Positions 1 to 64,000 of a stretch of 64,000 bases of DNA are shown piece after piece. Below the pieces are notes generated by a model, which was not told the DNA's origin, did no database searches, and saw only the letters and a list, made by a program, of their open reading frames with translations. Made by a program: the position numbers and the translations under genes. Location: the NCBI GenBank assembly GCA_963827315.1, contig CAWHAL010000004.1, positions 221,829 through 285,828 on the forward strand. The letters run 5' to 3'. This DNA is from an uncultured Planctomycetota bacterium (GTDB taxonomy: Bacteria; Planctomycetota; Phycisphaerae; Sedimentisphaerales; Anaerobacaceae). Positions within the stretch are counted from its first letter, which is position 1. Every line of letters starts with the position of its first letter.

Positions 1-1
1 G

Positions 2-400
2 GCCAATTACTCAAACCTCGTCCCGGCCGTTTCGGGCCTCTTGGCTGTTTTGGTTGTGCCCCTTCTTTTTTGTTTCAGGAAGACAATTGCTTATGGTTAT
101 GTTTTAAACGGATTTCTGGTTATTACAGGCACTATTACAATGGCCCATTTTTCAATTGCTCACTGGCCTAATCCGACGACGGTACAGGCGGTTCTTTTGA
201 ACACGACATTGGCTGATATACTGATTTTGTGGAGTAAATTTTTTGTTGGAAAGTCTCTCTTTGATTTGGAATTCTTCGGTTATGAAGCAGCCAGAGAGAA
301 AAAAGGCAAAACATTTCGTTATCCCAATATGGGATGGTGGTTTGTCCACTTGGCGGCAGTAAGCATTGTATATTATCTTGGCCATATTTTGTGGAGGTAG
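2..400 (+). CDS. hypothetical integral membrane protein, 5' partial (frame open to window edge)
   Basis: No stop in this frame from nt 2 to 400 (ORF track lists 41..400). Hydrophobic helices LLAVLVVPLLFCF, LNGFLVITGTITMAHF and WWFVHLAAVSIVYYLG. No family recognised. Confidence 0.35.
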   Translation, partial: ANYSNLVPAVSGLLAVLVVPLLFCFRKTIAYGYVLNGFLVITGTITMAHFSIAHWPNPTTVQAVLLNTTLADILILWSKFFVGKSLFDLEFFGYEAAREKKGKTFRYPNMGWWFVHLAAVSIVYYLGHILWR

Positions 401-538
401 ATATGAATCAGTTCAGGATGTTCACATTGAATTGGTGGATACTTCACATCTTGGCAATAATATTTTTCCTTTACCTTGGTCATGCGGTTCACTTTTGATT
501 TGCTTATTTTTTGCCGGGATAAAAGATACCTGGGATTC

Positions 539-1486
539 TTAGCGGACAAACCAGGAACCGATTCGCAACAGGAGTTTTTTGCCGAGGCCTTCAATTGCGT
601 AGGAAGTTGCTTTCATTGTCGCCTTTATTGCCTTGCGTACATCGCCGGCTGCTGAATTTGGGCCGATGATACTGTTCATAATATTGGCTGTTTCGTTGAT
701 TTCGTATTCGTAGCCTCTTACTATCGCAGCGGGAATGCCAGCATTTATCTGCCCAAACACAAGGGCTGAAGCAGCGGTTAACTCGTATGCTATGATGTCC
801 ATCCCGCCGAATTTAGGCTTGCCGAACAAATCCTTTTTGGCGAACATTTTCGCCCTCGGCTCAATGCCGGACGAACCGACCGCAAAATCCATTGTTCCAA
901 AAGGTATCATTTCGGTATCAGCCAGGATTACCGCCACCTGTCTGCCGCAGAGTCGTTGAATTTGTTCTCGTATTTCTTTCGCTGCTTTGTCCGGGTCTTC
1001 CGGCAAAAAGCTGACCACTCCCGGCGGATGGTTCGAGCCGTCTATCCCTGAATCGCTGGTATAAATTCGGCCGTCTTTGCCGAGGGTTATGCAGTTAGCT
1101 TGCTCGTGCTCGATAAGCTCTTTGCAGGCTTCCATATCTTCGGACGAATTCTTAATGTGCTGCTCGACAATTCCTTTGAGCGGCATAATCGCCAGTATCT
1201 TGTGACCTTTATCGAAAATCATTTGCAGCCATTTGGCGTCTTTTCCGGTTTTTCGCGATATCGACAGAGCTTTTTTCCCGGGCTTAACGTCGCTGAGTTT
1301 CTTTGTCAAGCCCGCCGCCTTTGATACAATCTTGCTGGTCAAAATGACAATGTCTTTTTCCTGCAGGCCTCCGATTTCACGGTCCGCACATTTGGTGATA
1401 ATCTCCGGCAGATTGTCTCCCTGCTTAATCTCCGGCACGCTCTGCAAACCTAATACTTCTATCTTTTTCATTGATATCCTGCCCAT
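539..1486 (-). CDS. cofE: F420-0:gamma-glutamyl ligase-like protein (CofE / FbiB N-domain family)
   Basis: 315-aa ORF. Motifs IVILTSKIVSKAAG, SGIDGSN, FLPEDPDKAAKEIR, AVILADTE and IPAAIVRGYEY match the CofE fold as I remember it. Confidence 0.7.
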   Translation of the reverse strand: MGRISMKKIEVLGLQSVPEIKQGDNLPEIITKCADREIGGLQEKDIVILTSKIVSKAAGLTKKLSDVKPGKKALSISRKTGKDAKWLQMIFDKGHKILAIMPLKGIVEQHIKNSSEDMEACKELIEHEQANCITLGKDGRIYTSDSGIDGSNHPPGVVSFLPEDPDKAAKEIREQIQRLCGRQVAVILADTEMIPFGTMDFAVGSSGIEPRAKMFAKKDLFGKPKFGGMDIIAYELTAASALVFGQINAGIPAAIVRGYEYEINETANIMNSIIGPNSAAGDVRKAIKATMKATSYAIEGLGKKLLLRIGSWFVR

Positions 1487-1508
1487 GCCGTTTGGCTACA
1501 CTTACCTG

Positions 1509-2240
1509 CTACGGCATGACATTGACGCGGTAGAGCGAACCACCCTTCATAGCGATATATTCCACTATTCCATCCTTCAAAAATATAGGCCCACACACAA
1601 TCCCGTCATACTCCGGCCCGGGCTGGCTGTCGACAACCACAAACCATTTGTTCACAAGCCATTTACTTCTCCGCGCCTCATACGCCACATGTTTGCCGTC
1701 GAGACTGAAGGTAATATCTCCAATCCCGTCATGTTCCGGCCCCGCCTGGCCGTCGACAACTACAAACCATTTGTTCACAAACCATTTATTCCTCCGTGCC
1801 CCATACGCCGCATGTTTGCCGTCGGGACTGAAGATAATACTTCCAATCCCGTCATGCTCCGGCCCCGCTTGGCTGTCGACAACCACGAACCATTTGTTTA
1901 CAAGCCATTTGCTTCTCCGCGCCCCATACGCCACATGTTTGCCGTCGAGACTAAAGGTAATATCTCCAATCCCATCATACTCCGGATCCGCTTGGCCGTC
2001 GATAACCACAATCCACTTCGCTCCGCGCTTCTCTGCCCAGGCAACACGACAGCCGTTAATAGTTTCTGACTTAGCAATATTAAAGCCTGAAGCAGGCACA
2101 CTACACAGATGCTGCTCCCGAATTTTTTCTATCTGGTTTGGCTCGGCATACACCGGCACAGCAGCGATGCCGAGCATCACAGCAATTAAAACCTGCGTCG
2201 GATTGATTGTGTTTTTTGTCATCATAATAAAACCCTCCAT
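1509..2240 (-). CDS. secreted repeat protein (PD40/TolB-like beta-propeller repeats)
   Basis: Signal peptide TQVLIAVMLGIAAVPVYAEP. Three full and some partial tandem 41-aa units (DGKHxAYGARRxKWxVNKWFVVVDxQxGPExDGIGxIxFSxDGKH), encoded by ~123-bp DNA repeats at about 1590-2010. Confidence 0.6.
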   Translation of the reverse strand: MEGFIMMTKNTINPTQVLIAVMLGIAAVPVYAEPNQIEKIREQHLCSVPASGFNIAKSETINGCRVAWAEKRGAKWIVVIDGQADPEYDGIGDITFSLDGKHVAYGARRSKWLVNKWFVVVDSQAGPEHDGIGSIIFSPDGKHAAYGARRNKWFVNKWFVVVDGQAGPEHDGIGDITFSLDGKHVAYEARRSKWLVNKWFVVVDSQPGPEYDGIVCGPIFLKDGIVEYIAMKGGSLYRVNVMP

Positions 2241-2317
2241 GCATCTTTTTCAAAATCTCTGGTGCCCGGCAAACGCTGAATGCATAATTAATAATAGTGT
2301 TTGACAACTCAATTTGT

Positions 2318-3411
2318 CTATCGTTTTTTTGAAAAGCCGGTAATTCTAACATCGTCGCCGAAACGCTTAACATCAACATAATGCAGACCGACTGTCTCGT
2401 TCAATTCAGCCATAGGCTGTGTTATATAGACGCTTCCCCGTGAGCCGAGTATTTTCGGGGCGATGTAAACGCAGACTTCATCGGCCAGACCCTGCTTCAA
2501 AAATGATGTTATAACCGTTGCTCCGCCTTCAACAAGTATTTGCTGAATATCTCTTTGGGCAAGTTTGGTAAGGACGGTTTTAAGGTTGCATTTGCCTTTA
2601 ACGGAGGGGACGGCGATAACTTCTGCTCCTTTTTTCTTCAGCAGTAGAATTTTTTTATTATTTCTATTTGTTGTGAATACAAGTGCCGGTGCTTTTTTTA
2701 CGGTTTTGATTAGATTGCAGTTTAGCGGGATTTTTAACTGGCTGTCGAGGACAACCCTGATAGGTTGATTGCCCGTATCAGGTCTTATGGTGAGTAGGGG
2801 GTTATCGGCAAGGACTGTATTTATGCCGACCAGGATTGCCTGTACCTTTCTTCGCAGTTTATGTGCATCTTTTCTGCTTTTTGAGTTGGTAATCCATCGT
2901 TTTTTGTCCTTTCGGGCAAGAAATCCATCTGTGCTCTGTGCCCATTTTATTATCACCCATGGTTTTTTTGTTTTGGCGAATTTGAAAAAAGGTGCGTTTA
3001 GATTTTGTGCTTCATTTTTGCAGATGCCAGTTACGATTTTTATACCTGCTTTTTTTAGGATTTTAAGACCTTTGCCGTTGACCTTTTTGGTTGGGTCTTT
3101 AGTTGCTGCCACGATTTTTTTTATGCCCGATTTTTTAATGGCGTCTGTGCATGGAGGGGTTTTGCCGTGGTGGCAGCAGGGTTCGAGCGTAACATACATT
3201 GTCGCGCCGTCGGCAGTTGCCCCTTTGCTCTTGCAATCCTGCAGTGCGTTTATTTCTGCGTGCGTGCCGCCGAATTTTCTGTGCCAGCCTTTACCGATGA
3301 TTTTATTGTTTTTTACTAAGACAGCTCCGACGGCAGGATTTGGTTCGACCTTTCCGATTCCTTTTTTGGCAAGAGCCAGGGCGATTTGCATGAATCTGGC
3401 ATCAGCACTCA

Positions 3412-3412
<1 letters not shown>
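2318..3412 (-). CDS. ribD: bifunctional riboflavin biosynthesis deaminase/reductase RibD
   Basis: Deaminase zinc motifs HAEINAL and TLEPCCHHGKTPPC. C-terminal reductase domain (IKWAQSTDG, ILVGINTVLADNP, LVEGGATV). Confidence 0.9.
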
Positions 3413-6212
<2,800 letters not shown>

Positions 6213-6262
6213 TTTAACTCCGACCACAAATGAATGCTTATTCCATTACCCCGTTGGCATAT

Positions 6263-6291
6263 ATTGTATCTGTTTAAGGGACAAATGTCAA
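6263..6291 (-). promoter_or_regulatory. sigma70-like promoter for the lipoprotein-ligA-ribD strand
   Basis: Minus strand reads TTGACA-N17-TACAAT, about 45 nt upstream of ATG 6212. Confidence 0.4.
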
Positions 6292-6402
6292 GAAAATTAC
6301 AGACCAGCCGTCGTCCTCTCCTTTTGGCGGCTGCAGGACGTCCAATATTCCTGCAGAAGGGGGGTATATTCTTGCGGAAAGCTAATACAACCGTTTGATT
6401 GG

Positions 6403-6437
6403 AATAAAACAAAAGGTCCCACTATTAGTGAGACCTT
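6403..6437 (-). terminator. intrinsic terminator downstream of the GIY-YIG gene
   Basis: 11-bp stem (AAGGTCCCACT / AGTGAGACCTT, 1 mismatch) with a 3-nt loop. On the minus strand it is followed by TTTTGTTTTATT. Confidence 0.5.
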
Positions 6438-6488
6438 GTTGAACACAGCTCCCTGAGCTGGGCGCACTTTGCTTCGCTCAGTGTAAAC

Positions 6489-6698
6489 TCACCTGCTGAA
6501 TTTTGCGATCAATTGCTCTTTTCTGGCTCTCGACCAACCTTTAATCTGTTTTTCTCTTTTAGCAGCCTGAGAGCCATCAGGAAACGTTTCTTGATACAGC
6601 AATTTCACGTTTCCGTGCCGACGCAGGCGTTTAGCCAAGTTGGTCGTTATTCCCGTATAGTAGTTATGCCCCTTTTGTATGATGTACGAGTGCCACAT
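6489..6698 (-). CDS. GIY-YIG nuclease superfamily protein (short stand-alone UPF0213-like)
   Basis: 69 aa. YIIQ..GHNYYTGITTNLAKRLRRH matches the GIY...YIG...R..H core. Confidence 0.6.
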   Translation of the reverse strand: MWHSYIIQKGHNYYTGITTNLAKRLRRHGNVKLLYQETFPDGSQAAKREKQIKGWSRARKEQLIAKFSR

Positions 6699-6734
6699 AA
6701 TCGCAAAATTCAGCGGTTCTCGCCCGCTTAGAAA

Positions 6735-6771
6735 GTCAAAAAGATTCCACCCCGAAGGACGGAATCTTTTT
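6735..6771 (-). terminator. intrinsic terminator 3' of tRNA-Asn
   Basis: Stem AAGATTCC/GGAATCTT. On the minus strand the apical CC-UUCG-GG forms a tetraloop and the stem is followed by TTTTTGAC. Confidence 0.55.
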
Positions 6772-6775
6772 GAAC

Positions 6776-6847
6776 TCCCCGAGCTGGACTCGAACCAGCA
6801 ACCTAGCGGTTAACAGCCGCTCGCTCTACCGATTGAGCTATCGGGGA
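6776..6847 (-). tRNA. tRNA-Asn (anticodon GUU)
   Basis: Hand-folded 72-nt cloverleaf. Acceptor TCCCCGA/TCGGGGA, D arm GCTC..GAGC, anticodon arm AGCGG-CTGTTAA-CCGCT, T arm GCTGG-TTCGAGT-CCAGC. No encoded CCA. Confidence 0.9.
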
Positions 6848-7046
6848 AGCTAAAATCGGTTTTCTACGAGTGTTTTTAATGTATCCGCTCATTATTGACT
6901 GTTGGTAATCAAAAATCAATCTTTTTTGCGCTTGAAGCCCTGAAAATCACCATAATACTGGACAGCCAGCCGATTATATTATAAAATGCTGGTTTCGTAA
7001 AAGTGGAAGGATAGCAGATTGTTGAGTTTCAGGTTGTTACGCGTAT

Positions 7047-7907
7047 ATGGCTAAGGACATACTCGATATAGGCGGTTTTACCATAATAAAGCGGATCGGC
7101 ACCGGTGCGCGCAGCACGATTTATCTGGCGACCGATGAGCAGAGCGGCTCAAATGTCGCCTTAAAACGAGTAATCTTCGAAAGGCCTGAGGACACCAGGA
7201 TATTCGAGCAGGTAGTGACCGAATACAAAGTAGCACGCCGGATGGACCATCCTTACGTCCGCAAGTGTTACAAGCTCAGAAAAATACGCAACATAGTTAA
7301 GGCAAAAGAGCTGCTGCTTTCTATGGAGTATTTTGACGGTGAGTCGCTTGAGGACAGTCCGACTTTGAGTTTAATTGATGTGCTGCTCGTATTCAGGATG
7401 GTTGCAGACGGCCTTAATGCTATGCATCAGCAGGGCTTTGTGCACTGCGATATTAAGCCGAATAACATCCTTCTAAGCAAAGCGGGTGCAATTAGAATCA
7501 TAGACCTCGGCCAGAGCTGTAAAATCGGAACAGTTAAGCAGCGTATTCAGGGCACACCCGACTATATCGCGCCGGAGCAGGTCCAGCGCAAGCCGCTCAG
7601 ACCGAAAACCGATGTTTTCAACCTCGGTGCTACGATGTATTGGGCCATTACGGGCCGCAATGTCCCGACCCTGATACCGAAAAAGGACAAATTCGGCCTG
7701 CCGATACCCCAGCAGCTAAGAGCGCCGCACGAGGTCAGAGAAAAGATACCTCTTGGCATCTCAAAACTTGTAATGGATTGCATAGAGAACGAACCTTCCC
7801 AGCGTCCTCGCGACATGTCGGCCGTCATATCCAGATTGGACCTGCTGATACACAGTATTTTGGTCAGCAAAACAAAAGCAGATAACAATGCCTCACACGA
7901 TAGTTGA
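7047..7907 (+). CDS. Hanks-type serine/threonine protein kinase (kinase domain only)
   Basis: Gly-loop IGTGARSTIY, VALK, catalytic HCDIKPNNILL, DLGQS, GTPDYIAPE. Confidence 0.85.
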   Translation: MAKDILDIGGFTIIKRIGTGARSTIYLATDEQSGSNVALKRVIFERPEDTRIFEQVVTEYKVARRMDHPYVRKCYKLRKIRNIVKAKELLLSMEYFDGESLEDSPTLSLIDVLLVFRMVADGLNAMHQQGFVHCDIKPNNILLSKAGAIRIIDLGQSCKIGTVKQRIQGTPDYIAPEQVQRKPLRPKTDVFNLGATMYWAITGRNVPTLIPKKDKFGLPIPQQLRAPHEVREKIPLGISKLVMDCIENEPSQRPRDMSAVISRLDLLIHSILVSKTKADNNASHDS

Positions 7908-8736
7908 TTTGCTTGACAGGGCCGCACAAGCCAATCAAACCGACCAGTTTCGGCACGGCAGTTTAATCTCCCTGCCCGCCCGCGGCAGCCTGATTGCAGC
8001 CGGCGATATCCACGGCCACCGGCGGAATTTCGAAAGGCTCGTCGCCTTCGCCGACCTTGACAACAATCCCGGCCGACACCTTGTCCTCCAGGAAATCATA
8101 CACGGAGGCCCTACGGATTCCGAGATGGGCTGCCTGTCTTACGAGCTGCTCTTTGATGTCGCACGGTACAAGTTAAACTACGCCGACCGTGTTCATATTA
8201 TTATGGGTAATCACGACATCGCTTTTATAACCAACAGCGAAGTAATCAAAGACAGTAGAGAAATGAACCGTTCGATGCGGCTGGCACTCGCTCGCCGGTT
8301 CGCAGACGACAGTCCACAAATCGAGCAGGCAATGAGCCGCTTCCTGTTATCGCAGCCGTTGGCTGTCAGATGCGATAACAGAATATGGCTGTCACATTCG
8401 CTTCCCGGCGACCGATACCTTGATAAATTTGACCATCAGGTTATGCACAGAAAGCTCGAAGCCAAAGACTGCGAAAAGCCAGGCTCGGCGTATCTATTGA
8501 CCTGGGGCAGAAACATCAGCGAGGCAACGTTGGGTACAGTCGCACAGTTATTCGATGTCGATATTTTTATCCTTGGGCATCAATCACAACCTGAGGGATG
8601 GACTAAGGTCGGGGAAAATTGCATAATTATCGCTTCCGACCACAGCCATGGGTGTCTGTTGCCGATTGACCTCGCCGAACCCTGCACCGTTGACAAGCTG
8701 GTCGAGTCTATAGTGCCTTTGGCCTCTATTTCTTGA
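7888..8736 (+). CDS. metallophosphoesterase / PPP-family Ser/Thr phosphatase-like protein
   Basis: GDIHGH, GNHD and later His motifs. The ATG overlaps the kinase 3' end by 20 nt. Confidence 0.75.
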   Translation: MPHTIVDLLDRAAQANQTDQFRHGSLISLPARGSLIAAGDIHGHRRNFERLVAFADLDNNPGRHLVLQEIIHGGPTDSEMGCLSYELLFDVARYKLNYADRVHIIMGNHDIAFITNSEVIKDSREMNRSMRLALARRFADDSPQIEQAMSRFLLSQPLAVRCDNRIWLSHSLPGDRYLDKFDHQVMHRKLEAKDCEKPGSAYLLTWGRNISEATLGTVAQLFDVDIFILGHQSQPEGWTKVGENCIIIASDHSHGCLLPIDLAEPCTVDKLVESIVPLASIS

Positions 8737-8767
8737 GATAGGATTCTTGGTTAAATAGTCAATCGCT

Positions 8768-9982
8768 ATGCAATGGTATTTCTATATAGCCCTGGCCGTG
8801 ATATTGTCTCAGCTGGTCTTTCTTGCCCAGATGTGTCGTAACTACCAGTATGCACTGTCAAGGTACAAAAGAAAACGCCTGTCTTATCAGCCGAAGGTTG
8901 TTCTTATAGTGCCCTGCAAGGGGCTTGACCAGGATTTCGCAGGAAACATCACATCACTTTTTAATCAGGATTATAAAAATTATCTGTTGTGGTTTGTTGT
9001 TGCTGACGAATCGGACCCTGCTTACGCCGAGTTGTTCAGATTAAAGAATTCCCTTGTCCGGACCTCCGGAGCCAGGGATGTCCAGATTCACATCGCAGGT
9101 CAGGCGCAATCCTGTGGCCAGAAAAATCACAACCTGCTTCATTGCTATCGCAAAATCGGTAATGACGTCGAGGTAATGGCCTTCGCCGATTCCGACATTC
9201 GTGTCAACAGTGATTGGCTGAGTTACCTCGTTTACCCTCTCAGAAGGCCGAAAAATGGTGTAGCCAGCGGCTATCGCTGGTTCGTACCACAAAGAAACAA
9301 CCTCGCAACGCTGGCACTTTCAGCCGTCAACGCCAAAATCGCTCAATTACTTGGCGACACCATTTTCAACCAGGTCTGGGGAGGCTCTATGGCTGTCCGC
9401 GTCGATGTCTTTCGGCGATTGGGCATCGATAAAATCTGGGCAAACTCTTTGAGTGATGACCTGTCGCTCAGCACTGCCGTTAAAAAAGCCGGTCTGAAAG
9501 TCGCTTTTGTCCCTGCCTGCCTCGTTGCTTCCTGTAAGTCTACCACTTGGCCGGAACTTTTTGAGTTTGGCCGACGGGAGTTTCTTATCACCCGCGTAAA
9601 CGCCCCGAAGACCTGGTGGTTCGGATTATGCAGCAGTCTTTATTCGATACTCGGCCTGTGGGCCGGCGCCACGCTGGCCATTTACGCCGCAAGCATCGGA
9701 GATAAGAATCTGCCGCTCTTTGCCGCTGTCCCGATACTATTTTTTGCAAGCCAGTTGGTTCGAGCAATTCTCCGGCAGAAAATGATTGTCAAATTACTTG
9801 AGGCTGACGCAGCGAAAATGAAAGCCGCTGCCGCCGCCGATATTTTCTTTTTTTGGGTGTGGTCATTTCTGCTGCTGTTCTTTATTGTTTCCTCAGCATT
9901 TGGCAGAACTATCCGCTGGCGGGAAATACGTTATAGACTGCTGGGTCCGACTCGAACTATTGTACTCACCAAAGACCCGTAA
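8768..9982 (+). CDS. membrane glycosyltransferase, GT2/GT21-like (ceramide glucosyltransferase / HpnI-like)
   Basis: N-terminal TM helix, VLIVPCKGLD, FADSDI (DxD), GGSMAVR, DDLSLS, and C-terminal TM helices. Confidence 0.7.
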   Translation: MQWYFYIALAVILSQLVFLAQMCRNYQYALSRYKRKRLSYQPKVVLIVPCKGLDQDFAGNITSLFNQDYKNYLLWFVVADESDPAYAELFRLKNSLVRTSGARDVQIHIAGQAQSCGQKNHNLLHCYRKIGNDVEVMAFADSDIRVNSDWLSYLVYPLRRPKNGVASGYRWFVPQRNNLATLALSAVNAKIAQLLGDTIFNQVWGGSMAVRVDVFRRLGIDKIWANSLSDDLSLSTAVKKAGLKVAFVPACLVASCKSTTWPELFEFGRREFLITRVNAPKTWWFGLCSSLYSILGLWAGATLAIYAASIGDKNLPLFAAVPILFFASQLVRAILRQKMIVKLLEADAAKMKAAAAADIFFFWVWSFLLLFFIVSSAFGRTIRWREIRYRLLGPTRTIVLTKDP

Positions 9983-10045
9983 CCCTCGTCTCAGCGACGC
10001 CCATTGTTATTCCTGTGCAGGGTTGTCGCCTCTGCGGATGATTTC

Positions 10046-10987
10046 CTATCTCTGTTGTTTGCGCAGCTGGTTCACCGGCGCTAGGTCGTCAGTGAGTGTT
10101 TTTGCGTGTGAGCCTGGGCGTATGTTAGGCTGCAGTTGCTCCGCGACCATCCGCATATCAAAAGCTAACTTGTGCTTGCGCTGCAGCACCTTCGCCTGGT
10201 CCACAGCTTTTTTGACAGTAAGCATCGGGCTGGTCGGCCCGGGTGCTACCAGCATAGCATTCGTGGAATAAACACCAAAAAATGCCTGGCACCGCCCGAA
10301 GACAGCTAAGAAGGTCGCAAGTTCCGCATCGAAAAGACGGTTGGAGTAAAATACATTCGCAATGACCACGCCGTCCTCAGCCAGTATTCCTTTTACCTCC
10401 TCAAGGAACTCCTTCGTCATCAGGTGGAACGGGACATAGTCACTGTTGAATGCGTCCAGTATAATGAGGTCGTACTTCGGCACAGGGTCAAGGCGGAGCT
10501 GCTTTTTAATAAACATTCGGCCGTCGTCGATGTGAACCCTTAGCTTATCGTCCTCGCAGAAGCCAAAAAACCGCTTTGCTATCAGTGGAATCTCAGGGTC
10601 TATTTCCACCACATCAATCTCAGTCGACGGGAAATAATGGTGCATCTCCCGCGGTATTACTCCGCCCCCAAGCCCCAGTACAAGCATCTTTTCCGGCTCC
10701 GGCTCATACAGCAGCCCACAGAAAGCCAAACTGGTATATTCCAGCATATGCTGCCGTAAATCATTCAGGTTAACCTGGCTCTGCGCCGGCACGTTAGACC
10801 GTTTGCCGAATTGAAGAGTTACAACAGACTGGTGTTGGTAAACAAATATGCGGTGATAGAGCGAATTTTTTTCGTGAACCAGTTGGCCGAACTGGCCGGC
10901 GGCTGCCACAGGAACAAACAGCAGTTGCCAAAAGGCCGCAACGCAAAAAATCAAGGTTAGGGTCGCCTTGCGCATCCTGTTTTCCAT
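10046..10987 (-). CDS. spermidine synthase-like (SpeE-fold) protein
   Basis: SLYHRIFVYQ, LVLGLGGGVIPREM, DVVEIDPEI, IILDAFNSD. Start set at ATG 10987 (AGGAAA 7 nt upstream). The ORF track start at 11014 overlaps the upstream gene. Confidence 0.7.
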   Translation of the reverse strand: MENRMRKATLTLIFCVAAFWQLLFVPVAAAGQFGQLVHEKNSLYHRIFVYQHQSVVTLQFGKRSNVPAQSQVNLNDLRQHMLEYTSLAFCGLLYEPEPEKMLVLGLGGGVIPREMHHYFPSTEIDVVEIDPEIPLIAKRFFGFCEDDKLRVHIDDGRMFIKKQLRLDPVPKYDLIILDAFNSDYVPFHLMTKEFLEEVKGILAEDGVVIANVFYSNRLFDAELATFLAVFGRCQAFFGVYSTNAMLVAPGPTSPMLTVKKAVDQAKVLQRKHKLAFDMRMVAEQLQPNIRPGSHAKTLTDDLAPVNQLRKQQR

Positions 10988-10997
10988 CGCCGGTTTC

Positions 10998-11675
10998 CTA
11001 CATAGTCGCCTCATCTTTGGTACCAGCGCTCTTTCTACCCTGCGTGGCTGCCTGCAACAGAATCGTTACACCCAGAGCTGCCAGGACAACCCCCGAGACA
11101 AGGATTGTACGCTGCGTAGAAAGAAGCACAAGGTAGAATGCGGTTACCACGCAGCCCGCGAAGCTGGCCACCGTCGAGAGCGCAAGAACCAGCCCCGTAT
11201 TGAGTCCGGAATCGCTCGCTCGTGTTGTCAGCCAGCGCACCGCCGTGGGCGAAACCGTCCCGAGCAGCAGGGTCGGCCCGCCGAACAGAATAAGGGCAGC
11301 TAAAAGAGAGCCCCATTTCTCGTCCAACCCAATATTGAATATCCCGTCGCACACAGGCTCTGTGAAAAAAGGCATAGCGCACAGCCACGCGCCCGCCGCA
11401 ATCAGGCTGCCCCCCAGCATCAGTTTGCTGCTGGCTTTTCTGGAAAGCCATCCGCCGAGCATATAACCAGCCGAAAGGCTGAGCAGGAAAACCCCGATTA
11501 CGCTGCCCATTACCACATATACAGCACTGCCAAAATATGGGGCGAGCACTCGAACTGCGAGGATTTCCATTTCCATCACGAACCAGCCGCAGCCGCACGC
11601 GATAAGGACTATCGCTACGGCCCGCAGCTTTCGCCCATTTTCCCAGTCTGCATTTTTGGATGATTGATGCCCCAT
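10998..11675 (-). CDS. polytopic membrane protein resembling the N-terminal domain of fused MFS/spermidine-synthase proteins
   Basis: About 6 TM helices. The motif ILAVRVLAPYFGSAVYVVMGSVIGVFLLSLSAGYMLGG is typical of the membrane part of fused SpeE-like proteins (memory). Confidence 0.6.
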   Translation of the reverse strand: MGHQSSKNADWENGRKLRAVAIVLIACGCGWFVMEMEILAVRVLAPYFGSAVYVVMGSVIGVFLLSLSAGYMLGGWLSRKASSKLMLGGSLIAAGAWLCAMPFFTEPVCDGIFNIGLDEKWGSLLAALILFGGPTLLLGTVSPTAVRWLTTRASDSGLNTGLVLALSTVASFAGCVVTAFYLVLLSTQRTILVSGVVLAALGVTILLQAATQGRKSAGTKDEATM

Positions 11676-11684
11676 CTAAGCGGC

Positions 11685-11761
11685 AATCTCAATCCCCCAA
11701 CAGTAAATTGTCAATAGTAAATAATAAATTGAAATCCCCTATCCCCTATACGCTAATTTTT
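11685..11761. repeat. heptad-phased tract (11 units, AAT-family plus ATCCCCT x2)
   Basis: AATCTCA ATCCCCC AACAGTA AATTGTC AATAGTA AATAATA AATTGAA ATCCCCT ATCCCCT ATACGCT AATTTTT. Confidence 0.8.
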
Positions 11762-11852
11762 TTCCTTGCTTTTTCTGACAATTCCGGCCATAACAGTTAT
11801 CACAGAAGCCTAAACCTAAGTAAATGATTATCAAAATCGAAGGAGAAATATT

Positions 11853-12569
11853 ATGAACACGAAATTGTTTCCAGCCTGCGGCCAAGCTGCCGTTATTTTG
11901 GTATTGACAGTTCTGCTCATTTGGCCGGCTCAAGTCTTGGCGGTGGACGCAAATTCAACTGCCGCGAAGGATGTTAATTCGGCCGGGGCGGCAGAGCTTA
12001 AGCCCATCCAGCTTCCCAAGCCGCAGATGGACGGCGGTAAACCCCTGATGCAGGCGTTGAAGGAGAGAAAGTCTTCGCGCGCATTCAGCACTGAGAATCT
12101 GCCCCCGCAGGTGCTTTCAAATATGCTCTGGGCAGCCTGCGGAATCAATCGCCCCGACGGAAAGCGTACTGCACCGACCGCGATGAACAAGCAGGAAATC
12201 GATGTCTACGTTGCCACTGCCGAAGGCCTTTACCTCTATGATGCGAACTCACATTCGCTAAAACCTGTCCTGGCAGGAGACATCCGTGCTGTAACCGGCC
12301 GTCAGCCGTTCGTCAAAGATGCGCCCGTAAACCTCATCTTTGTCGCCGACCTTTCAAAGATGGGCAATTCCCCAGCCGACCAAAAGGATTTCTATGCAGC
12401 TACCGACACGGGCTTCATCAGCCAGAATGTTTATCTGTACTGTGCTTCTGAAGGATTGGCGACTGTTGTGCGCGGCGCTGTTGACAAACCGGCCCTGGCC
12501 AATGCGATGAAACTGCGACCCGACCAAAAGGTCGTCCTCACACAAACGGTGGGCTATCCGAAAAAGTAG
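11853..12569 (+). CDS. secreted nitroreductase-family (SagB/ThcOx-like) protein
   Basis: Signal peptide. RKSSRAFSTENLPPQVLSNMLWAACGINR, and a C-terminal nitroreductase fold (TDTGFISQNVYLYC). Confidence 0.7.
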   Translation: MNTKLFPACGQAAVILVLTVLLIWPAQVLAVDANSTAAKDVNSAGAAELKPIQLPKPQMDGGKPLMQALKERKSSRAFSTENLPPQVLSNMLWAACGINRPDGKRTAPTAMNKQEIDVYVATAEGLYLYDANSHSLKPVLAGDIRAVTGRQPFVKDAPVNLIFVADLSKMGNSPADQKDFYAATDTGFISQNVYLYCASEGLATVVRGAVDKPALANAMKLRPDQKVVLTQTVGYPKK

Positions 12570-12662
12570 TAATTGCGCAAAATAGCAAACCTTGTGCCGC
12601 ATTAACGCTGCGTTTAGCGCGGTATGCGTTATTTGGTGCGTTGGGGGCCAATTGCGTAGGCA

Positions 12663-14177
12663 TTACCGCACAATCCTAAACGCATAGGCGTATTGACACG
12701 GTCTGGTGGCAGGAAGGCTGATGTGTAAGCCTTTTGCGTCACGTGTCCATTTCAGTTCGCCCTGATGCCCCAATAGGGTCACCGCTCTTATAGCCCCCAC
12801 CGAAGGCTCCCGTGTGGACAATGATTCGATGTGTAAGACATTGTCCCTGGGCCAATCCAGCGCAATGGCGTAGAGTGTTTGGCCGTCTTTGGATTGGGTA
12901 AAACGAATATCACGCTCAGAGAAGGGCGAAACCCGGGCACGCGGTTCCGGTTTTTTTACCGGCCCTTCGCCGAAGCGTATCCACGGACGCGAACCAAAGA
13001 TAGCCTCGCCGTTGATGCGGTTCCACTCGCCCAGCTCCCTGAGGATACTTATCGTATCGTCATCAAATGTGCCGTCCGCCCTCGGCGGGACATTCAGCAG
13101 CAAGTTGCCGTTTTTGCTGACTATATCCACAAACTTATCTATCAGTTGGTCTGCTGAAGTGTACGGCACTCTTGTATCATAGCCCCACGGTCCAATCGAG
13201 TCGTCGGTTTGCCAGGGCTGTTCGAGCAATCTGTCCGGCACATTTCGTTCGTAGTCGAGCGTTGCGATACCGGGGACATACCAGCCCTTGTTGTTGTCCT
13301 GACGCATTGCTGAGGTCTTATATGTTAAGACGACCTCCTGACGGCCATGGTGTCGCTGCTGGCCGGCATTATAATAGTGTGCCACAACCTCAAAACCGGT
13401 TTGTCCCTTGTCGTCGAGGAAGGGGATAGCTCCGTCAAGGTACACCAAATCCGGCTGGTAGTTATCTATCAAGTCGAGCGTACGCAGCTTCCACGACTGT
13501 TTCCACCACGCTGGCGATACAGCGGGATAACGCATTGCCGTATCGCCGTGTGTCGGATGGTAGAGTTCTTCAAATTCCTTTAGGTTGCCGTCATACGGCA
13601 CGCCTGTGTAAGGGCCGTTGGAATCGGCACCATGGCTGGTCTGGAACCAGCAGTAGCTGTTAGCTAAGTGATTAGTCACTCCAAAGCGCAGTCCGTAAGC
13701 CAGCGTCGCCTGGCGCATCATTCCGATTAAATCCTTCTTCGGGCCCATATTCACGGCGTTGAATCGCTGGTATTTCGAATTCCACAGGTCAAAACCGTCG
13801 TGATGTACCGCACAAGGCGTGAAGTAGCGGGCCCCCGCATCCTTGAAAAGCTTAAGCCACGCATTGGGGTCAAACTTTTCTGCTTTCCATAAGGGTATAA
13901 AATCCTTGTACCCGAATTTGCTCGGATGGCCGTAAGTCTTGACGTGATGTGCATAGACCGGGTCGTTTTGGTCGTACATCCTGCGCCCGTACCACTCGCC
14001 GCGTTCCGCCACAGAATACACCCCCCAGTGCACATAAATCCCCAACTTGGCGTCGCGGAACCATTCAGGACATTCATATTGTTTCAACGACTGCTCATTT
14101 GGCTTAAAATGCACATCTGCACACGATAGCTGAACCAGTGGCAAAAGCATCAAAGCCAACAGCATTCTTGTCTTCAT
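12663..14177 (-). CDS. alpha-L-fucosidase, GH29
   Basis: WFRDAKLGIYVHWGVYSV and HHDGFDLWNS. Start set at MKTRMLLALMLLPL (signal peptide) with GGGAG upstream. The ORF track start is 14222. Confidence 0.85.
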   Translation of the reverse strand: MKTRMLLALMLLPLVQLSCADVHFKPNEQSLKQYECPEWFRDAKLGIYVHWGVYSVAERGEWYGRRMYDQNDPVYAHHVKTYGHPSKFGYKDFIPLWKAEKFDPNAWLKLFKDAGARYFTPCAVHHDGFDLWNSKYQRFNAVNMGPKKDLIGMMRQATLAYGLRFGVTNHLANSYCWFQTSHGADSNGPYTGVPYDGNLKEFEELYHPTHGDTAMRYPAVSPAWWKQSWKLRTLDLIDNYQPDLVYLDGAIPFLDDKGQTGFEVVAHYYNAGQQRHHGRQEVVLTYKTSAMRQDNNKGWYVPGIATLDYERNVPDRLLEQPWQTDDSIGPWGYDTRVPYTSADQLIDKFVDIVSKNGNLLLNVPPRADGTFDDDTISILRELGEWNRINGEAIFGSRPWIRFGEGPVKKPEPRARVSPFSERDIRFTQSKDGQTLYAIALDWPRDNVLHIESLSTREPSVGAIRAVTLLGHQGELKWTRDAKGLHISLPATRPCQYAYAFRIVR

Positions 14178-14297
14178 AGATGTTTTCTCCCTTATTGACA
14201 CATAGCGCCTGGGCAAAACCATAATATTTAGCAGGGGTAATTCTTTCCCGCCATTTATGGCGGGCTTTGCCGTTACTTACCATCGCAATCCCAACCC

Positions 14298-14395
14298 AAA
14301 TAATAAATCGTCAATGGTAAATAATCAATTGATTCCGCCACGCCTTGGGGTCCAAATCGAAAATCTATCCCCAATCCCCACCCCCTAATTATTAT
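14298..14395. repeat. heptad-phased tract, 14 units in one unbroken phase
   Basis: AAATAAT AAATCGT CAATGGT AAATAAT CAATTGA TTCCGCC ACGCCTT GGGGTCC AAATCGA AAATCTA TCCCCAA TCCCCAC CCCCTAA TTATTAT. Confidence 0.8.
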
Positions 14396-15432
14396 TCAAT
14401 ATCAGCGATGTCGCTCTCCGGCTCACCGACTAAATAGATTCTGTTTTTGCCGCTTCGTTTTGCATCTAATAGTGCATTATCCGCCTGCAAAAACAGCTCC
14501 TGTACCGTCGAGCCGTCTCGCGGGAAGCTCGCTAATCCGCCGCTGATTGTCAATACACCTTTTCCTTCCGGCCCCAATGAATCGAATTCCGTTTTTTGAA
14601 GTTCCTGTCTGAGCCGCTTCGCTATGAAAATAGCATCTTTCGGATGATCCGCTGCGGCTGAGCGTCTCTCCGCCTGCGGGCCGCTTTGCTGAATGCGTGG
14701 CTCATTCCAGAAGATAACGGAAAATTCATCGCCGCCGACTCTGCCGACAACATCGTGCGGCCGACAACATCGCCGCATCAGTATCGCTGCCTGCCTTAGG
14801 ATTTCGTCGCCGGCCGAATGGCCGTAAACATCATTGTAGTGCTTGAAGTTATCGATATCAAAGACAAGAAGTGTTACCCTTCCCCCACCCTGCTTTGCGC
14901 GTTCTATGACTTGTTTGCAGAATTCCCAGATGTACCTTCTGTTTTTCAGCCCCGTCAGTTCATCCTCGGTAGCAAGCTTTTCAAGCTCCTTTATTTTCGT
15001 TTCCGTGCCGGCGTCGATACGGACAGGCTCCTCAGCCGCAACCCCGACCGCCGGCGGAGCCGCCAGTTTACGGAATCTGCTAAATGGAAGCGGGCAAATC
15101 ACATAGTCATCGGCGATGTTCGCGTCTTCTAAGCCTCCGGCAACCAGCTCGATTGCTGCCGGCTCCTGATACATCTGCGCCAGCAGGACAATCTTAGCGC
15201 CGGCGGCGACTTGCCGAAGGCGTTTCAATGCCGAACCTGACTTGCTCAGCGAATCCGATATCACTACACCAATCGCTTGAAAGGTTTCTTTGCCTGCCGC
15301 CTCTATTGCATCACCAATGTCCCTACAAACCTGGCAGCGGGGGCCCTCGATAGCAGCGGTGTCTAAAAAGGCCTTGCTGATATCGCCTACAAGCAGGATT
15401 CTGTAATCGTTTTTACCAGATAAAGCTGCCAT
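14392..15432 (-). CDS. diguanylate cyclase (GGDEF) with degenerate receiver-like N-domain
   Basis: GGDEF with an RxxD I-site (RPHD-VVGRV-GGDEF). The N-domain is ILLVGD...VISD...ICPL, where the conserved DD pair and the Lys of a CheY receiver are replaced. Start set at MAALSGKNDYRILLVGD. Confidence 0.85.
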   Translation of the reverse strand: MAALSGKNDYRILLVGDISKAFLDTAAIEGPRCQVCRDIGDAIEAAGKETFQAIGVVISDSLSKSGSALKRLRQVAAGAKIVLLAQMYQEPAAIELVAGGLEDANIADDYVICPLPFSRFRKLAAPPAVGVAAEEPVRIDAGTETKIKELEKLATEDELTGLKNRRYIWEFCKQVIERAKQGGGRVTLLVFDIDNFKHYNDVYGHSAGDEILRQAAILMRRCCRPHDVVGRVGGDEFSVIFWNEPRIQQSGPQAERRSAAADHPKDAIFIAKRLRQELQKTEFDSLGPEGKGVLTISGGLASFPRDGSTVQELFLQADNALLDAKRSGKNRIYLVGEPESDIADIE

Positions 15433-15576
15433 AACCGATAGTTCTTTGTTGGACTCGAAATATTGAATTTTACGGTAAAATAGCGCAAAAACTGGCTGAT
15501 TATCGGTCCCTATCTTACCACAAACGCCCCGAAAAATCAACGCCCCGTCGCCGCGGCTCTTGGGGCGCAGGCAACT

Positions 15577-17466
15577 TCAATCCCCCTTAGGCAGGTTTTC
15601 GAGGTTTTCTTTGACCTGCTCGGTGTGGAAACTGTCCGGATACAGCTTAATAAACCTTGACAGAATCTCTCTTGCCTCCGCCAGATATTTCTTTTTCTGT
15701 TCCGGTTTTGCCTCACTCTGCTGCTGCCATTGAGCAATCTTCAAACGCCCAAGCTCATACAGCGCTTGCATACCTGCATCAGTATTTTGAAATTTTTGGT
15801 GAAGCTCAGCGAGTTTTTCGGCCCTGAGCTGCTCATCTGCTATCAGCTTCACCTCGGCCAATAAGATATTATCGCATAATGGGTCGTTAATGCCGGCGCC
15901 GTGGAGTAAATCTTTGAGTTCGGCTGCATATCCGGGTGCGTGCGGGTTTAATGTGACGAACTTTGCGAGGTGTTTTTCCGCCTGCGCGTCACCAACTCTG
16001 TTTTCCCTGCTTATAAGATTGCGCAACTGGTCTAATCTTCCCCGCAACTCGATTAGTTTAGGCCTTGTCATCACCGACTCAGCCGGCGCGTGAAAGGGGC
16101 TAAAAAACGTTTCGCTTTTTGTTTGTTCTTTTGTCGGCTGCTTCAGTCGTTCAGCGAGCATGGTCTGCGCTTCAGCGAGCAGCTCATCAGCGAGCTCGAA
16201 TTTGCCCAGGCCGGCCAAGTGCTCTGCTATCCGCCATCGAGCCTCCAGCGATTCGGGACTGTTGCCGAATTCCTTATACAGACGATACCATATCTCGCGG
16301 GACCTCTCGTGAGGATAATCATAGTAGAAGTGCAGGACCTCCTTCTGTCCGAGGGCCTCGATGTCGGGGCTGTACTCGCTCAGCATAGCCTTATAGTACA
16401 GCCCTATAGGCATACGTTTGCTTTTTGGACGGCGATTTATAAATAAATCGTACTGCTGCAGGAGCCGTTGTTTTTCCGCCTGGTAATTCAGTTCCGGCGG
16501 TACAATTAACCAGCTTGGCCAGCGGCCCTGACTTAACTGGGACTGAATCTCTTTCTTAAGCTCAGTGCGCAGCGCTATTGGCTCGGAAGGATAAAAAAAT
16601 CCCTCCAAATACTTTCTCACTGTGGGGGTTTGAATCGTTTTATCAAGCGTTTCGGTTATACTGTGGTCGTGAAGTTTGCTTATCTGCTCGGGATTGTTGC
16701 CGGCGACATAAAGTTGATAGTCCAGCTCGTCAAAACCGATTTTTACTTTGAATAGCACGACCGCTATCAGGAGTATCGCGCAAATAAAAGTCCACACCAG
16801 CCCCGGCCGATATCGCGTAAAATGGCCCACTGCCAGGACCAGTCCTGCTATTAGTAAACCCATAAGCCAGGCGCAAACCCACGGCGTAAAAGAAAATCCA
16901 AACTTAAGCGGCTCAACACCCCTTGTGCCGCCGAAGTATCCCCAGTAAACAAGCTGAGGTGCGATGCATAGCGCTATTGCTGTAAAACGCGACCGGAAGC
17001 GCAAAGGACGACAGGCTGCCGCCACGCAGCTTATCAAAAGACAGACCGCAAAGCCCGGCAGGTTCGCCAGAAAAACCACCGCAGCCACGAAAAGCAAACT
17101 GTGCCGAAGACTCATAAGCTGCGATATCAACACCGGCGAAATACCCATAATTCCCATAAGCAGACCCAAAACAAGTATCTGCCACGGATACTCAAATATG
17201 CTCGCGCCCTGTACAGTGAATTGACCTAAGTACCAGGATTTGAAGGAAGTTACAGAGCCAAGGCTGAATTCGAGGTACGAGCCGCTCACTACCTTCGACC
17301 ACAGCGCACAGCATACTGAAAATACGGCGAGTGCCAGCAGCCAGCATCTTTGAACATTCCTGTGGCTGTAATGAAGTGTAGGCCCGACCGCCAGGAATGA
17401 TTTCGCCGGCCCATTCTGACGCGCCGTGGCTGTTTTGGGTGCTTTTTTTGCCCGCTTATCTTTCAT
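15577..17466 (-). CDS. hypothetical polytopic membrane protein with C-terminal helical/TPR-like domain
   Basis: 629-aa ORF with about 8 TM helices in residues 40-260, then a helical soluble region. No family recognised. Confidence 0.5.
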   Translation of the reverse strand: MKDKRAKKAPKTATARQNGPAKSFLAVGPTLHYSHRNVQRCWLLALAVFSVCCALWSKVVSGSYLEFSLGSVTSFKSWYLGQFTVQGASIFEYPWQILVLGLLMGIMGISPVLISQLMSLRHSLLFVAAVVFLANLPGFAVCLLISCVAAACRPLRFRSRFTAIALCIAPQLVYWGYFGGTRGVEPLKFGFSFTPWVCAWLMGLLIAGLVLAVGHFTRYRPGLVWTFICAILLIAVVLFKVKIGFDELDYQLYVAGNNPEQISKLHDHSITETLDKTIQTPTVRKYLEGFFYPSEPIALRTELKKEIQSQLSQGRWPSWLIVPPELNYQAEKQRLLQQYDLFINRRPKSKRMPIGLYYKAMLSEYSPDIEALGQKEVLHFYYDYPHERSREIWYRLYKEFGNSPESLEARWRIAEHLAGLGKFELADELLAEAQTMLAERLKQPTKEQTKSETFFSPFHAPAESVMTRPKLIELRGRLDQLRNLISRENRVGDAQAEKHLAKFVTLNPHAPGYAAELKDLLHGAGINDPLCDNILLAEVKLIADEQLRAEKLAELHQKFQNTDAGMQALYELGRLKIAQWQQQSEAKPEQKKKYLAEAREILSRFIKLYPDSFHTEQVKENLENLPKGD

Positions 17467-17717
17467 AAACTTAATCTGCCATTAGGACCTGAATGCACTG
17501 GCAAGCCGGAAACTTTGCTCCGTCGTAGTTGTAAAAGTTATTGCCGTCGCCGCCCATAGCTCGCGAAGCCGGCATTATACCCACAGACTCAGGTATAAGA
17601 CAGCAAAAACCAACGTTTTTTAGTTACTTGCAGCAGTTTGCGGTAAAAAATTTGATTGAAACCGGGACGGCGAATAAGCAAAATACGAGCAAATCAAGGA
17701 TTTTAGGGAATCAAAAA

Positions 17718-18069
17718 ATGCTCAGCAAATACTTTGGACTCTCAGAAAGGCAAACGAACTTCAAAATTGAGTTAGTCGCCGGCCTTGATTATGGTCGGCT
17801 TGTTCATGATGAAGGAGATTAGCAGGATCAATTTCAGGAATATGGAGGAGGCGTTTCCAGCCTTTATCATCATGGTAATGATAGCTCTTAGCTACAGCAT
17901 CAGCACGGGGCTGGCCTTCGGCTTTATCTCATTTGCGCTCATAAAGTTACTTTCCGGCAAAGCAAAAGATGTCAAACCAACGATGTGGGTCATCGCAATC
18001 TTGTCCGTACTGTTTTTGACAATGGACCGCATAGGTGGTATTATCGAGTACGTGCGAAATCTTAGCTGA
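17718..18069 (+). pseudogene. NCS2/AzgA-type purine permease remnant (large internal deletion plus frameshift)
   Basis: N-terminus MLSKYFGLSERQTNFKIELVAGL matches the AzgA/AdeP N-terminus. After about nt 17785 a second frame gives LIMVGLFMMKEISRINFRNMEEAFPAFIIMVMIALSYSISTGLAFGFISFALIKLL, which matches the last ~90 aa of that family. About 330 codons in between are missing. Confidence 0.75.
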
Positions 18070-18093
18070 CATCGTAACTGTAAGGAGGTTGAT

Positions 18094-18657
18094 ATGCTAA
18101 ATAAACTTTTTGTACTACTAACTGTAGCGGCATTATTGGTCTGTTCCTGTAAGGGCAGCGGGCAGAGTGGTTCTGAACCAGCGGGAGGTGAGAAAATGGA
18201 AATTAAAGTTACAAGTTCAGCCTTTGCGGAGGGTGGTATGATTCCGCCGAAGTATACCTGTGACGGGCAGGATATTTCGCCACCTTTGGAATGGGGTGCG
18301 GTTCCGGAGGGCACCAAAAGCATCGCTCTTATATCGGATGACCCCGATGCCCCAATGGGTACGTGGGTACATTGGGTTCTGTTTAATCTGCCTGCTCAGA
18401 CAAGGAAGCTGCCCGAGAACGTCCCCCCTGATAAGAGCCTGCCAAGCGGAGCCAAACATGGTATCACTGATTTCGGGAGGGTTGGCTATGGCGGGCCCTG
18501 CCCACCGAGCGGTACACACAGATATTTTTTCAAGATTTACGCACTTGACACCGAGCTGCAGCTTGGCGCAGGCGCCAGCAAACGTGATTTGCTAAAAGCT
18601 ATGGAAGGGCACATCCTCGCGCAGGGACAACTGATGGGCAAATACAAACGTAAATAA
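18094..18657 (+). CDS. YbhB/YbcL-family PEBP (Raf kinase inhibitor-like) lipoprotein
   Basis: Lipobox [62 protein letters not shown]. Confidence 0.85.
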
Positions 18658-18686
18658 GTCGGCTGTGCGCTGCGTGGGCTGCGGGC

Positions 18687-19568
18687 TTAGAAATTTTCGA
18701 GTATCGATGCCGTGTGAACTGCCAGCAACATCAGATAATCGAGGTCGCTGAGGGTATATTGTTCGTGAGCCGTATCGTTATCGATATATATCACACCGAA
18801 GCAGCCGGCCCGGCCCGTTACAGGCGCGATAAGTGCGGAGCGTACCCTTTCCTCCCCTAATTCAAATCCCAGCCGGGGAAACAGCAGAAACTGCCCCTGC
18901 TCCACTGCTTCCGTAATCTTCTCATTGAGTTTTATTTCCTCTAACTGGACTGCCGGTCCGCTTTGTCTTTTGCCTGCGTGGACGGTCATAGGACCACTTG
19001 TCTGGTTGCGCAACGCGCACCAGGTGCGGTAAGCGCTGAACTGCTTTGCCGCTATGTGCAACAGTGCCCGCGAAACCTCATCAAGGCCTTTGGCCTGGCA
19101 TATTTCGCCGGTCGCCTCCGCAAAATCCTTTATTCGTTTTGCCGGCAGCTTTACGGGAAGCGCGGTGTGCTTTGAATCCACCCTTCTTACCGTAATCTGC
19201 TGCTCGCGGGATGGCGTTACCAGCGTATCTTCCAGAGGAATCTCTGCCTCTACGCCGGCCTCTTTTTCCAGGTCAATTTCGATGGCATAATCGGCTATCC
19301 GCAAGGTATCACCACTTTTAACCTCGGCTTTGTGGATAACCTCATCGTTCAAATATGTTTTGTTTACTGAGTCAAGGTCTTCCACCATCCATTTGCCTGC
19401 CTGCGTACTGAAAAGAACGGCATGCTGTCGTGAGACTGCCTTGTCCGGCAGAAGTATCTGGCTGTTTGTGTGCCGGCCGATATAAATTGGCCCCCGCGCG
19501 AATTGAAATTCACGAACTGTGGAATCGCTTTGTTTTAGCACCAAACGCATCGCTTTTGCCACCTGCAT
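18687..19568 (-). CDS. FHA domain / GAF-like domain protein
   Basis: FHA: IGRHTNSQILLPDKAVSRQHAVL...VEDLDSVNKTYLNDE. The C-terminal ~150 aa look like a GAF-type fold (FGVIYIDN). Confidence 0.7.
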   Translation of the reverse strand: MQVAKAMRLVLKQSDSTVREFQFARGPIYIGRHTNSQILLPDKAVSRQHAVLFSTQAGKWMVEDLDSVNKTYLNDEVIHKAEVKSGDTLRIADYAIEIDLEKEAGVEAEIPLEDTLVTPSREQQITVRRVDSKHTALPVKLPAKRIKDFAEATGEICQAKGLDEVSRALLHIAAKQFSAYRTWCALRNQTSGPMTVHAGKRQSGPAVQLEEIKLNEKITEAVEQGQFLLFPRLGFELGEERVRSALIAPVTGRAGCFGVIYIDNDTAHEQYTLSDLDYLMLLAVHTASILENF

Positions 19569-19701
19569 TTGGAATTAGAAATTCCTGCGTTCTGTTATCC
19601 ACCATTTTGGGTATTTTGTCAAGTAATCGTGCAGGCTTTGCACTATAGCAATTATCGGCTGATTGGCTTATGGTCTTAAGCGACTATTATCGGTTCCGCC
19701 A

Positions 19702-20415
19702 TTATTGTAAATCCGCTGCGGTTATTACTTTTCCTGCTCCGGTATTCAGGTATCTTTTGCCAAATTCCCGTCCGAATAGTTTTTTTGCCTTGTCGCCTGA
19801 ACAATGCGCCGGGCCGACGCAGCGCACGCCCAACTGTTTGAAGGCCGAAATGACGTTTTCTATTTTGCCTCGTCCCGCCCATTCCAGATGAAAACCGCCC
19901 ATTACAAGGGCAGCATTTCCTTCGTGCAGTGTTTTCACCGCCCTTATGATTTTCACAATGCCGGGATGTGCACAGCCGGTTATCACTACCAACCCTTCGA
20001 CTGTCCGGACAATCAAAGACTGCTCTTTTATCCAGTTTCCGAGTTGGCCGGTGGAATAAACGTTTTCGCAAATCTTCAAAGGCTGTTCCACCTCGACGAT
20101 ATCTGCGCCATATTTCTGCACATTTTCTTTGAAACTATTTGGAAACGAGCTTAGCAGATAGACCGGCAACTTTGCGTGTTTGCCGAGAAGGTATTTTAGG
20201 CCGCCGCTGTGGTCGCCGTGAATATGCGACAAAACGATGCAGTCTATACTTTCAGGCGCTATTGCTAATCTTTCCATATTATTCAGCAGATCTCGTCCGG
20301 GCCCGGTATCGAAGAGAATCCTCCTGCCAGCCGCTGTGATAAGCGCACCAAAACCCCATCCTGTCTCCAGACCTTCCTTGTACGGATTATTGTCGTAAAT
20401 AACTGTGACGGTCAT
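19702..20415 (-). CDS. MBL-fold metallo-hydrolase
   Basis: LSHIHGDHSGG. Start set at ATG 20415 (MTVTVIYDN, the usual N-terminus for this family). The ORF track start is a TTG at 20436. Confidence 0.7.
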   Translation of the reverse strand: MTVTVIYDNNPYKEGLETGWGFGALITAAGRRILFDTGPGRDLLNNMERLAIAPESIDCIVLSHIHGDHSGGLKYLLGKHAKLPVYLLSSFPNSFKENVQKYGADIVEVEQPLKICENVYSTGQLGNWIKEQSLIVRTVEGLVVITGCAHPGIVKIIRAVKTLHEGNAALVMGGFHLEWAGRGKIENVISAFKQLGVRCVGPAHCSGDKAKKLFGREFGKRYLNTGAGKVITAADLQ

Positions 20416-20462
20416 ATCAGCATTATTATATGTCAAACAGGCGACTACCGTATGACTTTTTA

Positions 20463-20491
20463 TTGGCGGTGGTCCAGTCTCTGCATATAAT
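20463..20491 (+). promoter_or_regulatory. putative sigma70-like promoter of the malic enzyme gene
   Basis: TTGGCG-N17-TATAAT, 34 nt upstream of ATG 20525. Confidence 0.3.
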
Positions 20492-20524
20492 GGTTGAATT
20501 ATCTAATCAGGAGAGTTTAGGATT

Positions 20525-21874
20525 ATGAAATACGACGAAGAAGACCTCATAGCAAAAGCAACAAAGCCTCTGGAAATAGCTTCAGAACTTCATTCATATT
20601 ACAAAGGCAAGGTAGCTGTAACACCTAAGTGCCGCGTGAAAGACATGCATGATTTTGACATATGGTACACGCCGGGTGTTGCATCTCCGTGCAGAGACAT
20701 TGTCAAAAATCCTGAAATGGTTTACGAACTAACCAATAAATGGAATACTGTTGCCGTTGTTAGTGACGGCTCCCGAGTACTCGGGCTCGGGGATATAGGG
20801 CCGCAGGCAGCTCTTCCTGTTATGGAAGGAAAAGCCCTAATCTACAAGTATCTCGGCGGCGTTGATGCTTTTCCGATATGCCTTGATACGAAAGACGCTG
20901 ATAAGCTTATAGAGATTGTCCTGTCATTACATCCTTCTTTTGGAGGGATTAATCTTGAAGATATTGCTCAGCCTAAGTGTTTTTATATACTCGAGCGATT
21001 GAGGAGGGAAAGCCCGATACCGGTATGGCACGACGACCAGCAGGGGACCGCAACGGTCACCCTTGCCGGTCTTATTAATGCTTTGAAAGTGGTTGGTAAG
21101 AATATTAAAGATGTGAAAATCGTTTTTATGGGGGCGGGCGCATCGAATATAAGGATTTCAGACCTTATTTTTCAGTTTGGCGCTGATGCAAAAAGATGCA
21201 TTATGTATGACAGCAAAGGCCCCCTTTGTAAAAGCCGGATTGACATAAGGGACAATCCATCTCTAAAGGAGAAAGCGAATATCTGCCGGATTACCAATGA
21301 GTCCGGCTTCGAAGGTCCAATCGCCGAAGCGCTGCAGGGAGCAGATGTGCTGATTGCACTTTCAAAACCCGGACCTAAAACCATTCAAAAAGAATGGATA
21401 TCAAAAATGGCAAAGGATTCTATTGTTTTCGCATGTGCCAATCCGGTACCTGAAATATGGCCATGGGAGGCAAAACAAGCCGGCGCCAGAATCATTGCAA
21501 CCGGGCGCAGTGATTTCCCGAACCAAATAAATAACTCCTTGGGTTTTCCGGGAATCTTCAGGGGAACTCTCGACGTAAGAGCCAAAACAATAACCGACGA
21601 AATGTGTATCCAGGCAGCGAGAGAATTGGCAGGGACCGCCGAAGATAAGGGACTAAGTGAAGACTACATAATTCCTTCTATGGATGAATGGGAAGTGTTT
21701 CCACGAGAGGCGGCCGCGGTCGGTTCTATGGCAATCGAGCAGGGAATAGCTCAAAAAGTAATGACACGGGCAGAACTTTACAAAACTGCTGAAGCAATCA
21801 TAAAGAAAGCAAGAGAGCAAACCCGGTTGCTTATGGAAGAGGGGTTCATAGCAGAGCCGGAAAAAGAATTTTAG
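20525..21874 (+). CDS. NAD(P)-dependent malic enzyme
   Basis: YYKGKVAVTPKCRVKDMHDFDIWYTPGVA, VSDGSRVLGLGDIG, Rossmann motif FMGAGASN. Confidence 0.85.
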   Translation: MKYDEEDLIAKATKPLEIASELHSYYKGKVAVTPKCRVKDMHDFDIWYTPGVASPCRDIVKNPEMVYELTNKWNTVAVVSDGSRVLGLGDIGPQAALPVMEGKALIYKYLGGVDAFPICLDTKDADKLIEIVLSLHPSFGGINLEDIAQPKCFYILERLRRESPIPVWHDDQQGTATVTLAGLINALKVVGKNIKDVKIVFMGAGASNIRISDLIFQFGADAKRCIMYDSKGPLCKSRIDIRDNPSLKEKANICRITNESGFEGPIAEALQGADVLIALSKPGPKTIQKEWISKMAKDSIVFACANPVPEIWPWEAKQAGARIIATGRSDFPNQINNSLGFPGIFRGTLDVRAKTITDEMCIQAARELAGTAEDKGLSEDYIIPSMDEWEVFPREAAAVGSMAIEQGIAQKVMTRAELYKTAEAIIKKAREQTRLLMEEGFIAEPEKEF

Positions 21875-22049
21875 CGCTATTCCCACTGAAAGCCTGATAC
21901 TCAATAGACGACTTTATTTCAGGGGCTAACAAAAACAGGCACACGGAATTTCCCGCTAAATTTGACGCTGTTTGTTGAACTGTGGCCAATAATGTTGTAT
22001 CGTAAATAGTTCATGGTTGAAATGGCATTTTTGAATCGCAGGAACTTAA

Positions 22050-22355
22050 ATGGACCTGATAAAGAAAATAAAGGCTGCTGAGGCGCAGGCCCAGCAGATT
22101 ATTGAACAGGCCAAAACCGCTGCGGCGAAACAGGCTGAGCAGGGGCGTAACGAGCGTCTTCAGGCGATGGAGCAGACCGAACGACAAAGAAAAAAAACGG
22201 TCGAAGACGCTGTTGCTGCTGCCGGAGCGCAAGCTTTTGCGGAAGCTGAAAATCTGAAATCGCAGGCAGAAAAGGGCCGGCAGCAGCTTCATGATAAAGC
22301 AAACACCAAAATCAATGAAGCGATAGCAAAGGTAATGGATTACCTGGAAGGCTGA
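22050..22355 (+). CDS. V/A-type ATPase peripheral-stalk subunit G/H-like (NtpF-like)
   Basis: 101-aa Ala/Gln/Glu-rich coiled coil in the first position of the operon. Confidence 0.6.
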   Translation: MDLIKKIKAAEAQAQQIIEQAKTAAAKQAEQGRNERLQAMEQTERQRKKTVEDAVAAAGAQAFAEAENLKSQAEKGRQQLHDKANTKINEAIAKVMDYLEG

Positions 22356-22357
22356 GT

Positions 22358-24319
22358 ATGGCTGTTGCACAAATGGCAAAAGTCATTATCGTTTGTCACC
22401 GCTCCGAAGCCGGCGATTTATTAGAAGCGCTTCAGCAGGAGGGTATTTGCCACATCCTGAACGCCGAGCAGGCTACGGTCACTCAGGATTCCCCGGAGCT
22501 TATCAAAGAGGGGGAACGACCTAAAGACATAGAACAGCTTCTGGTTCGCCTGGAGAAAAGTATAAATTTTCTCAAAACTTTCGAGCCGGCCGCAAAGGGT
22601 CTTGCAGCGGTTTTGGCTCCGCGTACCGTCATCGAAGAAAGTACCTACAACAGGGTTGTTTCGGATAAGCAGATACTCCGGATGGTGGAACAGGCAGAGC
22701 AAATTGAAACGGCTATAGAAAGGCTCGAAAAAGAAAATGAGCACGTCTCCACTACGCTGCATCACATCAAACCCTGGCAAAAACTCGAAAGTCCCGTTGA
22801 GCAGATAGGCCCGCTCGGCAAAACAACTTCACTGGCGACAACAGTACCCACACATCGCCTCGAGCAACTCAACCAGGGCATCGCTGAACTGGGAGCGGCA
22901 ATCCAGTTAGTAGATACCAGCGGCAACAGGACTGCCTGTGTCATCGTTTCTTTCAACGAAAATCTTACTGACGTTCAAAAGCTGCTTCGCCAGGTGGACT
23001 TCGAGCAGGTAAACTTTGAAGGTATGACCGGAACTGCAGCGGAGCTGATAAAACAGAACACGGAAAAAATAAACCAAGTGCAAAGCCAGCTAAACGCCCG
23101 GCGAAAACAGGCTGCTTCGCTCGCTGAAAATCTGCTGAACATCGAAATCCTCCACGACCATTATACGAATCTGTTAAGCAGGGAAAAGACCAGGACCGAT
23201 GCACCGGCGACGGAGCAGACGGTTCTGTTCGAGGGGTGGGTCAAAAAAGACGACCTGTCGCGACTGAAGGAGACGGTCTCGAAGTTTGAAGCTTCGAGTC
23301 TGCATAAACTTGAGCCTGCTGAAGACGAAGATATCCCGGTCGAGATTGAAAACAAAAACATAATAAAGCCGTTTGAAGTGATAACGCGTCTTTACGGCAT
23401 GCCCCGGTACTTCGAGGTTGACCCAACGGTTTTTCTGGCACCGTTTTTTGCGCTATTTTTTGGGATATGTCTGAGTGATGTAGGGTACGGTCTGGTGACG
23501 ATTGCAGCAATGGCGATACTGATAAAGAAGATGCAGGGTGACACAAAGCTGATGAGGATGCTTGGGATATGTTCCGGTGCCGCGGTGGTTGTTGGAGCGC
23601 TTACAGGTGGGTGGTTCGGGGATGCGGTGCAGCAGTTTTTGCCGGCGCTGGTTCCGCTGAGGAATAAGATGATGGTGTTTGACCCGCTTGAGAAGCCGGA
23701 GATGCTGCTCGAGCTGGCTCTGATACTTGGATATATTCAGATTATGACCGGTCTTATTATTGCGTTTGGGTACAACCTTGTTCGGAGGAACTTTGTTGCG
23801 GCGGTGTGCGACCAGTTGACCTGGCTGGTTATGCTGAACTCGATTGTGCTGTTTGGACTGAGCGAAGCGAGGATTGTTCCTGCGGCGGTCGGGAACTTTT
23901 GCGGGAAGCTTGCGATAGTGCCGGCAGTGGCAATTTTTCTGTTTAGCAATCGGCAGGGCAGTTGGGCGTCGCGTTTGGGGATGGGCTTTTACAATCTTTT
24001 CAGCTCGGTATTTTATATGGGTGATGTGCTGAGCTACCTGCGATTGATGGGGTTGTGTATGGTGGGGGCAGGGATGGCGATGGCGATAAACCTTATCGCG
24101 AAGATTGCGATGGGAATACCTTACGGCTTGGGGATAGTAGTTATGATAACGGTGCTTGTTGGGGGACACGGGTTTAACCTGATGTTGTCGATTTTGGGTG
24201 CGTTTGTTCACACTATGAGGCTGCAGTATGTGGAGTTTTTTCCGAAGTTTTTTACGGGCGGCGGCAGGGCGTTCGAGCCTCTGCGCAAGGAGTATAAACA
24301 TATCTATTTGAAGCATTAG
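22358..24319 (+). CDS. atpI: V/A-type ATPase subunit I (a-subunit homolog)
   Basis: 653 aa. Soluble N-half plus a polytopic C-half carrying the conserved Arg motif DVLSYLRLMGL. Confidence 0.85.
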   Translation: MAVAQMAKVIIVCHRSEAGDLLEALQQEGICHILNAEQATVTQDSPELIKEGERPKDIEQLLVRLEKSINFLKTFEPAAKGLAAVLAPRTVIEESTYNRVVSDKQILRMVEQAEQIETAIERLEKENEHVSTTLHHIKPWQKLESPVEQIGPLGKTTSLATTVPTHRLEQLNQGIAELGAAIQLVDTSGNRTACVIVSFNENLTDVQKLLRQVDFEQVNFEGMTGTAAELIKQNTEKINQVQSQLNARRKQAASLAENLLNIEILHDHYTNLLSREKTRTDAPATEQTVLFEGWVKKDDLSRLKETVSKFEASSLHKLEPAEDEDIPVEIENKNIIKPFEVITRLYGMPRYFEVDPTVFLAPFFALFFGICLSDVGYGLVTIAAMAILIKKMQGDTKLMRMLGICSGAAVVVGALTGGWFGDAVQQFLPALVPLRNKMMVFDPLEKPEMLLELALILGYIQIMTGLIIAFGYNLVRRNFVAAVCDQLTWLVMLNSIVLFGLSEARIVPAAVGNFCGKLAIVPAVAIFLFSNRQGSWASRLGMGFYNLFSSVFYMGDVLSYLRLMGLCMVGAGMAMAINLIAKIAMGIPYGLGIVVMITVLVGGHGFNLMLSILGAFVHTMRLQYVEFFPKFFTGGGRAFEPLRKEYKHIYLKH

Positions 24320-24344
24320 GCATTGAGAAAGAGAGGTTTTGCCA

Positions 24345-24848
24345 ATGGATAACTATGGAATGGCGATGGCCCTGGGCGGAGCAGTGCTGGCAGCGTTGCT
24401 ATCCGGGATTGGCTCATCGATTGGGATTTTCATCTCCAGCAGGGCGGCCACCGGGGTATTGAGCGAGAAGCCGGAGCGATACGGCCAGATGTTCATTATG
24501 GTTGTGCTGCCGGGAACGCAGGGCTTTTACGGCTTTTTGGCGGCATTTATCGTGATGCTCAAACTGAACTTCTTTGGCATAGGAGGGTTGCCGGATGTCA
24601 GTTTTCAGTTGGGGACGAAGATACTGACGGCTTGCCTGCCTGTTGCGTTTGCGGGGCTGATTACGGCGATTTATCAGGGCAAGGTCTCGGCCGGCGGGAT
24701 AATGATGGCGGCCAAAAGGCCGGAGATGGCGTTCAAGGCCGGTGTGGTGTATGCGGTGATGGTGGAGATGTACGCCATTCTTGGTTTGCTGACGACGATG
24801 TTTATGCTGCTGAAAGGTATTGCCTGGCCGGTGGTATCAGCCGCGTAA
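24345..24848 (+). CDS. atpK: V/A-type ATPase proteolipid subunit K (4-TM, NtpK-like)
   Basis: VLPGTQGFYGF, IYQGKVSAGG and AVMVEMYAILGL align to Enterococcus hirae NtpK. ATG 24345 lies 8 nt after GAGAGG. Confidence 0.85.
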   Translation: MDNYGMAMALGGAVLAALLSGIGSSIGIFISSRAATGVLSEKPERYGQMFIMVVLPGTQGFYGFLAAFIVMLKLNFFGIGGLPDVSFQLGTKILTACLPVAFAGLITAIYQGKVSAGGIMMAAKRPEMAFKAGVVYAVMVEMYAILGLLTTMFMLLKGIAWPVVSAA

Positions 24849-24881
24849 GGACGGCGGGAAAGGGTTGAGTGGAAAAAGACT

Positions 24882-25475
24882 ATGGATGCCGAGAATGTTG
24901 TCGAGAAGATACTGGCCGATGCGAGAGTCGAGGCACGGAAGATAAAACAGCAGGCTGATGACAAAGGAGCTGCCGAGCAGACTAAACTGGACGGCCAACT
25001 CGACGAGTATAACAAGCAAACCCATGCCCTTGCTGAAAAACGCAGCGGCGATGAAAAACTGCATATTCTGGCAGCCGCCAGAATGGATATTGCAAAGCAA
25101 CTGCTCGCCGAGAAAGGAAAAATACTCGATGAGGTCTTCGAACAGGTACAGAAGCGGCTCAAAAAGCTGCCCGACAAGGACTATTGTGCGCTGATGACTA
25201 AACTGATACTTGAAGCGGTTGAAACAGGCGATGAAGAAGTTATCGTCGACAAAAACGAAACGCGAATCGACGACAAGTTCATCAACCAAATCAATCACCA
25301 ACTCAGTTCAGACGGCAAAGGCAGACTGAGATTATCTGGTGAAAGAGAAAATTTTGGAGCCGGCTTTATCCTGAAACGTGGAAAGATAAAAGTTAATGTC
25401 TCCGTCGAGGTATTGCTGAATCAGGCTCGCAGGGAATTGGAGACCGAATTGGCAAAGGAACTTTTCGGAGACTAA
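24882..25475 (+). CDS. atpE: V/A-type ATPase subunit E
   Basis: 197 aa with a charged N-terminal helix and a globular C-domain, at the operon position after K. Confidence 0.75.
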   Translation: MDAENVVEKILADARVEARKIKQQADDKGAAEQTKLDGQLDEYNKQTHALAEKRSGDEKLHILAAARMDIAKQLLAEKGKILDEVFEQVQKRLKKLPDKDYCALMTKLILEAVETGDEEVIVDKNETRIDDKFINQINHQLSSDGKGRLRLSGERENFGAGFILKRGKIKVNVSVEVLLNQARRELETELAKELFGD

Positions 25476-25482
25476 ATGATAA

Positions 25483-26517
25483 ATGGTCGAAGTTGCTGAG
25501 AAAAGTGTTATTGATTTTTACACCTACCCGCCCATCGGCAGTGATGACTGGCGTTACACTTTCGAAACAGCTCGGGTCCGTGCGCTTGAAACACGAATGC
25601 TGTCGGCAGCGATGCTTCTTGATATGGCCAACGCAGAAAATTTCGAGCAGGCCGCGGATTTACTGGCAGCCGGCGAATACGCCTTCCCGCATGGCGGCAA
25701 AAACTTTGCAGAGGTCGAGAATGTTCTGCGGATTAGAAGGTCGGCGGTGAGAGAATTGTTTGCAGAGTTAATGATTGATGAGCCGATTGTAGAGCTGTTT
25801 AGAGCACGCGATGATTTTGCCAATCTGCGACTGGCACTTAGACGCACATTGACTGAAAAACCGCTTGGGACCGATTACAGCGGCGATGGCAACATCTCGC
25901 CGGAGATTTTTACAGAAGCCCTCGAGCAGGAGAACTACGAGCTGCTCCCTGATTATATGGCCGAAGCGGTGGAGCGGGCGGTTTTGGCCTACTATCAAAA
26001 TAAGGATATACGCTGGGTTGATTATGCAATCGATAGGTTCCGGGCAGAATACAATTTGAAAAAAGCGCGCCAGCTAAAGAGCCTGTTTTTGATGGGACTT
26101 TTTAGAATACAAATCGACCTTACTAACATACGGACAATGCTCCGGCTGAAATTTACCGAATCGCAGCAGCGAAACGCATTCATTAAGGGCGGATATGTCG
26201 AGTTTGAGCGGCTCGAACAAGGGCTGGAGCTCGGCTATGAGTCGGCTGGCCAATTGTTTTTTGTGACGCCGTATCATCACCTTGTTGAAACAGGCGCCGG
26301 CTACCTGGCGTCTGATAAATCTTTTCTGAGATTGGAGCGGCAGTGCGAAGATTACTTAATGGGATTTTTGAAAACAACCATCCAGATTACCGCCGGCCCA
26401 CAGCCGGTTATTGCTTATCTTTTAATTAAGGAAAATGAAATCCGAGCTGTTCGGCTGATTCTGACAGCAAAGAAGAACTCACTTGACACGAAGCTTATTT
26501 TGGACCGTATTTCGTAA
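25483..26517 (+). CDS. atpC: V/A-type ATPase subunit C (d-subunit homolog)
   Basis: 344-aa helical protein at the matching operon position. Confidence 0.75.
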   Translation: MVEVAEKSVIDFYTYPPIGSDDWRYTFETARVRALETRMLSAAMLLDMANAENFEQAADLLAAGEYAFPHGGKNFAEVENVLRIRRSAVRELFAELMIDEPIVELFRARDDFANLRLALRRTLTEKPLGTDYSGDGNISPEIFTEALEQENYELLPDYMAEAVERAVLAYYQNKDIRWVDYAIDRFRAEYNLKKARQLKSLFLMGLFRIQIDLTNIRTMLRLKFTESQQRNAFIKGGYVEFERLEQGLELGYESAGQLFFVTPYHHLVETGAGYLASDKSFLRLERQCEDYLMGFLKTTIQITAGPQPVIAYLLIKENEIRAVRLILTAKKNSLDTKLILDRIS

Positions 26518-26543
26518 AACACCCGCAGAGGTGTGAGCAAAAA

Positions 26544-26858
26544 ATGGAAGGTAAAGTTGCGGTTTTAGGTGATGTGGATTTTGTGAAGCCGTTTTCGGCG
26601 CTTGGACTCGATACGTTTGCAGTAGGCGATACATCCGAAGAAAGAATCAAAAGTGCCGAGAGAATAATCAGCGATAAATATACCCTTGTGGTTGTTGCCG
26701 AAAATGTGGCTGCGGTGGTTGAGGAAGTTTTCTCCGCTCGGATGGATTCGCCGACCCCCTGTGTCGTAGTTGTGCCGTTTACTACGGAATCGAAGGGTTT
26801 TGCAACCACTGCCCTGGCGAAAACACTTAAAATGGCTACCGGCATAAACATTTTATAA
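26544..26858 (+). CDS. atpF: V/A-type ATPase subunit F
   Basis: 104 aa. KVAVLGDVDFVKPFSALGLDTF is typical of subunit F. Confidence 0.7.
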   Translation: MEGKVAVLGDVDFVKPFSALGLDTFAVGDTSEERIKSAERIISDKYTLVVVAENVAAVVEEVFSARMDSPTPCVVVVPFTTESKGFATTALAKTLKMATGINIL

Positions 26859-26882
26859 AACGATTAAGAAAAGGTTTTCATA

Positions 26883-28661
26883 ATGGCTGAAGAGAAAACC
26901 GGCAGAATAGTCAAAGTTGCAGGCCCCGTAGTCACCGCTGAGAATATGGCCGGTGCCAGAATGTACGATGTGGTTCGTGTCGGCAAACTGAACATCATCG
27001 GCGAAATCGTCGCCCTTAAAGGCGACCTTGCTTCAATCCAGGTTTACGAAGAGACCGTCGGCATCGGGCCCGGTGAACCGGTTACCGATACACAAGCACC
27101 TCTAAGCGTTGAGTTAGGACCCGGCCTGATTGAAAGTATCTACGACGGTATCCAGAGGCCGCTGAGCCTTCTCATGCGGGCGGAAGGTGAATTTATGAGC
27201 AGGGGTTCTGCTGTGCCCAGCCTCGACAGGAAAAGAAAATGGCACTTCAAGCCGACGGTAGATAATGGAACCAAAATCGGCCCGGGCGATATAATCGGCG
27301 AAGTTGCGGAATCCACTATCGTCACACACAAAATCATGGTGCCCGCTGGCGTAACAGGAACCCTGCAGAAAATTGCTGAAGGTGATTTTACCGTCGTTGA
27401 GACCATTGGCCTTGTCGTCGCCGATGACGGCACACAAACACAGCTCAAACTTATGCAGAAATGGCCTGTCCGAAGTCCGAGGCCAATAATTAAACGGCTG
27501 GCACCAAACAGGCTGCTTGTTACCGGCCAGCGCGTAATTGACGCCTTCTTTCCTGTTGCAAAAGGGGGAACTGCCTGCATCCCCGGGCCGTTTGGCTCAG
27601 GCAAAACGGTCGTTCAGCATCAGTTATCAAAATGGGTCGATGCAGATATTGTCGTCTATGTCGGCTGCGGAGAACGAGGCAACGAAATGACCGATGTCCT
27701 TACCGAGTTTCCCAAGTTGAAAGACCCGCGCAGCGGCCAACCTCTTATGAAGCGCTCGGTGCTTATTGCGAACACCTCAAATATGCCCGTCGCCGCCAGG
27801 GAAGCCTCTGTTTACACCGGCATCACGATAGCTGAATACTTCCGCGATATGGGTTACACCGTGGGCCTGATGGCTGACAGCACAAGCCGATGGGCTGAGG
27901 CGATGCGAGAGATATCGACCCGTCTCGAAGAAATGCCCGCTGAGGAAGGCTACCCAGCCTACTTGGCTGCCCGGACTGCATCGTTTTACGAAAGGGCGGG
28001 GCGGGTCCAGTGCCTTGGAAAACCGCAGCGAGAGGGTGCTTTATCAATCATCGGTGCGGTAAGTCCGCCCGGCGGCGACCTGTCCGATTCGGTTGTACAG
28101 GCAACACTGCACGTTGTTAAGGTCTTCTGGTCGCTCATCGGAAGACTCGCTTACCAGCGGCACTTCCCGGCTATCGATTGGCTCACAAGCTATTCCTTCT
28201 ATAAGCAATATCTCAAGGACAGCTTCGAAGATAAAGACCAGGGTCTCCAAATGCAGGAGCTTACCGTAAAGGCGATGAGTCTGCTTGAGCAGGAATCTGA
28301 GCTGCTTGAGATAGTTCGTCTCGTCGGCGCAGAGGCCCTGTCGCCGCAAGACAGATTGGCGATTGAAACCGCAAGGAGCATTCGCGAAGACTTCCTCCAT
28401 CAAAACGCCTACCACGAAGTCGATACCTTTACGCCGATGACCAAACAGTACCAGATGCTGAAAACCATCCTGTACTTCCACAGCCAGGCCGTTATTGCCA
28501 TCGACAGGGGGGTGGATACAGCCGAGATATTCAAATTGCCCGTCCGCGAAGAAATCGCACGTGCAAAATATGTCCCCCACAAGCAGACGGAAAAAATCGC
28601 TCAGATAAGAAAAACCATCGAGCAGCAAATGAGTGAATTAAAGGTAGCTGAGAACGTATAA
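26883..28661 (+). CDS. atpA: V/A-type ATPase catalytic subunit A
   Basis: Walker A GPFGSGKTV, non-homologous insert region, ADSTSRWAEAMREIS. Confidence 0.95.
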   Translation: MAEEKTGRIVKVAGPVVTAENMAGARMYDVVRVGKLNIIGEIVALKGDLASIQVYEETVGIGPGEPVTDTQAPLSVELGPGLIESIYDGIQRPLSLLMRAEGEFMSRGSAVPSLDRKRKWHFKPTVDNGTKIGPGDIIGEVAESTIVTHKIMVPAGVTGTLQKIAEGDFTVVETIGLVVADDGTQTQLKLMQKWPVRSPRPIIKRLAPNRLLVTGQRVIDAFFPVAKGGTACIPGPFGSGKTVVQHQLSKWVDADIVVYVGCGERGNEMTDVLTEFPKLKDPRSGQPLMKRSVLIANTSNMPVAAREASVYTGITIAEYFRDMGYTVGLMADSTSRWAEAMREISTRLEEMPAEEGYPAYLAARTASFYERAGRVQCLGKPQREGALSIIGAVSPPGGDLSDSVVQATLHVVKVFWSLIGRLAYQRHFPAIDWLTSYSFYKQYLKDSFEDKDQGLQMQELTVKAMSLLEQESELLEIVRLVGAEALSPQDRLAIETARSIREDFLHQNAYHEVDTFTPMTKQYQMLKTILYFHSQAVIAIDRGVDTAEIFKLPVREEIARAKYVPHKQTEKIAQIRKTIEQQMSELKVAENV

Positions 28662-28676
28662 ACATGAGGGATTGAG

Positions 28677-30086
28677 ATGCTCAAGGAATACCAGACGGTC
28701 GCAAGTATCGCAGGCCCATTGATGCTTGTCGAGATGGTCGATGAGGCGAAGTTCGGCCACATCGTTGACATCGAGCTTGCTGACGGCTCGATTCGCCACG
28801 GCCAGATATTACAGGTCGAGAACGACAAGGTTCTCGTTCAGGTCTTTGAAGGCACCCGCGGCGTCGATGTCGAAAAAAGTACTGTTCGCTTTCTGGGCAG
28901 ACCTCTGGAGTTTGCCGTCTCACCCGACATATTAGGCAGGGTCTTCTCCGGGCTCGGCGAGCCGAAAGACGATGGTCCTGCAATCATTCCCGACAAACGG
29001 CTCGACGTCAACGGCAGGCCAATCAACCCGTATGCCCGCGACTATCCGAACGAATTTATTCAGACGGGCATATCGACCATCGACGGCCTAAATCCCCTCA
29101 TACGAGGCCAGAAGCTCCCCGTTTTCTCAGGGGCGGGTCTGCCGCACGACCAATTGACCGCTCAGCTCGCACGGCAGGCAACGGTATTGGGCAAAGAAGA
29201 AAAATTCGCCGTTGTTTTCGCCGCAATGGGCATCACTTTTGAGGCGGCGCAGTTTTTCATCGACGACCTTACGGGAACTGGCGCCATTGAACGAGCTGTT
29301 ATGTTCATAAATCTTGCCAATGACCCTGCTATCGAGCGGATTGCGACGCCGAGATTCGCGCTTACCGCCGCCGAATATTTGGCGTTTGAGCTGGATATGC
29401 ATGTGCTGGTGATACTAAACGATATGACAAACTATTGCGAGGCACTTAGAGAAATCAGCGCAGCCAGAAAAGAAGTTCCCGGCCGACGAGGTTACCCCGG
29501 CTATCTCTATACAGACCTCGCTACCGTTTATGAAAGGGCCGGCCGAATCAAAGGCAAAAAAGGCTCAATCACTATGGTGCCGGTATTGACAATGCCGGAG
29601 GACGACAAAACCCACCCCGTGCCCGACCTGACCGGCTACATCACCGAAGGCCAGATTATCCTCTCGCGCTCGCTGCACAGAAAGGCCGTCTCGCCGCCTG
29701 TCGATGTTCTGCCGAGCCTGTCCCGATTGAAAGATAAAGGCATCGGCTCCGGGAAAACCCGCGAAGACCACGCAGACCTTTACAACCAGCTTTATGCTGC
29801 TTACGCACGCGGCAAAGAGGTCCAGGAGCTTGCGACCATTATTGGCCAGGCTGCCCTTTCCGAAGAAGACAAAAAGTATGTGGACTTCGCAGGCAGATTC
29901 GAGACCCAGTACGTCTCACAGGATTATTATGAGAATCGCTCGGTCGAGCAAACTCTCGACCTCGGCTGGAAACTCCTGAGTATGTTTGATAACGCCGAAT
30001 TGAAACGCATGGACATAAAGCTCATCGAGAAATATATGCCTAAATTCAGGAAAACCTTCGGTAAGAAAAAGGAGGAGACTGAATAG
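28677..30086 (+). CDS. atpB: V/A-type ATPase subunit B
   Basis: 469 aa. [21 protein letters not shown] and [26 protein letters not shown]. Confidence 0.95.
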
Positions 30087-30704
30087 ATGCTCGAGAACGT
30101 AAACGCAACGCGAATGGAGCTTTTATACCTGCGAAAGCGCGTTGCCCTCGCTATTCGTGGCCACCGTCTTCTCAGCCAAAAAAGGGACGAGATATCCCGC
30201 CAGTTGATTCAAATCGCCCGACAAATCCAGCCTCTGCGAAAACGTGTCGAGGCGGAGCTTCTCGAAACCTGCCGACGCTTTGTGCTCGCACGGGCCTCGA
30301 TGGAGCCGGAAGATGTGAAAGCTGCGCTCGAAGTCCCCACCAAGAAATTTAGTCTCGCTGTCGAATTTGCCCGCATTATGAACGTAAAGGTCCCTCACCT
30401 GATAAAGAAAATGTCCGGCGAAATCATCTGTTACGGCTTTGCGACAACGTCCGGCGAGATGGACGTTGCGTTGCTTGCCCTTGAACGTGCCTTCGATTCT
30501 TTGATTGAGTTAGCCGAGAAGGAAAAACAGGCTCGTCTCCTTGCCACGGAATTACGAATGACGCGTAGGAGAGTAAATGTCCTCGAATACGTTGTTATTC
30601 CTGAGCTCCACGAAACCATAAAGTTTATCTACGATAAACTCGCCGAAGCCGAACGCGACAATACCTCTCGCCTGATGAAAATCGCAGATATAATCCGCAC
30701 ATAA
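30087..30704 (+). CDS. atpD: V/A-type ATPase central-stalk subunit D
   Basis: NATRMELLYLRKRVALAIRGHRLLSQKRD, the typical subunit D N-terminus. Confidence 0.85.
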   Translation: MLENVNATRMELLYLRKRVALAIRGHRLLSQKRDEISRQLIQIARQIQPLRKRVEAELLETCRRFVLARASMEPEDVKAALEVPTKKFSLAVEFARIMNVKVPHLIKKMSGEIICYGFATTSGEMDVALLALERAFDSLIELAEKEKQARLLATELRMTRRRVNVLEYVVIPELHETIKFIYDKLAEAERDNTSRLMKIADIIRT

Positions 30705-30740
30705 ACTCCCGAAGTTGCAATGGCCTTGTTGGGGTTTTCC

Positions 30741-31466
30741 TTATGATATTTTTATCCTTTCACCTGTTTTCATACACAAATGCTCGTTGGCGCTGCCGTT
30801 TTTGAGACCGATTTCTAATGTCTTGTTCGAGCCTTCGATTAGAAAAAGCTCTCCTTTTTTCGCTGCTTCGTAGGTTGTATGCAAATTCATCGTGTACTCC
30901 TTCTTCGCTGTTTTTACGCAGTACTTATTTTTCTTTTGTCTGGGGAGATTCGTTATGATATTGCCGAACCGGTCAATCCGAACAACTATTCCATATCTAC
31001 CTTTTTTGTAAAGCTTCAGCTTTTTTATCGTTTTTGTTTTTTTACCTGTGCTCTCGAACTTACCATTCTCAATCTGTGCCGCTGCCTTGGCGAAGACATC
31101 TCTGCCGTGGAACGTCCTGCTTGCCTCGGCGCCGACTGCGATTTTTCTTATCTCGGTTATCTTTTGCTCGGCCAGTGCCTCCCACATCAAGCCATTATCA
31201 GGCCCGACAAAATAATAGTCTTTTGTCCTGACGGCGATTGCCTTTCTTTTTGTCCCGACGCCCGGGTCAACCACACAGCAAAACGTCGCCCCCTCAGGAA
31301 AGTATTTGTAGTTATTCTTCAGTATCCACGAGCCTTCGATAATACATTGCGGCCAAATCGTGTGGCACAAATCAACCACCTTCGCATCCGGCGCACAGCG
31401 GTAAATCACCCCTTTCATTACGCCGACGTACTCGCTGTCGCCGAAGTCCGTCAACAGGACTATCAT
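30741..31466 (-). CDS. SAM hydrolase / SAM-dependent halogenase family protein (DUF62)
   Basis: MIVLLTDFGDSEYVGVMKGVI, VVDPGVGT, GPDNG. Confidence 0.8.
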   Translation of the reverse strand: MIVLLTDFGDSEYVGVMKGVIYRCAPDAKVVDLCHTIWPQCIIEGSWILKNNYKYFPEGATFCCVVDPGVGTKRKAIAVRTKDYYFVGPDNGLMWEALAEQKITEIRKIAVGAEASRTFHGRDVFAKAAAQIENGKFESTGKKTKTIKKLKLYKKGRYGIVVRIDRFGNIITNLPRQKKNKYCVKTAKKEYTMNLHTTYEAAKKGELFLIEGSNKTLEIGLKNGSANEHLCMKTGERIKIS

Positions 31467-31533
31467 ATCGACCTCACAGCTTCTTCCCTCGCGCCGCTGG
31501 CAACATTATACAATTAAACGAGGGTGTCAGCAC

Positions 31534-31589
31534 TCTGTCATCTGCCGTCTGTCGTCTGTCTTCTGCCTTCTGTCATCTGTTCTTTCGTC
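31534..31589. repeat. heptad tract TCTGNNN x8
   Basis: TCTGTCA TCTGCCG TCTGTCG TCTGTCT TCTGCCT TCTGTCA TCTGTTC TTTCGTC. Confidence 0.85.
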
Positions 31590-31660
31590 TCGTTTAGCTA
31601 AGTGTCCAAAATGAGCAATATGCCTTTTAAGAGCACTAAAAGCCGCTTTTTGCCCCTGAC

Positions 31661-31688
31661 TTGACTTTTTCAGCAATTTCCCTATATA
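31661..31688 (+). promoter_or_regulatory. putative sigma70-like promoter of dnaG-rpoD
   Basis: TTGACT-N16-TATATA, followed by the inverted repeat ATTAGCC-N6-GGCTAAT. About 110 nt upstream of ATG 31800. Confidence 0.4.
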
Positions 31689-31799
31689 TTATTAGCCGGT
31701 TTTGGCTAATCACTTTTGTTGCGATTTGTGGTTTTGGTACATAATCACACCGGGTGTGAAGGGATAATATCATTAAGGGCAAGGAGGTGGCGACAGTAC

Positions 31800-33598
31800 A
31801 TGCCGGGGACATTTGACCATACAATAGTCAGCCGGGTTCAGGAGGCTAACGACATCGTCGACGTGATAAGCGAGCATGTCAGCCTCGCAAAAAAGGGCAG
31901 GGAGATGGTTGGCTTATGTCCTTTTCACGACGACCATCGTCCGAGCATGAACGTGAACGCCGACAAACAGATATTCAAATGTTTTGCCTGCGGCGCCGGC
32001 GGCAATGTGCTCAAGTTCGTGCAGATGCGCGAGAACCTCACCTTCCCGCAGGCCATACAAAGGTTGGCCCAGCGGGCCGGCATAAAACTGAAACCGTCCA
32101 CGACGACAAAAACCAAAAGTCAGCAGGATGATGCCGACCCCAACCAGCTTGCGAAGCTAAACGCATGGGCTGCTGAGCATTTTCAAAACAATCTTAGAGA
32201 CAAAGAAAAAGGCGATGCTGTCCGCAAGTACATTGCCCAAAGACAAATTACACCCGAAAGCATAAAGAGATGGCAGCTTGGCCTCGCTCTTTCGGGAGAT
32301 GACCTCATCGCGGCTGCCTGTAAGCGCAATATTCCGCTCAAACTCCTCGAACAGGGGGGGCTGGTTGTAACCCGAGCCGGCGGCAGCGGCTTTACCGACA
32401 AGTTTGTAAATCGCCTGATGTTTCCCATTGCCGACGCGACGGGCAGGATAATCGGCTTCGGCGGACGAACCCTCGACGAAGCCGCGCAAAATATCTTAAC
32501 TCACCTGCAACCGCGCTGTTCGACAAAGGCAATGCTCTTTACGGTCTGTACCACGCCAGATGCCACATTGCGTCGTCCGGCATCGCGGTAGTTGTTGAAG
32601 GTTACACCGACTGCATAATGGCACATCAGTTCGGCTGTGCCAATATTGTTGCCAGTTTGGGAACCAGCTTCACCACAGGTCAGGCGCGTATCCTCCGCCG
32701 GTATGCGAAGGAGGTGGTTTTGCTTTTTGACAGTGACGCTGCTGGTATTGAGGCTGCCAACAGGGCGCTTGAACTTTGCCTTTTGCAGCGAATCGATATC
32801 AAGCTTGCGCACGTTCCTGAGGGAAAGGACCCCTGTGATTTTCTCCTGGCTGCCGGCAAGCAGCGATTCGAAGAACTCCTCAGCGGCGCCCACGATGTCT
32901 TAAAGTTCAAATGGGCCAGATTGAAAGACCGCTTCGGCCCCGAGCATACACTTGGCGATAACAAAGCAGCCATTGACGAGTTTCTCCAGACGGTGGCTGC
33001 TGCTATGTGGGCCGGCAATCTCTCTGCGATTGAGAAGGGTCTGGTGGTCAACCGACTCTCCACGATTATTCCTCTTGACAGCAGGCAGATTAACGCTGAG
33101 CTGTCTAAGAAAATCGTTGCCCTTACGAGAACAGGTCGCCGCAGTACAGAAGACAAAAAAGTTCCTGCCCTTGATTTCGGCCAGGGTTTGACTGCGGCAG
33201 CCCAGAGAGAGATACTCGAGGTTTTGTTGAACCGGCCGTCACTCTTTGAGCTTGCAAGGCAAAAAATTACACCGGCTGCCTTCGACGTGCCGGTATTAGC
33301 CAGAACCGCAGATGTGCTTTTTGAGACCTTAAACAGCGACCCAAATGCCTCACTGAAACAGGTTCTGGCCAAGGTAGAGGATATTTCTTTAGGTAACTGT
33401 ATTGTTGAATTGGCCCAGAGCGGTGCGCAGAAGGGGAATTTCGAAACTCGGCTGGCGGGGGCTTTGGATGTCATCCGGCGATTGCAGCAGCGAAAGGAAA
33501 TCGACAAAGGTACGACCGTTAAAACTCAAGCCAGATTTTTGCGTGATGTCCGTGAAGCGGCCGCCGAGCAAAATCCCCATAATATCGGGATGGTATAG
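31800..33598 (+). pseudogene. dnaG: DNA primase DnaG interrupted by an apparent 1-nt deletion near 32487 (true pseudogene or sequencing error)
   Basis: Zinc finger CPFHDDHRPSMNV...CFACGAGGN in frame 0. The frame-0 product ends GFGGRTLDEAAQNILTHLQ... The neighbouring frame reads KYLNSPATALFDKGNALYGLY...VVVEGYTDCIMAHQFG (Toprim) and runs to 33598. Adding one C in GCGC-AAAAT restores the canonical PKYLNSP. AAGGAGG sits upstream of ATG 31800. Confidence 0.8.
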
Positions 33599-33643
33599 TG
33601 AACAGTATATGGTGAGCTTGTCGAATCCGCTATCGAAATATAA

Positions 33644-33678
33644 TGGTAACTGGTTATTGGTTACTGGTAACGGGTTAC
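33644..33678. repeat. heptad tract TGGTWAY x5 with nested palindromes
   Basis: TGGTAAC TGGTTAT TGGTTAC TGGTAAC GGGTTAC. The outer inverted repeat is ATGGTAAC...GTTACCAT. Confidence 0.85.
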
Positions 33679-33702
33679 CATTTAACCATTAAAGGTGGTA
33701 TC

Positions 33703-35481
33703 GTGGCGAAGAAGAGATTAAAGGCAAAAAAACCGGGTAGTAATAATCTGGCTCCTGTGGCCGACACAGTCGAAGAGCCGCAGCAGCACGACCGCAAGAA
33801 GGACCCGCAGCAGCAGATAAAGGCCCTCATCGAAAAGGGCAAAAGCAGAGGATACCTCACCTACGAAGAGATGAACCGCCATCTTCCTGAGGAAGCTGTC
33901 AGCCCTGCCAGCCTTGACAAGCTCCTGGCGAGCCTCGACGAAATGGGCATCCAGCTCGTCGATGAAGCCGACCTGCAGCGCCCCGCCAAGGACGAGTTCG
34001 AGGAATTCGAAGAAGCTCCAGTTGACGAAGAGACCGCTTCCACTGAGCAGCTTGAAGAGGATGCGATGCTCGAAAAAGAGCTTGTTAGAGCCGGGGCCGC
34101 CCGAAGAATTGATGACCCTGTCCGGATGTATCTTACCCAGATGGGAGAGATACCGCTGCTGACCAGGGAAAGTGAAATCGCACTGGCACGCAAGATAGAG
34201 ATGGCGAGGATGGCCTTTCGAAGAAAAATGCTCGAATCCGATTACTGTGCCAGAAACGCCGTCACAATACTGCAGCAGGTTTCCGAAGGCACGCTTTCCT
34301 TTGACAGGACTATGAAAATCAGCACCGCTGAAAATTTCGTCAGAGCGGTAATAAAAAAACGCCTGTCCCAGAACCTCTGTACCATAGACAAGCTGCTGAA
34401 TCACAACCAGAACCTGTTCCGCAAACTTGTGCAGTCACCAGACACTGATGATGCAAAACATGCGCTGAGGCAGCTATGCCGAAACAGACGTAAGGTCGCG
34501 ACCCTTCTTGAAGAGCTCAGTCTGCGGACAAGCAGAATTCAGCCGATGAAAAATAAGCTCCACAGCATGAGCCAGAAAATGCATGAGTTGGAAGGGATAA
34601 TCAAGCAAGGCCCCAATGGCAATTATGCTCCTGAGGACGTCGATATGATGAAGCAGGAACTGGCCGGCCTGCAGGAGCTGGTCTTGGAAACACCAGACCA
34701 GCTTGATAAGAGACTGCGAACCATCGACAGAATTTTCAATCACTACGAGGAAGCAAAGCGGATGCTCTCGAGCGCGAATCTCAGGCTTGTTGTTTCCATC
34801 GCAAAAAAATATCGCAACCGCGGCCTGAGTTTTCTTGACATAATCCAGGAGGGCAACACTGGCCTTATGAGGGCCGTTGATAAATATGAGTACCGAAGGG
34901 GATACAAATTCAGCACCTACGCAACATGGTGGATTCGCCAGGCTATCACCAGGGCTATCGCCGACCACGCACGAACCATTCGCATCCCCGTTCACATGAT
35001 AGAGACTATGAGCCGGCTGCGGAACGCAACCAAAACTCTGCTTCAACAGCTCGGCAGAGAGCCGAAAGTCGAGGAAATCGCCGCCGAGGCCAATATGAAT
35101 ATCGAGGAGGCACGAAGGGTCCTCAAGATTTCAAGGCATCCCATCAGCCTCGACAGGCCTATAGGCGAAAGCGAAGACAGCTATTTCGGCGATTTTATCG
35201 AAGATGACAATGTTGACTCACCTGATTCCTTCGCCTCGCAGGGAATGCTCAGGGAAAGAATCGAAATGATTCTGAAAACCCTTTCGTATCGCGAACGCGA
35301 AATCATCAAGCTTCGTTACGGAATCGGCGACGGCTACACCTACACACTTGAGGAGGTCGGCAGAATCTTCAAAGTTACTCGCGAACGAGTTAGACAGGTC
35401 GAAGCCAAGGCGATAAGAAAGATGCAGCATCCCGTACGGGCCCGAAAGCTCGAAGGATTCCTCGACCACAAATCGGCATAG
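33703..35481 (+). CDS. rpoD: RNA polymerase sigma factor RpoD (sigma-70)
   Basis: Regions 1.1-4.2, including [51 protein letters not shown] and [23 protein letters not shown]. Start proposed at GTG 33703 (AAAGGTGG upstream). The ORF track ATG 33643 lies inside the heptad tract. Confidence 0.9.
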
Positions 35482-35513
35482 TTAGCCCCCAGGCCTGCCG
35501 GGGGGTCATCCTC

Positions 35514-36125
35514 CTATTTCAATTTCCAGTCGTCCGGGCAATAATCGAACCAGTGCTCGCCAAAAATACTGAAGTCCTTGAAATCGACATTCTCATCGCT
35601 GTACAAGTCCGCAAACTGCCCAGGACCGCTTTTGAGCCAGTCGTCAACAAAATTGGCCAGGTCATAAAAATTTACCTTGCATGCCTTAACATTGTAGCCA
35701 CACAGACTAACAGACTGGAAATTTATCCATCCGATATTCTCGCCCCAGGCCCAGCCGTCAAAGTTACCATTTGAATCGATGGTCACACCGCCATAGGAAG
35801 GGCTGAAATTTATCCAGCCGACATTTTCACCCCACGCGTAGCCGGAAAGGTTTCCTTGCCCATCGTTGAACACACCGCCGTAGTTTTCAGGCGACAGATT
35901 TATCCAGCCGAGGTTCTCCGCCCAGATAAAACCGGTCAATTTGTCACTGCTTACTGTTGCACCCGCATCTGGCCCTGCTGCATTTGGCTCAAAATTGAGC
36001 CAGCCGACGTTCTCACTATAGGCATATCGCGAACCGTCTTCATAAGGGTCGATGTTTTCGCCAAATACAGAAGCTGCGCTAAACACCCATAGAAAGAAAA
36101 CTACTTGTATTGTTTTACTGAACAT
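35514..36125 (-). CDS. secreted repeat protein (4x [YFW]-A-W-x-E-N-x-G-W-I-N-F units) with dockerin-like C-terminus
   Basis: Signal peptide. Repeats YAYSENVGWLNF, FIWAENLGWINL, YAWGENVGWINF and WAWGENIGWINF spaced 29-32 aa apart. C-terminal VNFYDLANFVDDWL and DENVDFKDFSIFGEHW. Confidence 0.6.
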   Translation of the reverse strand: MFSKTIQVVFFLWVFSAASVFGENIDPYEDGSRYAYSENVGWLNFEPNAAGPDAGATVSSDKLTGFIWAENLGWINLSPENYGGVFNDGQGNLSGYAWGENVGWINFSPSYGGVTIDSNGNFDGWAWGENIGWINFQSVSLCGYNVKACKVNFYDLANFVDDWLKSGPGQFADLYSDENVDFKDFSIFGEHWFDYCPDDWKLK

Positions 36126-36597
36126 TATAAAAATAACCTACTATCATCGCTCTTCTTGTCCCGGCGCTGCCATTTGCAATTCCCAATGAGTCACCTGCAT
36201 TGAGTACAACACATCTGTCCGGAAAATCCATAAAAGTCTTCCCATCCGGCGTACTATATGGCCCCCCTGTTAAGAAAGCACCGTTCTTTGTTAGATACAT
36301 AGCCGCATCGTGAAGAACCATCTTTAATAAGACGAATTGCTTGCCTGTCGGCACTGTAAAAAGTGTTATATTACTGTCTGACACCACTTCATTGTGGTCA
36401 ATAAGACCTTCCCTCTGGGATATACCCGATGAGCCGGCTGTCACAGCATCATATATCTCACTCAGCGTTTTCATAGTAGCCCCCGGAGGGGCGTTTGGCT
36501 CTAAGTTACCTGCCTTTACCAATAGAACGTAACCCAAAAGCCCGACCACCACGAGTAACGCCGCTGCCAAATGTGTGTCTGCTTTTTTCTGTTTCAT
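36115..36597 (-). CDS. hypothetical secreted/anchored protein
   Basis: AAAGGAGAAGG RBS. N-terminal TM/signal LAAALLVVVGLLGYVLL, then GNLEPNAPPGATMKTLSEIYDAV. Overlaps the downstream gene by 11 nt. Confidence 0.55.
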   Translation of the reverse strand: MKQKKADTHLAAALLVVVGLLGYVLLVKAGNLEPNAPPGATMKTLSEIYDAVTAGSSGISQREGLIDHNEVVSDSNITLFTVPTGKQFVLLKMVLHDAAMYLTKNGAFLTGGPYSTPDGKTFMDFPDRCVVLNAGDSLGIANGSAGTRRAMIVGYFYNVQ

Positions 36598-37131
36598 TTC
36601 CTTCTCCTTTAGAAAAAAGTTTTAACGTATTTATAGTGCACCTGTTGCGCACGAGTATCCTTGTAAAACTTATGGGAACTCAAAGAATTGAACGGCCTCT
36701 CTCCTGTTATCTCCATCCTCCTTTATCCCCGGCTGAACCTGTAAGACTGCAAGCGTTATATGTCCTTTTACCGGATAGTCAAGACCAAATTTACAAAAAA
36801 TATTGGCCGGGGTCATTGCGAGCAAACTTGTCCTGAGCGAAGTCGAAGGAGCGCGGCAATCTCGTTTAGCGTCCGCCGGCATGGCAGGTTTTTGTTTAGC
36901 GGTCGTCGGCACGACGACCTTATCTGAGGTTTTTATCTGGGACCCACTCAATTTGGCCAAGAACAGGGGACCCACCTCCCATTTAACCACTCCTCCGGGA
37001 TTGCTTTCCCCCCCAACGCCCGCCGTCTGGGCGTTTGTATTTAGCCCCGGCCTCCGGCCGAGGTTGCAAACGCCTGCCCTGTGGGATGCGCCGTATGCTA
37101 TCCCATCGGGGCGAGGAACGCTTAAATTTAC

Positions 37132-37159
37132 CCCCTCAATTTATTGAGGGGTTTCTTTA
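37132..37159 (+). terminator. terminator-like hairpin inside the 104-bp repeat (copy 1)
   Basis: CCCCTCAA-TTTA-TTGAGGGG followed by TTTCTTTA. No obvious upstream plus-strand gene. Confidence 0.3.
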
Positions 37160-37614
37160 CTGACGCCGGGGTGCAAACGCGAGGTCCGCTTATACCATTT
37201 CCGCGAAACGCGGCGTATTTAGCCTTGGGTTTTACCCTGGGTTGCAAACGTGAGGATTGCTTTCCCCTTCAACGCCCGCCGTTTGGGCGTTTGTATTTAG
37301 CCCCGGCCTCCGGCCGGGGTTGCCTGCGCGAGGTCCGCTTATACCATTTCCGCGAAACGCGGCGTATTTAGCCTTGGGTTTTACCCTGGGTTGCAAACGT
37401 GAGGATTACTTTCCCCTTCAACGCCCGCCGTCCGGGCGTTTGTATTTAGCCCCGGCCTCCGGCCGGGGTTGCCCACGCCTGCCCTGCTTGCCCCGTGAGA
37501 CGTGTCGTGTACTGTCTCACTGGGGTGAGACTTGCCCTGTGAGATGCGCAGTGTGCTATCTCATCAGGGTGCGCCGTATGCTATCCCATCGGGGCGAGGA
37601 ACGCTTAAATTTAC

Positions 37615-37642
37615 CCCCTCAATTTATTGAGGGGTTTCTTTA
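37615..37642 (+). terminator. terminator-like hairpin inside the 104-bp repeat (copy 2)
   Basis: Same sequence as copy 1. Lies about 170 nt upstream of the 693-aa gene. Confidence 0.3.
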
Positions 37643-37808
37643 CTGACGCCGGGGTGCAAACGCGAGGTCCGCTTGATATTCGTTTTCCTTCATATACCGC
37701 CGGTATAGAACGCAGAACGAGATTCCGGTTGCAAATGGACCCGTTTTGGGGATAGAATTCCAATGTGCGGGAATGAAGCACCGCGAAAAATAAATCGGAG
37801 ATTTTATT

Positions 37809-39890
37809 ATGGGCGTATGTGATGCGCATGACGCAGCTTGGGGATGCAAGAAAACGCTCGCAGAAGGTGAAGGTTTTGCGATCGCTGCTAGGTTCATGCA
37901 GGACTCGCCGATTCAGGAGAAACTTGTCGATAAATCCTTGGATGTATACAAGAGACTTGGCATGCCGTTGTCTAGGCAAAACTGTAAGCTTCAAATCGAG
38001 AGTATACAGGGTGCCACACTATGGTTAATCTGTGAGCAGTGCGCAAACCTGTTGAAGCTAAGCAGTGCCGACAAAGAGGCGGCGAGGGAAGCTGCCCGAA
38101 GATGGTGGAAGGACAAGAGTGCACCTGGTCATATGCCTGGACAAAAGACGACAGAAAGGAACAAAAAGCCAGCATATTTCATTATTTATGGAAATGGATT
38201 CACTCCATCAGCGATACAGGCGCATCTTATCCTGCGGTATTGGGTTGAAAAGGTAAAAGGCAAACTTGGCGAAGATATATGGGAACATATCAGGATGGAG
38301 CTGACAAGTAAAGAACACGGATCTAGGATGGTATTCACAGAGGTTTTCACTGAGGAGAAAAAGGTTCATCGGGGTCAGTTGGTAGATGGCCTGTTTCTAC
38401 TAGACTACAAAACAGGACAAGATATGGCACTTATTGCAGTGTGGGCGCCGGAAGATTCAGAGTATGTCGGCTCTTTATTGAAACCAAACCAAGCCGTGAA
38501 GCCGATGGCAATCGCCGAGGCCGAGATCGAGCAGATTCAGAAACAGGTTTGTGAAAAACCAAAAAACATTTACGAGATTCTCATGGACGCGATCTGCTGT
38601 GTCATGTGTGCTGATGGAAATGCGACGCCAAAGGAGCAAGAAGCGATTCATATCATTTTGGGTAAAACCAAAGCTTCTTGGACAAAAGAAGACATAGATA
38701 AGCGAATTGACGGCTTCCTGGAGCGAATCAAGATGGATGGTATGGACAAGATTGTTCAAGCGACCTGTGAGAATCTGCCCGAATTTAAGAGTAAAAAAAG
38801 ACGGGAGGTCTTGACGTTTTGTCTCGAATTTATTGCGCGTGCCGATGGAATAGTTGATGAAAAGGAAAAACAACTTATTGAAAAATTCAAGTCCGCTCTT
38901 GGAGTAGAGTCTGGCGATTCTGCCCCAAAGAGTGGGAGTCAGTCAAGCAAAGAAGAAAGGAAAACGGAAGAAGAAGAGCAAACAACTGTAAATTCCAGCC
39001 CATCAGATGATATCAATGCGAATAAATCTTCTGAACCGATTTTGCCTGATGGTAGTGTAGACGACCGTATCGATGGTTTATGGGACAGTGCTAAAAAGCT
39101 GGGTTGGTCGGAAACAGACTGCGAGAAAGAGATATCGATATATACAGAAATTCTCGGATTGGTTAATAAAAGTTCGAAATATAACGCATGTGCATCATTG
39201 CGCAATAGAGCAATTTCTTATAGGAATTTAAAGAAGTTCGACGAGGCTTTAAATGATCTTCAACATGAGTTGGAAATTGCTCAAAAAATCGGGGACCGAT
39301 ATCGCGTTATGGAATGCCAGAGAGTCATGAAAGAGACCAAACAAATGAAACAGGATGCTGAAATAAAAGCAAGCGGTGGTGAGAAGTCTTTAAAGGTCCA
39401 GTCCATGGAGCAACAGGCAAGTAAACTCTCTGACTCTGGTGCCGAGGGGGATGCAGCCTTTAAGAGTCTTTTCGAGGATTTAGCAAATAGCGATAGCGAT
39501 ATTCGTGCAAAGGCCTCGCAGCTATTGGCACACTCTTCCGAGGCTAGCAGCAAATTAATTAATGTGTATCAGGAGTCCCTTGTCGCAGATCCGCGAAAGA
39601 GTGTCCTTGCAGGGCGAGTGCTTGGTCGAAAACTTGACGGTGGAAGGCAAGACATGATTCCTGAACAAGTGACTATGCTGCTGTTCAGAGTCAAAATTGC
39701 ATTTACCCCGTGCGTTTGTGGACGCTGTGGCGAGCTGAATGTTGGTATCCCTGTACCTGAAAAAGGTTTGTATATTGGATTCTATGGCCAAACCGATGAC
39801 AAACATGGAGCATACGCTCTGCCTGTACTTTGTGATTACTGCGGCAAGGAATTCTTCATAGCGTGGGATAGTGACCCGCGAGGGCAATAA
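37809..39890 (+). CDS. hypothetical multidomain protein: TerB-like domain, acidic/Ser linker, TPR-like helices, C-terminal CxxC...CxxC zinc ribbon
   Basis: 693-aa ORF with GGAG 7 nt upstream of the ATG. ILMDAICCVMCADGNATPKEQEAIHIIL ... FIARADGIVDEKEKQLIEKF looks like a TerB-type fold. NRAISYRNLKKFDEALNDLQHELEIAQKIGD is TPR-like. CVCGRCGE...CDYCGKEF is a zinc ribbon. Confidence 0.6.
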   Translation: MGVCDAHDAAWGCKKTLAEGEGFAIAARFMQDSPIQEKLVDKSLDVYKRLGMPLSRQNCKLQIESIQGATLWLICEQCANLLKLSSADKEAAREAARRWWKDKSAPGHMPGQKTTERNKKPAYFIIYGNGFTPSAIQAHLILRYWVEKVKGKLGEDIWEHIRMELTSKEHGSRMVFTEVFTEEKKVHRGQLVDGLFLLDYKTGQDMALIAVWAPEDSEYVGSLLKPNQAVKPMAIAEAEIEQIQKQVCEKPKNIYEILMDAICCVMCADGNATPKEQEAIHIILGKTKASWTKEDIDKRIDGFLERIKMDGMDKIVQATCENLPEFKSKKRREVLTFCLEFIARADGIVDEKEKQLIEKFKSALGVESGDSAPKSGSQSSKEERKTEEEEQTTVNSSPSDDINANKSSEPILPDGSVDDRIDGLWDSAKKLGWSETDCEKEISIYTEILGLVNKSSKYNACASLRNRAISYRNLKKFDEALNDLQHELEIAQKIGDRYRVMECQRVMKETKQMKQDAEIKASGGEKSLKVQSMEQQASKLSDSGAEGDAAFKSLFEDLANSDSDIRAKASQLLAHSSEASSKLINVYQESLVADPRKSVLAGRVLGRKLDGGRQDMIPEQVTMLLFRVKIAFTPCVCGRCGELNVGIPVPEKGLYIGFYGQTDDKHGAYALPVLCDYCGKEFFIAWDSDPRGQ

Positions 39891-40040
39891 TAGGGACAGC
39901 TATCGTTTTTTACAGCCCCCTCGTCCCTTTTCCTTGTCCACTCCGCTGACTTCTCCGCCCGCGACTTCAATTTTAGTTTTACGTCGCCGCGCACGGGCCA
40001 CGAGCAACGAAATTTTCCTTCGGCCAAACCAAAAAATACA

Positions 40041-40089
40041 GTGTTAATCTGTGTTAATCCGTGTCTAAAAATCTGTGTAATCAGTGATT
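40041..40089. repeat. short GTG-initiated ~10-bp repeats
   Basis: GTGTTAATCT GTGTTAATCC GTGTCTAAAAATCT GTGTAATCA GTGATTAAT. Confidence 0.6.
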
Positions 40090-40127
40090 AATTTTTCTTT
40101 GTGCCTTTTGTGTTTTAAAAAACCCTG

Positions 40128-40328
40128 CTATCTCTTCTCTTGATGGCCGAGTATTCTGGCCGGTAGAAACAGAATAGATTTAATCAGGGCCAAAAACGCA
40201 TCGGCGGCAATACCCACAATACGAAATGGAATCGACAAAAGCCATATAACCGGCCATAATACCAATGCCAACAATGCTATCGGCCAGCACAACGCCAGCA
40301 AAATCGCCCACAACAGTAAGACAAGCAA
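40128..40328 (-). CDS. possible small hydrophobic membrane protein
   Basis: 66-aa ORF with two strongly hydrophobic helices. The only start is a TTG, and the AGGAGA is 16 nt away, so the call is weak. Confidence 0.35.
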   Translation of the reverse strand: MLVLLLWAILLALCWPIALLALVLWPVIWLLSIPFRIVGIAADAFLALIKSILFLPARILGHQEKR

Positions 40329-40628
40329 TACCTTAATTGTATGTCTCCTAATAAATAAGCTGCGTCCATATTATAACGTGCCCCAACATTAAAAACCAGT
40401 AGATTTGATTCGATATCCTTAAAAAAACTTGTATTTTCAGTTAAATTGCGCAGCCATCGGCCAAACTATGCAGCGGAATCCACGTCTTAAAAATCCCCGC
40501 CAAAATCGCCATTCGTAGCGCAGCGCAAGCCTCAGGATGATTTTGCAAAAGTCGCCGTTCGTCTTCTGACTTGTGCTCTTATGCACTTACGACTTTTGCT
40601 CTTGCACACCTACGCTGTTGCTGCCGGC

Positions 40629-40663
40629 GAGATACGAGATACAAGCGACGAGCCACGATTCAC
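40629..40663. repeat. heptad tract, GAGATAC family
   Basis: GAGATAC GAGATAC AAGCGAC GAGCCAC GATTCAC. Confidence 0.8.
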
Positions 40664-40721
40664 AAATCCCCCATTCTCAAAACCTTCACTTAAAAATCCT
40701 TGCTTATTAAGTCACGACATT

Positions 40722-40756
40722 AGTATATATGCATATACTAATATACTTTCTGACGC
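40722..40756. repeat. 35-bp perfect direct repeat, copy 1
   Basis: AGTATATATGCATATACTAATATACTTTCTGACGC. Contains the 12-bp palindrome TATATGCATATA. Confidence 0.9.
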
Positions 40757-40894
40757 TAGGTGGTATTGACACCTACTGAAAAAACATCTAAAAAATTCCC
40801 ACCTCAAATCCCTCTTTCAAAAAAACCATGTTTCTTAAACTCCTCATTCCCAAAACCCTCGTTCTCAAAACTCTGATTCTTAAAGCAGTCCGTA

Positions 40895-40929
40895 AGTATA
40901 TATGCATATACTAATATACTTTCTGACGC
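40895..40929. repeat. 35-bp perfect direct repeat, copy 2
   Basis: Identical to 40722-40756 and 173 bp downstream of it. Confidence 0.9.
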
Positions 40930-40965
40930 CACCCCGGCAAAACCCGCACTTAAAATTTCTTCGGC

Positions 40966-40993
40966 GACATACGATATACGCACGACGCAACAC
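40966..40993. repeat. heptad tract, GAnAnAC family
   Basis: GACATAC GATATAC GCACGAC GCAACAC. Confidence 0.7.
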
Positions 40994-41007
40994 GAAGTTA
41001 TAGTTTA

Positions 41008-41042
41008 CCCCGTGAGATGTGTCGTTTACTATCTAACTGGGG
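41008..41042. repeat. dispersed copy of the CCCCGTGAGAY hairpin family
   Basis: CCCCGTGAGAT-GTGTCGTTTACT-ATCTAACTGGGG. Same architecture as 37077-37111, 37491-37525 and 37535-37569. Confidence 0.75.
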
Positions 41043-41085
41043 CTGCATCCAAAAAACATCGTAAAATCTCGTGCTTTGGTAATTC

Positions 41086-41168
41086 GAACTTGTCCGCCGC
41101 AGGCGGATTTGTTTAGGACTTGTCCGCCGTCCGTCTGGCGGATTTAGAATTTAGAGATTCGGATTTAG
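41086..41168. repeat. two ACTTGTCCGCC...GGCGGA hairpins followed by GATTTAG heptads
   Basis: TCCGCC-GCA-GGCGGA at 41093-41107 and TCCGCC-GTCCGTCT-GGCGGA at 41123-41142, then GATTTAG AATTTAG AGATTCG GATTTAG at 41141-41168. Confidence 0.8.
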
Positions 41169-41179
41169 AGAAAAGAATA

Positions 41180-41198
41180 CCTAAGTATCTTAGGTATC
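41180..41198. repeat. palindrome CCTAAG-TAT-CTTAGG + TATC, copy 1
   Basis: Seen directly. Candidate operator. Confidence 0.8.
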
Positions 41199-41265
41199 AC
41201 TCCTAACAGTTCAGCGACAAGGTGTATGAAAAAGTTAAGATGTATAAACAAGTTGGCTATCAATG

Positions 41266-41284
41266 CCTAAGTATCTTAGGTATC
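41266..41284. repeat. palindrome CCTAAG-TAT-CTTAGG + TATC, copy 2
   Basis: Identical 19-mer, 86 bp downstream of copy 1. Confidence 0.8.
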
Positions 41285-41362
41285 GCTCTCGGCTAATCAA
41301 TGCTTATGAACTGCGAACTACCAACCACAAACTTGCTCGTCGCGGCCCCCGCCAGCAACAAA

Positions 41363-41397
41363 GTCTGGCGTCTGTGGTCTGGTGTCTGGAGTCTTTT
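41363..41397. repeat. heptad tract GTCTGNN x5
   Basis: GTCTGGC GTCTGTG GTCTGGT GTCTGGA GTCTTTT. Confidence 0.8.
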
Positions 41398-41460
41398 GGC
41401 CGCGCATGTCGCTGCGCGACCAAATGCGCAAGGGGGTACTTCAATCACTGTCCAAAACGC

Positions 41461-41541
41461 ACCAATTTCTTGCAATTTTTGCTAATTTTTTGAAATTTTT
41501 ACGAATTTTTGCAAATTTCTTACAATTTTTTGCATTTTTTT
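41461..41541. repeat. eight helically phased T-tracts (9-11 bp period)
   Basis: ACCAATTTCT TGCAATTTTT GCTAATTTTTT GAAATTTTT ACGAATTTTT GCAAATTTCT TACAATTTTTT GCATTTTTTT. Confidence 0.85.
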
Positions 41542-41732
41542 CGCTCAACTTGCGCGTTTGATGCGAAATTTTACTTTGCCCCGCTTGCCCAATTGCTACA
41601 TCTTAACGCCCACCCCAATTTTATCCGCCTGTGACGGACCCCCGTTTTTAACCCAAAAACCAGCTTAGGCCCCTAAAAATCAGCCCCAAATTTTCCCAAA
41701 ATTCCGGATTGTCAAGGTTGGATTATGAATGC

Positions 41733-41760
41733 TTGCCTTTTAGTGAAAAATGTTTATAAT
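41733..41760 (+). promoter_or_regulatory. putative sigma70-like promoter of the SPOR-gene operon
   Basis: TTGCCT-N16-TATAAT, about 45 nt upstream of ATG 41804. Confidence 0.35.
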
Positions 41761-41803
41761 TTCCCGTACAGGTGACAACGTAAGTTTTTCGGCAAAAGCA
41801 AAA

Positions 41804-42541
41804 ATGACACGTAAGCGAAAAAAAATGGCCCTTTATGAGGTAATCGGCAAGACGGGCGTTAGGCCTCACTATGACAAGCTCTCGGGGCAATCGCATCCGC
41901 AGGAATCCGGCGACCACAAATCAGATACAACCGGCTTTGCTGCAACGTCACTCGGCAGGGCAGTAGGGTGGCCGAGAAGGCCGAAAATGCTGCTCTTTAA
42001 CGCCGGGCGCGTAGAAATATCTCTGCCGTATCAGCTTGCAGTTGCGATACTGTTAAGTTTCGTTTTGTTGATTTTGGTATCGTTTCGGCTTGGCCAAAAC
42101 TTGAGCAGCAAGGCTGTAAAAAATTCAGCCGCAGTGCCGAAGAGTATACAGAAACTGGCGGAGCTTCCGGTTGTCGAGGTGCCGAAAGAAGCTGAGCCTG
42201 TTAAAAAGGTTTCACCGGTGGTGCAGAAGCCGGTGGTGGCTGATGCAAAAGGGGGCAACAATAGAGTCGTGATACAGACTTGGCGGGTCAAAGAGCAATT
42301 GGAGCCTGTAAAGGAGTATTTCACCAAGTGCGGCATAGAGACAGAGATAATAAATGAAGGCGACTGGTATTATCTGGTCACCAAAGAAAAATATGAGAAT
42401 CCTGATAAATCGGGGACATATGGATACGTTGTGAAGCAGAAGATAATCGAGTTTGGGGCCAAGTACCAACCGCTGGCGGGTTCTCCAAGTTTTGGTCCTC
42501 AACCATTTCACGATGCATACGGCAAAAGGTTTAACGAATAG
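41804..42541 (+). CDS. membrane-anchored SPOR-like domain protein
   Basis: One TM helix (LPYQLAVAILLSFVLLILVSF), a Pro/Val/Lys linker, and a C-terminal NRVVIQTWRVKEQLEPVKEYFTKCGIETEIINEGDWYYLVT resembling a SPOR fold. An alternative start is ATG 41825. The ORF track start is 41750. Confidence 0.55.
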   Translation: MTRKRKKMALYEVIGKTGVRPHYDKLSGQSHPQESGDHKSDTTGFAATSLGRAVGWPRRPKMLLFNAGRVEISLPYQLAVAILLSFVLLILVSFRLGQNLSSKAVKNSAAVPKSIQKLAELPVVEVPKEAEPVKKVSPVVQKPVVADAKGGNNRVVIQTWRVKEQLEPVKEYFTKCGIETEIINEGDWYYLVTKEKYENPDKSGTYGYVVKQKIIEFGAKYQPLAGSPSFGPQPFHDAYGKRFNE

Positions 42542-42560
42542 TTTTTAGGAGAAATGTCGG

Positions 42561-42827
42561 ATGTCTATGGACCGTTCTTTGAAGATTAAAGGGGCCTTGA
42601 GGAGACACCGAAACGTGCTGAATCGCGCGGAGCGGGTCGAACAGCTTAAAGACGAAGAGCGCTGGTCTGAGGGTGATTCAGTATTCGGTCTGCCTAAGGT
42701 TGCTCATCGCAAGAGTCACGCCGGCCGAAAGGCCGCCAAGGAAGAGGTAGCTGTGCAAGCTGCTGCCACCGAGGTACCGGTTGAGACACCTGAACCTTCG
42801 GAGAAAGGAAAAGAAAAGGAAAGCTAA
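42561..42827 (+). CDS. small basic protein (PVC-group family)
   Basis: SLKIKGALRRHRNVLNRAERVEQLKDEERWSEGDSVFGLPKV matches the conserved 'small basic protein' family of Planctomycetes/Verrucomicrobia as I recall it. Confidence 0.6.
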   Translation: MSMDRSLKIKGALRRHRNVLNRAERVEQLKDEERWSEGDSVFGLPKVAHRKSHAGRKAAKEEVAVQAAATEVPVETPEPSEKGKEKES

Positions 42828-42876
42828 GAACCACGTCTAAAGTTCCGGTACGAAATTGCCGACTCGGGAGTTAATT

Positions 42877-43869
42877 ATGAGGTGGTATGCGGTTTCTATT
42901 TTGGTTTTTCTGTGTGCACACGGGTTCTGTCTGGGGGATATGGTCGTTCTAAAGGAAGGCCAAACGTTAACCGGAGATATCCTTGCGGAAAGAAACGATG
43001 AACTGGTAATAGATATCGGCGTAACGGTTCTGACCATTCAGAAGGAAAAGATACTGCAATATGAGTATACAAGAGCTTATGAGGAAGCTACTGCTGATTC
43101 CAACGAGGCGGCTATAGGGATAACTACGGAGGTCAATCAGGTCGGTCATGGGCGGCTGTATACACAGGCTAAGCTGCCAAAGACGACTATCGAAAAATGC
43201 GTAGACCGTGTTTCAGAAGCGGTGGTTAAGGTCTCAAGCCCTGCGGGGATAGGTTCGGGTTTTTTCTTAAACGGGGATGGATACCTGATAACAAATTATC
43301 ATGTAATAGAAAAAGAGACAAAGATAGAAATTACCGTATTCCAAAAAGCCAAGGACGGCTTCGAGAAGAAGCAGTTCAAAAAAGTCAAAATCGAAGCGAT
43401 TAATCCTTTCGTTGATTTGGCGTTGTTGAAAGTCGAGGACCTCGGCGACGTGAAGGTGAAATATGTGCCCCTTGGTGATATGGGCAGCGTCAAAGTCGGC
43501 GAGAAGGTTTTTGCAATCGGCAACCCCCTCGGGCTGGAGCGGACCGTAACCGACGGTGTCATCAGCATGATGGACAGGGCCTTCCAGGGGCTTGTTTATA
43601 TCCAGACCAATGCCGCTATCAATCCGGGTAACTCGGGCGGGCCGCTGTTTAATCTCGCCGGAGAAGTTATCGGCGTTACGAACATGGGCTATATATTCTT
43701 CGGCGGACTTGGTTTTGCCATACCGATCGATTACGTAAAGCATTTCATAGATAACCGTGACGCCTTTGCGTATGACAAGGATAATCCGAATACGGGTTAC
43801 AGATATATTCAGCCAGACCAAAGACGTAATAAGGCTGAGCCTGAATTTCTCAAAGAAAAAGGCCAGTAA
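42877..43869 (+). CDS. trypsin-like serine protease (S1C/DegP-like, no PDZ)
   Basis: Signal peptide. Catalytic triad context GYLITNYHVI, DLALLKV, GNSGGPLFN. ATG 42877 follows GGGAG. Confidence 0.8.
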   Translation: MRWYAVSILVFLCAHGFCLGDMVVLKEGQTLTGDILAERNDELVIDIGVTVLTIQKEKILQYEYTRAYEEATADSNEAAIGITTEVNQVGHGRLYTQAKLPKTTIEKCVDRVSEAVVKVSSPAGIGSGFFLNGDGYLITNYHVIEKETKIEITVFQKAKDGFEKKQFKKVKIEAINPFVDLALLKVEDLGDVKVKYVPLGDMGSVKVGEKVFAIGNPLGLERTVTDGVISMMDRAFQGLVYIQTNAAINPGNSGGPLFNLAGEVIGVTNMGYIFFGGLGFAIPIDYVKHFIDNRDAFAYDKDNPNTGYRYIQPDQRRNKAEPEFLKEKGQ

Positions 43870-43911
43870 CGGCGGCGGTCAACGGGGACGGGAGCATTAA
43901 AGGGTGAAAAA

Positions 43912-45747
43912 ATGAAACGTTCTGCAGGGGCAGTTTTGACTGTAGTTGGTGTTTTAATTGTGTCGATGTTATCTGGTATTGCTGCGGCGGATACATTGCC
44001 GGCGACGGCGAAACTTCTTCCTGCGGAAACCATTTTACTCGTTAACGTTGAAGATTTCAACCAGACCCAGCAGCAGTTTGAGAAGACCAGCTTTTACAAA
44101 CTCTATAAAGACCCCGCAATGGCTGATTTTCTGGCTGATGCCAAAGCGAAGTGGCGTGAAAAGCTCCCGCAGCAGGGCAACAAAATCGTTCAGGCAATTC
44201 TTGACGCAGGGGTATTGCCCGAAGGCAGGGCGGCTGTCGCGTTGGTGACCGATGAGCAAAACAAAGAAGCGAACGAGCCGGCTGTCTTGTTCATAACTCA
44301 GTGGGGTAAACAACTGCCCAAAATTACCGAAGCGGTAGAGAAGGAAGTCAAGAAACTCATCGAAGACGGTGCGCATCAAAAAAGTGAAAATTACCGCGAT
44401 GTCAATATAGAAACGGTTACCAAGGGAAGTTCCACGACGGTCAGTTACTGCTTCTTTAAGGATTGTCTTATAGGCTCTACGAATGTGGATGTCCTCAAGT
44501 TTGTAATCGCCCATATCAGGGGCGCCAGCAGCGCGACGTTAGCCGACGACAGTGATTATGCCGCCACCTTAAAGACCACGGGCCCGTATCACGATATCGA
44601 TTTCTACGTCAATATAAAGCAAATCATTAAGACCACCATTGCCAGTGATACCAGCGGCGAGGCCCGGGAAACGGTTGGCGACCTCGGACTTGACAATATC
44701 GCGGCCTTGGGGTGCTCGGCGGGCTTTGGCAGGCAGGCCGGCAGCAGTTGTTCCGGCAAGGCGTTGCTGAGAATCAACGGTGCTAAAAAAGGCATCTGCA
44801 GGATACTCGAAGTCGAATCAGCTACCTTTAAGGCCCCGCGGTTTCTTCCTGCTTCGACATATTCAGTAACGTTCATAAACCTGAATATCAAGAAGGCGTA
44901 TGACGAGCTTTATAGAGTTCTTTACAGCTCTGACCCCGCCCTTGCGGCGGTACTGCTGACGCCGCTTTTGCCGCCCAGTCCCGATGGCGAGCCGGGCGTG
45001 GAGCTAAAAAGGGACATCATAGAGCACTTAGGCTCTCAGATTGTGTTGGCTCAGAGCATCAACAAACCGTTCTCCACCGGTTCGGCACCGACGACGTCGC
45101 TTATCGCTCTTGGTGTAAGCAACCGCAGCGCCCTGGAAAAGTCTCTTTCGACTTTGCACAGCAAGCTGATAGCACCGAATAAACCTGATTCCAAACGCGA
45201 ACTGCTTGGCTATACGATATATCTGTTTGATTTTTTTTCTCTGCTGCCGAATTTTTCACCGGGTGGTGCGACACCCATGCAGCAGCCGGTGCCGGAGGCT
45301 GTTCCGAAAGTGCTTCCGCAAAAGCCTGTGATGGCGTTCACGGTCACCGACACTCATCTGATTTGGGGGTCAGAGTCGGCTGTTGAAAAGGCCATTCGAA
45401 CATTGAGTAGTTCGGGGAGCGCATGGGTGGGTTCATCCAAGTGGTTCACGTCGGCCAGGAGCAATATTCCATCGGTTGTTGGCCTTGCGGGCTTGGAAGA
45501 CAGTGCGGCCTCGAACGAATCGTTCTGGTGGATGCTCAAGCAGGGCTACAATGTCAGTGCCGCCGGCACATCGTTTGGTACGCTGTTGTTTGGCCTGCCG
45601 GGAGTAAGTGCATCTATTAACCCAGCTCTTTTGCCTGAATTCGATGCTGTGCGCAAGTATTTCGGCTCGTCCACATTCTACGGCATCAGCAGACCGGATG
45701 GTTTCTTCTTTGAATTCAATTATCTCAAGCCACCCAAAACTGAATGA
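43912..45747 (+). CDS. hypothetical secreted protein
   Basis: 611-aa ORF with a signal peptide (VVGVLIVSMLSGIAAADT). No motif recognised. Confidence 0.5.
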   Translation: MKRSAGAVLTVVGVLIVSMLSGIAAADTLPATAKLLPAETILLVNVEDFNQTQQQFEKTSFYKLYKDPAMADFLADAKAKWREKLPQQGNKIVQAILDAGVLPEGRAAVALVTDEQNKEANEPAVLFITQWGKQLPKITEAVEKEVKKLIEDGAHQKSENYRDVNIETVTKGSSTTVSYCFFKDCLIGSTNVDVLKFVIAHIRGASSATLADDSDYAATLKTTGPYHDIDFYVNIKQIIKTTIASDTSGEARETVGDLGLDNIAALGCSAGFGRQAGSSCSGKALLRINGAKKGICRILEVESATFKAPRFLPASTYSVTFINLNIKKAYDELYRVLYSSDPALAAVLLTPLLPPSPDGEPGVELKRDIIEHLGSQIVLAQSINKPFSTGSAPTTSLIALGVSNRSALEKSLSTLHSKLIAPNKPDSKRELLGYTIYLFDFFSLLPNFSPGGATPMQQPVPEAVPKVLPQKPVMAFTVTDTHLIWGSESAVEKAIRTLSSSGSAWVGSSKWFTSARSNIPSVVGLAGLEDSAASNESFWWMLKQGYNVSAAGTSFGTLLFGLPGVSASINPALLPEFDAVRKYFGSSTFYGISRPDGFFFEFNYLKPPKTE

Positions 45748-45771
45748 CGGCCTGCAGTTGGTCTGGCCTGG

Positions 45772-46647
45772 TCAGTGAATGACTTTGTTCAGGGGGTAGG
45801 TGATGATTCCCGATGCCCCGGCCCGCTTTAAAGCTGGAACAAGAGAGCGTTCCACTTTATCTTCGATAACCACTTCTATCGCCACGTAATCGGAATCAGC
45901 GAGGCTCGAAATCGTCGGACTCTTTTCAGCAGGCAGCAGTTTCAAAACCTTCTCGAGGTCATTTTTTCTTACGTTCATCTTCAAACCAACCCTGCTTGTA
46001 GCGTTAATCGCTGCGCTAAGCAGTATGGAGATGTTTTCTATTTTTTCTCGTTTGAAGTTATCCTGCCAGGCTTTTTTATTTGCGATGAGTCGAGGTGTTG
46101 AGGTCAGCACAGTATCAATTATCCTCAGGTTATTTTCCTTGAGCGATGAGCCGGTCTCGGTCAGTTCGACTATCGCGTCAAGCAACTGGGCTTTTACTTC
46201 GGTAGCACCCCAGCTAAATTCCACCTTTACATTGATGTTTTTGTCTGCGAAGAATTTCTTCGTGACATTAACAAGCTCAGTCGCAATCAGTGCGTTCCGC
46301 AGGTCCTGTGGCTTTTTAACTTTCGATTCGCCGGAGACGGCCAGGACCCATCTGGTTGGTTTGTTTGAAGTTTTGCTGTACATTAGTTCGCAAACTTCCA
46401 CGACGTCTGAGCCGTTTTCGATTATCCAGTCGTAGCCGGTAATGCCGGCGTCGAGGATGCCATCTTCGACGTATCTGCTTATCTCCTGTGCGCGCAGGTA
46501 AATCGGCTGAATTTGCTCATCGTCGATACGCGGTGCATAACCCCTTTCAGTTTCGGTGATATGGAAGCCGGCTTTATTGAAAAGCTCAATAGTTGCCTTT
46601 TGCAGACTGCCTTTGGGAATACCTAATTTTAGTATTTTGTCTGGCAT
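45772..46647 (-). CDS. hisG: ATP phosphoribosyltransferase, long form
   Basis: LKLGIPKGSLQKATIELFNKAGF, ELTETGSSLKEN, and a C-terminal regulatory domain. Confidence 0.85.
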   Translation of the reverse strand: MPDKILKLGIPKGSLQKATIELFNKAGFHITETERGYAPRIDDEQIQPIYLRAQEISRYVEDGILDAGITGYDWIIENGSDVVEVCELMYSKTSNKPTRWVLAVSGESKVKKPQDLRNALIATELVNVTKKFFADKNINVKVEFSWGATEVKAQLLDAIVELTETGSSLKENNLRIIDTVLTSTPRLIANKKAWQDNFKREKIENISILLSAAINATSRVGLKMNVRKNDLEKVLKLLPAEKSPTISSLADSDYVAIEVVIEDKVERSLVPALKRAGASGIITYPLNKVIH

Positions 46648-46670
46648 TTTAGACCCTTATAAGAATCTTT

Positions 46671-47339
46671 TTATTTACTCTTTTTTGCTTTTTTTGTTTT
46701 AATTTTCTTTTTACGAGCGGCTTCTCCGCGGCCTTTGTACGACTCACTTTGAACTCGCAAAAGCTGGTAAAACTCACAGCCGTTGTGAGCGGGAATCTGC
46801 CTTGTCAAGAACCCTTCAATCTCCTGTTCATCGGCATTGGGATGTACGAGTTCGTTATCTCTTAGATATTCGAGCATCTTTTTGGTCAGGGGTATAGCAT
46901 GACCGTGCAGGGCTGTGAGCACACAATAATTTACAACGAACCTGCTGGTACCGTCCATTTGTTCGAGGGTCTGTTTTGCCGGGCGTTTGCCGAGCTTTTT
47001 TAAGGCTTCAAGGCTGAGGGTATTGTATCGGTTAAATACCGCTGCCAGGGCTTTGGTCAGCGACGAGGCAATCTGTTTTGTCTCTGGCGTATTCTCACCC
47101 AGCGCCTCAATGATTTCTTCGCTTCGTGAAACACGCAAATCGTTGAAATCAACGAAATTCTCAACCAACCTTTTCATCGCGGTCTGTGCGGCTCGCGTAG
47201 TGAGATTCTCACTGACGATGGAGTAGACCAGTGCTTCGACCGGGTCGTCATGAGTAACCGGCTGGACCCTGGGGTATTTATGTTTTAGTGAGTCGTACAG
47301 CCGGTGTAATTTTTTGGAATACTTGCTGCTGTTTTTCAT
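46671..47339 (-). CDS. HhH-GPD-like (endonuclease III-related) protein with basic tail
   Basis: DPVEALVYSIVSENLTTRAAQTAMKRL resembles the Nth-like N-terminal helices. Lys-rich C-terminus. The assignment is tentative. Confidence 0.4.
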   Translation of the reverse strand: MKNSSKYSKKLHRLYDSLKHKYPRVQPVTHDDPVEALVYSIVSENLTTRAAQTAMKRLVENFVDFNDLRVSRSEEIIEALGENTPETKQIASSLTKALAAVFNRYNTLSLEALKKLGKRPAKQTLEQMDGTSRFVVNYCVLTALHGHAIPLTKKMLEYLRDNELVHPNADEQEIEGFLTRQIPAHNGCEFYQLLRVQSESYKGRGEAARKKKIKTKKAKKSK

Positions 47340-47362
47340 AAAGGCTTTTGCCGGGTAAGAGT

Positions 47363-47749
47363 TTAGTGTTTTTCATGTTCAGATGAGTCGTTGTTTTTCA
47401 GTTCGCTGACAGCCTTGTCTATGAGGTTCATGGTTTCCAGAGCTTTTTTGAATTTTTCATCTTTGTGGAGGCGCAAAACGGGGCAGAATTTGCTCCGCAC
47501 CGCGCTGGCCAGCACCGACTGTATTCGACTTCTGGCGTGCATAATCGCTGCAAAGGTTTTTTCATTGGCAGCGGGATTTCTGCTAAAGACACTAAGATAT
47601 ACGTCAGCGGTGCGCAAATCAGCGGCCACATCCACTCTCGTGACGCTCACTAATCCCTCAATGCGAGGGTCGTTGAGATGGTTGGCAATCGCATCGCTTA
47701 CAGCCTCTTTTACGACCCGAGCAACCTTTTCCTGTCTTCTGGTCGGCAT
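47363..47749 (-). CDS. rbfA: ribosome-binding factor A
   Basis: RRQEKVARVVKEAVSDAI...DPRI...VSVTRVDVAADLRTADVYLSV. Confidence 0.85.
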   Translation of the reverse strand: MPTRRQEKVARVVKEAVSDAIANHLNDPRIEGLVSVTRVDVAADLRTADVYLSVFSRNPAANEKTFAAIMHARSRIQSVLASAVRSKFCPVLRLHKDEKFKKALETMNLIDKAVSELKNNDSSEHEKH

Positions 47750-47755
47750 CTCGAT

Positions 47756-47811
47756 ATTGATTATTTACTATTTGCTATTGACTATTGTTTCGGTTGTCAA
47801 TATTCAATTCA
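47756..47811. repeat. heptad tract (8 units), AAT family on the minus strand
   Basis: Plus strand reads ATTGATT ATTTACT ATTTGCT ATTGACT ATTGTTT CGGTTGT CAATATT CAATTCA. Minus strand reads AATAGTC AATAGCA AATAGTA AATAATC AAT. Confidence 0.8.
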
Positions 47812-50385
47812 AAGGGTTCTGGCTACCTCAATAATTTCATAGAAGTCAAGGACATCGTCAATTTTGACATCGTCAAATTTAGCCAGTTTTATGCCGCATT
47901 CAAGTCCGGCCTTGACCTCTCGGGCGTCATCTTTGAAGTGCCTCAGCGAATCTATCGACAAACCATCTCTGGTTACTATATTGTCGCGTATCAGTCGGAC
48001 TTTCGCATTTTTAGTTACCGAGCCGTCGCTGACGAAACAGCCTGCGACGGTACCAACTTTTGAGACTTTGAAGGTATTTCTGACCACAGCTCTGCCGACC
48101 GTCTTCTCCTGCTTCTCGGGTTCCAGTAAACCTGCCATAGACTTCCGCAAATCTTCGGTTATGCGGTAGATTATGGTGTAGAGCCGGATGTCCACGCCTT
48201 TGACTTCGGCGAGTTTCGATACGTGCTCTTCGGTGACGACATTGAAGCCGATAATAATCGCATTGGAAGCTTCGGCAAGCAGGCAATCACCTTCTGTGAT
48301 TCCGCCGACAGCTGCGTGCAGAACCTTGATTTTTACCTCGTCGGTGCTCAGTTCGGATAAATATTTCGTCAAGACATCAACCGAACCCTGTGCGTCGGCT
48401 TTGATAATTATATTCAGCTCCTTGATATTGCCAGCCTCAATCTGGGCGAACAGATTGTCGAGTGTTATCTGCGTTCTTTTGGCAAGTGTGCTTTCTCTCG
48501 AACGTATTTTACTTTCTTCAGCGGCATCTTTGGCCTTATTGATGTCGTCGAGGCAATAAAATCTGTCACCTGCCTGGGGGACATCGCTAAGGCCTGTAAT
48601 CTCGACAGGCATAGAACTGGCGGCGACTTTTACGTTTTGGCCGTAGCTGTTACTTAGAGTTTTAACTCTGCCGTAGGTGGCTCCTGCCAGAACCACATTG
48701 CCTTTTGTCAATTGGCCCTCTTTGACCAGCAACGTCGCCACGGGACCTCGCTGTGATGACATCTTTGCCTCGACGACCCATCCTGTTGCCGGGATTGTGT
48801 CGTCGGCCTTGAGCTCAAGCAGCTCAGCGACATAATCGAGATGCTCAAGCAGCGCATCAATACCTTCACCTGTAACAGCGCTTGTCTTGACAACTTCGGT
48901 CTGGCCGCCCCATTCAGCCGGTGTCAATCCGTGTTCGGACAACTGTGAGTAAACACGGTTGTAATTGCAGCCGGGCAGGTCGATTTTATTTAAAGCCACT
49001 ATGACAGGCACATTGGCTGCCTGGGCGTGATGTATGGCCTCTATTGTCTGCGGCATTACGCCGTCGTCGGCAGCCACAACGAGCACCACCACGTCCGTCA
49101 TATTCGCGCCACGAGCTCGCATAGCAGTGAAAGCCTCGTGTCCCGGCGTGTCGAGGAAAGTTACCGTGTGTCCGCCGATAGTAGTCTGATACGCACCGAT
49201 ATGCTGAGTAATGCCGCCGGCTTCGCTGGCTGCTACCTGAGTCGAACGAATTCTGTCGAGCAGACTGGTCTTGCCATGATCAACGTGGCCCAGCATCGTA
49301 GCGACGACGGGACGCTTCTGGAGGTTCTTACGCTCGCACCGGTCGAATTCGCTTTGTATCTGCTCCTGCAGGTTTTTCCTGTGCTCTACCACTAATTCAG
49401 TGCCGAAATCCAAGGCGAGCAGTTCGGCAGCATCTGAACCTATGGTCTGATTGGCTGAGGCCATTATACCCTGCTGCATCAGTTTGGTGATGAGCTCAGG
49501 CGATTTGACCGCTAAGGCAGCAGCCAAATCCTTGACGGTAATTGGCTCATTTATGGTGACCTTTGCCGGCCGCGCAGTGGTAACTGCCGCCTGCATCGAT
49601 TTGGCGGCGATTTTCCGTATGGGTCTTAGTCTGATGCGTTCGCCAACAGCAGCATCAAGCCGGGCCCGCCTTTCCTCCATATCTTTTTGCCGGCGTTGAC
49701 TGGCGAATCTAAGTCTTTTCGCAACTTCCGTATCCGGGTCGTATCGTCGGCGACCGTGCGTTCGTTCACCATGCCATTCGGGAGCGCCTTTTTTGCGTTT
49801 TGCTGCAGTCGCAGTAAGTTGCTCCTCGTCCAGCTCATCAGGAAACAAAGGTTCGGTAACAGGAACACCGTACTTCGCCCTTGGTTTTGGTCTTGGGGGA
49901 GGTTTTAACGGTTCCGGTGCTTCAACTCTGACAATCTGAGGACCAGATAATTGGGCAGGCTCCGGTTTTTCCAGCATCGGGCCTGCGGGTACTATTGGCT
50001 CCGGTTTCGGCTTCTCGGGTTTTTCCGCTTTATGTGGTTTTATTATTGTTGGCTTTTCTTCGGTCGCGGCGGCAGCTTCTGTGGCAGGCTCAGCAGCAAC
50101 CTCTGTGGGCTCATCTTTCTTTTTCTCTTTAGCTTTTTTTGGCGGATGTTCTTTCGCTGGTTTTTTCTTGATTCGCGCCTTGCTCAGGTCGACCTTCTCT
50201 GTCGTCTCAACCGTTGTGATGTTATCGCCTTCGCTGAACCATTCACGAATAGTTGCCGCCAGGCCGGCCGATATCACCGACATATGGTTTTTGACGTCCA
50301 GACCCTCGTCGCGACACTTTTTGATGATGGCGGAGCTTTTTACACCAAGCTCGTTTGACAAAATATAGACCCTTGTGGTGGCCAT
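47809..50385 (-). CDS. infB: translation initiation factor IF-2
   Basis: G domain ([26 protein letters not shown]), a Pro/Lys/Glu-rich N-terminal region, and C-terminal domains. Confidence 0.95.
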
Positions 50386-50425
50386 AAAATTTATATCTCG
50401 TATCGTGGGACCTGCTTTGTGGCGG

Positions 50426-51655
50426 TCACGCTTCTGCCCGCTCGTTATCCGTTGTCTGTGTCTCCTGTTTCAACACATCTTGGGCCTGGCTTTTCTCTGC
50501 CTCAGCAGCCAGACGTTCCGCCTGTTCCGTCGCTGCGACGACAAGCTGCCCAGCGATGTCCGCTTCGATGTTTAGTTCGCTGATAAGCGGCTCTGTCCCG
50601 ACGTCCTCAATATCCAAAACAGATATGATGCCTAATGCTATGAGCTTGTCCACGGTCGTGTCGTCAGCGGTTTTTACACTTTTGACGCAACTTGCCAATA
50701 ATTCAATGCCCTGATTGTACTCATCAGGTGTCAGTATATCGATGTCCCAGCCTGTCAACCTTGCGGCAAGTCGTACATTCTGGCCATGCTTGCCGATGGC
50801 CAGGCTCAGCTGGTCTTCGTCGACTACCACCGTTGCTCGTCCCAATTCAAAACACAGCGCAATCTCGCTTGCTTTTGCCGGCATCAGTGCATTGGCGACA
50901 AATACCTGGGAAGAATCGCTCCAGCGCACAATGTCTATTTTTTCGCCGCCGAGCTCATCGACGACATTCTTTATTCTGCTGCCTCGCACACCGACACATG
51001 CGCCGACGGGGTCAACCTTGTCATCGAGCGAAGCAACGGCGGCCTTCGTCCGATAGCCCGCTTCCCGAGCCAACGCTCTTATTTCAATAATGTTCTCGGC
51101 GATTTCCGGCACTTCCATCTCGAAGAGCCTGCGAATAAAATCGGGATGTGTGCGGGAGAGGATAATCTTCACCTGGCTTGCGACCTCTTTGACGTCAAGA
51201 ATCAGGCACCGAATTCTCTCACCTGGTCGATGAGTTTGGCCCATTATCTGCTCGGCCTTCGGCATAAATCCCTCGGTGCGATGGTCTAAATTGACGATGA
51301 GAGTCCCACCTTCGTATCGCACCACCGAGCCGCTTATAATCTCACCCTTTCGCTGCACGAACTCAGCATAGATACTGTCCCTCTCATCAGCCTTTATTTT
51401 CTGTATCATTACCTGTTTGGCCGTTTGAGCGGGGATTCGGCCAAGCTGCTTTATGTCGATTTGCTCATTGTCCTTAAGCGCTGTAACCTCTCCGGTAGTG
51501 CGGTCGATACGTACGACTATCTCGCTGTCAGGCTCTCCAAAATGCTTTCTGACCGCTGAGACCATAGCCTCTTCCAGGTCGACAAATATGGATTCTCTGT
51601 CGATGTTTTTGTCGTGAGCAATGTTGTCGACAATCCTTATTAATTCCTGGCTCAT
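50426..51655 (-). CDS. nusA: transcription termination/antitermination factor NusA
   Basis: S1 and KH domains (GEIISGSVVRYEGGTLIVNL, VGACVGVRGSRIKNV, AIGKHGQNVRLAARLTG). Start set at MSQELIRIVDNIAHDKNI. Confidence 0.9.
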   Translation of the reverse strand: MSQELIRIVDNIAHDKNIDRESIFVDLEEAMVSAVRKHFGEPDSEIVVRIDRTTGEVTALKDNEQIDIKQLGRIPAQTAKQVMIQKIKADERDSIYAEFVQRKGEIISGSVVRYEGGTLIVNLDHRTEGFMPKAEQIMGQTHRPGERIRCLILDVKEVASQVKIILSRTHPDFIRRLFEMEVPEIAENIIEIRALAREAGYRTKAAVASLDDKVDPVGACVGVRGSRIKNVVDELGGEKIDIVRWSDSSQVFVANALMPAKASEIALCFELGRATVVVDEDQLSLAIGKHGQNVRLAARLTGWDIDILTPDEYNQGIELLASCVKSVKTADDTTVDKLIALGIISVLDIEDVGTEPLISELNIEADIAGQLVVAATEQAERLAAEAEKSQAQDVLKQETQTTDNERAEA

Positions 51656-51701
51656 TACCTTTTTTCCCTTTCCTGCATAGCACCGCGAAGAGCTTCGGGA
51701 C

Positions 51702-51731
51702 AAAAAAAGTGGAAACTTCTACAGTTTCCAC
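51702..51731 (-). terminator. intrinsic terminator/attenuator 47 nt upstream of the nusA start
   Basis: On the minus strand: GTGGAAAC-TGTAGAA-GTTTCCAC followed by TTTTTTT. Confidence 0.6.
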
Positions 51732-51985
51732 CTCAGCGAAAAACGCACACGATGATGTAGCTCATTCCTATACTACATCAGTAGCCTCCCATAGCAAGCA
51801 AACTCACTCGTTTCCCGGCACCGAAGCAGAAACATCGATTCACAAGCCACCATTTGCGCAGAAGCATGGCCGAATAGACAATTTATCCGGTCAGTCTGCA
51901 CTGTTCGCCAGTCCTGTCAAAATCATCTCAAGTTCCCTTAATTCGGCTTTGGTAGCACTCTTGCTAAATCCTTATAACAAGGGTC

Positions 51986-52013
51986 ATTATAGTTAAATCG
52001 TTCTGCCTGTCAA
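51986..52013 (-). promoter_or_regulatory. consensus sigma70-type promoter directed toward nusA
   Basis: Minus strand reads TTGACA-N16-TATAAT exactly. Confidence 0.5.
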
Positions 52014-52292
52014 TGATAATAACTTTTTTGCCGAATTTACTTGATTTTTGCTTAACTTCACTGTGGGAAATAGACTTGAGGCTAAAGGACCTCTCCTGGT
52101 TCGCAAATGTCCGATAAAACAAGGTTTTTGACCTGCAGAAAGGGGTTTATCGTGTATCTAAGCTGGTTGTCTCTGTGTGGTGTTTTTTCTCATAGTCTGG
52201 GGCGAATTTGGTCAATCTCACGAGATTTCCTTTGCCCAATAGTCCGGTGCGGCGCAAATCTATATTATCACCGACAGAGAAGCGCAAAAACT

Positions 52293-53030
52293 TTAGTTGG
52301 CAACCGGGGCCAGACGGACGGTCAGTTTTTCCGGTGTAAGCGTTATCTTTTCGACCCGCACTTTTTTTTCTTCGCCGCCGAGCATGTCCTTGATTTCAAA
52401 GACGGGGTCAAACGGTTTGTCACTGAACAGTGAGGCAGCTATTTGCGCCCCTAAATCGTGGGGGTCAGACTCTACAGCGGCAAGCCTTTCGGTGTACATA
52501 CTTCTGGCAACAGCCATGATAACAGAGGTGATATTCATAGCGCCAGCCTTGATTTTCGAGACTCGGAGGTTCAATAGCCCGCGTTCGTCAAGCGAAGGAT
52601 TTAATTCAATGGTTATGACCACTTGCACGCTTCTTAGGACAGCCGTTCCCATCAGCACAATTGTATCCGGCAAAAAAAGCACCTCAGGCGCGGAAAATAC
52701 GATTCCACGGTAGCGTTTCGGCCATTTAGCCCGGGAAGTGGCATCGTTTATTCCTTTCTGGGTGACCACCAAATCGAATGGCTCGGTCCCCTGGGCGCCG
52801 TTGTAGAGTTGAGGCAGTAATTCGTGCGTCAGATATTTGCTGACCTGTCCGGTGTAATCAATGTCGAGAGGGTTGTACCTCGCTGGTTTGTGCAGAAACA
52901 GAAGATATAACAATGAAACGAGGATAACCACTACCGCTATCAATTTTATAGCGAGCGAACGTTTGCTTTTTGGGGCCGAAGAATCGGCGTCGGTAGGCTG
53001 CTGTGGTTTTGTCTCTTTAATAATTTTCAA
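52293..53030 (-). CDS. hypothetical membrane-anchored protein
   Basis: 245-aa ORF with one N-terminal TM helix (LAIKLIAVVVILVSLLYLLFL). No family recognised. Confidence 0.5.
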   Translation of the reverse strand: MKIIKETKPQQPTDADSSAPKSKRSLAIKLIAVVVILVSLLYLLFLHKPARYNPLDIDYTGQVSKYLTHELLPQLYNGAQGTEPFDLVVTQKGINDATSRAKWPKRYRGIVFSAPEVLFLPDTIVLMGTAVLRSVQVVITIELNPSLDERGLLNLRVSKIKAGAMNITSVIMAVARSMYTERLAAVESDPHDLGAQIAASLFSDKPFDPVFEIKDMLGGEEKKVRVEKITLTPEKLTVRLAPVAN

Positions 53031-53160
53031 ATCCTCACAAATATTCGAATTCGGTCTTGCTCAAAGCCACAAACATAATTATTATAACGATTCTGCTGCT
53101 TATTAAAAAGACTTTTCGGGTGTTTGCTGACAGGTAGGAAAGTAGAAAGGGCTAAAGACG

Positions 53161-54111
53161 GTGGCAAGTCATTTTGCGGATAGGCTTTGTGAGGCGGTAA
53201 AGGCCAGGAAAACACCTTTGGTTGTCGGCCTGGATCCTCTTTACGGTCGGCTGCCGGCGGCGATAAAAGGCCATCGGGATATGAATGACGAGTTTGACGC
53301 AGCGGCAGCGGTAGATGCGATTTTCGACTTTTGCACTCAGACGATGAGAATCATCGCACCGATGGTTCCAGCCGTAAAAATAAATATCGCCTTTTTTGAA
53401 AAGTATCTCTGGGAAGGGGTGGAAACTTATTACGCGTTGGTTTCTGAGGCGGATGCTCTGGGCCTTGAGGTAATCGGGGATGTGAAGCGAGGCGACATAG
53501 GCCATACCGCCGAGCTTTATGCCTCCGCTCATCTGGAAAATCCGGAATTGGTTGGCTTGGAAGACACGCTCACCCCTGATGCTATTACCATCAACGGCTT
53601 TGCAGGAGTCGAATCGATAGAGCCGTTTGTACGAGTCGCTGACCAGCAGGGCAAAGGCGTCTTTGTTTGGGTCCGCTCGAGCAATCCCACAGCGGCGCCG
53701 ATTCAGGATTTTGCCGGCGCAGACGGCCAAATGATGTACGAGAAACTCGCTGAAATCGTCGCGCAAATTGCCAATAAACCGGAACATGTCGGCAAAAATG
53801 GCTACAGCAACGTCGGAATGGTGGTTGGTGGTACCGCGCCACACGTCACAACAGCACTACGTCAAAAGTACGATAAAGTATGGTTTCTCGTGCCGGGCTA
53901 CGGCTCACAGGGCGCTTCCGCTACAGACTGCGTCCGCTTCTGCAAACCGGACGGCACGGGAGCACTGATTAACGCCTCACGTTCAGTTATCTACGCCTAT
54001 GAAAAGCCAAGGTACAAGGAACAGTTCGGCGACGACTGGGGAAGATGTATCGAGCAGGCGGTCATCGATGCAAAAATTGACCTGGCGAACGCGATGCAGA
54101 CCTTGATTTGA
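53161..54111 (+). CDS. pyrF: orotidine 5'-phosphate decarboxylase, type 2
   Basis: PLVVGLDP, DVKRGDIGHTA, and a long-form length of 316 aa. GTG start. Confidence 0.85.
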   Translation: MASHFADRLCEAVKARKTPLVVGLDPLYGRLPAAIKGHRDMNDEFDAAAAVDAIFDFCTQTMRIIAPMVPAVKINIAFFEKYLWEGVETYYALVSEADALGLEVIGDVKRGDIGHTAELYASAHLENPELVGLEDTLTPDAITINGFAGVESIEPFVRVADQQGKGVFVWVRSSNPTAAPIQDFAGADGQMMYEKLAEIVAQIANKPEHVGKNGYSNVGMVVGGTAPHVTTALRQKYDKVWFLVPGYGSQGASATDCVRFCKPDGTGALINASRSVIYAYEKPRYKEQFGDDWGRCIEQAVIDAKIDLANAMQTLI

Positions 54112-54214
54112 TATAATGGTACAAATACTTAGGTTTTGGTCGCAAGACCTCGGTGAAGACCATTAACTTTTTTGTACCATACTGTGAGCAGTGATTTCGG
54201 CGGGAAACAGAGTG

Positions 54215-55645
54215 ATGGTTAGTCATGCGGAATACCAAACACAAAGAAGGTTAAAGCCAGACACAATCAGGGACAGGGGATACTTCGCCGGTAAAAAAGT
54301 TCTGGTTATGGGCCTGGGGCGGTTCGGCGGCGGCGTTGATGTCGCCAAGTTTGCCGCCGGCGCCGGCGCAAAGGTAATAGTAACAGATATTGCTGCCGCC
54401 GAGCGGTTAAGCGGTTCACTAAAGCAGTTGGAAGGATTAAATAACGTAGAATATCACCTCGGCTCACATATCGCCGGTGATTTTGAGCGGGCCGATATTA
54501 TCGTAGTCAATCCTGCTGTGCCTGCCGATAATGAATTTCTGGAGATTGCCCGCCGAAACAACAAACTTATCACTTCGCAGGTGAATATTTTTTTTGAACT
54601 GTGCGCCGCAACGATAATCGGCATAACAGGAGCCAACGGCAAAAGCACGACAGCAGCACTCACAGCGCATTTGCTCAGAAGTACGAGAAGCGAGATACGA
54701 GATACGAGAAACGAAAACGTCTGGCTGAGCGGCAACATCGGCGACCAGCCGTTGCTGATGGTAGCGGACCAGATTGGCCCTGATGACCTCGTTGTATTAG
54801 AACTGTCGAGTTTTCAGCTTGAGCAGTTGGCTCAAATTCAAAAGGTGCCGCAGGTTGCCTTGCTGACAAACCTTACGCCGAACCACCTTGACCGTTACGG
54901 AACGTTCGCCAGTTACTGCCGGGCCAAAGAAAATATATTCAAATACCAGAAGCCGAACGGGAAATCGCTGCCGGTTTCGTTTTTTAACGTCGAAGATAAG
55001 ATAGGGGCCGAATGGTTTGAAAAATACAGCAAAGATAAGAGGAGAACTTGTCTGAAGTTTTCTGCTGATGATGTAAGTGGAGAAATTCGTTCTTGTTTCA
55101 CACTGCTTGGCCGGGCCAATCTTTCAAACCTTGCCGCTGCAGTTGCCGTCGCGAAGTACTTCGGCGCGGATGAGGAGGCGATAAAGAATTGTCTGCTTGG
55201 ATTCAAGCCGCTGCCGCACAGACTCGAGTTGATATCGCAGATAAACGGCGTATCCTGGTATGACGATTCCAAAGCCACCACACCCGACAGCGCAATCGCT
55301 GCGCTGGAGGCATTCGAACAGCCGATAATAATAATAGCCGGCGGATACGATAAGAATATATCATTCGACAAGTTTGGCGAAGAAGTTGCCCATAAGGCAA
55401 AGGCGGCGGTTCTGATTGGGCAAACCAGAGAAAAAATCGCGGCGGCGATACGGTCGAGCCGGGCAGATGTTCTAACGGTTGAGTTTGCCCAATCACTGGC
55501 CGAGGCTGTGGGGCTGGCCGAGCGGCTGAGCACACCCGGTGACGTCGTTTTGCTCAGCCCAGCTTGCGCCAGCTTCGATATGTTTGAAAACTTTCAGCAG
55601 CGGGGCCGGGTATTTCGCGAGTTGGTCCGAAAAATCAGCGGTTAA
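54215..55645 (+). CDS. murD: UDP-N-acetylmuramoylalanine--D-glutamate ligase
   Basis: VLVMGLGRFGGG, P-loop GITGANGKSTT, GNIG, LPHRLE, and the Mur ligase C-domain. Start set at ATG 54215 (the ORF track GTG is 54191). Confidence 0.9.
   Translation: MVSHAEYQTQRRLKPDTIRDRGYFAGKKVLVMGLGRFGGGVDVAKFAAGAGAKVIVTDIAAAERLSGSLKQLEGLNNVEYHLGSHIAGDFERADIIVVNPAVPADNEFLEIARRNNKLITSQVNIFFELCAATIIGITGANGKSTTAALTAHLLRSTRSEIRDTRNENVWLSGNIGDQPLLMVADQIGPDDLVVLELSSFQLEQLAQIQKVPQVALLTNLTPNHLDRYGTFASYCRAKENIFKYQKPNGKSLPVSFFNVEDKIGAEWFEKYSKDKRRTCLKFSADDVSGEIRSCFTLLGRANLSNLAAAVAVAKYFGADEEAIKNCLLGFKPLPHRLELISQINGVSWYDDSKATTPDSAIAALEAFEQPIIIIAGGYDKNISFDKFGEEVAHKAKAAVLIGQTREKIAAAIRSSRADVLTVEFAQSLAEAVGLAERLSTPGDVVLLSPACASFDMFENFQQRGRVFRELVRKISG
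54685..54719. repeat. heptad tract (GAGATAC family) inside murD
   Basis: GAGAAGC GAGATAC GAGATAC GAGAAAC GAAAACG, which encodes most of the RSEIRDTRNEN segment. Confidence 0.8.
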
Positions 55646-55800
55646 TTATGGTGATATAGCCATACAAAACTCCAGAGGTTGTAAAAAAACCTGACTGGTA
55701 AGCGATTCAGGCGGCGGTTTTTCTGCAATGTTTCGTAAAGGAACTCGTCCGATTTGCCGATTTTGTAGTGTAAAGGCAAACGAAATTTGGGGCAAAAGTG

Positions 55801-56190
55801 ATGGACAGCAGGCACGAGCAAAGAGGAGAGCGAAGGCTACGTTATCACTGGCCAATCTGGTTCGCCGAGGACTTCGACGAAACACTCTCACAGGGACAAA
55901 TGGTCGATGTTTCCAGCGTTGGTGCGTCATTTACGTGCTGCGCTGGTGTAAATTGTCCGTCTCCGGGCCGACGGGTGACCAGCCGCTTTAGTGTCCCTCG
56001 CTTTTGCTCAGACGAATCATTCGATTTGGCGAGTTTCACGCGGACAGGCTCTGTTTGCCGCGTCGATGAGGTCAGCGAATTTCTCCGTCGTGTCGCGGTT
56101 CAGTTTGCAGAACCCCTGCCCTTTAGACCCGGTGAACAGGTCGCCAACGAATCTGAAATGCAGCAAAGGCTAAAGGCTGTGACAATATAG
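55801..56190 (+). CDS. PilZ domain protein
   Basis: RGERR (RxxxR) and DVSSVG (DxSxxG). Confidence 0.7.
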   Translation: MDSRHEQRGERRLRYHWPIWFAEDFDETLSQGQMVDVSSVGASFTCCAGVNCPSPGRRVTSRFSVPRFCSDESFDLASFTRTGSVCRVDEVSEFLRRVAVQFAEPLPFRPGEQVANESEMQQRLKAVTI

Positions 56191-56341
56191 TCCCTGCAAT
56201 TGGGGGAAAAGCCCAAAAACAATTTTCTGATTGTCAGCATCTGCGCCAAATGCGCAAAAACCTGTAAACTTCCAAAGCACCGTCACTTTTTTGCCGATGG
56301 TTGAATTGCAGGTTTGAAGAAAGATTTGCAGGATAGGAAAG

Positions 56342-57013
56342 ATGACTTCGCCGGAAATCGAGAACTTAATAGCGGAGGCGATTGATAACAGGCCGATGGT
56401 GACAGACGCCCCTATGAATCTCTATATTCACAACGGCAGATTGATTTGCGGAGCGCGGATAGTCATGCCTGAAGATGCTGTTTTTATTGCACACGTTCCG
56501 GCGGACCGGCTTGAAAACGGATTCAGCGAGAGAGAGTGGAAACTGATTGTGGAAAAAATAGAGAATGTTTTGGCAAAAGCGGAATCTGCAGCTGTCGCTG
56601 GGCTGCCGACAGATGCGGCGATATCTGAGCCTCAGACAGGGGTGGAGACCGGGCAGGAAAAACCCGAAGAGCGAAGAAGCGAGCAAAGGCTGTGTTATTA
56701 CCGTCCAATATGGTTTTCAGAAGACTTCGATAAGGGACCGCTGCAGGGCCAGATGGTCGACATCAGTAGCCGTGGTATGGCGTTTACCTGCGACAGTGGT
56801 GAGCCTTATATTTGCCCAGGCCGGCGGGTAACTACCCGGTTCAGTGTCCCCCGCTTTGATTTGGGCAGGTCCCCTGAGATAATGGGTTTCGAGCGCACCG
56901 GCTGCGTTTGCCGGGTCGATGATTCAAACGGAGTTTCACGCCGTGTTGCGCTCCAGTTTGCAGAACCTCTGCCTTTCAAACCAGGTGAGCAATCGCACAG
57001 CGTCCCGGACTGA
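56342..57013 (+). CDS. PilZ domain protein with N-terminal extension (paralog of the upstream gene)
   Basis: RSEQR and DISSRG. The C-terminal ~110 aa are colinear with the preceding gene (VALQFAEPLPFKPGEQ versus VAVQFAEPLPFRPGEQ). Confidence 0.7.
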   Translation: MTSPEIENLIAEAIDNRPMVTDAPMNLYIHNGRLICGARIVMPEDAVFIAHVPADRLENGFSEREWKLIVEKIENVLAKAESAAVAGLPTDAAISEPQTGVETGQEKPEERRSEQRLCYYRPIWFSEDFDKGPLQGQMVDISSRGMAFTCDSGEPYICPGRRVTTRFSVPRFDLGRSPEIMGFERTGCVCRVDDSNGVSRRVALQFAEPLPFKPGEQSHSVPD

Positions 57014-57093
57014 AAACGAACATTAAACTGTTTGTGGGCGCTTTTTTAAGTTTTTTGGTTTTCAATTCGCTGCAGTTCTTTTAATATAATCCC

Positions 57094-57636
57094 ATGCTCA
57101 AAAAAGGACTTGTTCAGATTTATACCGGCGACGGCAAGGGTAAAACGACCGCGGCTTTCGGCTTTGCGCTTTGCGCAGCAGGTCAGGGCAATAAAGTCCT
57201 GATTTACCAGTTCCTAAAATCTCCTTCGCTTGATATCGGTGAGCGTTTCGCCCTGAAGCTGGGCGCAGTCAGAATCATGGTCGAGGCACTCGATATCGAA
57301 TGGGATATGGCCAAATCCTTCGAGGATGAAAAATTAGTCGCCCAAACCAAGGCGGCAATCAAGGAAGCTCTTGGGAGAATCGCCGAAACAGCCGAGAAAA
57401 GGTTCTACGATTGTATCATACTCGATGAGATTGTGTTTTGTCTCTCAAAAGGCTTGGCCGAGCTGAAAGACATCAAAAATCTTATTGAAAGACGAGACCC
57501 CGCAGTCGAGATTGTCCTGACCGGCAGAGGGGCAACAAAGGAATTGATGGAGATGGCAGATTTAGTAACGGAAATGAAAAATATAAAGCACCCGTTCGAC
57601 AAGGGAATCAGTGCAAGGAGAGGAATAGAGTTTTAG
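57094..57636 (+). CDS. cobO: cob(I)yrinic acid a,c-diamide adenosyltransferase (CobO/BtuR family)
   Basis: GLVQIYTGDGKGKTTAAFG, ILDEI, VLTGRGA, MKNIKHPFDKGISARRGIEF. Confidence 0.85.
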   Translation: MLKKGLVQIYTGDGKGKTTAAFGFALCAAGQGNKVLIYQFLKSPSLDIGERFALKLGAVRIMVEALDIEWDMAKSFEDEKLVAQTKAAIKEALGRIAETAEKRFYDCIILDEIVFCLSKGLAELKDIKNLIERRDPAVEIVLTGRGATKELMEMADLVTEMKNIKHPFDKGISARRGIEF

Positions 57637-57717
57637 CCCTTTTCACAATGTCAATTTTTGTGAAGAGATGAATCGGCGAATATATAAAATAAAAATCTTG
57701 TTACGGAGGGTTAAATT

Positions 57718-60700
57718 ATGATATCGAAAAGTAAATCATGTTCGCGTAGCATGAGGAAGATTGTCTTTGCGGGACTGCTCCTCTGGATTGCGGCTGTTCC
57801 CGGTGGTGCCTGGGGTAAACAAATTGTTTTGAAAGTCGTCGGACCAAACGGAGAAGCATTAGCAATCGCTGAGGTCTATCAATATTATTCGATGCACGAC
57901 GAACAGCCTTGCGGCAAGGAAAAGAAATATGTCTGCGATAAGAAGGGGCTGGTCCGTTTGCCCGAGGACGAGGTATTTCAATACGAATGGCAACGAAAAG
58001 GTGTCGTGCTGTACGGCCTTTACGAGGATAAACTGGCTGGCTTTGCGGATGTGAATGCAGACGACCTTGATAAAGAGGTGGAACTGAAGCTGACACCGGC
58101 GTGCCGAGTTTATGGCAAATTGAAGAGCACAGAGCTGGACAATTTGGGGCAGAAGGTGGAATGGGCGAATGTATATGTTTGCCGCGAGAATAACCGGCCG
58201 TTGTCGTATTCAGGCAGACGAGGGAGATTTGAGTTTTTGCTGCCGAGCGGCGAATATCGATTGGATGCGTATGGGACAAGGTTATATCCTAAACAAGAGG
58301 AGGTCGAAGTCAAAATCGGACAAAAGGAGCTGGAGATAAATCTTGACCTGCTGGCAGACCGGCTGGCGTATTTGATTGGAAAGGAAGCCCCTGAACTGCA
58401 ACAGATAAAGGGGTGGATAAACAGCGAACCGATAAAATTGGCTGACCTTCGAGGAAAGGTCGTCTTGCTGGATTTCTGGGGGACATGGTGCGGCCCGTGC
58501 GTTGGGGCAATACCGAAGTTGATTGACCTGCACGAGAAGTACCACAACAAAGGTCTGGTCATCATCGGCATCCACGATGATTCGATAAAGTCGATGAAGG
58601 AACTAAACGAGAAGCTCAGCGGATTGAGTGAGAAGCGTTGGGACGGCAAAGAGATACCGTTTGTTGTCGCGCTGGATGGAGGTGGGAACTGTAAGATTGA
58701 AGGAACAAAACTGACTGTCCGCGGAGCGACAACAGCAGCATATGGCATACAGAGTTTCCCGACAATGGTGCTGATTGACAAAGAAGGCAAGGTCGTCAAA
58801 GAATATAACCGTGGTGAGGACACTGATGTGCTGGAGAAGTTGCTGGCCGCCGACATTGACAATAAGCCGTACTCTGAGCCAAACCATCTGTCTAAAAATC
58901 TCGAACCGCTAAAACCTGAAGTAGTTCAATCGAAATCCAAATGCGTTTTGTGCGGCTTTATCACCGACTCCAGGACGGGACGGCCCGTTACTGACGCAAC
59001 GGTCAATATAGAGTACAGGTATAACGCCGAAACGGATGCAAACGGATTTTACTGCCTTGAGAAAATCCACCAAGACGGCAATTACAGAATCGGCATTGAT
59101 TCAAATGAATATGTCGGAATATACGACTACGCAGCAATGCCGATTGTAAATCTCAGCGGGAGCAAACAAGTCGTCAAAGATTTCAAGCTCGACAGGGCTT
59201 GTATGATAGAAGTGCGGGTTGTTGATGAAGAGGGCAAACCCGTTGAAGGTGCAGAACTTTTGGCAACCTCACTTGGCGACGAAAGGCGTACAGAAATTGG
59301 CGGCCAAATGCGTCGCAAGCGCACGAATAAAGATGGGATTTTATTGCTCGGCGATTTCCCGCCCAGCAAAACAAGCTATCTGATTACTGCCACGCACAGC
59401 ACAGACATTACGTCCTTGCGCAAGAATGGATTGGGACTCATTCGGAGGCACTGGGATTATGCTCCAGGCAAGCTCGTAGTAACACTTACCAACCCGGAAG
59501 TTGTTGAGTCCGGGAAAATAGTCCTTCAGAAAGGAGTCGATGTTAATGGTTGCGCTCAGTATGAAGATGGCGTGCCGGCAGCAGATTTGCAAATCAGTGC
59601 CTATCCCGATTGGTGGCACAGCAATTACTGTCCCGAAGATTATCCTATTGACGCCAATGGCCATTTTACACTCCGAAACATAACGCCGGGTATCTATCAA
59701 ATTCAAGTTCTTATACCGGCGGGGTCGGGAAGCTCAATGGGTATTAACGTTTTGCAAACCAAGCTGCCTCTACCCAATGATGAACTGATTATGGTGAAAA
59801 TCCCGCAGAAATCGCCGCAGTCATTGGCGTCCATCTGCGGAAGATTGACCTTCGCTGGCGACAAAGTTCCAAATTATGTTGACATATCTGCTTCTTCAAT
59901 AGATGGCAAATATCATTCTTCTACCATGTGGAACAATTACAGGCGTGACGCCTGTGATACGAATTTTGTGATAGACCGGCTTGAGCCTGGAAAGTACAAA
60001 CTCACATTTTCAGCGCCTGATTTGGGGCAGAAGGTTGTTGAGAACGTCGAGGCGCCAAGTGAGGGACTTCAGGTCGAACTTGTATATTGCAGCAAGCCGT
60101 ATCTTACTGGCACCGTTCTAAATTCACAGACTAACCAGCCAATACACCAGTTCAAGGCGAGGGTAAAAAAAATACAGACCTTACGCGGCTCAAATTATAC
60201 GCAATCTGACCAATGGTTTGAGTTTGACGATGCCGAGGGCAGATTTAATATAGAGGCCGTTGGTCCGGGTATATATCAGATTCAGATAGCCGCCGAAGGT
60301 TTTGCTTGGGCGAGGAGCGAAGATGTTAACACCGACCAGAATGTTCCTGTTGTGATTAAGCTTTCGGCCGGCGGTGGCATAAAGGGAAGGATTGTCAACG
60401 AGGCGGGCCAGCCTGTTAACGGAGCCAAAGTCTTACCACTATCGAAAGCAGGCGGGGTCACGGTTGGAATGATGGCCTATACAAGAGAACCGTTTGTTTC
60501 GGAAGATGGGGCGGTTGAGACAGTCGACGGCGCATTTGAATTGAAGCACCTATCGGCAGGAAAGGAAAGTATAAAGGTCGTTCATTCGGGTTATGCCTAT
60601 TCGGTAGTCAGCGACATAGAAGTCAAAGAAAACCAGACGATGGAAGGCATCGAGGTTGTGCTCCACAAGGGTGGAACAGCGGAAGGGTATGTTTATGATG

Positions 60701-62010
60701 CCCGGGGCCAGCCACAGTCAAATGTTACTCTGTATTTTCAAAACGATGCTGGTTACAGCAGCCCGGCAGAAGAAAAGACAGGGCGTCTCGCCACGGTGAC
60801 GACAGATGCAAACGGGTTCTATCGAGTCGGAGGGCTGCCTGAGCAGCTCTGTTATGTAAGACGGCAGGGAGAATGGAGTAGTATGGGTGTGGCTTGCCGT
60901 GCATTCGTGCCAGCCAATGGTAAGGTGTCACGTCTTGATTTCGGCGGCCGGCCCGCTGTGATGGGACGAGTAATTATCGACGGGATTCCCCTTGCCAATC
61001 ACAAGGTTGAGCTCTCGGTGATTAATATGCCACACTCTCCCATCTTTCATTGCTATGCAATGACCGGACCTGACGGCGGGTTTACGTTTGGTGGGATACC
61101 GAAAGGAAAATGGTCGGTTTATTATGAGGACTCCGAAAAGCGCAATAACTGGATTAAAATCGCAACGGTTGACACAGCCGGACAAAATACGGATTTGGGC
61201 GTGATACCGGCAGGACTGAAGACAGTTCGCATCTCGATTGAGTATGAACAGGGTGCACCGAAGTGGGGCATCACGCAGGCATTCCTGCAGGAAGGAAATA
61301 GGCCCTGGAGCCAACCAATGGCCGAAATGAGTAAACCGACTGATGAGAATGAGCCATATATTGTCAGGAATGTCCTGCCGGGCGAGCACTGCCTTGTCCT
61401 AATACGGCAGGATTTTGTGACACTCCGGCACCCAATAGAGGTTACCGAAAACGACGTGAATATAATCGTCCAGATGCCGAAATGTACTTCCGGTATACAC
61501 GGTCGGCTGACCGGCAAATTCAGCGGTCAAACATTGTGGAGAAAGGACAAGACGGTAGTCGGCTATATAAGGCCTGATGCCAATAGCAATTATAAACTTG
61601 ATAATCTGCCCGCAGGAGAGTATCGGCTCGGCGGCAATATGCTCATAGATTCCGCGGCGTTACTGGAGTTTGAACTGGCGGAGGGCGAGCAAAAAGTCTT
61701 GGATATAGATGTACCAAGCACCCCGGCAAGCCAGATAGGTTCGCTGCAGGTAATGGTGCTTGATGAAAACGGGGTCCCGATAACAGGGGCGGACGTCCAG
61801 TTAGAGGGGGACGCCGGCGTGATTGAGCCGATGGCCAGCTTTGGCCAAGGATTCTACTTTATAGCAAAGCCGGGGCCATATACGCTGCATGCTAAATTCG
61901 CCGGTTATAAAAAAGCAAGACAACAAGTATCAATCGAAATTTTGGATTTGCAGAAGATAAAGCATGCTCCCAATCCTGTTCTGCTCCGACTGGAAAAAAC
62001 AGTGGAGTAA
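57718..62010 (+). CDS. giant secreted protein: TlpA/ResA-like thioredoxin domain embedded in many CarboxypepD_reg/Ig-like repeats
   Basis: GGAGGG RBS and a signal peptide. LLDFWGTWCGPCVGAIPKL...GLVIIGIHDD. Many ~80-100-aa units of the type G.V.D..G.P..GA.V. Terminator downstream. Confidence 0.8.
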   Translation: MISKSKSCSRSMRKIVFAGLLLWIAAVPGGAWGKQIVLKVVGPNGEALAIAEVYQYYSMHDEQPCGKEKKYVCDKKGLVRLPEDEVFQYEWQRKGVVLYGLYEDKLAGFADVNADDLDKEVELKLTPACRVYGKLKSTELDNLGQKVEWANVYVCRENNRPLSYSGRRGRFEFLLPSGEYRLDAYGTRLYPKQEEVEVKIGQKELEINLDLLADRLAYLIGKEAPELQQIKGWINSEPIKLADLRGKVVLLDFWGTWCGPCVGAIPKLIDLHEKYHNKGLVIIGIHDDSIKSMKELNEKLSGLSEKRWDGKEIPFVVALDGGGNCKIEGTKLTVRGATTAAYGIQSFPTMVLIDKEGKVVKEYNRGEDTDVLEKLLAADIDNKPYSEPNHLSKNLEPLKPEVVQSKSKCVLCGFITDSRTGRPVTDATVNIEYRYNAETDANGFYCLEKIHQDGNYRIGIDSNEYVGIYDYAAMPIVNLSGSKQVVKDFKLDRACMIEVRVVDEEGKPVEGAELLATSLGDERRTEIGGQMRRKRTNKDGILLLGDFPPSKTSYLITATHSTDITSLRKNGLGLIRRHWDYAPGKLVVTLTNPEVVESGKIVLQKGVDVNGCAQYEDGVPAADLQISAYPDWWHSNYCPEDYPIDANGHFTLRNITPGIYQIQVLIPAGSGSSMGINVLQTKLPLPNDELIMVKIPQKSPQSLASICGRLTFAGDKVPNYVDISASSIDGKYHSSTMWNNYRRDACDTNFVIDRLEPGKYKLTFSAPDLGQKVVENVEAPSEGLQVELVYCSKPYLTGTVLNSQTNQPIHQFKARVKKIQTLRGSNYTQSDQWFEFDDAEGRFNIEAVGPGIYQIQIAAEGFAWARSEDVNTDQNVPVVIKLSAGGGIKGRIVNEAGQPVNGAKVLPLSKAGGVTVGMMAYTREPFVSEDGAVETVDGAFELKHLSAGKESIKVVHSGYAYSVVSDIEVKENQTMEGIEVVLHKGGTAEGYVYDARGQPQSNVTLYFQNDAGYSSPAEEKTGRLATVTTDANGFYRVGGLPEQLCYVRRQGEWSSMGVACRAFVPANGKVSRLDFGGRPAVMGRVIIDGIPLANHKVELSVINMPHSPIFHCYAMTGPDGGFTFGGIPKGKWSVYYEDSEKRNNWIKIATVDTAGQNTDLGVIPAGLKTVRISIEYEQGAPKWGITQAFLQEGNRPWSQPMAEMSKPTDENEPYIVRNVLPGEHCLVLIRQDFVTLRHPIEVTENDVNIIVQMPKCTSGIHGRLTGKFSGQTLWRKDKTVVGYIRPDANSNYKLDNLPAGEYRLGGNMLIDSAALLEFELAEGEQKVLDIDVPSTPASQIGSLQVMVLDENGVPITGADVQLEGDAGVIEPMASFGQGFYFIAKPGPYTLHAKFAGYKKARQQVSIEILDLQKIKHAPNPVLLRLEKTVE

Positions 62011-62053
62011 GCGCAAGGGCAATAAGGGAACTTTTCTTTTTTGGAGAGTAAAC

Positions 62054-62084
62054 AGCTGGGCTGGGATTGGCCCAGCTTTTTTAT
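62054..62084 (+). terminator. intrinsic terminator of the giant gene
   Basis: AGCTGGGC-TGGGATTG-GCCCAGCT followed by TTTTTTATT. Confidence 0.7.
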
Positions 62085-62183
62085 TGGTCGGCTACGGTCC
62101 TGTTTACGACAGGTGTTGACAATGAGCCATGATTGTTTATGCTTTGGCAAGTTGACTGACAAAATAATTGGAGCGTCTAAACG

Positions 62184-62924
62184 ATGTCTACAAAGGTTGC
62201 TGCGATAATTTGTGCCGCTGGTGCGAGCAGGCGGTTCGGCGGAGGAAGGAAAAAGCCGTTTGTCGATGTGGCTGGCAGGGCGGCCTTTCTGCGAAGCGTT
62301 GAGCTATTTTCCAATCGCGATGATGTAAAACAAATCTTGTTGGCCATCGCAGCCGACGACGAAGAGCTGGTAAACGTCAAGTGGGGGCCGAACCTGAAAT
62401 TCTTCAACGTTAAAATATTCTTGGGCGGAGCCGAACGTTTCGACACCGTCCAAAAAGGTCTGGAACTTATTAAAGACGATATCGACCTTATCGCTGTTCA
62501 CGATGCTGTCCGCTGTTGTGTTAAGAGCGAATGGGTTGACGATTGTTTAGCAGCCGCTGCCAGAACCGGCGCTGCCATATTAGCCTGTCCCGTCGTCGCA
62601 ACACTAAAACAGGTTCGCAAAGACATAATAATTAAAACCGTTGACAGGGCGGAACTTTATGAAGCACAGACGCCGCAGGTCTTCGAGGCTTCGCTGCTAA
62701 AGAAGGCTTACGCTAATCTCAAAAATCTGGACAAAAGCAAAATCAGCGACGATGCCCAGTTAGTTGAAGCGCTCGGCCGAGAAGTCTCAATCGTCGAGAC
62801 CGATTCATCCAACATCAAAATTACCGCCCCAGCCGACATTGCAATTGCAGAAGCCATCCTCAAATCCCGTCCCAAACCCAAGCCCAAAGGCCCCATAGGC
62901 CCATATATCGAGGCCCAATGGTAA
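62184..62924 (+). CDS. ispD: 2-C-methyl-D-erythritol 4-phosphate cytidylyltransferase
   Basis: AAIICAAGASRRFGG, AVHDAVR, and a Pro/Lys-rich C-terminal tail. Confidence 0.85.
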   Translation: MSTKVAAIICAAGASRRFGGGRKKPFVDVAGRAAFLRSVELFSNRDDVKQILLAIAADDEELVNVKWGPNLKFFNVKIFLGGAERFDTVQKGLELIKDDIDLIAVHDAVRCCVKSEWVDDCLAAAARTGAAILACPVVATLKQVRKDIIIKTVDRAELYEAQTPQVFEASLLKKAYANLKNLDKSKISDDAQLVEALGREVSIVETDSSNIKITAPADIAIAEAILKSRPKPKPKGPIGPYIEAQW

Positions 62925-63028
62925 AATAATAAGGACACAAAGCACTAAACGCTGAGTGGAACGTTACGGGGTAGCTCTACTGGGCTTTTGGCGATGAGTC
63001 CATCCTGAAATAGGTGAATGTGCTCACT

Positions 63029-64000
63029 TCATAAAGGACTGATGAGGATTCTGTAAGAGCCCCCCATCTTCTGCTTAAGCTGGATTGCTATTTTATTCTT
63101 CTCGTCCCGAAAGGAATCCCTTTTACCGATGTCAAATGCTGCACCTTCAAGATGTGGAATAGACGTATCCGCATTTATCAGTTTGACCGGTGCCCTCCCA
63201 TGACGGCATTCAGCGACGCTGTCATCAGCATACATAATCAAGACGCCGCTTCCGGGCAGATATTTGTCGCAGCCGATGGGTTGGCGGTTCTCAATCAGGT
63301 AATAGGTAGTTGCAGAAAGGGGTATCTTGACGACCGAAACCTCGGAGGAACCATCCTCAAGAGGACCTAAGACTAATTCGGCCCTTTGGCCTGGCTTGAC
63401 GACCTTTATCTTTGATTGGTCGATCCAATTCAATCTCATCCTGGTCCAGGAAGATATGCCGGGTGGCGGTACTTCTCTTTTATAGAAGTGGCAAGACATG
63501 GGGTCCCAGAATCCCATATTAATCATCGCATCAACAGCCACCTCACGTGTCGGACCGGGCTTCGCCTGCAAGTCATGGTCATAGAGGCACGGGACCATTC
63601 TTTTGTCTGCCTTCACCCCTCCAAGAATATGAGCGATGTCGTGGAAGAGAGTTCCAAGATGTGCCTGATAGCAGAAGATTGCTGCTCCTCCTCTGACCCG
63701 TTGGCCGCTCCTGGTTTTTAGAACGTCTTGCGAGCTCCAGCCGAGCATTCCCGGATATCCACAAAGGCCGATCATCCCGTAGTCCGTCACTTTTGCCCCC
63801 ATAAAAATGACCGCGAAGGAGTACTTGGAAAAATCGACTTCCTTATCTGCTGCATCGAGGGCGTCTTCGATTAGTTTCTTAACCCGTGATTTGTCCACTT
63901 CAAGGTTTCTTGACGAGATTTTATACTGGCTGACAGGACTCGGCATTTTGTACCATCTTTTTGTAACATCGATATCCAGAGAAACTTTGCCGTAGGACAT
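63029..64000 (-). CDS. M6/InhA-like metallopeptidase-fold protein with HDxxH in place of HExxH (may continue past the window edge)
   Basis: LFHDIAHILGG ... VPCLYDHD ... GFWDPMSCH ... SSWTRMRLNWI is colinear with M6-family HExxHxLGLPDLYD...WD.MS...GW as I recall it. Confidence 0.55.
   Translation of the reverse strand: MSYGKVSLDIDVTKRWYKMPSPVSQYKISSRNLEVDKSRVKKLIEDALDAADKEVDFSKYSFAVIFMGAKVTDYGMIGLCGYPGMLGWSSQDVLKTRSGQRVRGGAAIFCYQAHLGTLFHDIAHILGGVKADKRMVPCLYDHDLQAKPGPTREVAVDAMINMGFWDPMSCHFYKREVPPPGISSWTRMRLNWIDQSKIKVVKPGQRAELVLGPLEDGSSEVSVVKIPLSATTYYLIENRQPIGCDKYLPGSGVLIMYADDSVAECRHGRAPVKLINADTSIPHLEGAAFDIGKRDSFRDEKNKIAIQLKQKMGGSYRILISPL

Follow-up and report, generated by a model that had tools for sequence, protein, structure and literature searches.

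We report that a tract in the murD gene of an uncultured Planctomycetota bacterium is a heptanucleotide simple-sequence repeat (SSR, or microsatellite), located inside the coding sequence (CDS) of this intact, essential gene. The gene lies in a 64,000-nucleotide stretch of DNA that was analysed as a whole (hereafter referred to as the window). Across the Phycisphaerae/Sedimentisphaerales clade, the MurD loop that accommodates the repeat is hypervariable in length and sequence, and, among tandem repeats, heptad arrays predominate in related Phycisphaerae/Sedimentisphaerales DNA. The explanation that we consider likely is 7-nt replication slippage, inferred from the comparisons below, with selection retaining frame-preserving 21-nt changes in a permissive loop of murD. 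The tract would then show, with unusual clarity although by an ordinary mechanism, how slippage is tolerated in a housekeeping gene, the loop changing by three units (seven amino acids) at a time.

The murD tract is composed of head-to-tail 7-nt units and stands above chance expectation (Table 1). Tandem Repeats Finder (TRF) places it at 54682–54714, with period 7, 4.7 copies, 80% matches and a score of 45. An earlier note on this DNA had read positions 54685–54719 as GAGAAGC GAGATAC GAGATAC GAGAAAC GAAAACG, which is exactly the sequence found there; 54685–54719 and 54683–54717 denote one array, with the register offset by 2 nt. Its placement of the tract in frame within a genuine murD also holds, as the translation of the plus-strand open reading frame (ORF) at 54191–55645 contains ...TAHLLRSTRSEIRDTRNENVWLSGNIG and the units encode most of a 14-residue loop. 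Only two consecutive units are perfect (GAGATACGAGATAC), and the present instability of this array may therefore be low; the proneness to frameshifts that the note attributes to a 7-nt unit is plausible in principle, but has to be weighed against this scarcity of perfect units. In the window, the five-unit array has partly decayed, and the loop is in the 14-residue state, the commonest in the clade. The single-strand fold of the tract was not above that of shuffled sequences (z = −0.2), and a hairpin or riboswitch-like reading was discarded on that ground; an Rfam scan of the whole window gave a tRNA at 6775–6847 as its sole match, and nothing at the murD tract.

Table 1. Heptad arrays and murD features in the window
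Feature	Position	Strand	Basis or remarks
Heptad array TCTGTCA x 6.7, intergenic, upstream of dnaG	31534..31580		TRF, ORF context
Heptad array TGGTTAC x 5, dnaG–rpoD spacer or extreme 5' end of the rpoD ORF	33644..33678		TRF
Intergenic array GCGAGAT ACGAGAT ACAAGCG ACGAGCC ACGATTC AC	40627..40663	+	Sequence; TRF 40628–40642
Heptad array AGTCTGG x 4.7	41362..41394		TRF; non-coding stretch shared with the 40627 array
Heptad array TATTGAC x 4.7 (+ strand), fills the infB–rbfA spacer	47755..47787		TRF
murD (UDP-N-acetylmuramoyl-L-alanine:D-glutamate ligase), intact	54191..55645	+	ORF, Pfam, HMMER, Foldseek
Variable MurD loop, 14 codons RSTRSEIRDTRNEN	54677..54718	+	Residues 163–176 of the 484-aa ORF
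Heptanucleotide array, 5 units, ACGAGAA GCGAGAT ACGAGAT ACGAGAA ACGAAAA	54683..54717	+	Unit consensus ACGAGNN

The database gene call for murD is 477 aa long, against 484 aa for the ORF, and the start is therefore probably at 54212 or 54215. In known bacteria, murD is established as an essential gene that is present once per genome. The product matches MurD-like_N (PF21799), Mur_ligase_M (PF08245) and Mur_ligase_C (PF02875) in Pfam, and GANGKST, GNIG, NHLDRY, DDSKATT and SPACASFD are conserved in it. HMMER gave full-length matches to 11 solved MurD sequences (for 3lk7, E = 9e-50 over residues 32–479), and the top 33 Foldseek matches of the MurD model were all MurD (TM up to 0.70). Sequence and model thus describe a three-domain Mur ligase with a MurD-type N-terminal domain and a P-loop of the form GxxGK[ST], for which MurD activity is predicted.

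The variable loop connects the P-loop helix to the strand VWLSGNIG. In the AlphaFold2 model it is flanked by a confident helix (residues 153–163) and a confident strand (residues 177–180), and pLDDT is below 50 at residues 167–175. The loop is permissive and, judging from the predicted structure, probably disordered, in agreement with the earlier suggestion of a tolerated surface loop. The same note had estimated the segment to be about 10 residues longer than in Escherichia coli MurD, with the extra residues coinciding with the repeat. In the HMMER alignment to solved MurD (3lk7 and 7sy9), an 8-residue gap falls exactly at the repeat-bearing loop; the loop is indeed longer and its excess overlaps the repeat, and the size is nearer 8 than 10.

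Heptad arrays are not limited to murD. The window contains five period-7 arrays of at least 3 copies, against 0.12 expected from 40 Markov-2 shuffles of the window (an approximately 40-fold excess), and no other period was similarly enriched in it by TRF and shuffles. GAGATACGAGATAC has five matches in the window at up to 2 mismatches, against 0.18 expected, and five were reached in 0 of 100 shuffles. Four of the five period-7 arrays are intergenic, and the five arrays have five units (TCTGTCA, TGGTTAC, AGTCTGG, TATTGAC and ACGAGAT). The infB–rbfA array stops 6 nt upstream of the start codon of rbfA, which is on the minus strand. The tract at 40629–40663 reads as previously stated, and its assignment to one unit family with the murD tract is confirmed by an exact 16-mer, GCGAGATACGAGATAC, common to both; in the search above, too, the 40627 array gave an exact 14-mer match. 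It belongs to a repeat-rich non-coding stretch (~39890–41750) in which no ORF of at least 110 aa was found. The array upstream of dnaG is an example of the genome-wide heptad tendency, separate from the murD feature.

In 802 kb of related loci, all picked for carrying murD, 102 period-7 arrays were found, whereas no other period gave more than 13. They comprise 82 distinct TRF consensus units, and 56 of the 102 arrays lie outside long open frames. All 46 coding-embedded arrays are in murD, and none is in ~680 kb of flanking genes. Many relatives have heptad arrays in a second MurD loop, located in the C-terminal domain. Arrays are also present there, independently, in two MurD that are 31–37% identical to window MurD (L131 and L150). 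In some relatives, the 5' end of murD is a further array-bearing site. Unit families recur between the two MurD sites and the intergenic arrays. When proteins with long ACGAGAT arrays were sought with (TRYEIRD)x6, in a search whose E-value ceiling the short MurD arrays do not reach, the matches were solely ORFs of 29–74 aa that lack domains, from Vibrio, Methylohalomonas and others.

The loop of 111 close MurD relatives measures 14 aa in 62 and 7 aa in 19, and 13, 16, 23, 36–37 or 44 aa in the remainder. The feature is thus not confined to one genome, a point for which the earlier note had proposed an ortholog alignment. Orthologous loops differ by whole-unit steps, and the 7- and 14-residue classes dominate. 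Between the L164 and L165 murD genes, which share 92.2% DNA identity, the sole indel is 21 nt long and corresponds to exactly 3 x CGAGCGA. Perfect arrays are present at the orthologous site in L004, (CGAGATA)x4, and L088, (ACGAGAG)x5. L113 and L086 each have 9 units in total, and the border of two adjacent arrays has moved by one unit between them, which suggests a compensated −1/+1 change. Units differ wholly between lineages (ACGAGAT, CAGAAGT, ACCAATT and AAATCTC), and in relatives the arrays are seeded by local codons, (CAGAAGT)n deriving from C-AGA-AGT (Arg-Ser) and (AAATCTC)n from AAA-TCT (Lys-Ser). The proposal that heptads insert or expand within coding DNA therefore stands for expansion and contraction, as seen in the 21-nt indel, and is unsupported for insertion, the arrays of relatives at this site being seeded locally. 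All orthologs whose loop was readable (~200) are in frame across it, and arrays persist in relatives down to ~62% protein identity.

Outside the phylum, the MurD loop has 6 residues in the phyla compared. In deeper-branching Phycisphaerae it has 13 (xAGxGQxGFKYxN), and the DNA that encodes them is non-repetitive. The repeat is thus younger than most of the length by which the window loop exceeds that of E. coli. A long loop without the repeat in distant lineages, which had been named beforehand as evidence against an insertion, is accordingly found in part. Polarity was taken from a neighbour-joining tree, rather than a rigorous phylogeny.

The loop varies in sequence as well. Between the window and L161, a 95%-identical relative, 13 of 42 loop bases differ versus 39 of 1389 in the rest of the gene. 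Four-fold degenerate sites differ at 10 of 208 positions (4.8%) versus 31% in the loop (binomial p = 5e-8), which is also the most divergent 42-nt stretch of murD in this pair. Loop divergence is thus ~6 times that of four-fold sites, as a between-genome comparison. Only 4 of the 14 loop residues are common to window MurD and this ortholog, and close relatives 85–92% identical lack the extra 7 residues. Loop composition among relatives is always hydrophilic and charged.

Under the slippage explanation, strand misalignment at replication would add or remove 7-nt steps, and selection on frame would purge net changes other than multiples of three units, barring a compensating second event. The reading frame would thus act as a sieve, through which three-unit (21-nt, 7-aa) or compensated single steps alone survive. 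A run of three units takes the heptad through every phase, and the coding-strand units that survive should therefore be those that are stop-free and hydrophilic in every phase, as would be the case for ACGAGNN, read as T-R/S-x-E-x-R-x. Recurrent gain, loss and point mutation would homogenize or replace units, in a form of concerted evolution. The loop peptide itself may have no specific function beyond that of a tolerated, flexible, charged surface loop. Purely generic slippage does not obviously predict that coding arrays occur only in murD (46/46), although inheritance of ancestral arrays, together with the murD-based choice of loci, may account for this restriction. Deep persistence at two internal loops (and at the 5' end in some relatives) counts against neutrality, under which decay of the microsatellite would be expected.

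We think it unlikely that murD is more than a tolerant hotspot, one that is specifically targeted or under active maintenance, in which two loops (and the 5' end in some relatives) repeatedly gain arrays along with a ~30-nt near-palindrome. Were it so, the arrays would point either to very small mobile DNA in Planctomycetota, comparable to the small dispersed repeats (SDR) of Nostoc, that homes to coding heptad arrays, or to hypervariable heptad tracts that help to control a peptidoglycan-synthesis gene.

We assign a low probability to the reading in which a small mobile element, a ~30-nt imperfect palindrome (GTCATTGCGAGCGAAGCGAAGCAATCTCAA) accompanied by heptad arrays, inserts at permissive sites, in the manner of the Nostoc SDR, which reportedly sit within heptamer repeats. 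A 24-nt core of this palindrome is present in the orthologous MurD loop, between two different arrays, in L006, L013, L016, L095 and L105, and in the second MurD loop in L008, L010, L017, L035, L095 and L099, always in the same orientation. Yet the palindrome is absent from most array-bearing relatives, and no copy at up to 3 mismatches was found in the window, murD included; the window murD tract has neither the palindromic core nor the defined ends of an SDR- or repetitive extragenic palindromic (REP)-like element. Folding is strong (z = −4.9) in a longer form bounded by 11-bp terminal inverted repeats, whereas it is not significant in the short form (z = 0.3). The recurrence of one heptad unit at 40627 and in murD, and the sharing of unit families between the two MurD sites and the intergenic arrays, would fit a travelling element. 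However, arrays at the MurD loop are traceable to amplified local codons, and the cleanest length difference (L164/L165) is an exact three-unit step in a perfect array, with no element ends. A palindrome-like sequence at 40510–40530, ~100 nt upstream of the 40627 array, is a weak lead, as the pattern was built after seeing that sequence and, being derived from it, makes the match statistic circular. A literature search with the palindrome sequence string gave unrelated primer matches only.

It is similarly doubtful that the repeat is kept for a function, either as a charged loop in MurD interaction or regulation or as a 7-nt-periodic mRNA or DNA platform for a regulator. The structure model predicts disorder in the loop, the fold of the tract is not significant, and neither the hypervariable loop residues nor the extra 7 residues are retained among near relatives (see above). 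Unit sequences that differ wholly between lineages argue against a sequence-specific binder. These points have to be set against the constant location of arrays over deep divergence, the restriction of coding-embedded arrays to murD in the sampled loci, the murD 5'-end site of some relatives and the invariably hydrophilic, charged composition of the loop. Regulatory roles of heptamer repeats have also been the subject of speculation, specifically regulator binding near start codons in Beggiatoaceae and Nostoc (PMC4679880; bioRxiv 10.1101/2022.06.06.494920).

A contingency (phase-variation) switch, in which slippage by one unit would take murD out of frame and back at high frequency, with growth arrest as a form of bet-hedging, is very improbable. 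Its unit length is suitable, 7 not being a multiple of three, and the L113–L086 comparison suggests that single-unit shifts occur in relatives. However, the readable orthologs include no truncated alleles, the window tract has two perfect units in place of a long perfect tract, and, with murD essential and single-copy, switching it off would kill the cell and bring no adaptive gain. The contingency loci of Haemophilus, Neisseria and others likewise have an SSR in the CDS with a unit that is not a multiple of three, but their tracts are long and perfect, and the surface or restriction-modification genes that they switch on and off are dispensable; the murD tract is short and imperfect, its gene is essential, and frame-preserving variants only are seen. 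An artefact of chance or of the composition of an Arg/Glu/Thr-rich loop can be dismissed with near certainty, even for a short (35 nt) and imperfect (80% matches) array, given the excess over shuffles, the perfect arrays at the matching site in orthologs, and the fact that protein-level selection of a 7-aa peptide repeat would not yield 7-nt periodicity. A diversity-generating retroelement was considered and dropped, as a 42-nt periodic stretch with unit-step length change is unlike adenine-directed substitution.

The slippage explanation has precedents in other bacteria. Heptameric SSRs are over-represented in many bacterial genomes, with polymerase slippage proposed as their origin (Mrazek, Guo and Shah 2007, as summarized in PMC4692102); examples include GGGAATC in Xanthomonas and GGGGA(C/T)T in Nostoc. 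As here, these are tandem 7-nt units that vary in copy number and sequence between close relatives and are mostly intergenic, and heptamers exceed other unit lengths. By contrast, the murD array lies in frame within the gene of an essential enzyme and is restricted to 2–5 units, its units are A/G-rich and not G-quadruplex-forming, and the host belongs to the Planctomycetota (Phycisphaerae). Our literature search found no paper on heptad repeats in Planctomycetes.

The short tandemly repeated repetitive (STRR) heptamers of heterocystous cyanobacteria and the TAACTGA direct repeats of Beggiatoaceae, Cyanobacteria and Bacteroidetes (MacGregor 2015, PMC4679880) also form many dispersed arrays, often just 5' of start codons, as at rbfA here. 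The arrays described here are likewise predominantly intergenic and often near start codons. In those families the units are of one or a few defined sequences (for example, CCCCAGT and TAACTGA), whereas the units here are highly diverse and locally seeded, and neither the window nor the related loci have a defined genome-wide unit. Rare in-ORF copies of STRR/TAACTGA heptamers are tolerated peripherally, as at the MurG C terminus (PMC4679880); those described here occupy internal loops of the fold, are inherited within the clade and are altered in 21-nt steps. SDR of Nostoc (Elhai et al. 2008, as described in PMC5861425 and PMC3116915) have a counterpart in relatives, and not in the window, in the ~30-nt near-palindrome that lies between arrays, in CDS and in two reading frames. 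They differ from it in sequence and phylum, and the evidence for mobility here consists of presence or absence at orthologous sites.

The murD tract provides a natural example of a non-triplet microsatellite inside an essential gene, and extends to Planctomycetota the heptanucleotide-repeat phenomenon of cyanobacteria, Xanthomonas and Beggiatoaceae. murD also offers a locus at which heptamer slippage can be followed through many genomes. Two loops of MurD, an antibiotic target, are naturally permissive to insertions of 7 to ~50 residues, which is of use in protein engineering and in the interpretation of alignments. For annotators, charged insertions with 7-aa periodicity in these genomes (such as TRYEIRD and SDERRAT) would be read as products of DNA slippage and not as functional motifs.

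The murD tract consists of 7-nt units set in frame within an intact gene. Re-reading the sequence confirmed the bases claimed in the earlier note, both at 54685–54719 (GAGAAGC GAGATAC GAGATAC GAGAAAC GAAAACG) and at the intergenic tract 40629–40663; the register used in the table is the best fit to relatives. Tandem Repeats Finder (TRF) places a period-7 array of 4.7 copies (80% matches) at 54682–54714. The two tracts have an exact 16-mer in common, GCGAGATACGAGATAC, and the heptad 14-mer has 5 matches (≤2 mismatches) in the window versus 0.18 expected. The host ORF (54191–55645, + strand; product including ...GANGKSTTAALTAHLLRSTRSEIRDTRNENVWLSGNIG...) is a genuine, intact MurD. It has all three of the family's Pfam domains and matches 11 solved MurD sequences over its full length (HMMER; E = 9e-50 for 3lk7), and its AlphaFold2 model (mean pLDDT 76.8) retrieves only MurD among the top 33 Foldseek matches in the PDB. 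In the model, the P-loop helix spans residues 153–163 and the next strand (VWLS) residues 177–180, with pLDDT <50 at 167–175. This geometry and low pLDDT indicate that the product of the tract is probably a flexible loop, located at the helix end away from the P-loop, and the model thus favours the earlier proposal that the tract is tolerated as a loop.

The nearest MurD proteins are labelled Sedimentisphaerales, Phycisphaerae or Planctomycetota by their sources, and the loop (between ...AHLL and VWLSGNIG) is readable in 111 of the best 120 matches. It is 14 residues long in 62, the window's own state, and 7 in 19; the others have 13 (9), 11 or 15–24 (13), 36–37 (7) or 44 residues (1). The peptides are seven-residue cycles, each back-translating to three heptads: TRYEIRD to (ACGAGAT)x3, SDERRAT to (AGCGACG)x3, TRDERRE to (ACGAGAG)x3, KSEVRSQ to (AAGTCAG)x3 and TQYAIRN to (ACGCAAT)x3. 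Ortholog DNA from loci chosen for murD (L numbers) confirms this heptad origin, with perfect (CGAGATA)x4 in L004, perfect (ACGAGAG)x5 in L088 and other units at the orthologous loop in L022, L012 and L025. Across the entire gene, L164 and L165 share 92.2% identity, and their single indel is 21 nt, exactly three units (AGAAGTG CGAGCGA CGAACAT versus AGAAGTG (CGAGCGA)x4 CGAACAA). Two pairs of neighbour-joining neighbours among the protein matches (P0062 versus P0021; P0019 versus P0036) differ by a like unit step. The L113/L086 pair has nine units each, (CAGAAGT)x3...(CGAGCAT)x2 versus (CAGAAGT)x2...(CGAGCAT)x3, suggestive of a compensated −1/+1 unit change (~6 events versus 9 substitutions).

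Quite different units occupy this one site among relatives, and several are traceable to local codons. The (CAGAAGT)n of L086 and L113 is an amplified C-AGA-AGT, of which the window has a single copy at 54676–54682, and the (AAATCTC)n of L034 starts at the AAA-TCT of Lys-Ser. (At ~2300–2500 in L034 the loop opens with (AAATCTC)x3-4, then a run of N, a masked stretch or assembly gap.) The hybrid array of L001, (CGAGCGA)x2 (CGAGCAT)x2, indicates that one unit type can turn into another. At the sequence level, the local codons argue for birth by duplication in place and against import. Of the idea that heptads insert or expand within coding DNA, expansion is borne out by the L164/L165 indel, and insertion is not. 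Delivery of the window's tract by a mobile element is quite unlikely given this local seeding, and the window's murD has no copy (≤3 mismatches) of a palindromic element present in relatives. This ~30-nt near-palindrome (GTCATTGCGAGCGAAGCGAAGCAATCTCAA, core CATTGCGAGCGAAGCGAAGCAATC) lies in frame in relatives' MurD in 11 cases (element-bearing loops in L006, L008, L010, L013, L016, L017, L035, L095, L099 and L105), always in one orientation. At the loop discussed so far it reads VIASEAKQSQ, flanked by two different heptad arrays, and at a second loop SLRAKRSNL. A longer form (L037 2756) is bounded by 11-bp inverted repeats and has a strong fold (z = −4.9); the 30-nt form has no significant fold (z = 0.3). 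A literature search found nothing on the palindrome sequence. It is reminiscent of Nostoc small dispersed repeats, which Elhai et al. are said to have linked to heptamers in 2008. In the window, CATTCGTAGCGCAGCGCAAGC (40510–40530), ~100 nt upstream of the heptad array at 40627, resembles the core, with a match statistic that is circular because the search pattern was built after viewing that stretch.

The loop has 6 residues in other phyla. In deeper-branching Phycisphaerae it has 13, of the form xAGxGQxGFKYxN, and the DNA coding for them is not repetitive; the crown clade, window included, has heptad arrays with the 3' end anchored on a conserved xYxN (TRYEN = ACGAGAT ACGAAAA C). The repeat would therefore be younger than most of the residues by which this loop exceeds that of E. 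coli, a polarity that is provisional because the tree is neighbour-joining only, and the repeat would explain the ±7-residue steps inside the clade. The earlier equation of the extra residues with the repeat holds in that Streptococcus agalactiae and Pseudomonas MurD, aligned by HMMER, lack 8 residues precisely where the tract lies, but provisionally fails for the bulk of the length. Compared with L161, the closest available gene (95% protein identity), the window has equal loop length and 7-nt register. The two differ at 13 of 42 loop bases, versus 39 of 1389 in the remaining gene and 10 of 208 four-fold sites (binomial p = 5e-8), and the loop is the most divergent 42-nt window of murD. The loop thus outpaces a neutral proxy, as expected from array turnover and unlike a conserved functional motif. 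That the tract serves as a functional peptide, or as a platform for regulatory binding, is improbable.

The best-supported account, to which these rivals are weaker, is 7-nt replication slippage at a permissive, disordered loop together with frame selection. Units would be gained and lost by slippage at the MurD loop; reading-frame selection would let a change through only when it amounts to 21 nt net or is a compensated single step; and the only coding-strand survivors would be units free of stops and hydrophilic in all three phases. Slippage would be the molecular event behind the observed tract anatomy, unit-step indel, rate excess, local seeding and permissiveness, and the loop peptide would be neutral. 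A contingency locus was rejected, and a phase-variation switch is highly unlikely, because the tract is short and imperfect, murD is essential and all alleles seen are in frame.

The tract belongs to the already known class of heptanucleotide simple-sequence repeats (SSRs). It behaves like those of Xanthomonas, Nostoc and Calothrix (STRR) and Beggiatoaceae (TAACTGA), which are mostly intergenic and exceptional in ORFs, where they usually sit at protein termini, such as the C-terminus of MurG (PMC4679880); having no defined family unit, it falls outside the STRR and TAACTGA families. New here are the setting in internal loops of an essential enzyme, the clade-wide turnover by 21-nt steps, and Planctomycetota as a host phylum. 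The ACGAGAT unit recurs in unrelated phyla, with long (ACGAGAT)n arrays, as TRYEIRD repeats, in Vibrio spp., Methylohalomonas lacus and a Clostridia MAG (proteins P0121–P0174). These are annotated as 29–74-aa hypothetical proteins without domains and are for that reason probably intergenic.

Period-7 arrays (≥3 copies) number 5 in the window versus 0.12 expected from TRF on 40 Markov-2 shuffles, by which no other period is enriched, leaving a very small probability that the tract's periodicity arose by chance. The four further arrays have unrelated units and are all intergenic; the true rpoD start is probably downstream, which would put the array there in the dnaG–rpoD spacer or 5' UTR. Period 7 leads again in 84 related loci (802 kb; 102 arrays, any other period ≤13) and 79 outgroup loci (997 kb, mostly Acidobacteriota and others; 80 arrays). 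This agrees with PMC4692102, which cites Mrazek et al. 2007 for an excess of heptameric SSRs in many bacteria, with polymerase slippage proposed as the cause. The infB–rbfA array fills a 59-nt spacer, stopping 6 nt before the rbfA start codon, so that its end occupies the expected ribosome-binding-site position, a placement like that of the Beggiatoaceae TAACTGA repeats to which a translational role has been speculatively assigned. The ~1.9 kb at ~39890–41750 have no ORF ≥110 aa and no Rfam match, and are dense in tandem repeats of several periods. Relatives' intergenic DNA has clusters of up to seven adjoining heptad arrays, each of another unit, resembling the window's 40568–40663 in anatomy.

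Coordinates of repeats and associated features (window unless a locus is named)
Feature	Coordinates	Strand	Unit or content	Setting
murD heptad array	54683–54717	+	ACGAGAA GCGAGAT ACGAGAT ACGAGAA ACGAAAA	
Heptad array (TRF)			TCTGTCA	intergenic, upstream of dnaG
Heptad array (TRF)	33644–33678		TGGTTAC x 5	dnaG–rpoD spacer, at very start of long rpoD (sigma-70) ORF
Heptad array (TRF)	41362–41394		AGTCTGG	long non-coding stretch
Heptad array (TRF)	47755–47787	+	TATTGAC x 4.7 (GTCAATA on gene strand)	infB–rbfA spacer
Tandem repeat	40568–40622		23 nt	~39890–41750
Tandem repeats	40628–40642; 41362–41394		7 nt	~39890–41750
Tandem repeat	40837–40884		15 nt	~39890–41750
Tandem repeat	41219–41254		18 nt	~39890–41750
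Tandem repeat	41463–41541		10/20/30 nt (CAATTTTTTG)	~39890–41750
Repeat	37178–37473		149 nt, twice, 97% identity	5' of, or overlapping start of, TerB/TPR gene
Tandem repeats	37487–37594		44 nt, 25 nt	as preceding
TerB/TPR protein gene	37809–39890		693 aa	
Tandem repeat	1598–2015		123 nt, 3.4 copies, 86% matches	
Array clusters	L018 4165–4428, 2859–2969; L001 181–521; L014 611–693			intergenic
Heptad array	L131 2121–2172		(AAAAGTC)x7.6	second MurD loop
Heptad array	L150 3041–3071		(ACTACAT)x4.4	second MurD loop
Heptad array	L045 8267–8298		(CGGGGAC)x4.6	Blastocatellia MurE
Heptad arrays	L016 9986–10020; L018 10015–10053			MurD N-terminal region
MurD N-terminal extension	54191–54285		residues 1–31, MISAGNRVMVSHAEYQTQRRLKPDTIRDRGY	
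PilZ-domain ORFs	55798–56190; 56342–57013			3' of murD

Many relatives have a second heptad-array site, in the C-terminal-domain loop after ...GQTxxKIAxAI, where the window's MurD has no heptad array (AIRSSRADVLTVEF). Within long open frames lie 46 of the 102 arrays of the related loci, all 46 in murD, and ~680 kb of flanking genes there have no in-frame-embedded period-7 array. This exclusive residence is the chief observation not predicted by the simple explanation, although 46/46 does not prove murD special, since all loci were picked for murD and arrays are perhaps inherited. In-frame arrays also occur at the second loop in unrelated bacteria whose MurD is 31–37% identical to the window's. 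The L131 and L150 arrays and the Blastocatellia MurE array favour plain permissiveness, and Mur ligase loops seem recurrently permissive to heptad arrays.

Some relatives have arrays at the murD 5' end, including L013, with a heptad array plus palindromic element in the N-terminal region. The window's N-terminal extension (pLDDT <50 over residues 1–24), kept in the closest relatives, may be a decayed array. In the 53161–55645 region, murD lies outside any dcw (division/cell-wall) cluster, with pyrF (OMP decarboxylase) before it, an order also seen in L162, L163, L164 and L165, and PilZ genes after it. These two adjoining ORFs have a near-identical C-terminal block (RL.Y..PIWF.EDFD...QGQMVD.SS.G..FTC...RVT.RFSVPRF...FAEPLPF.PGEQ) and look like a tandem paralogue pair.
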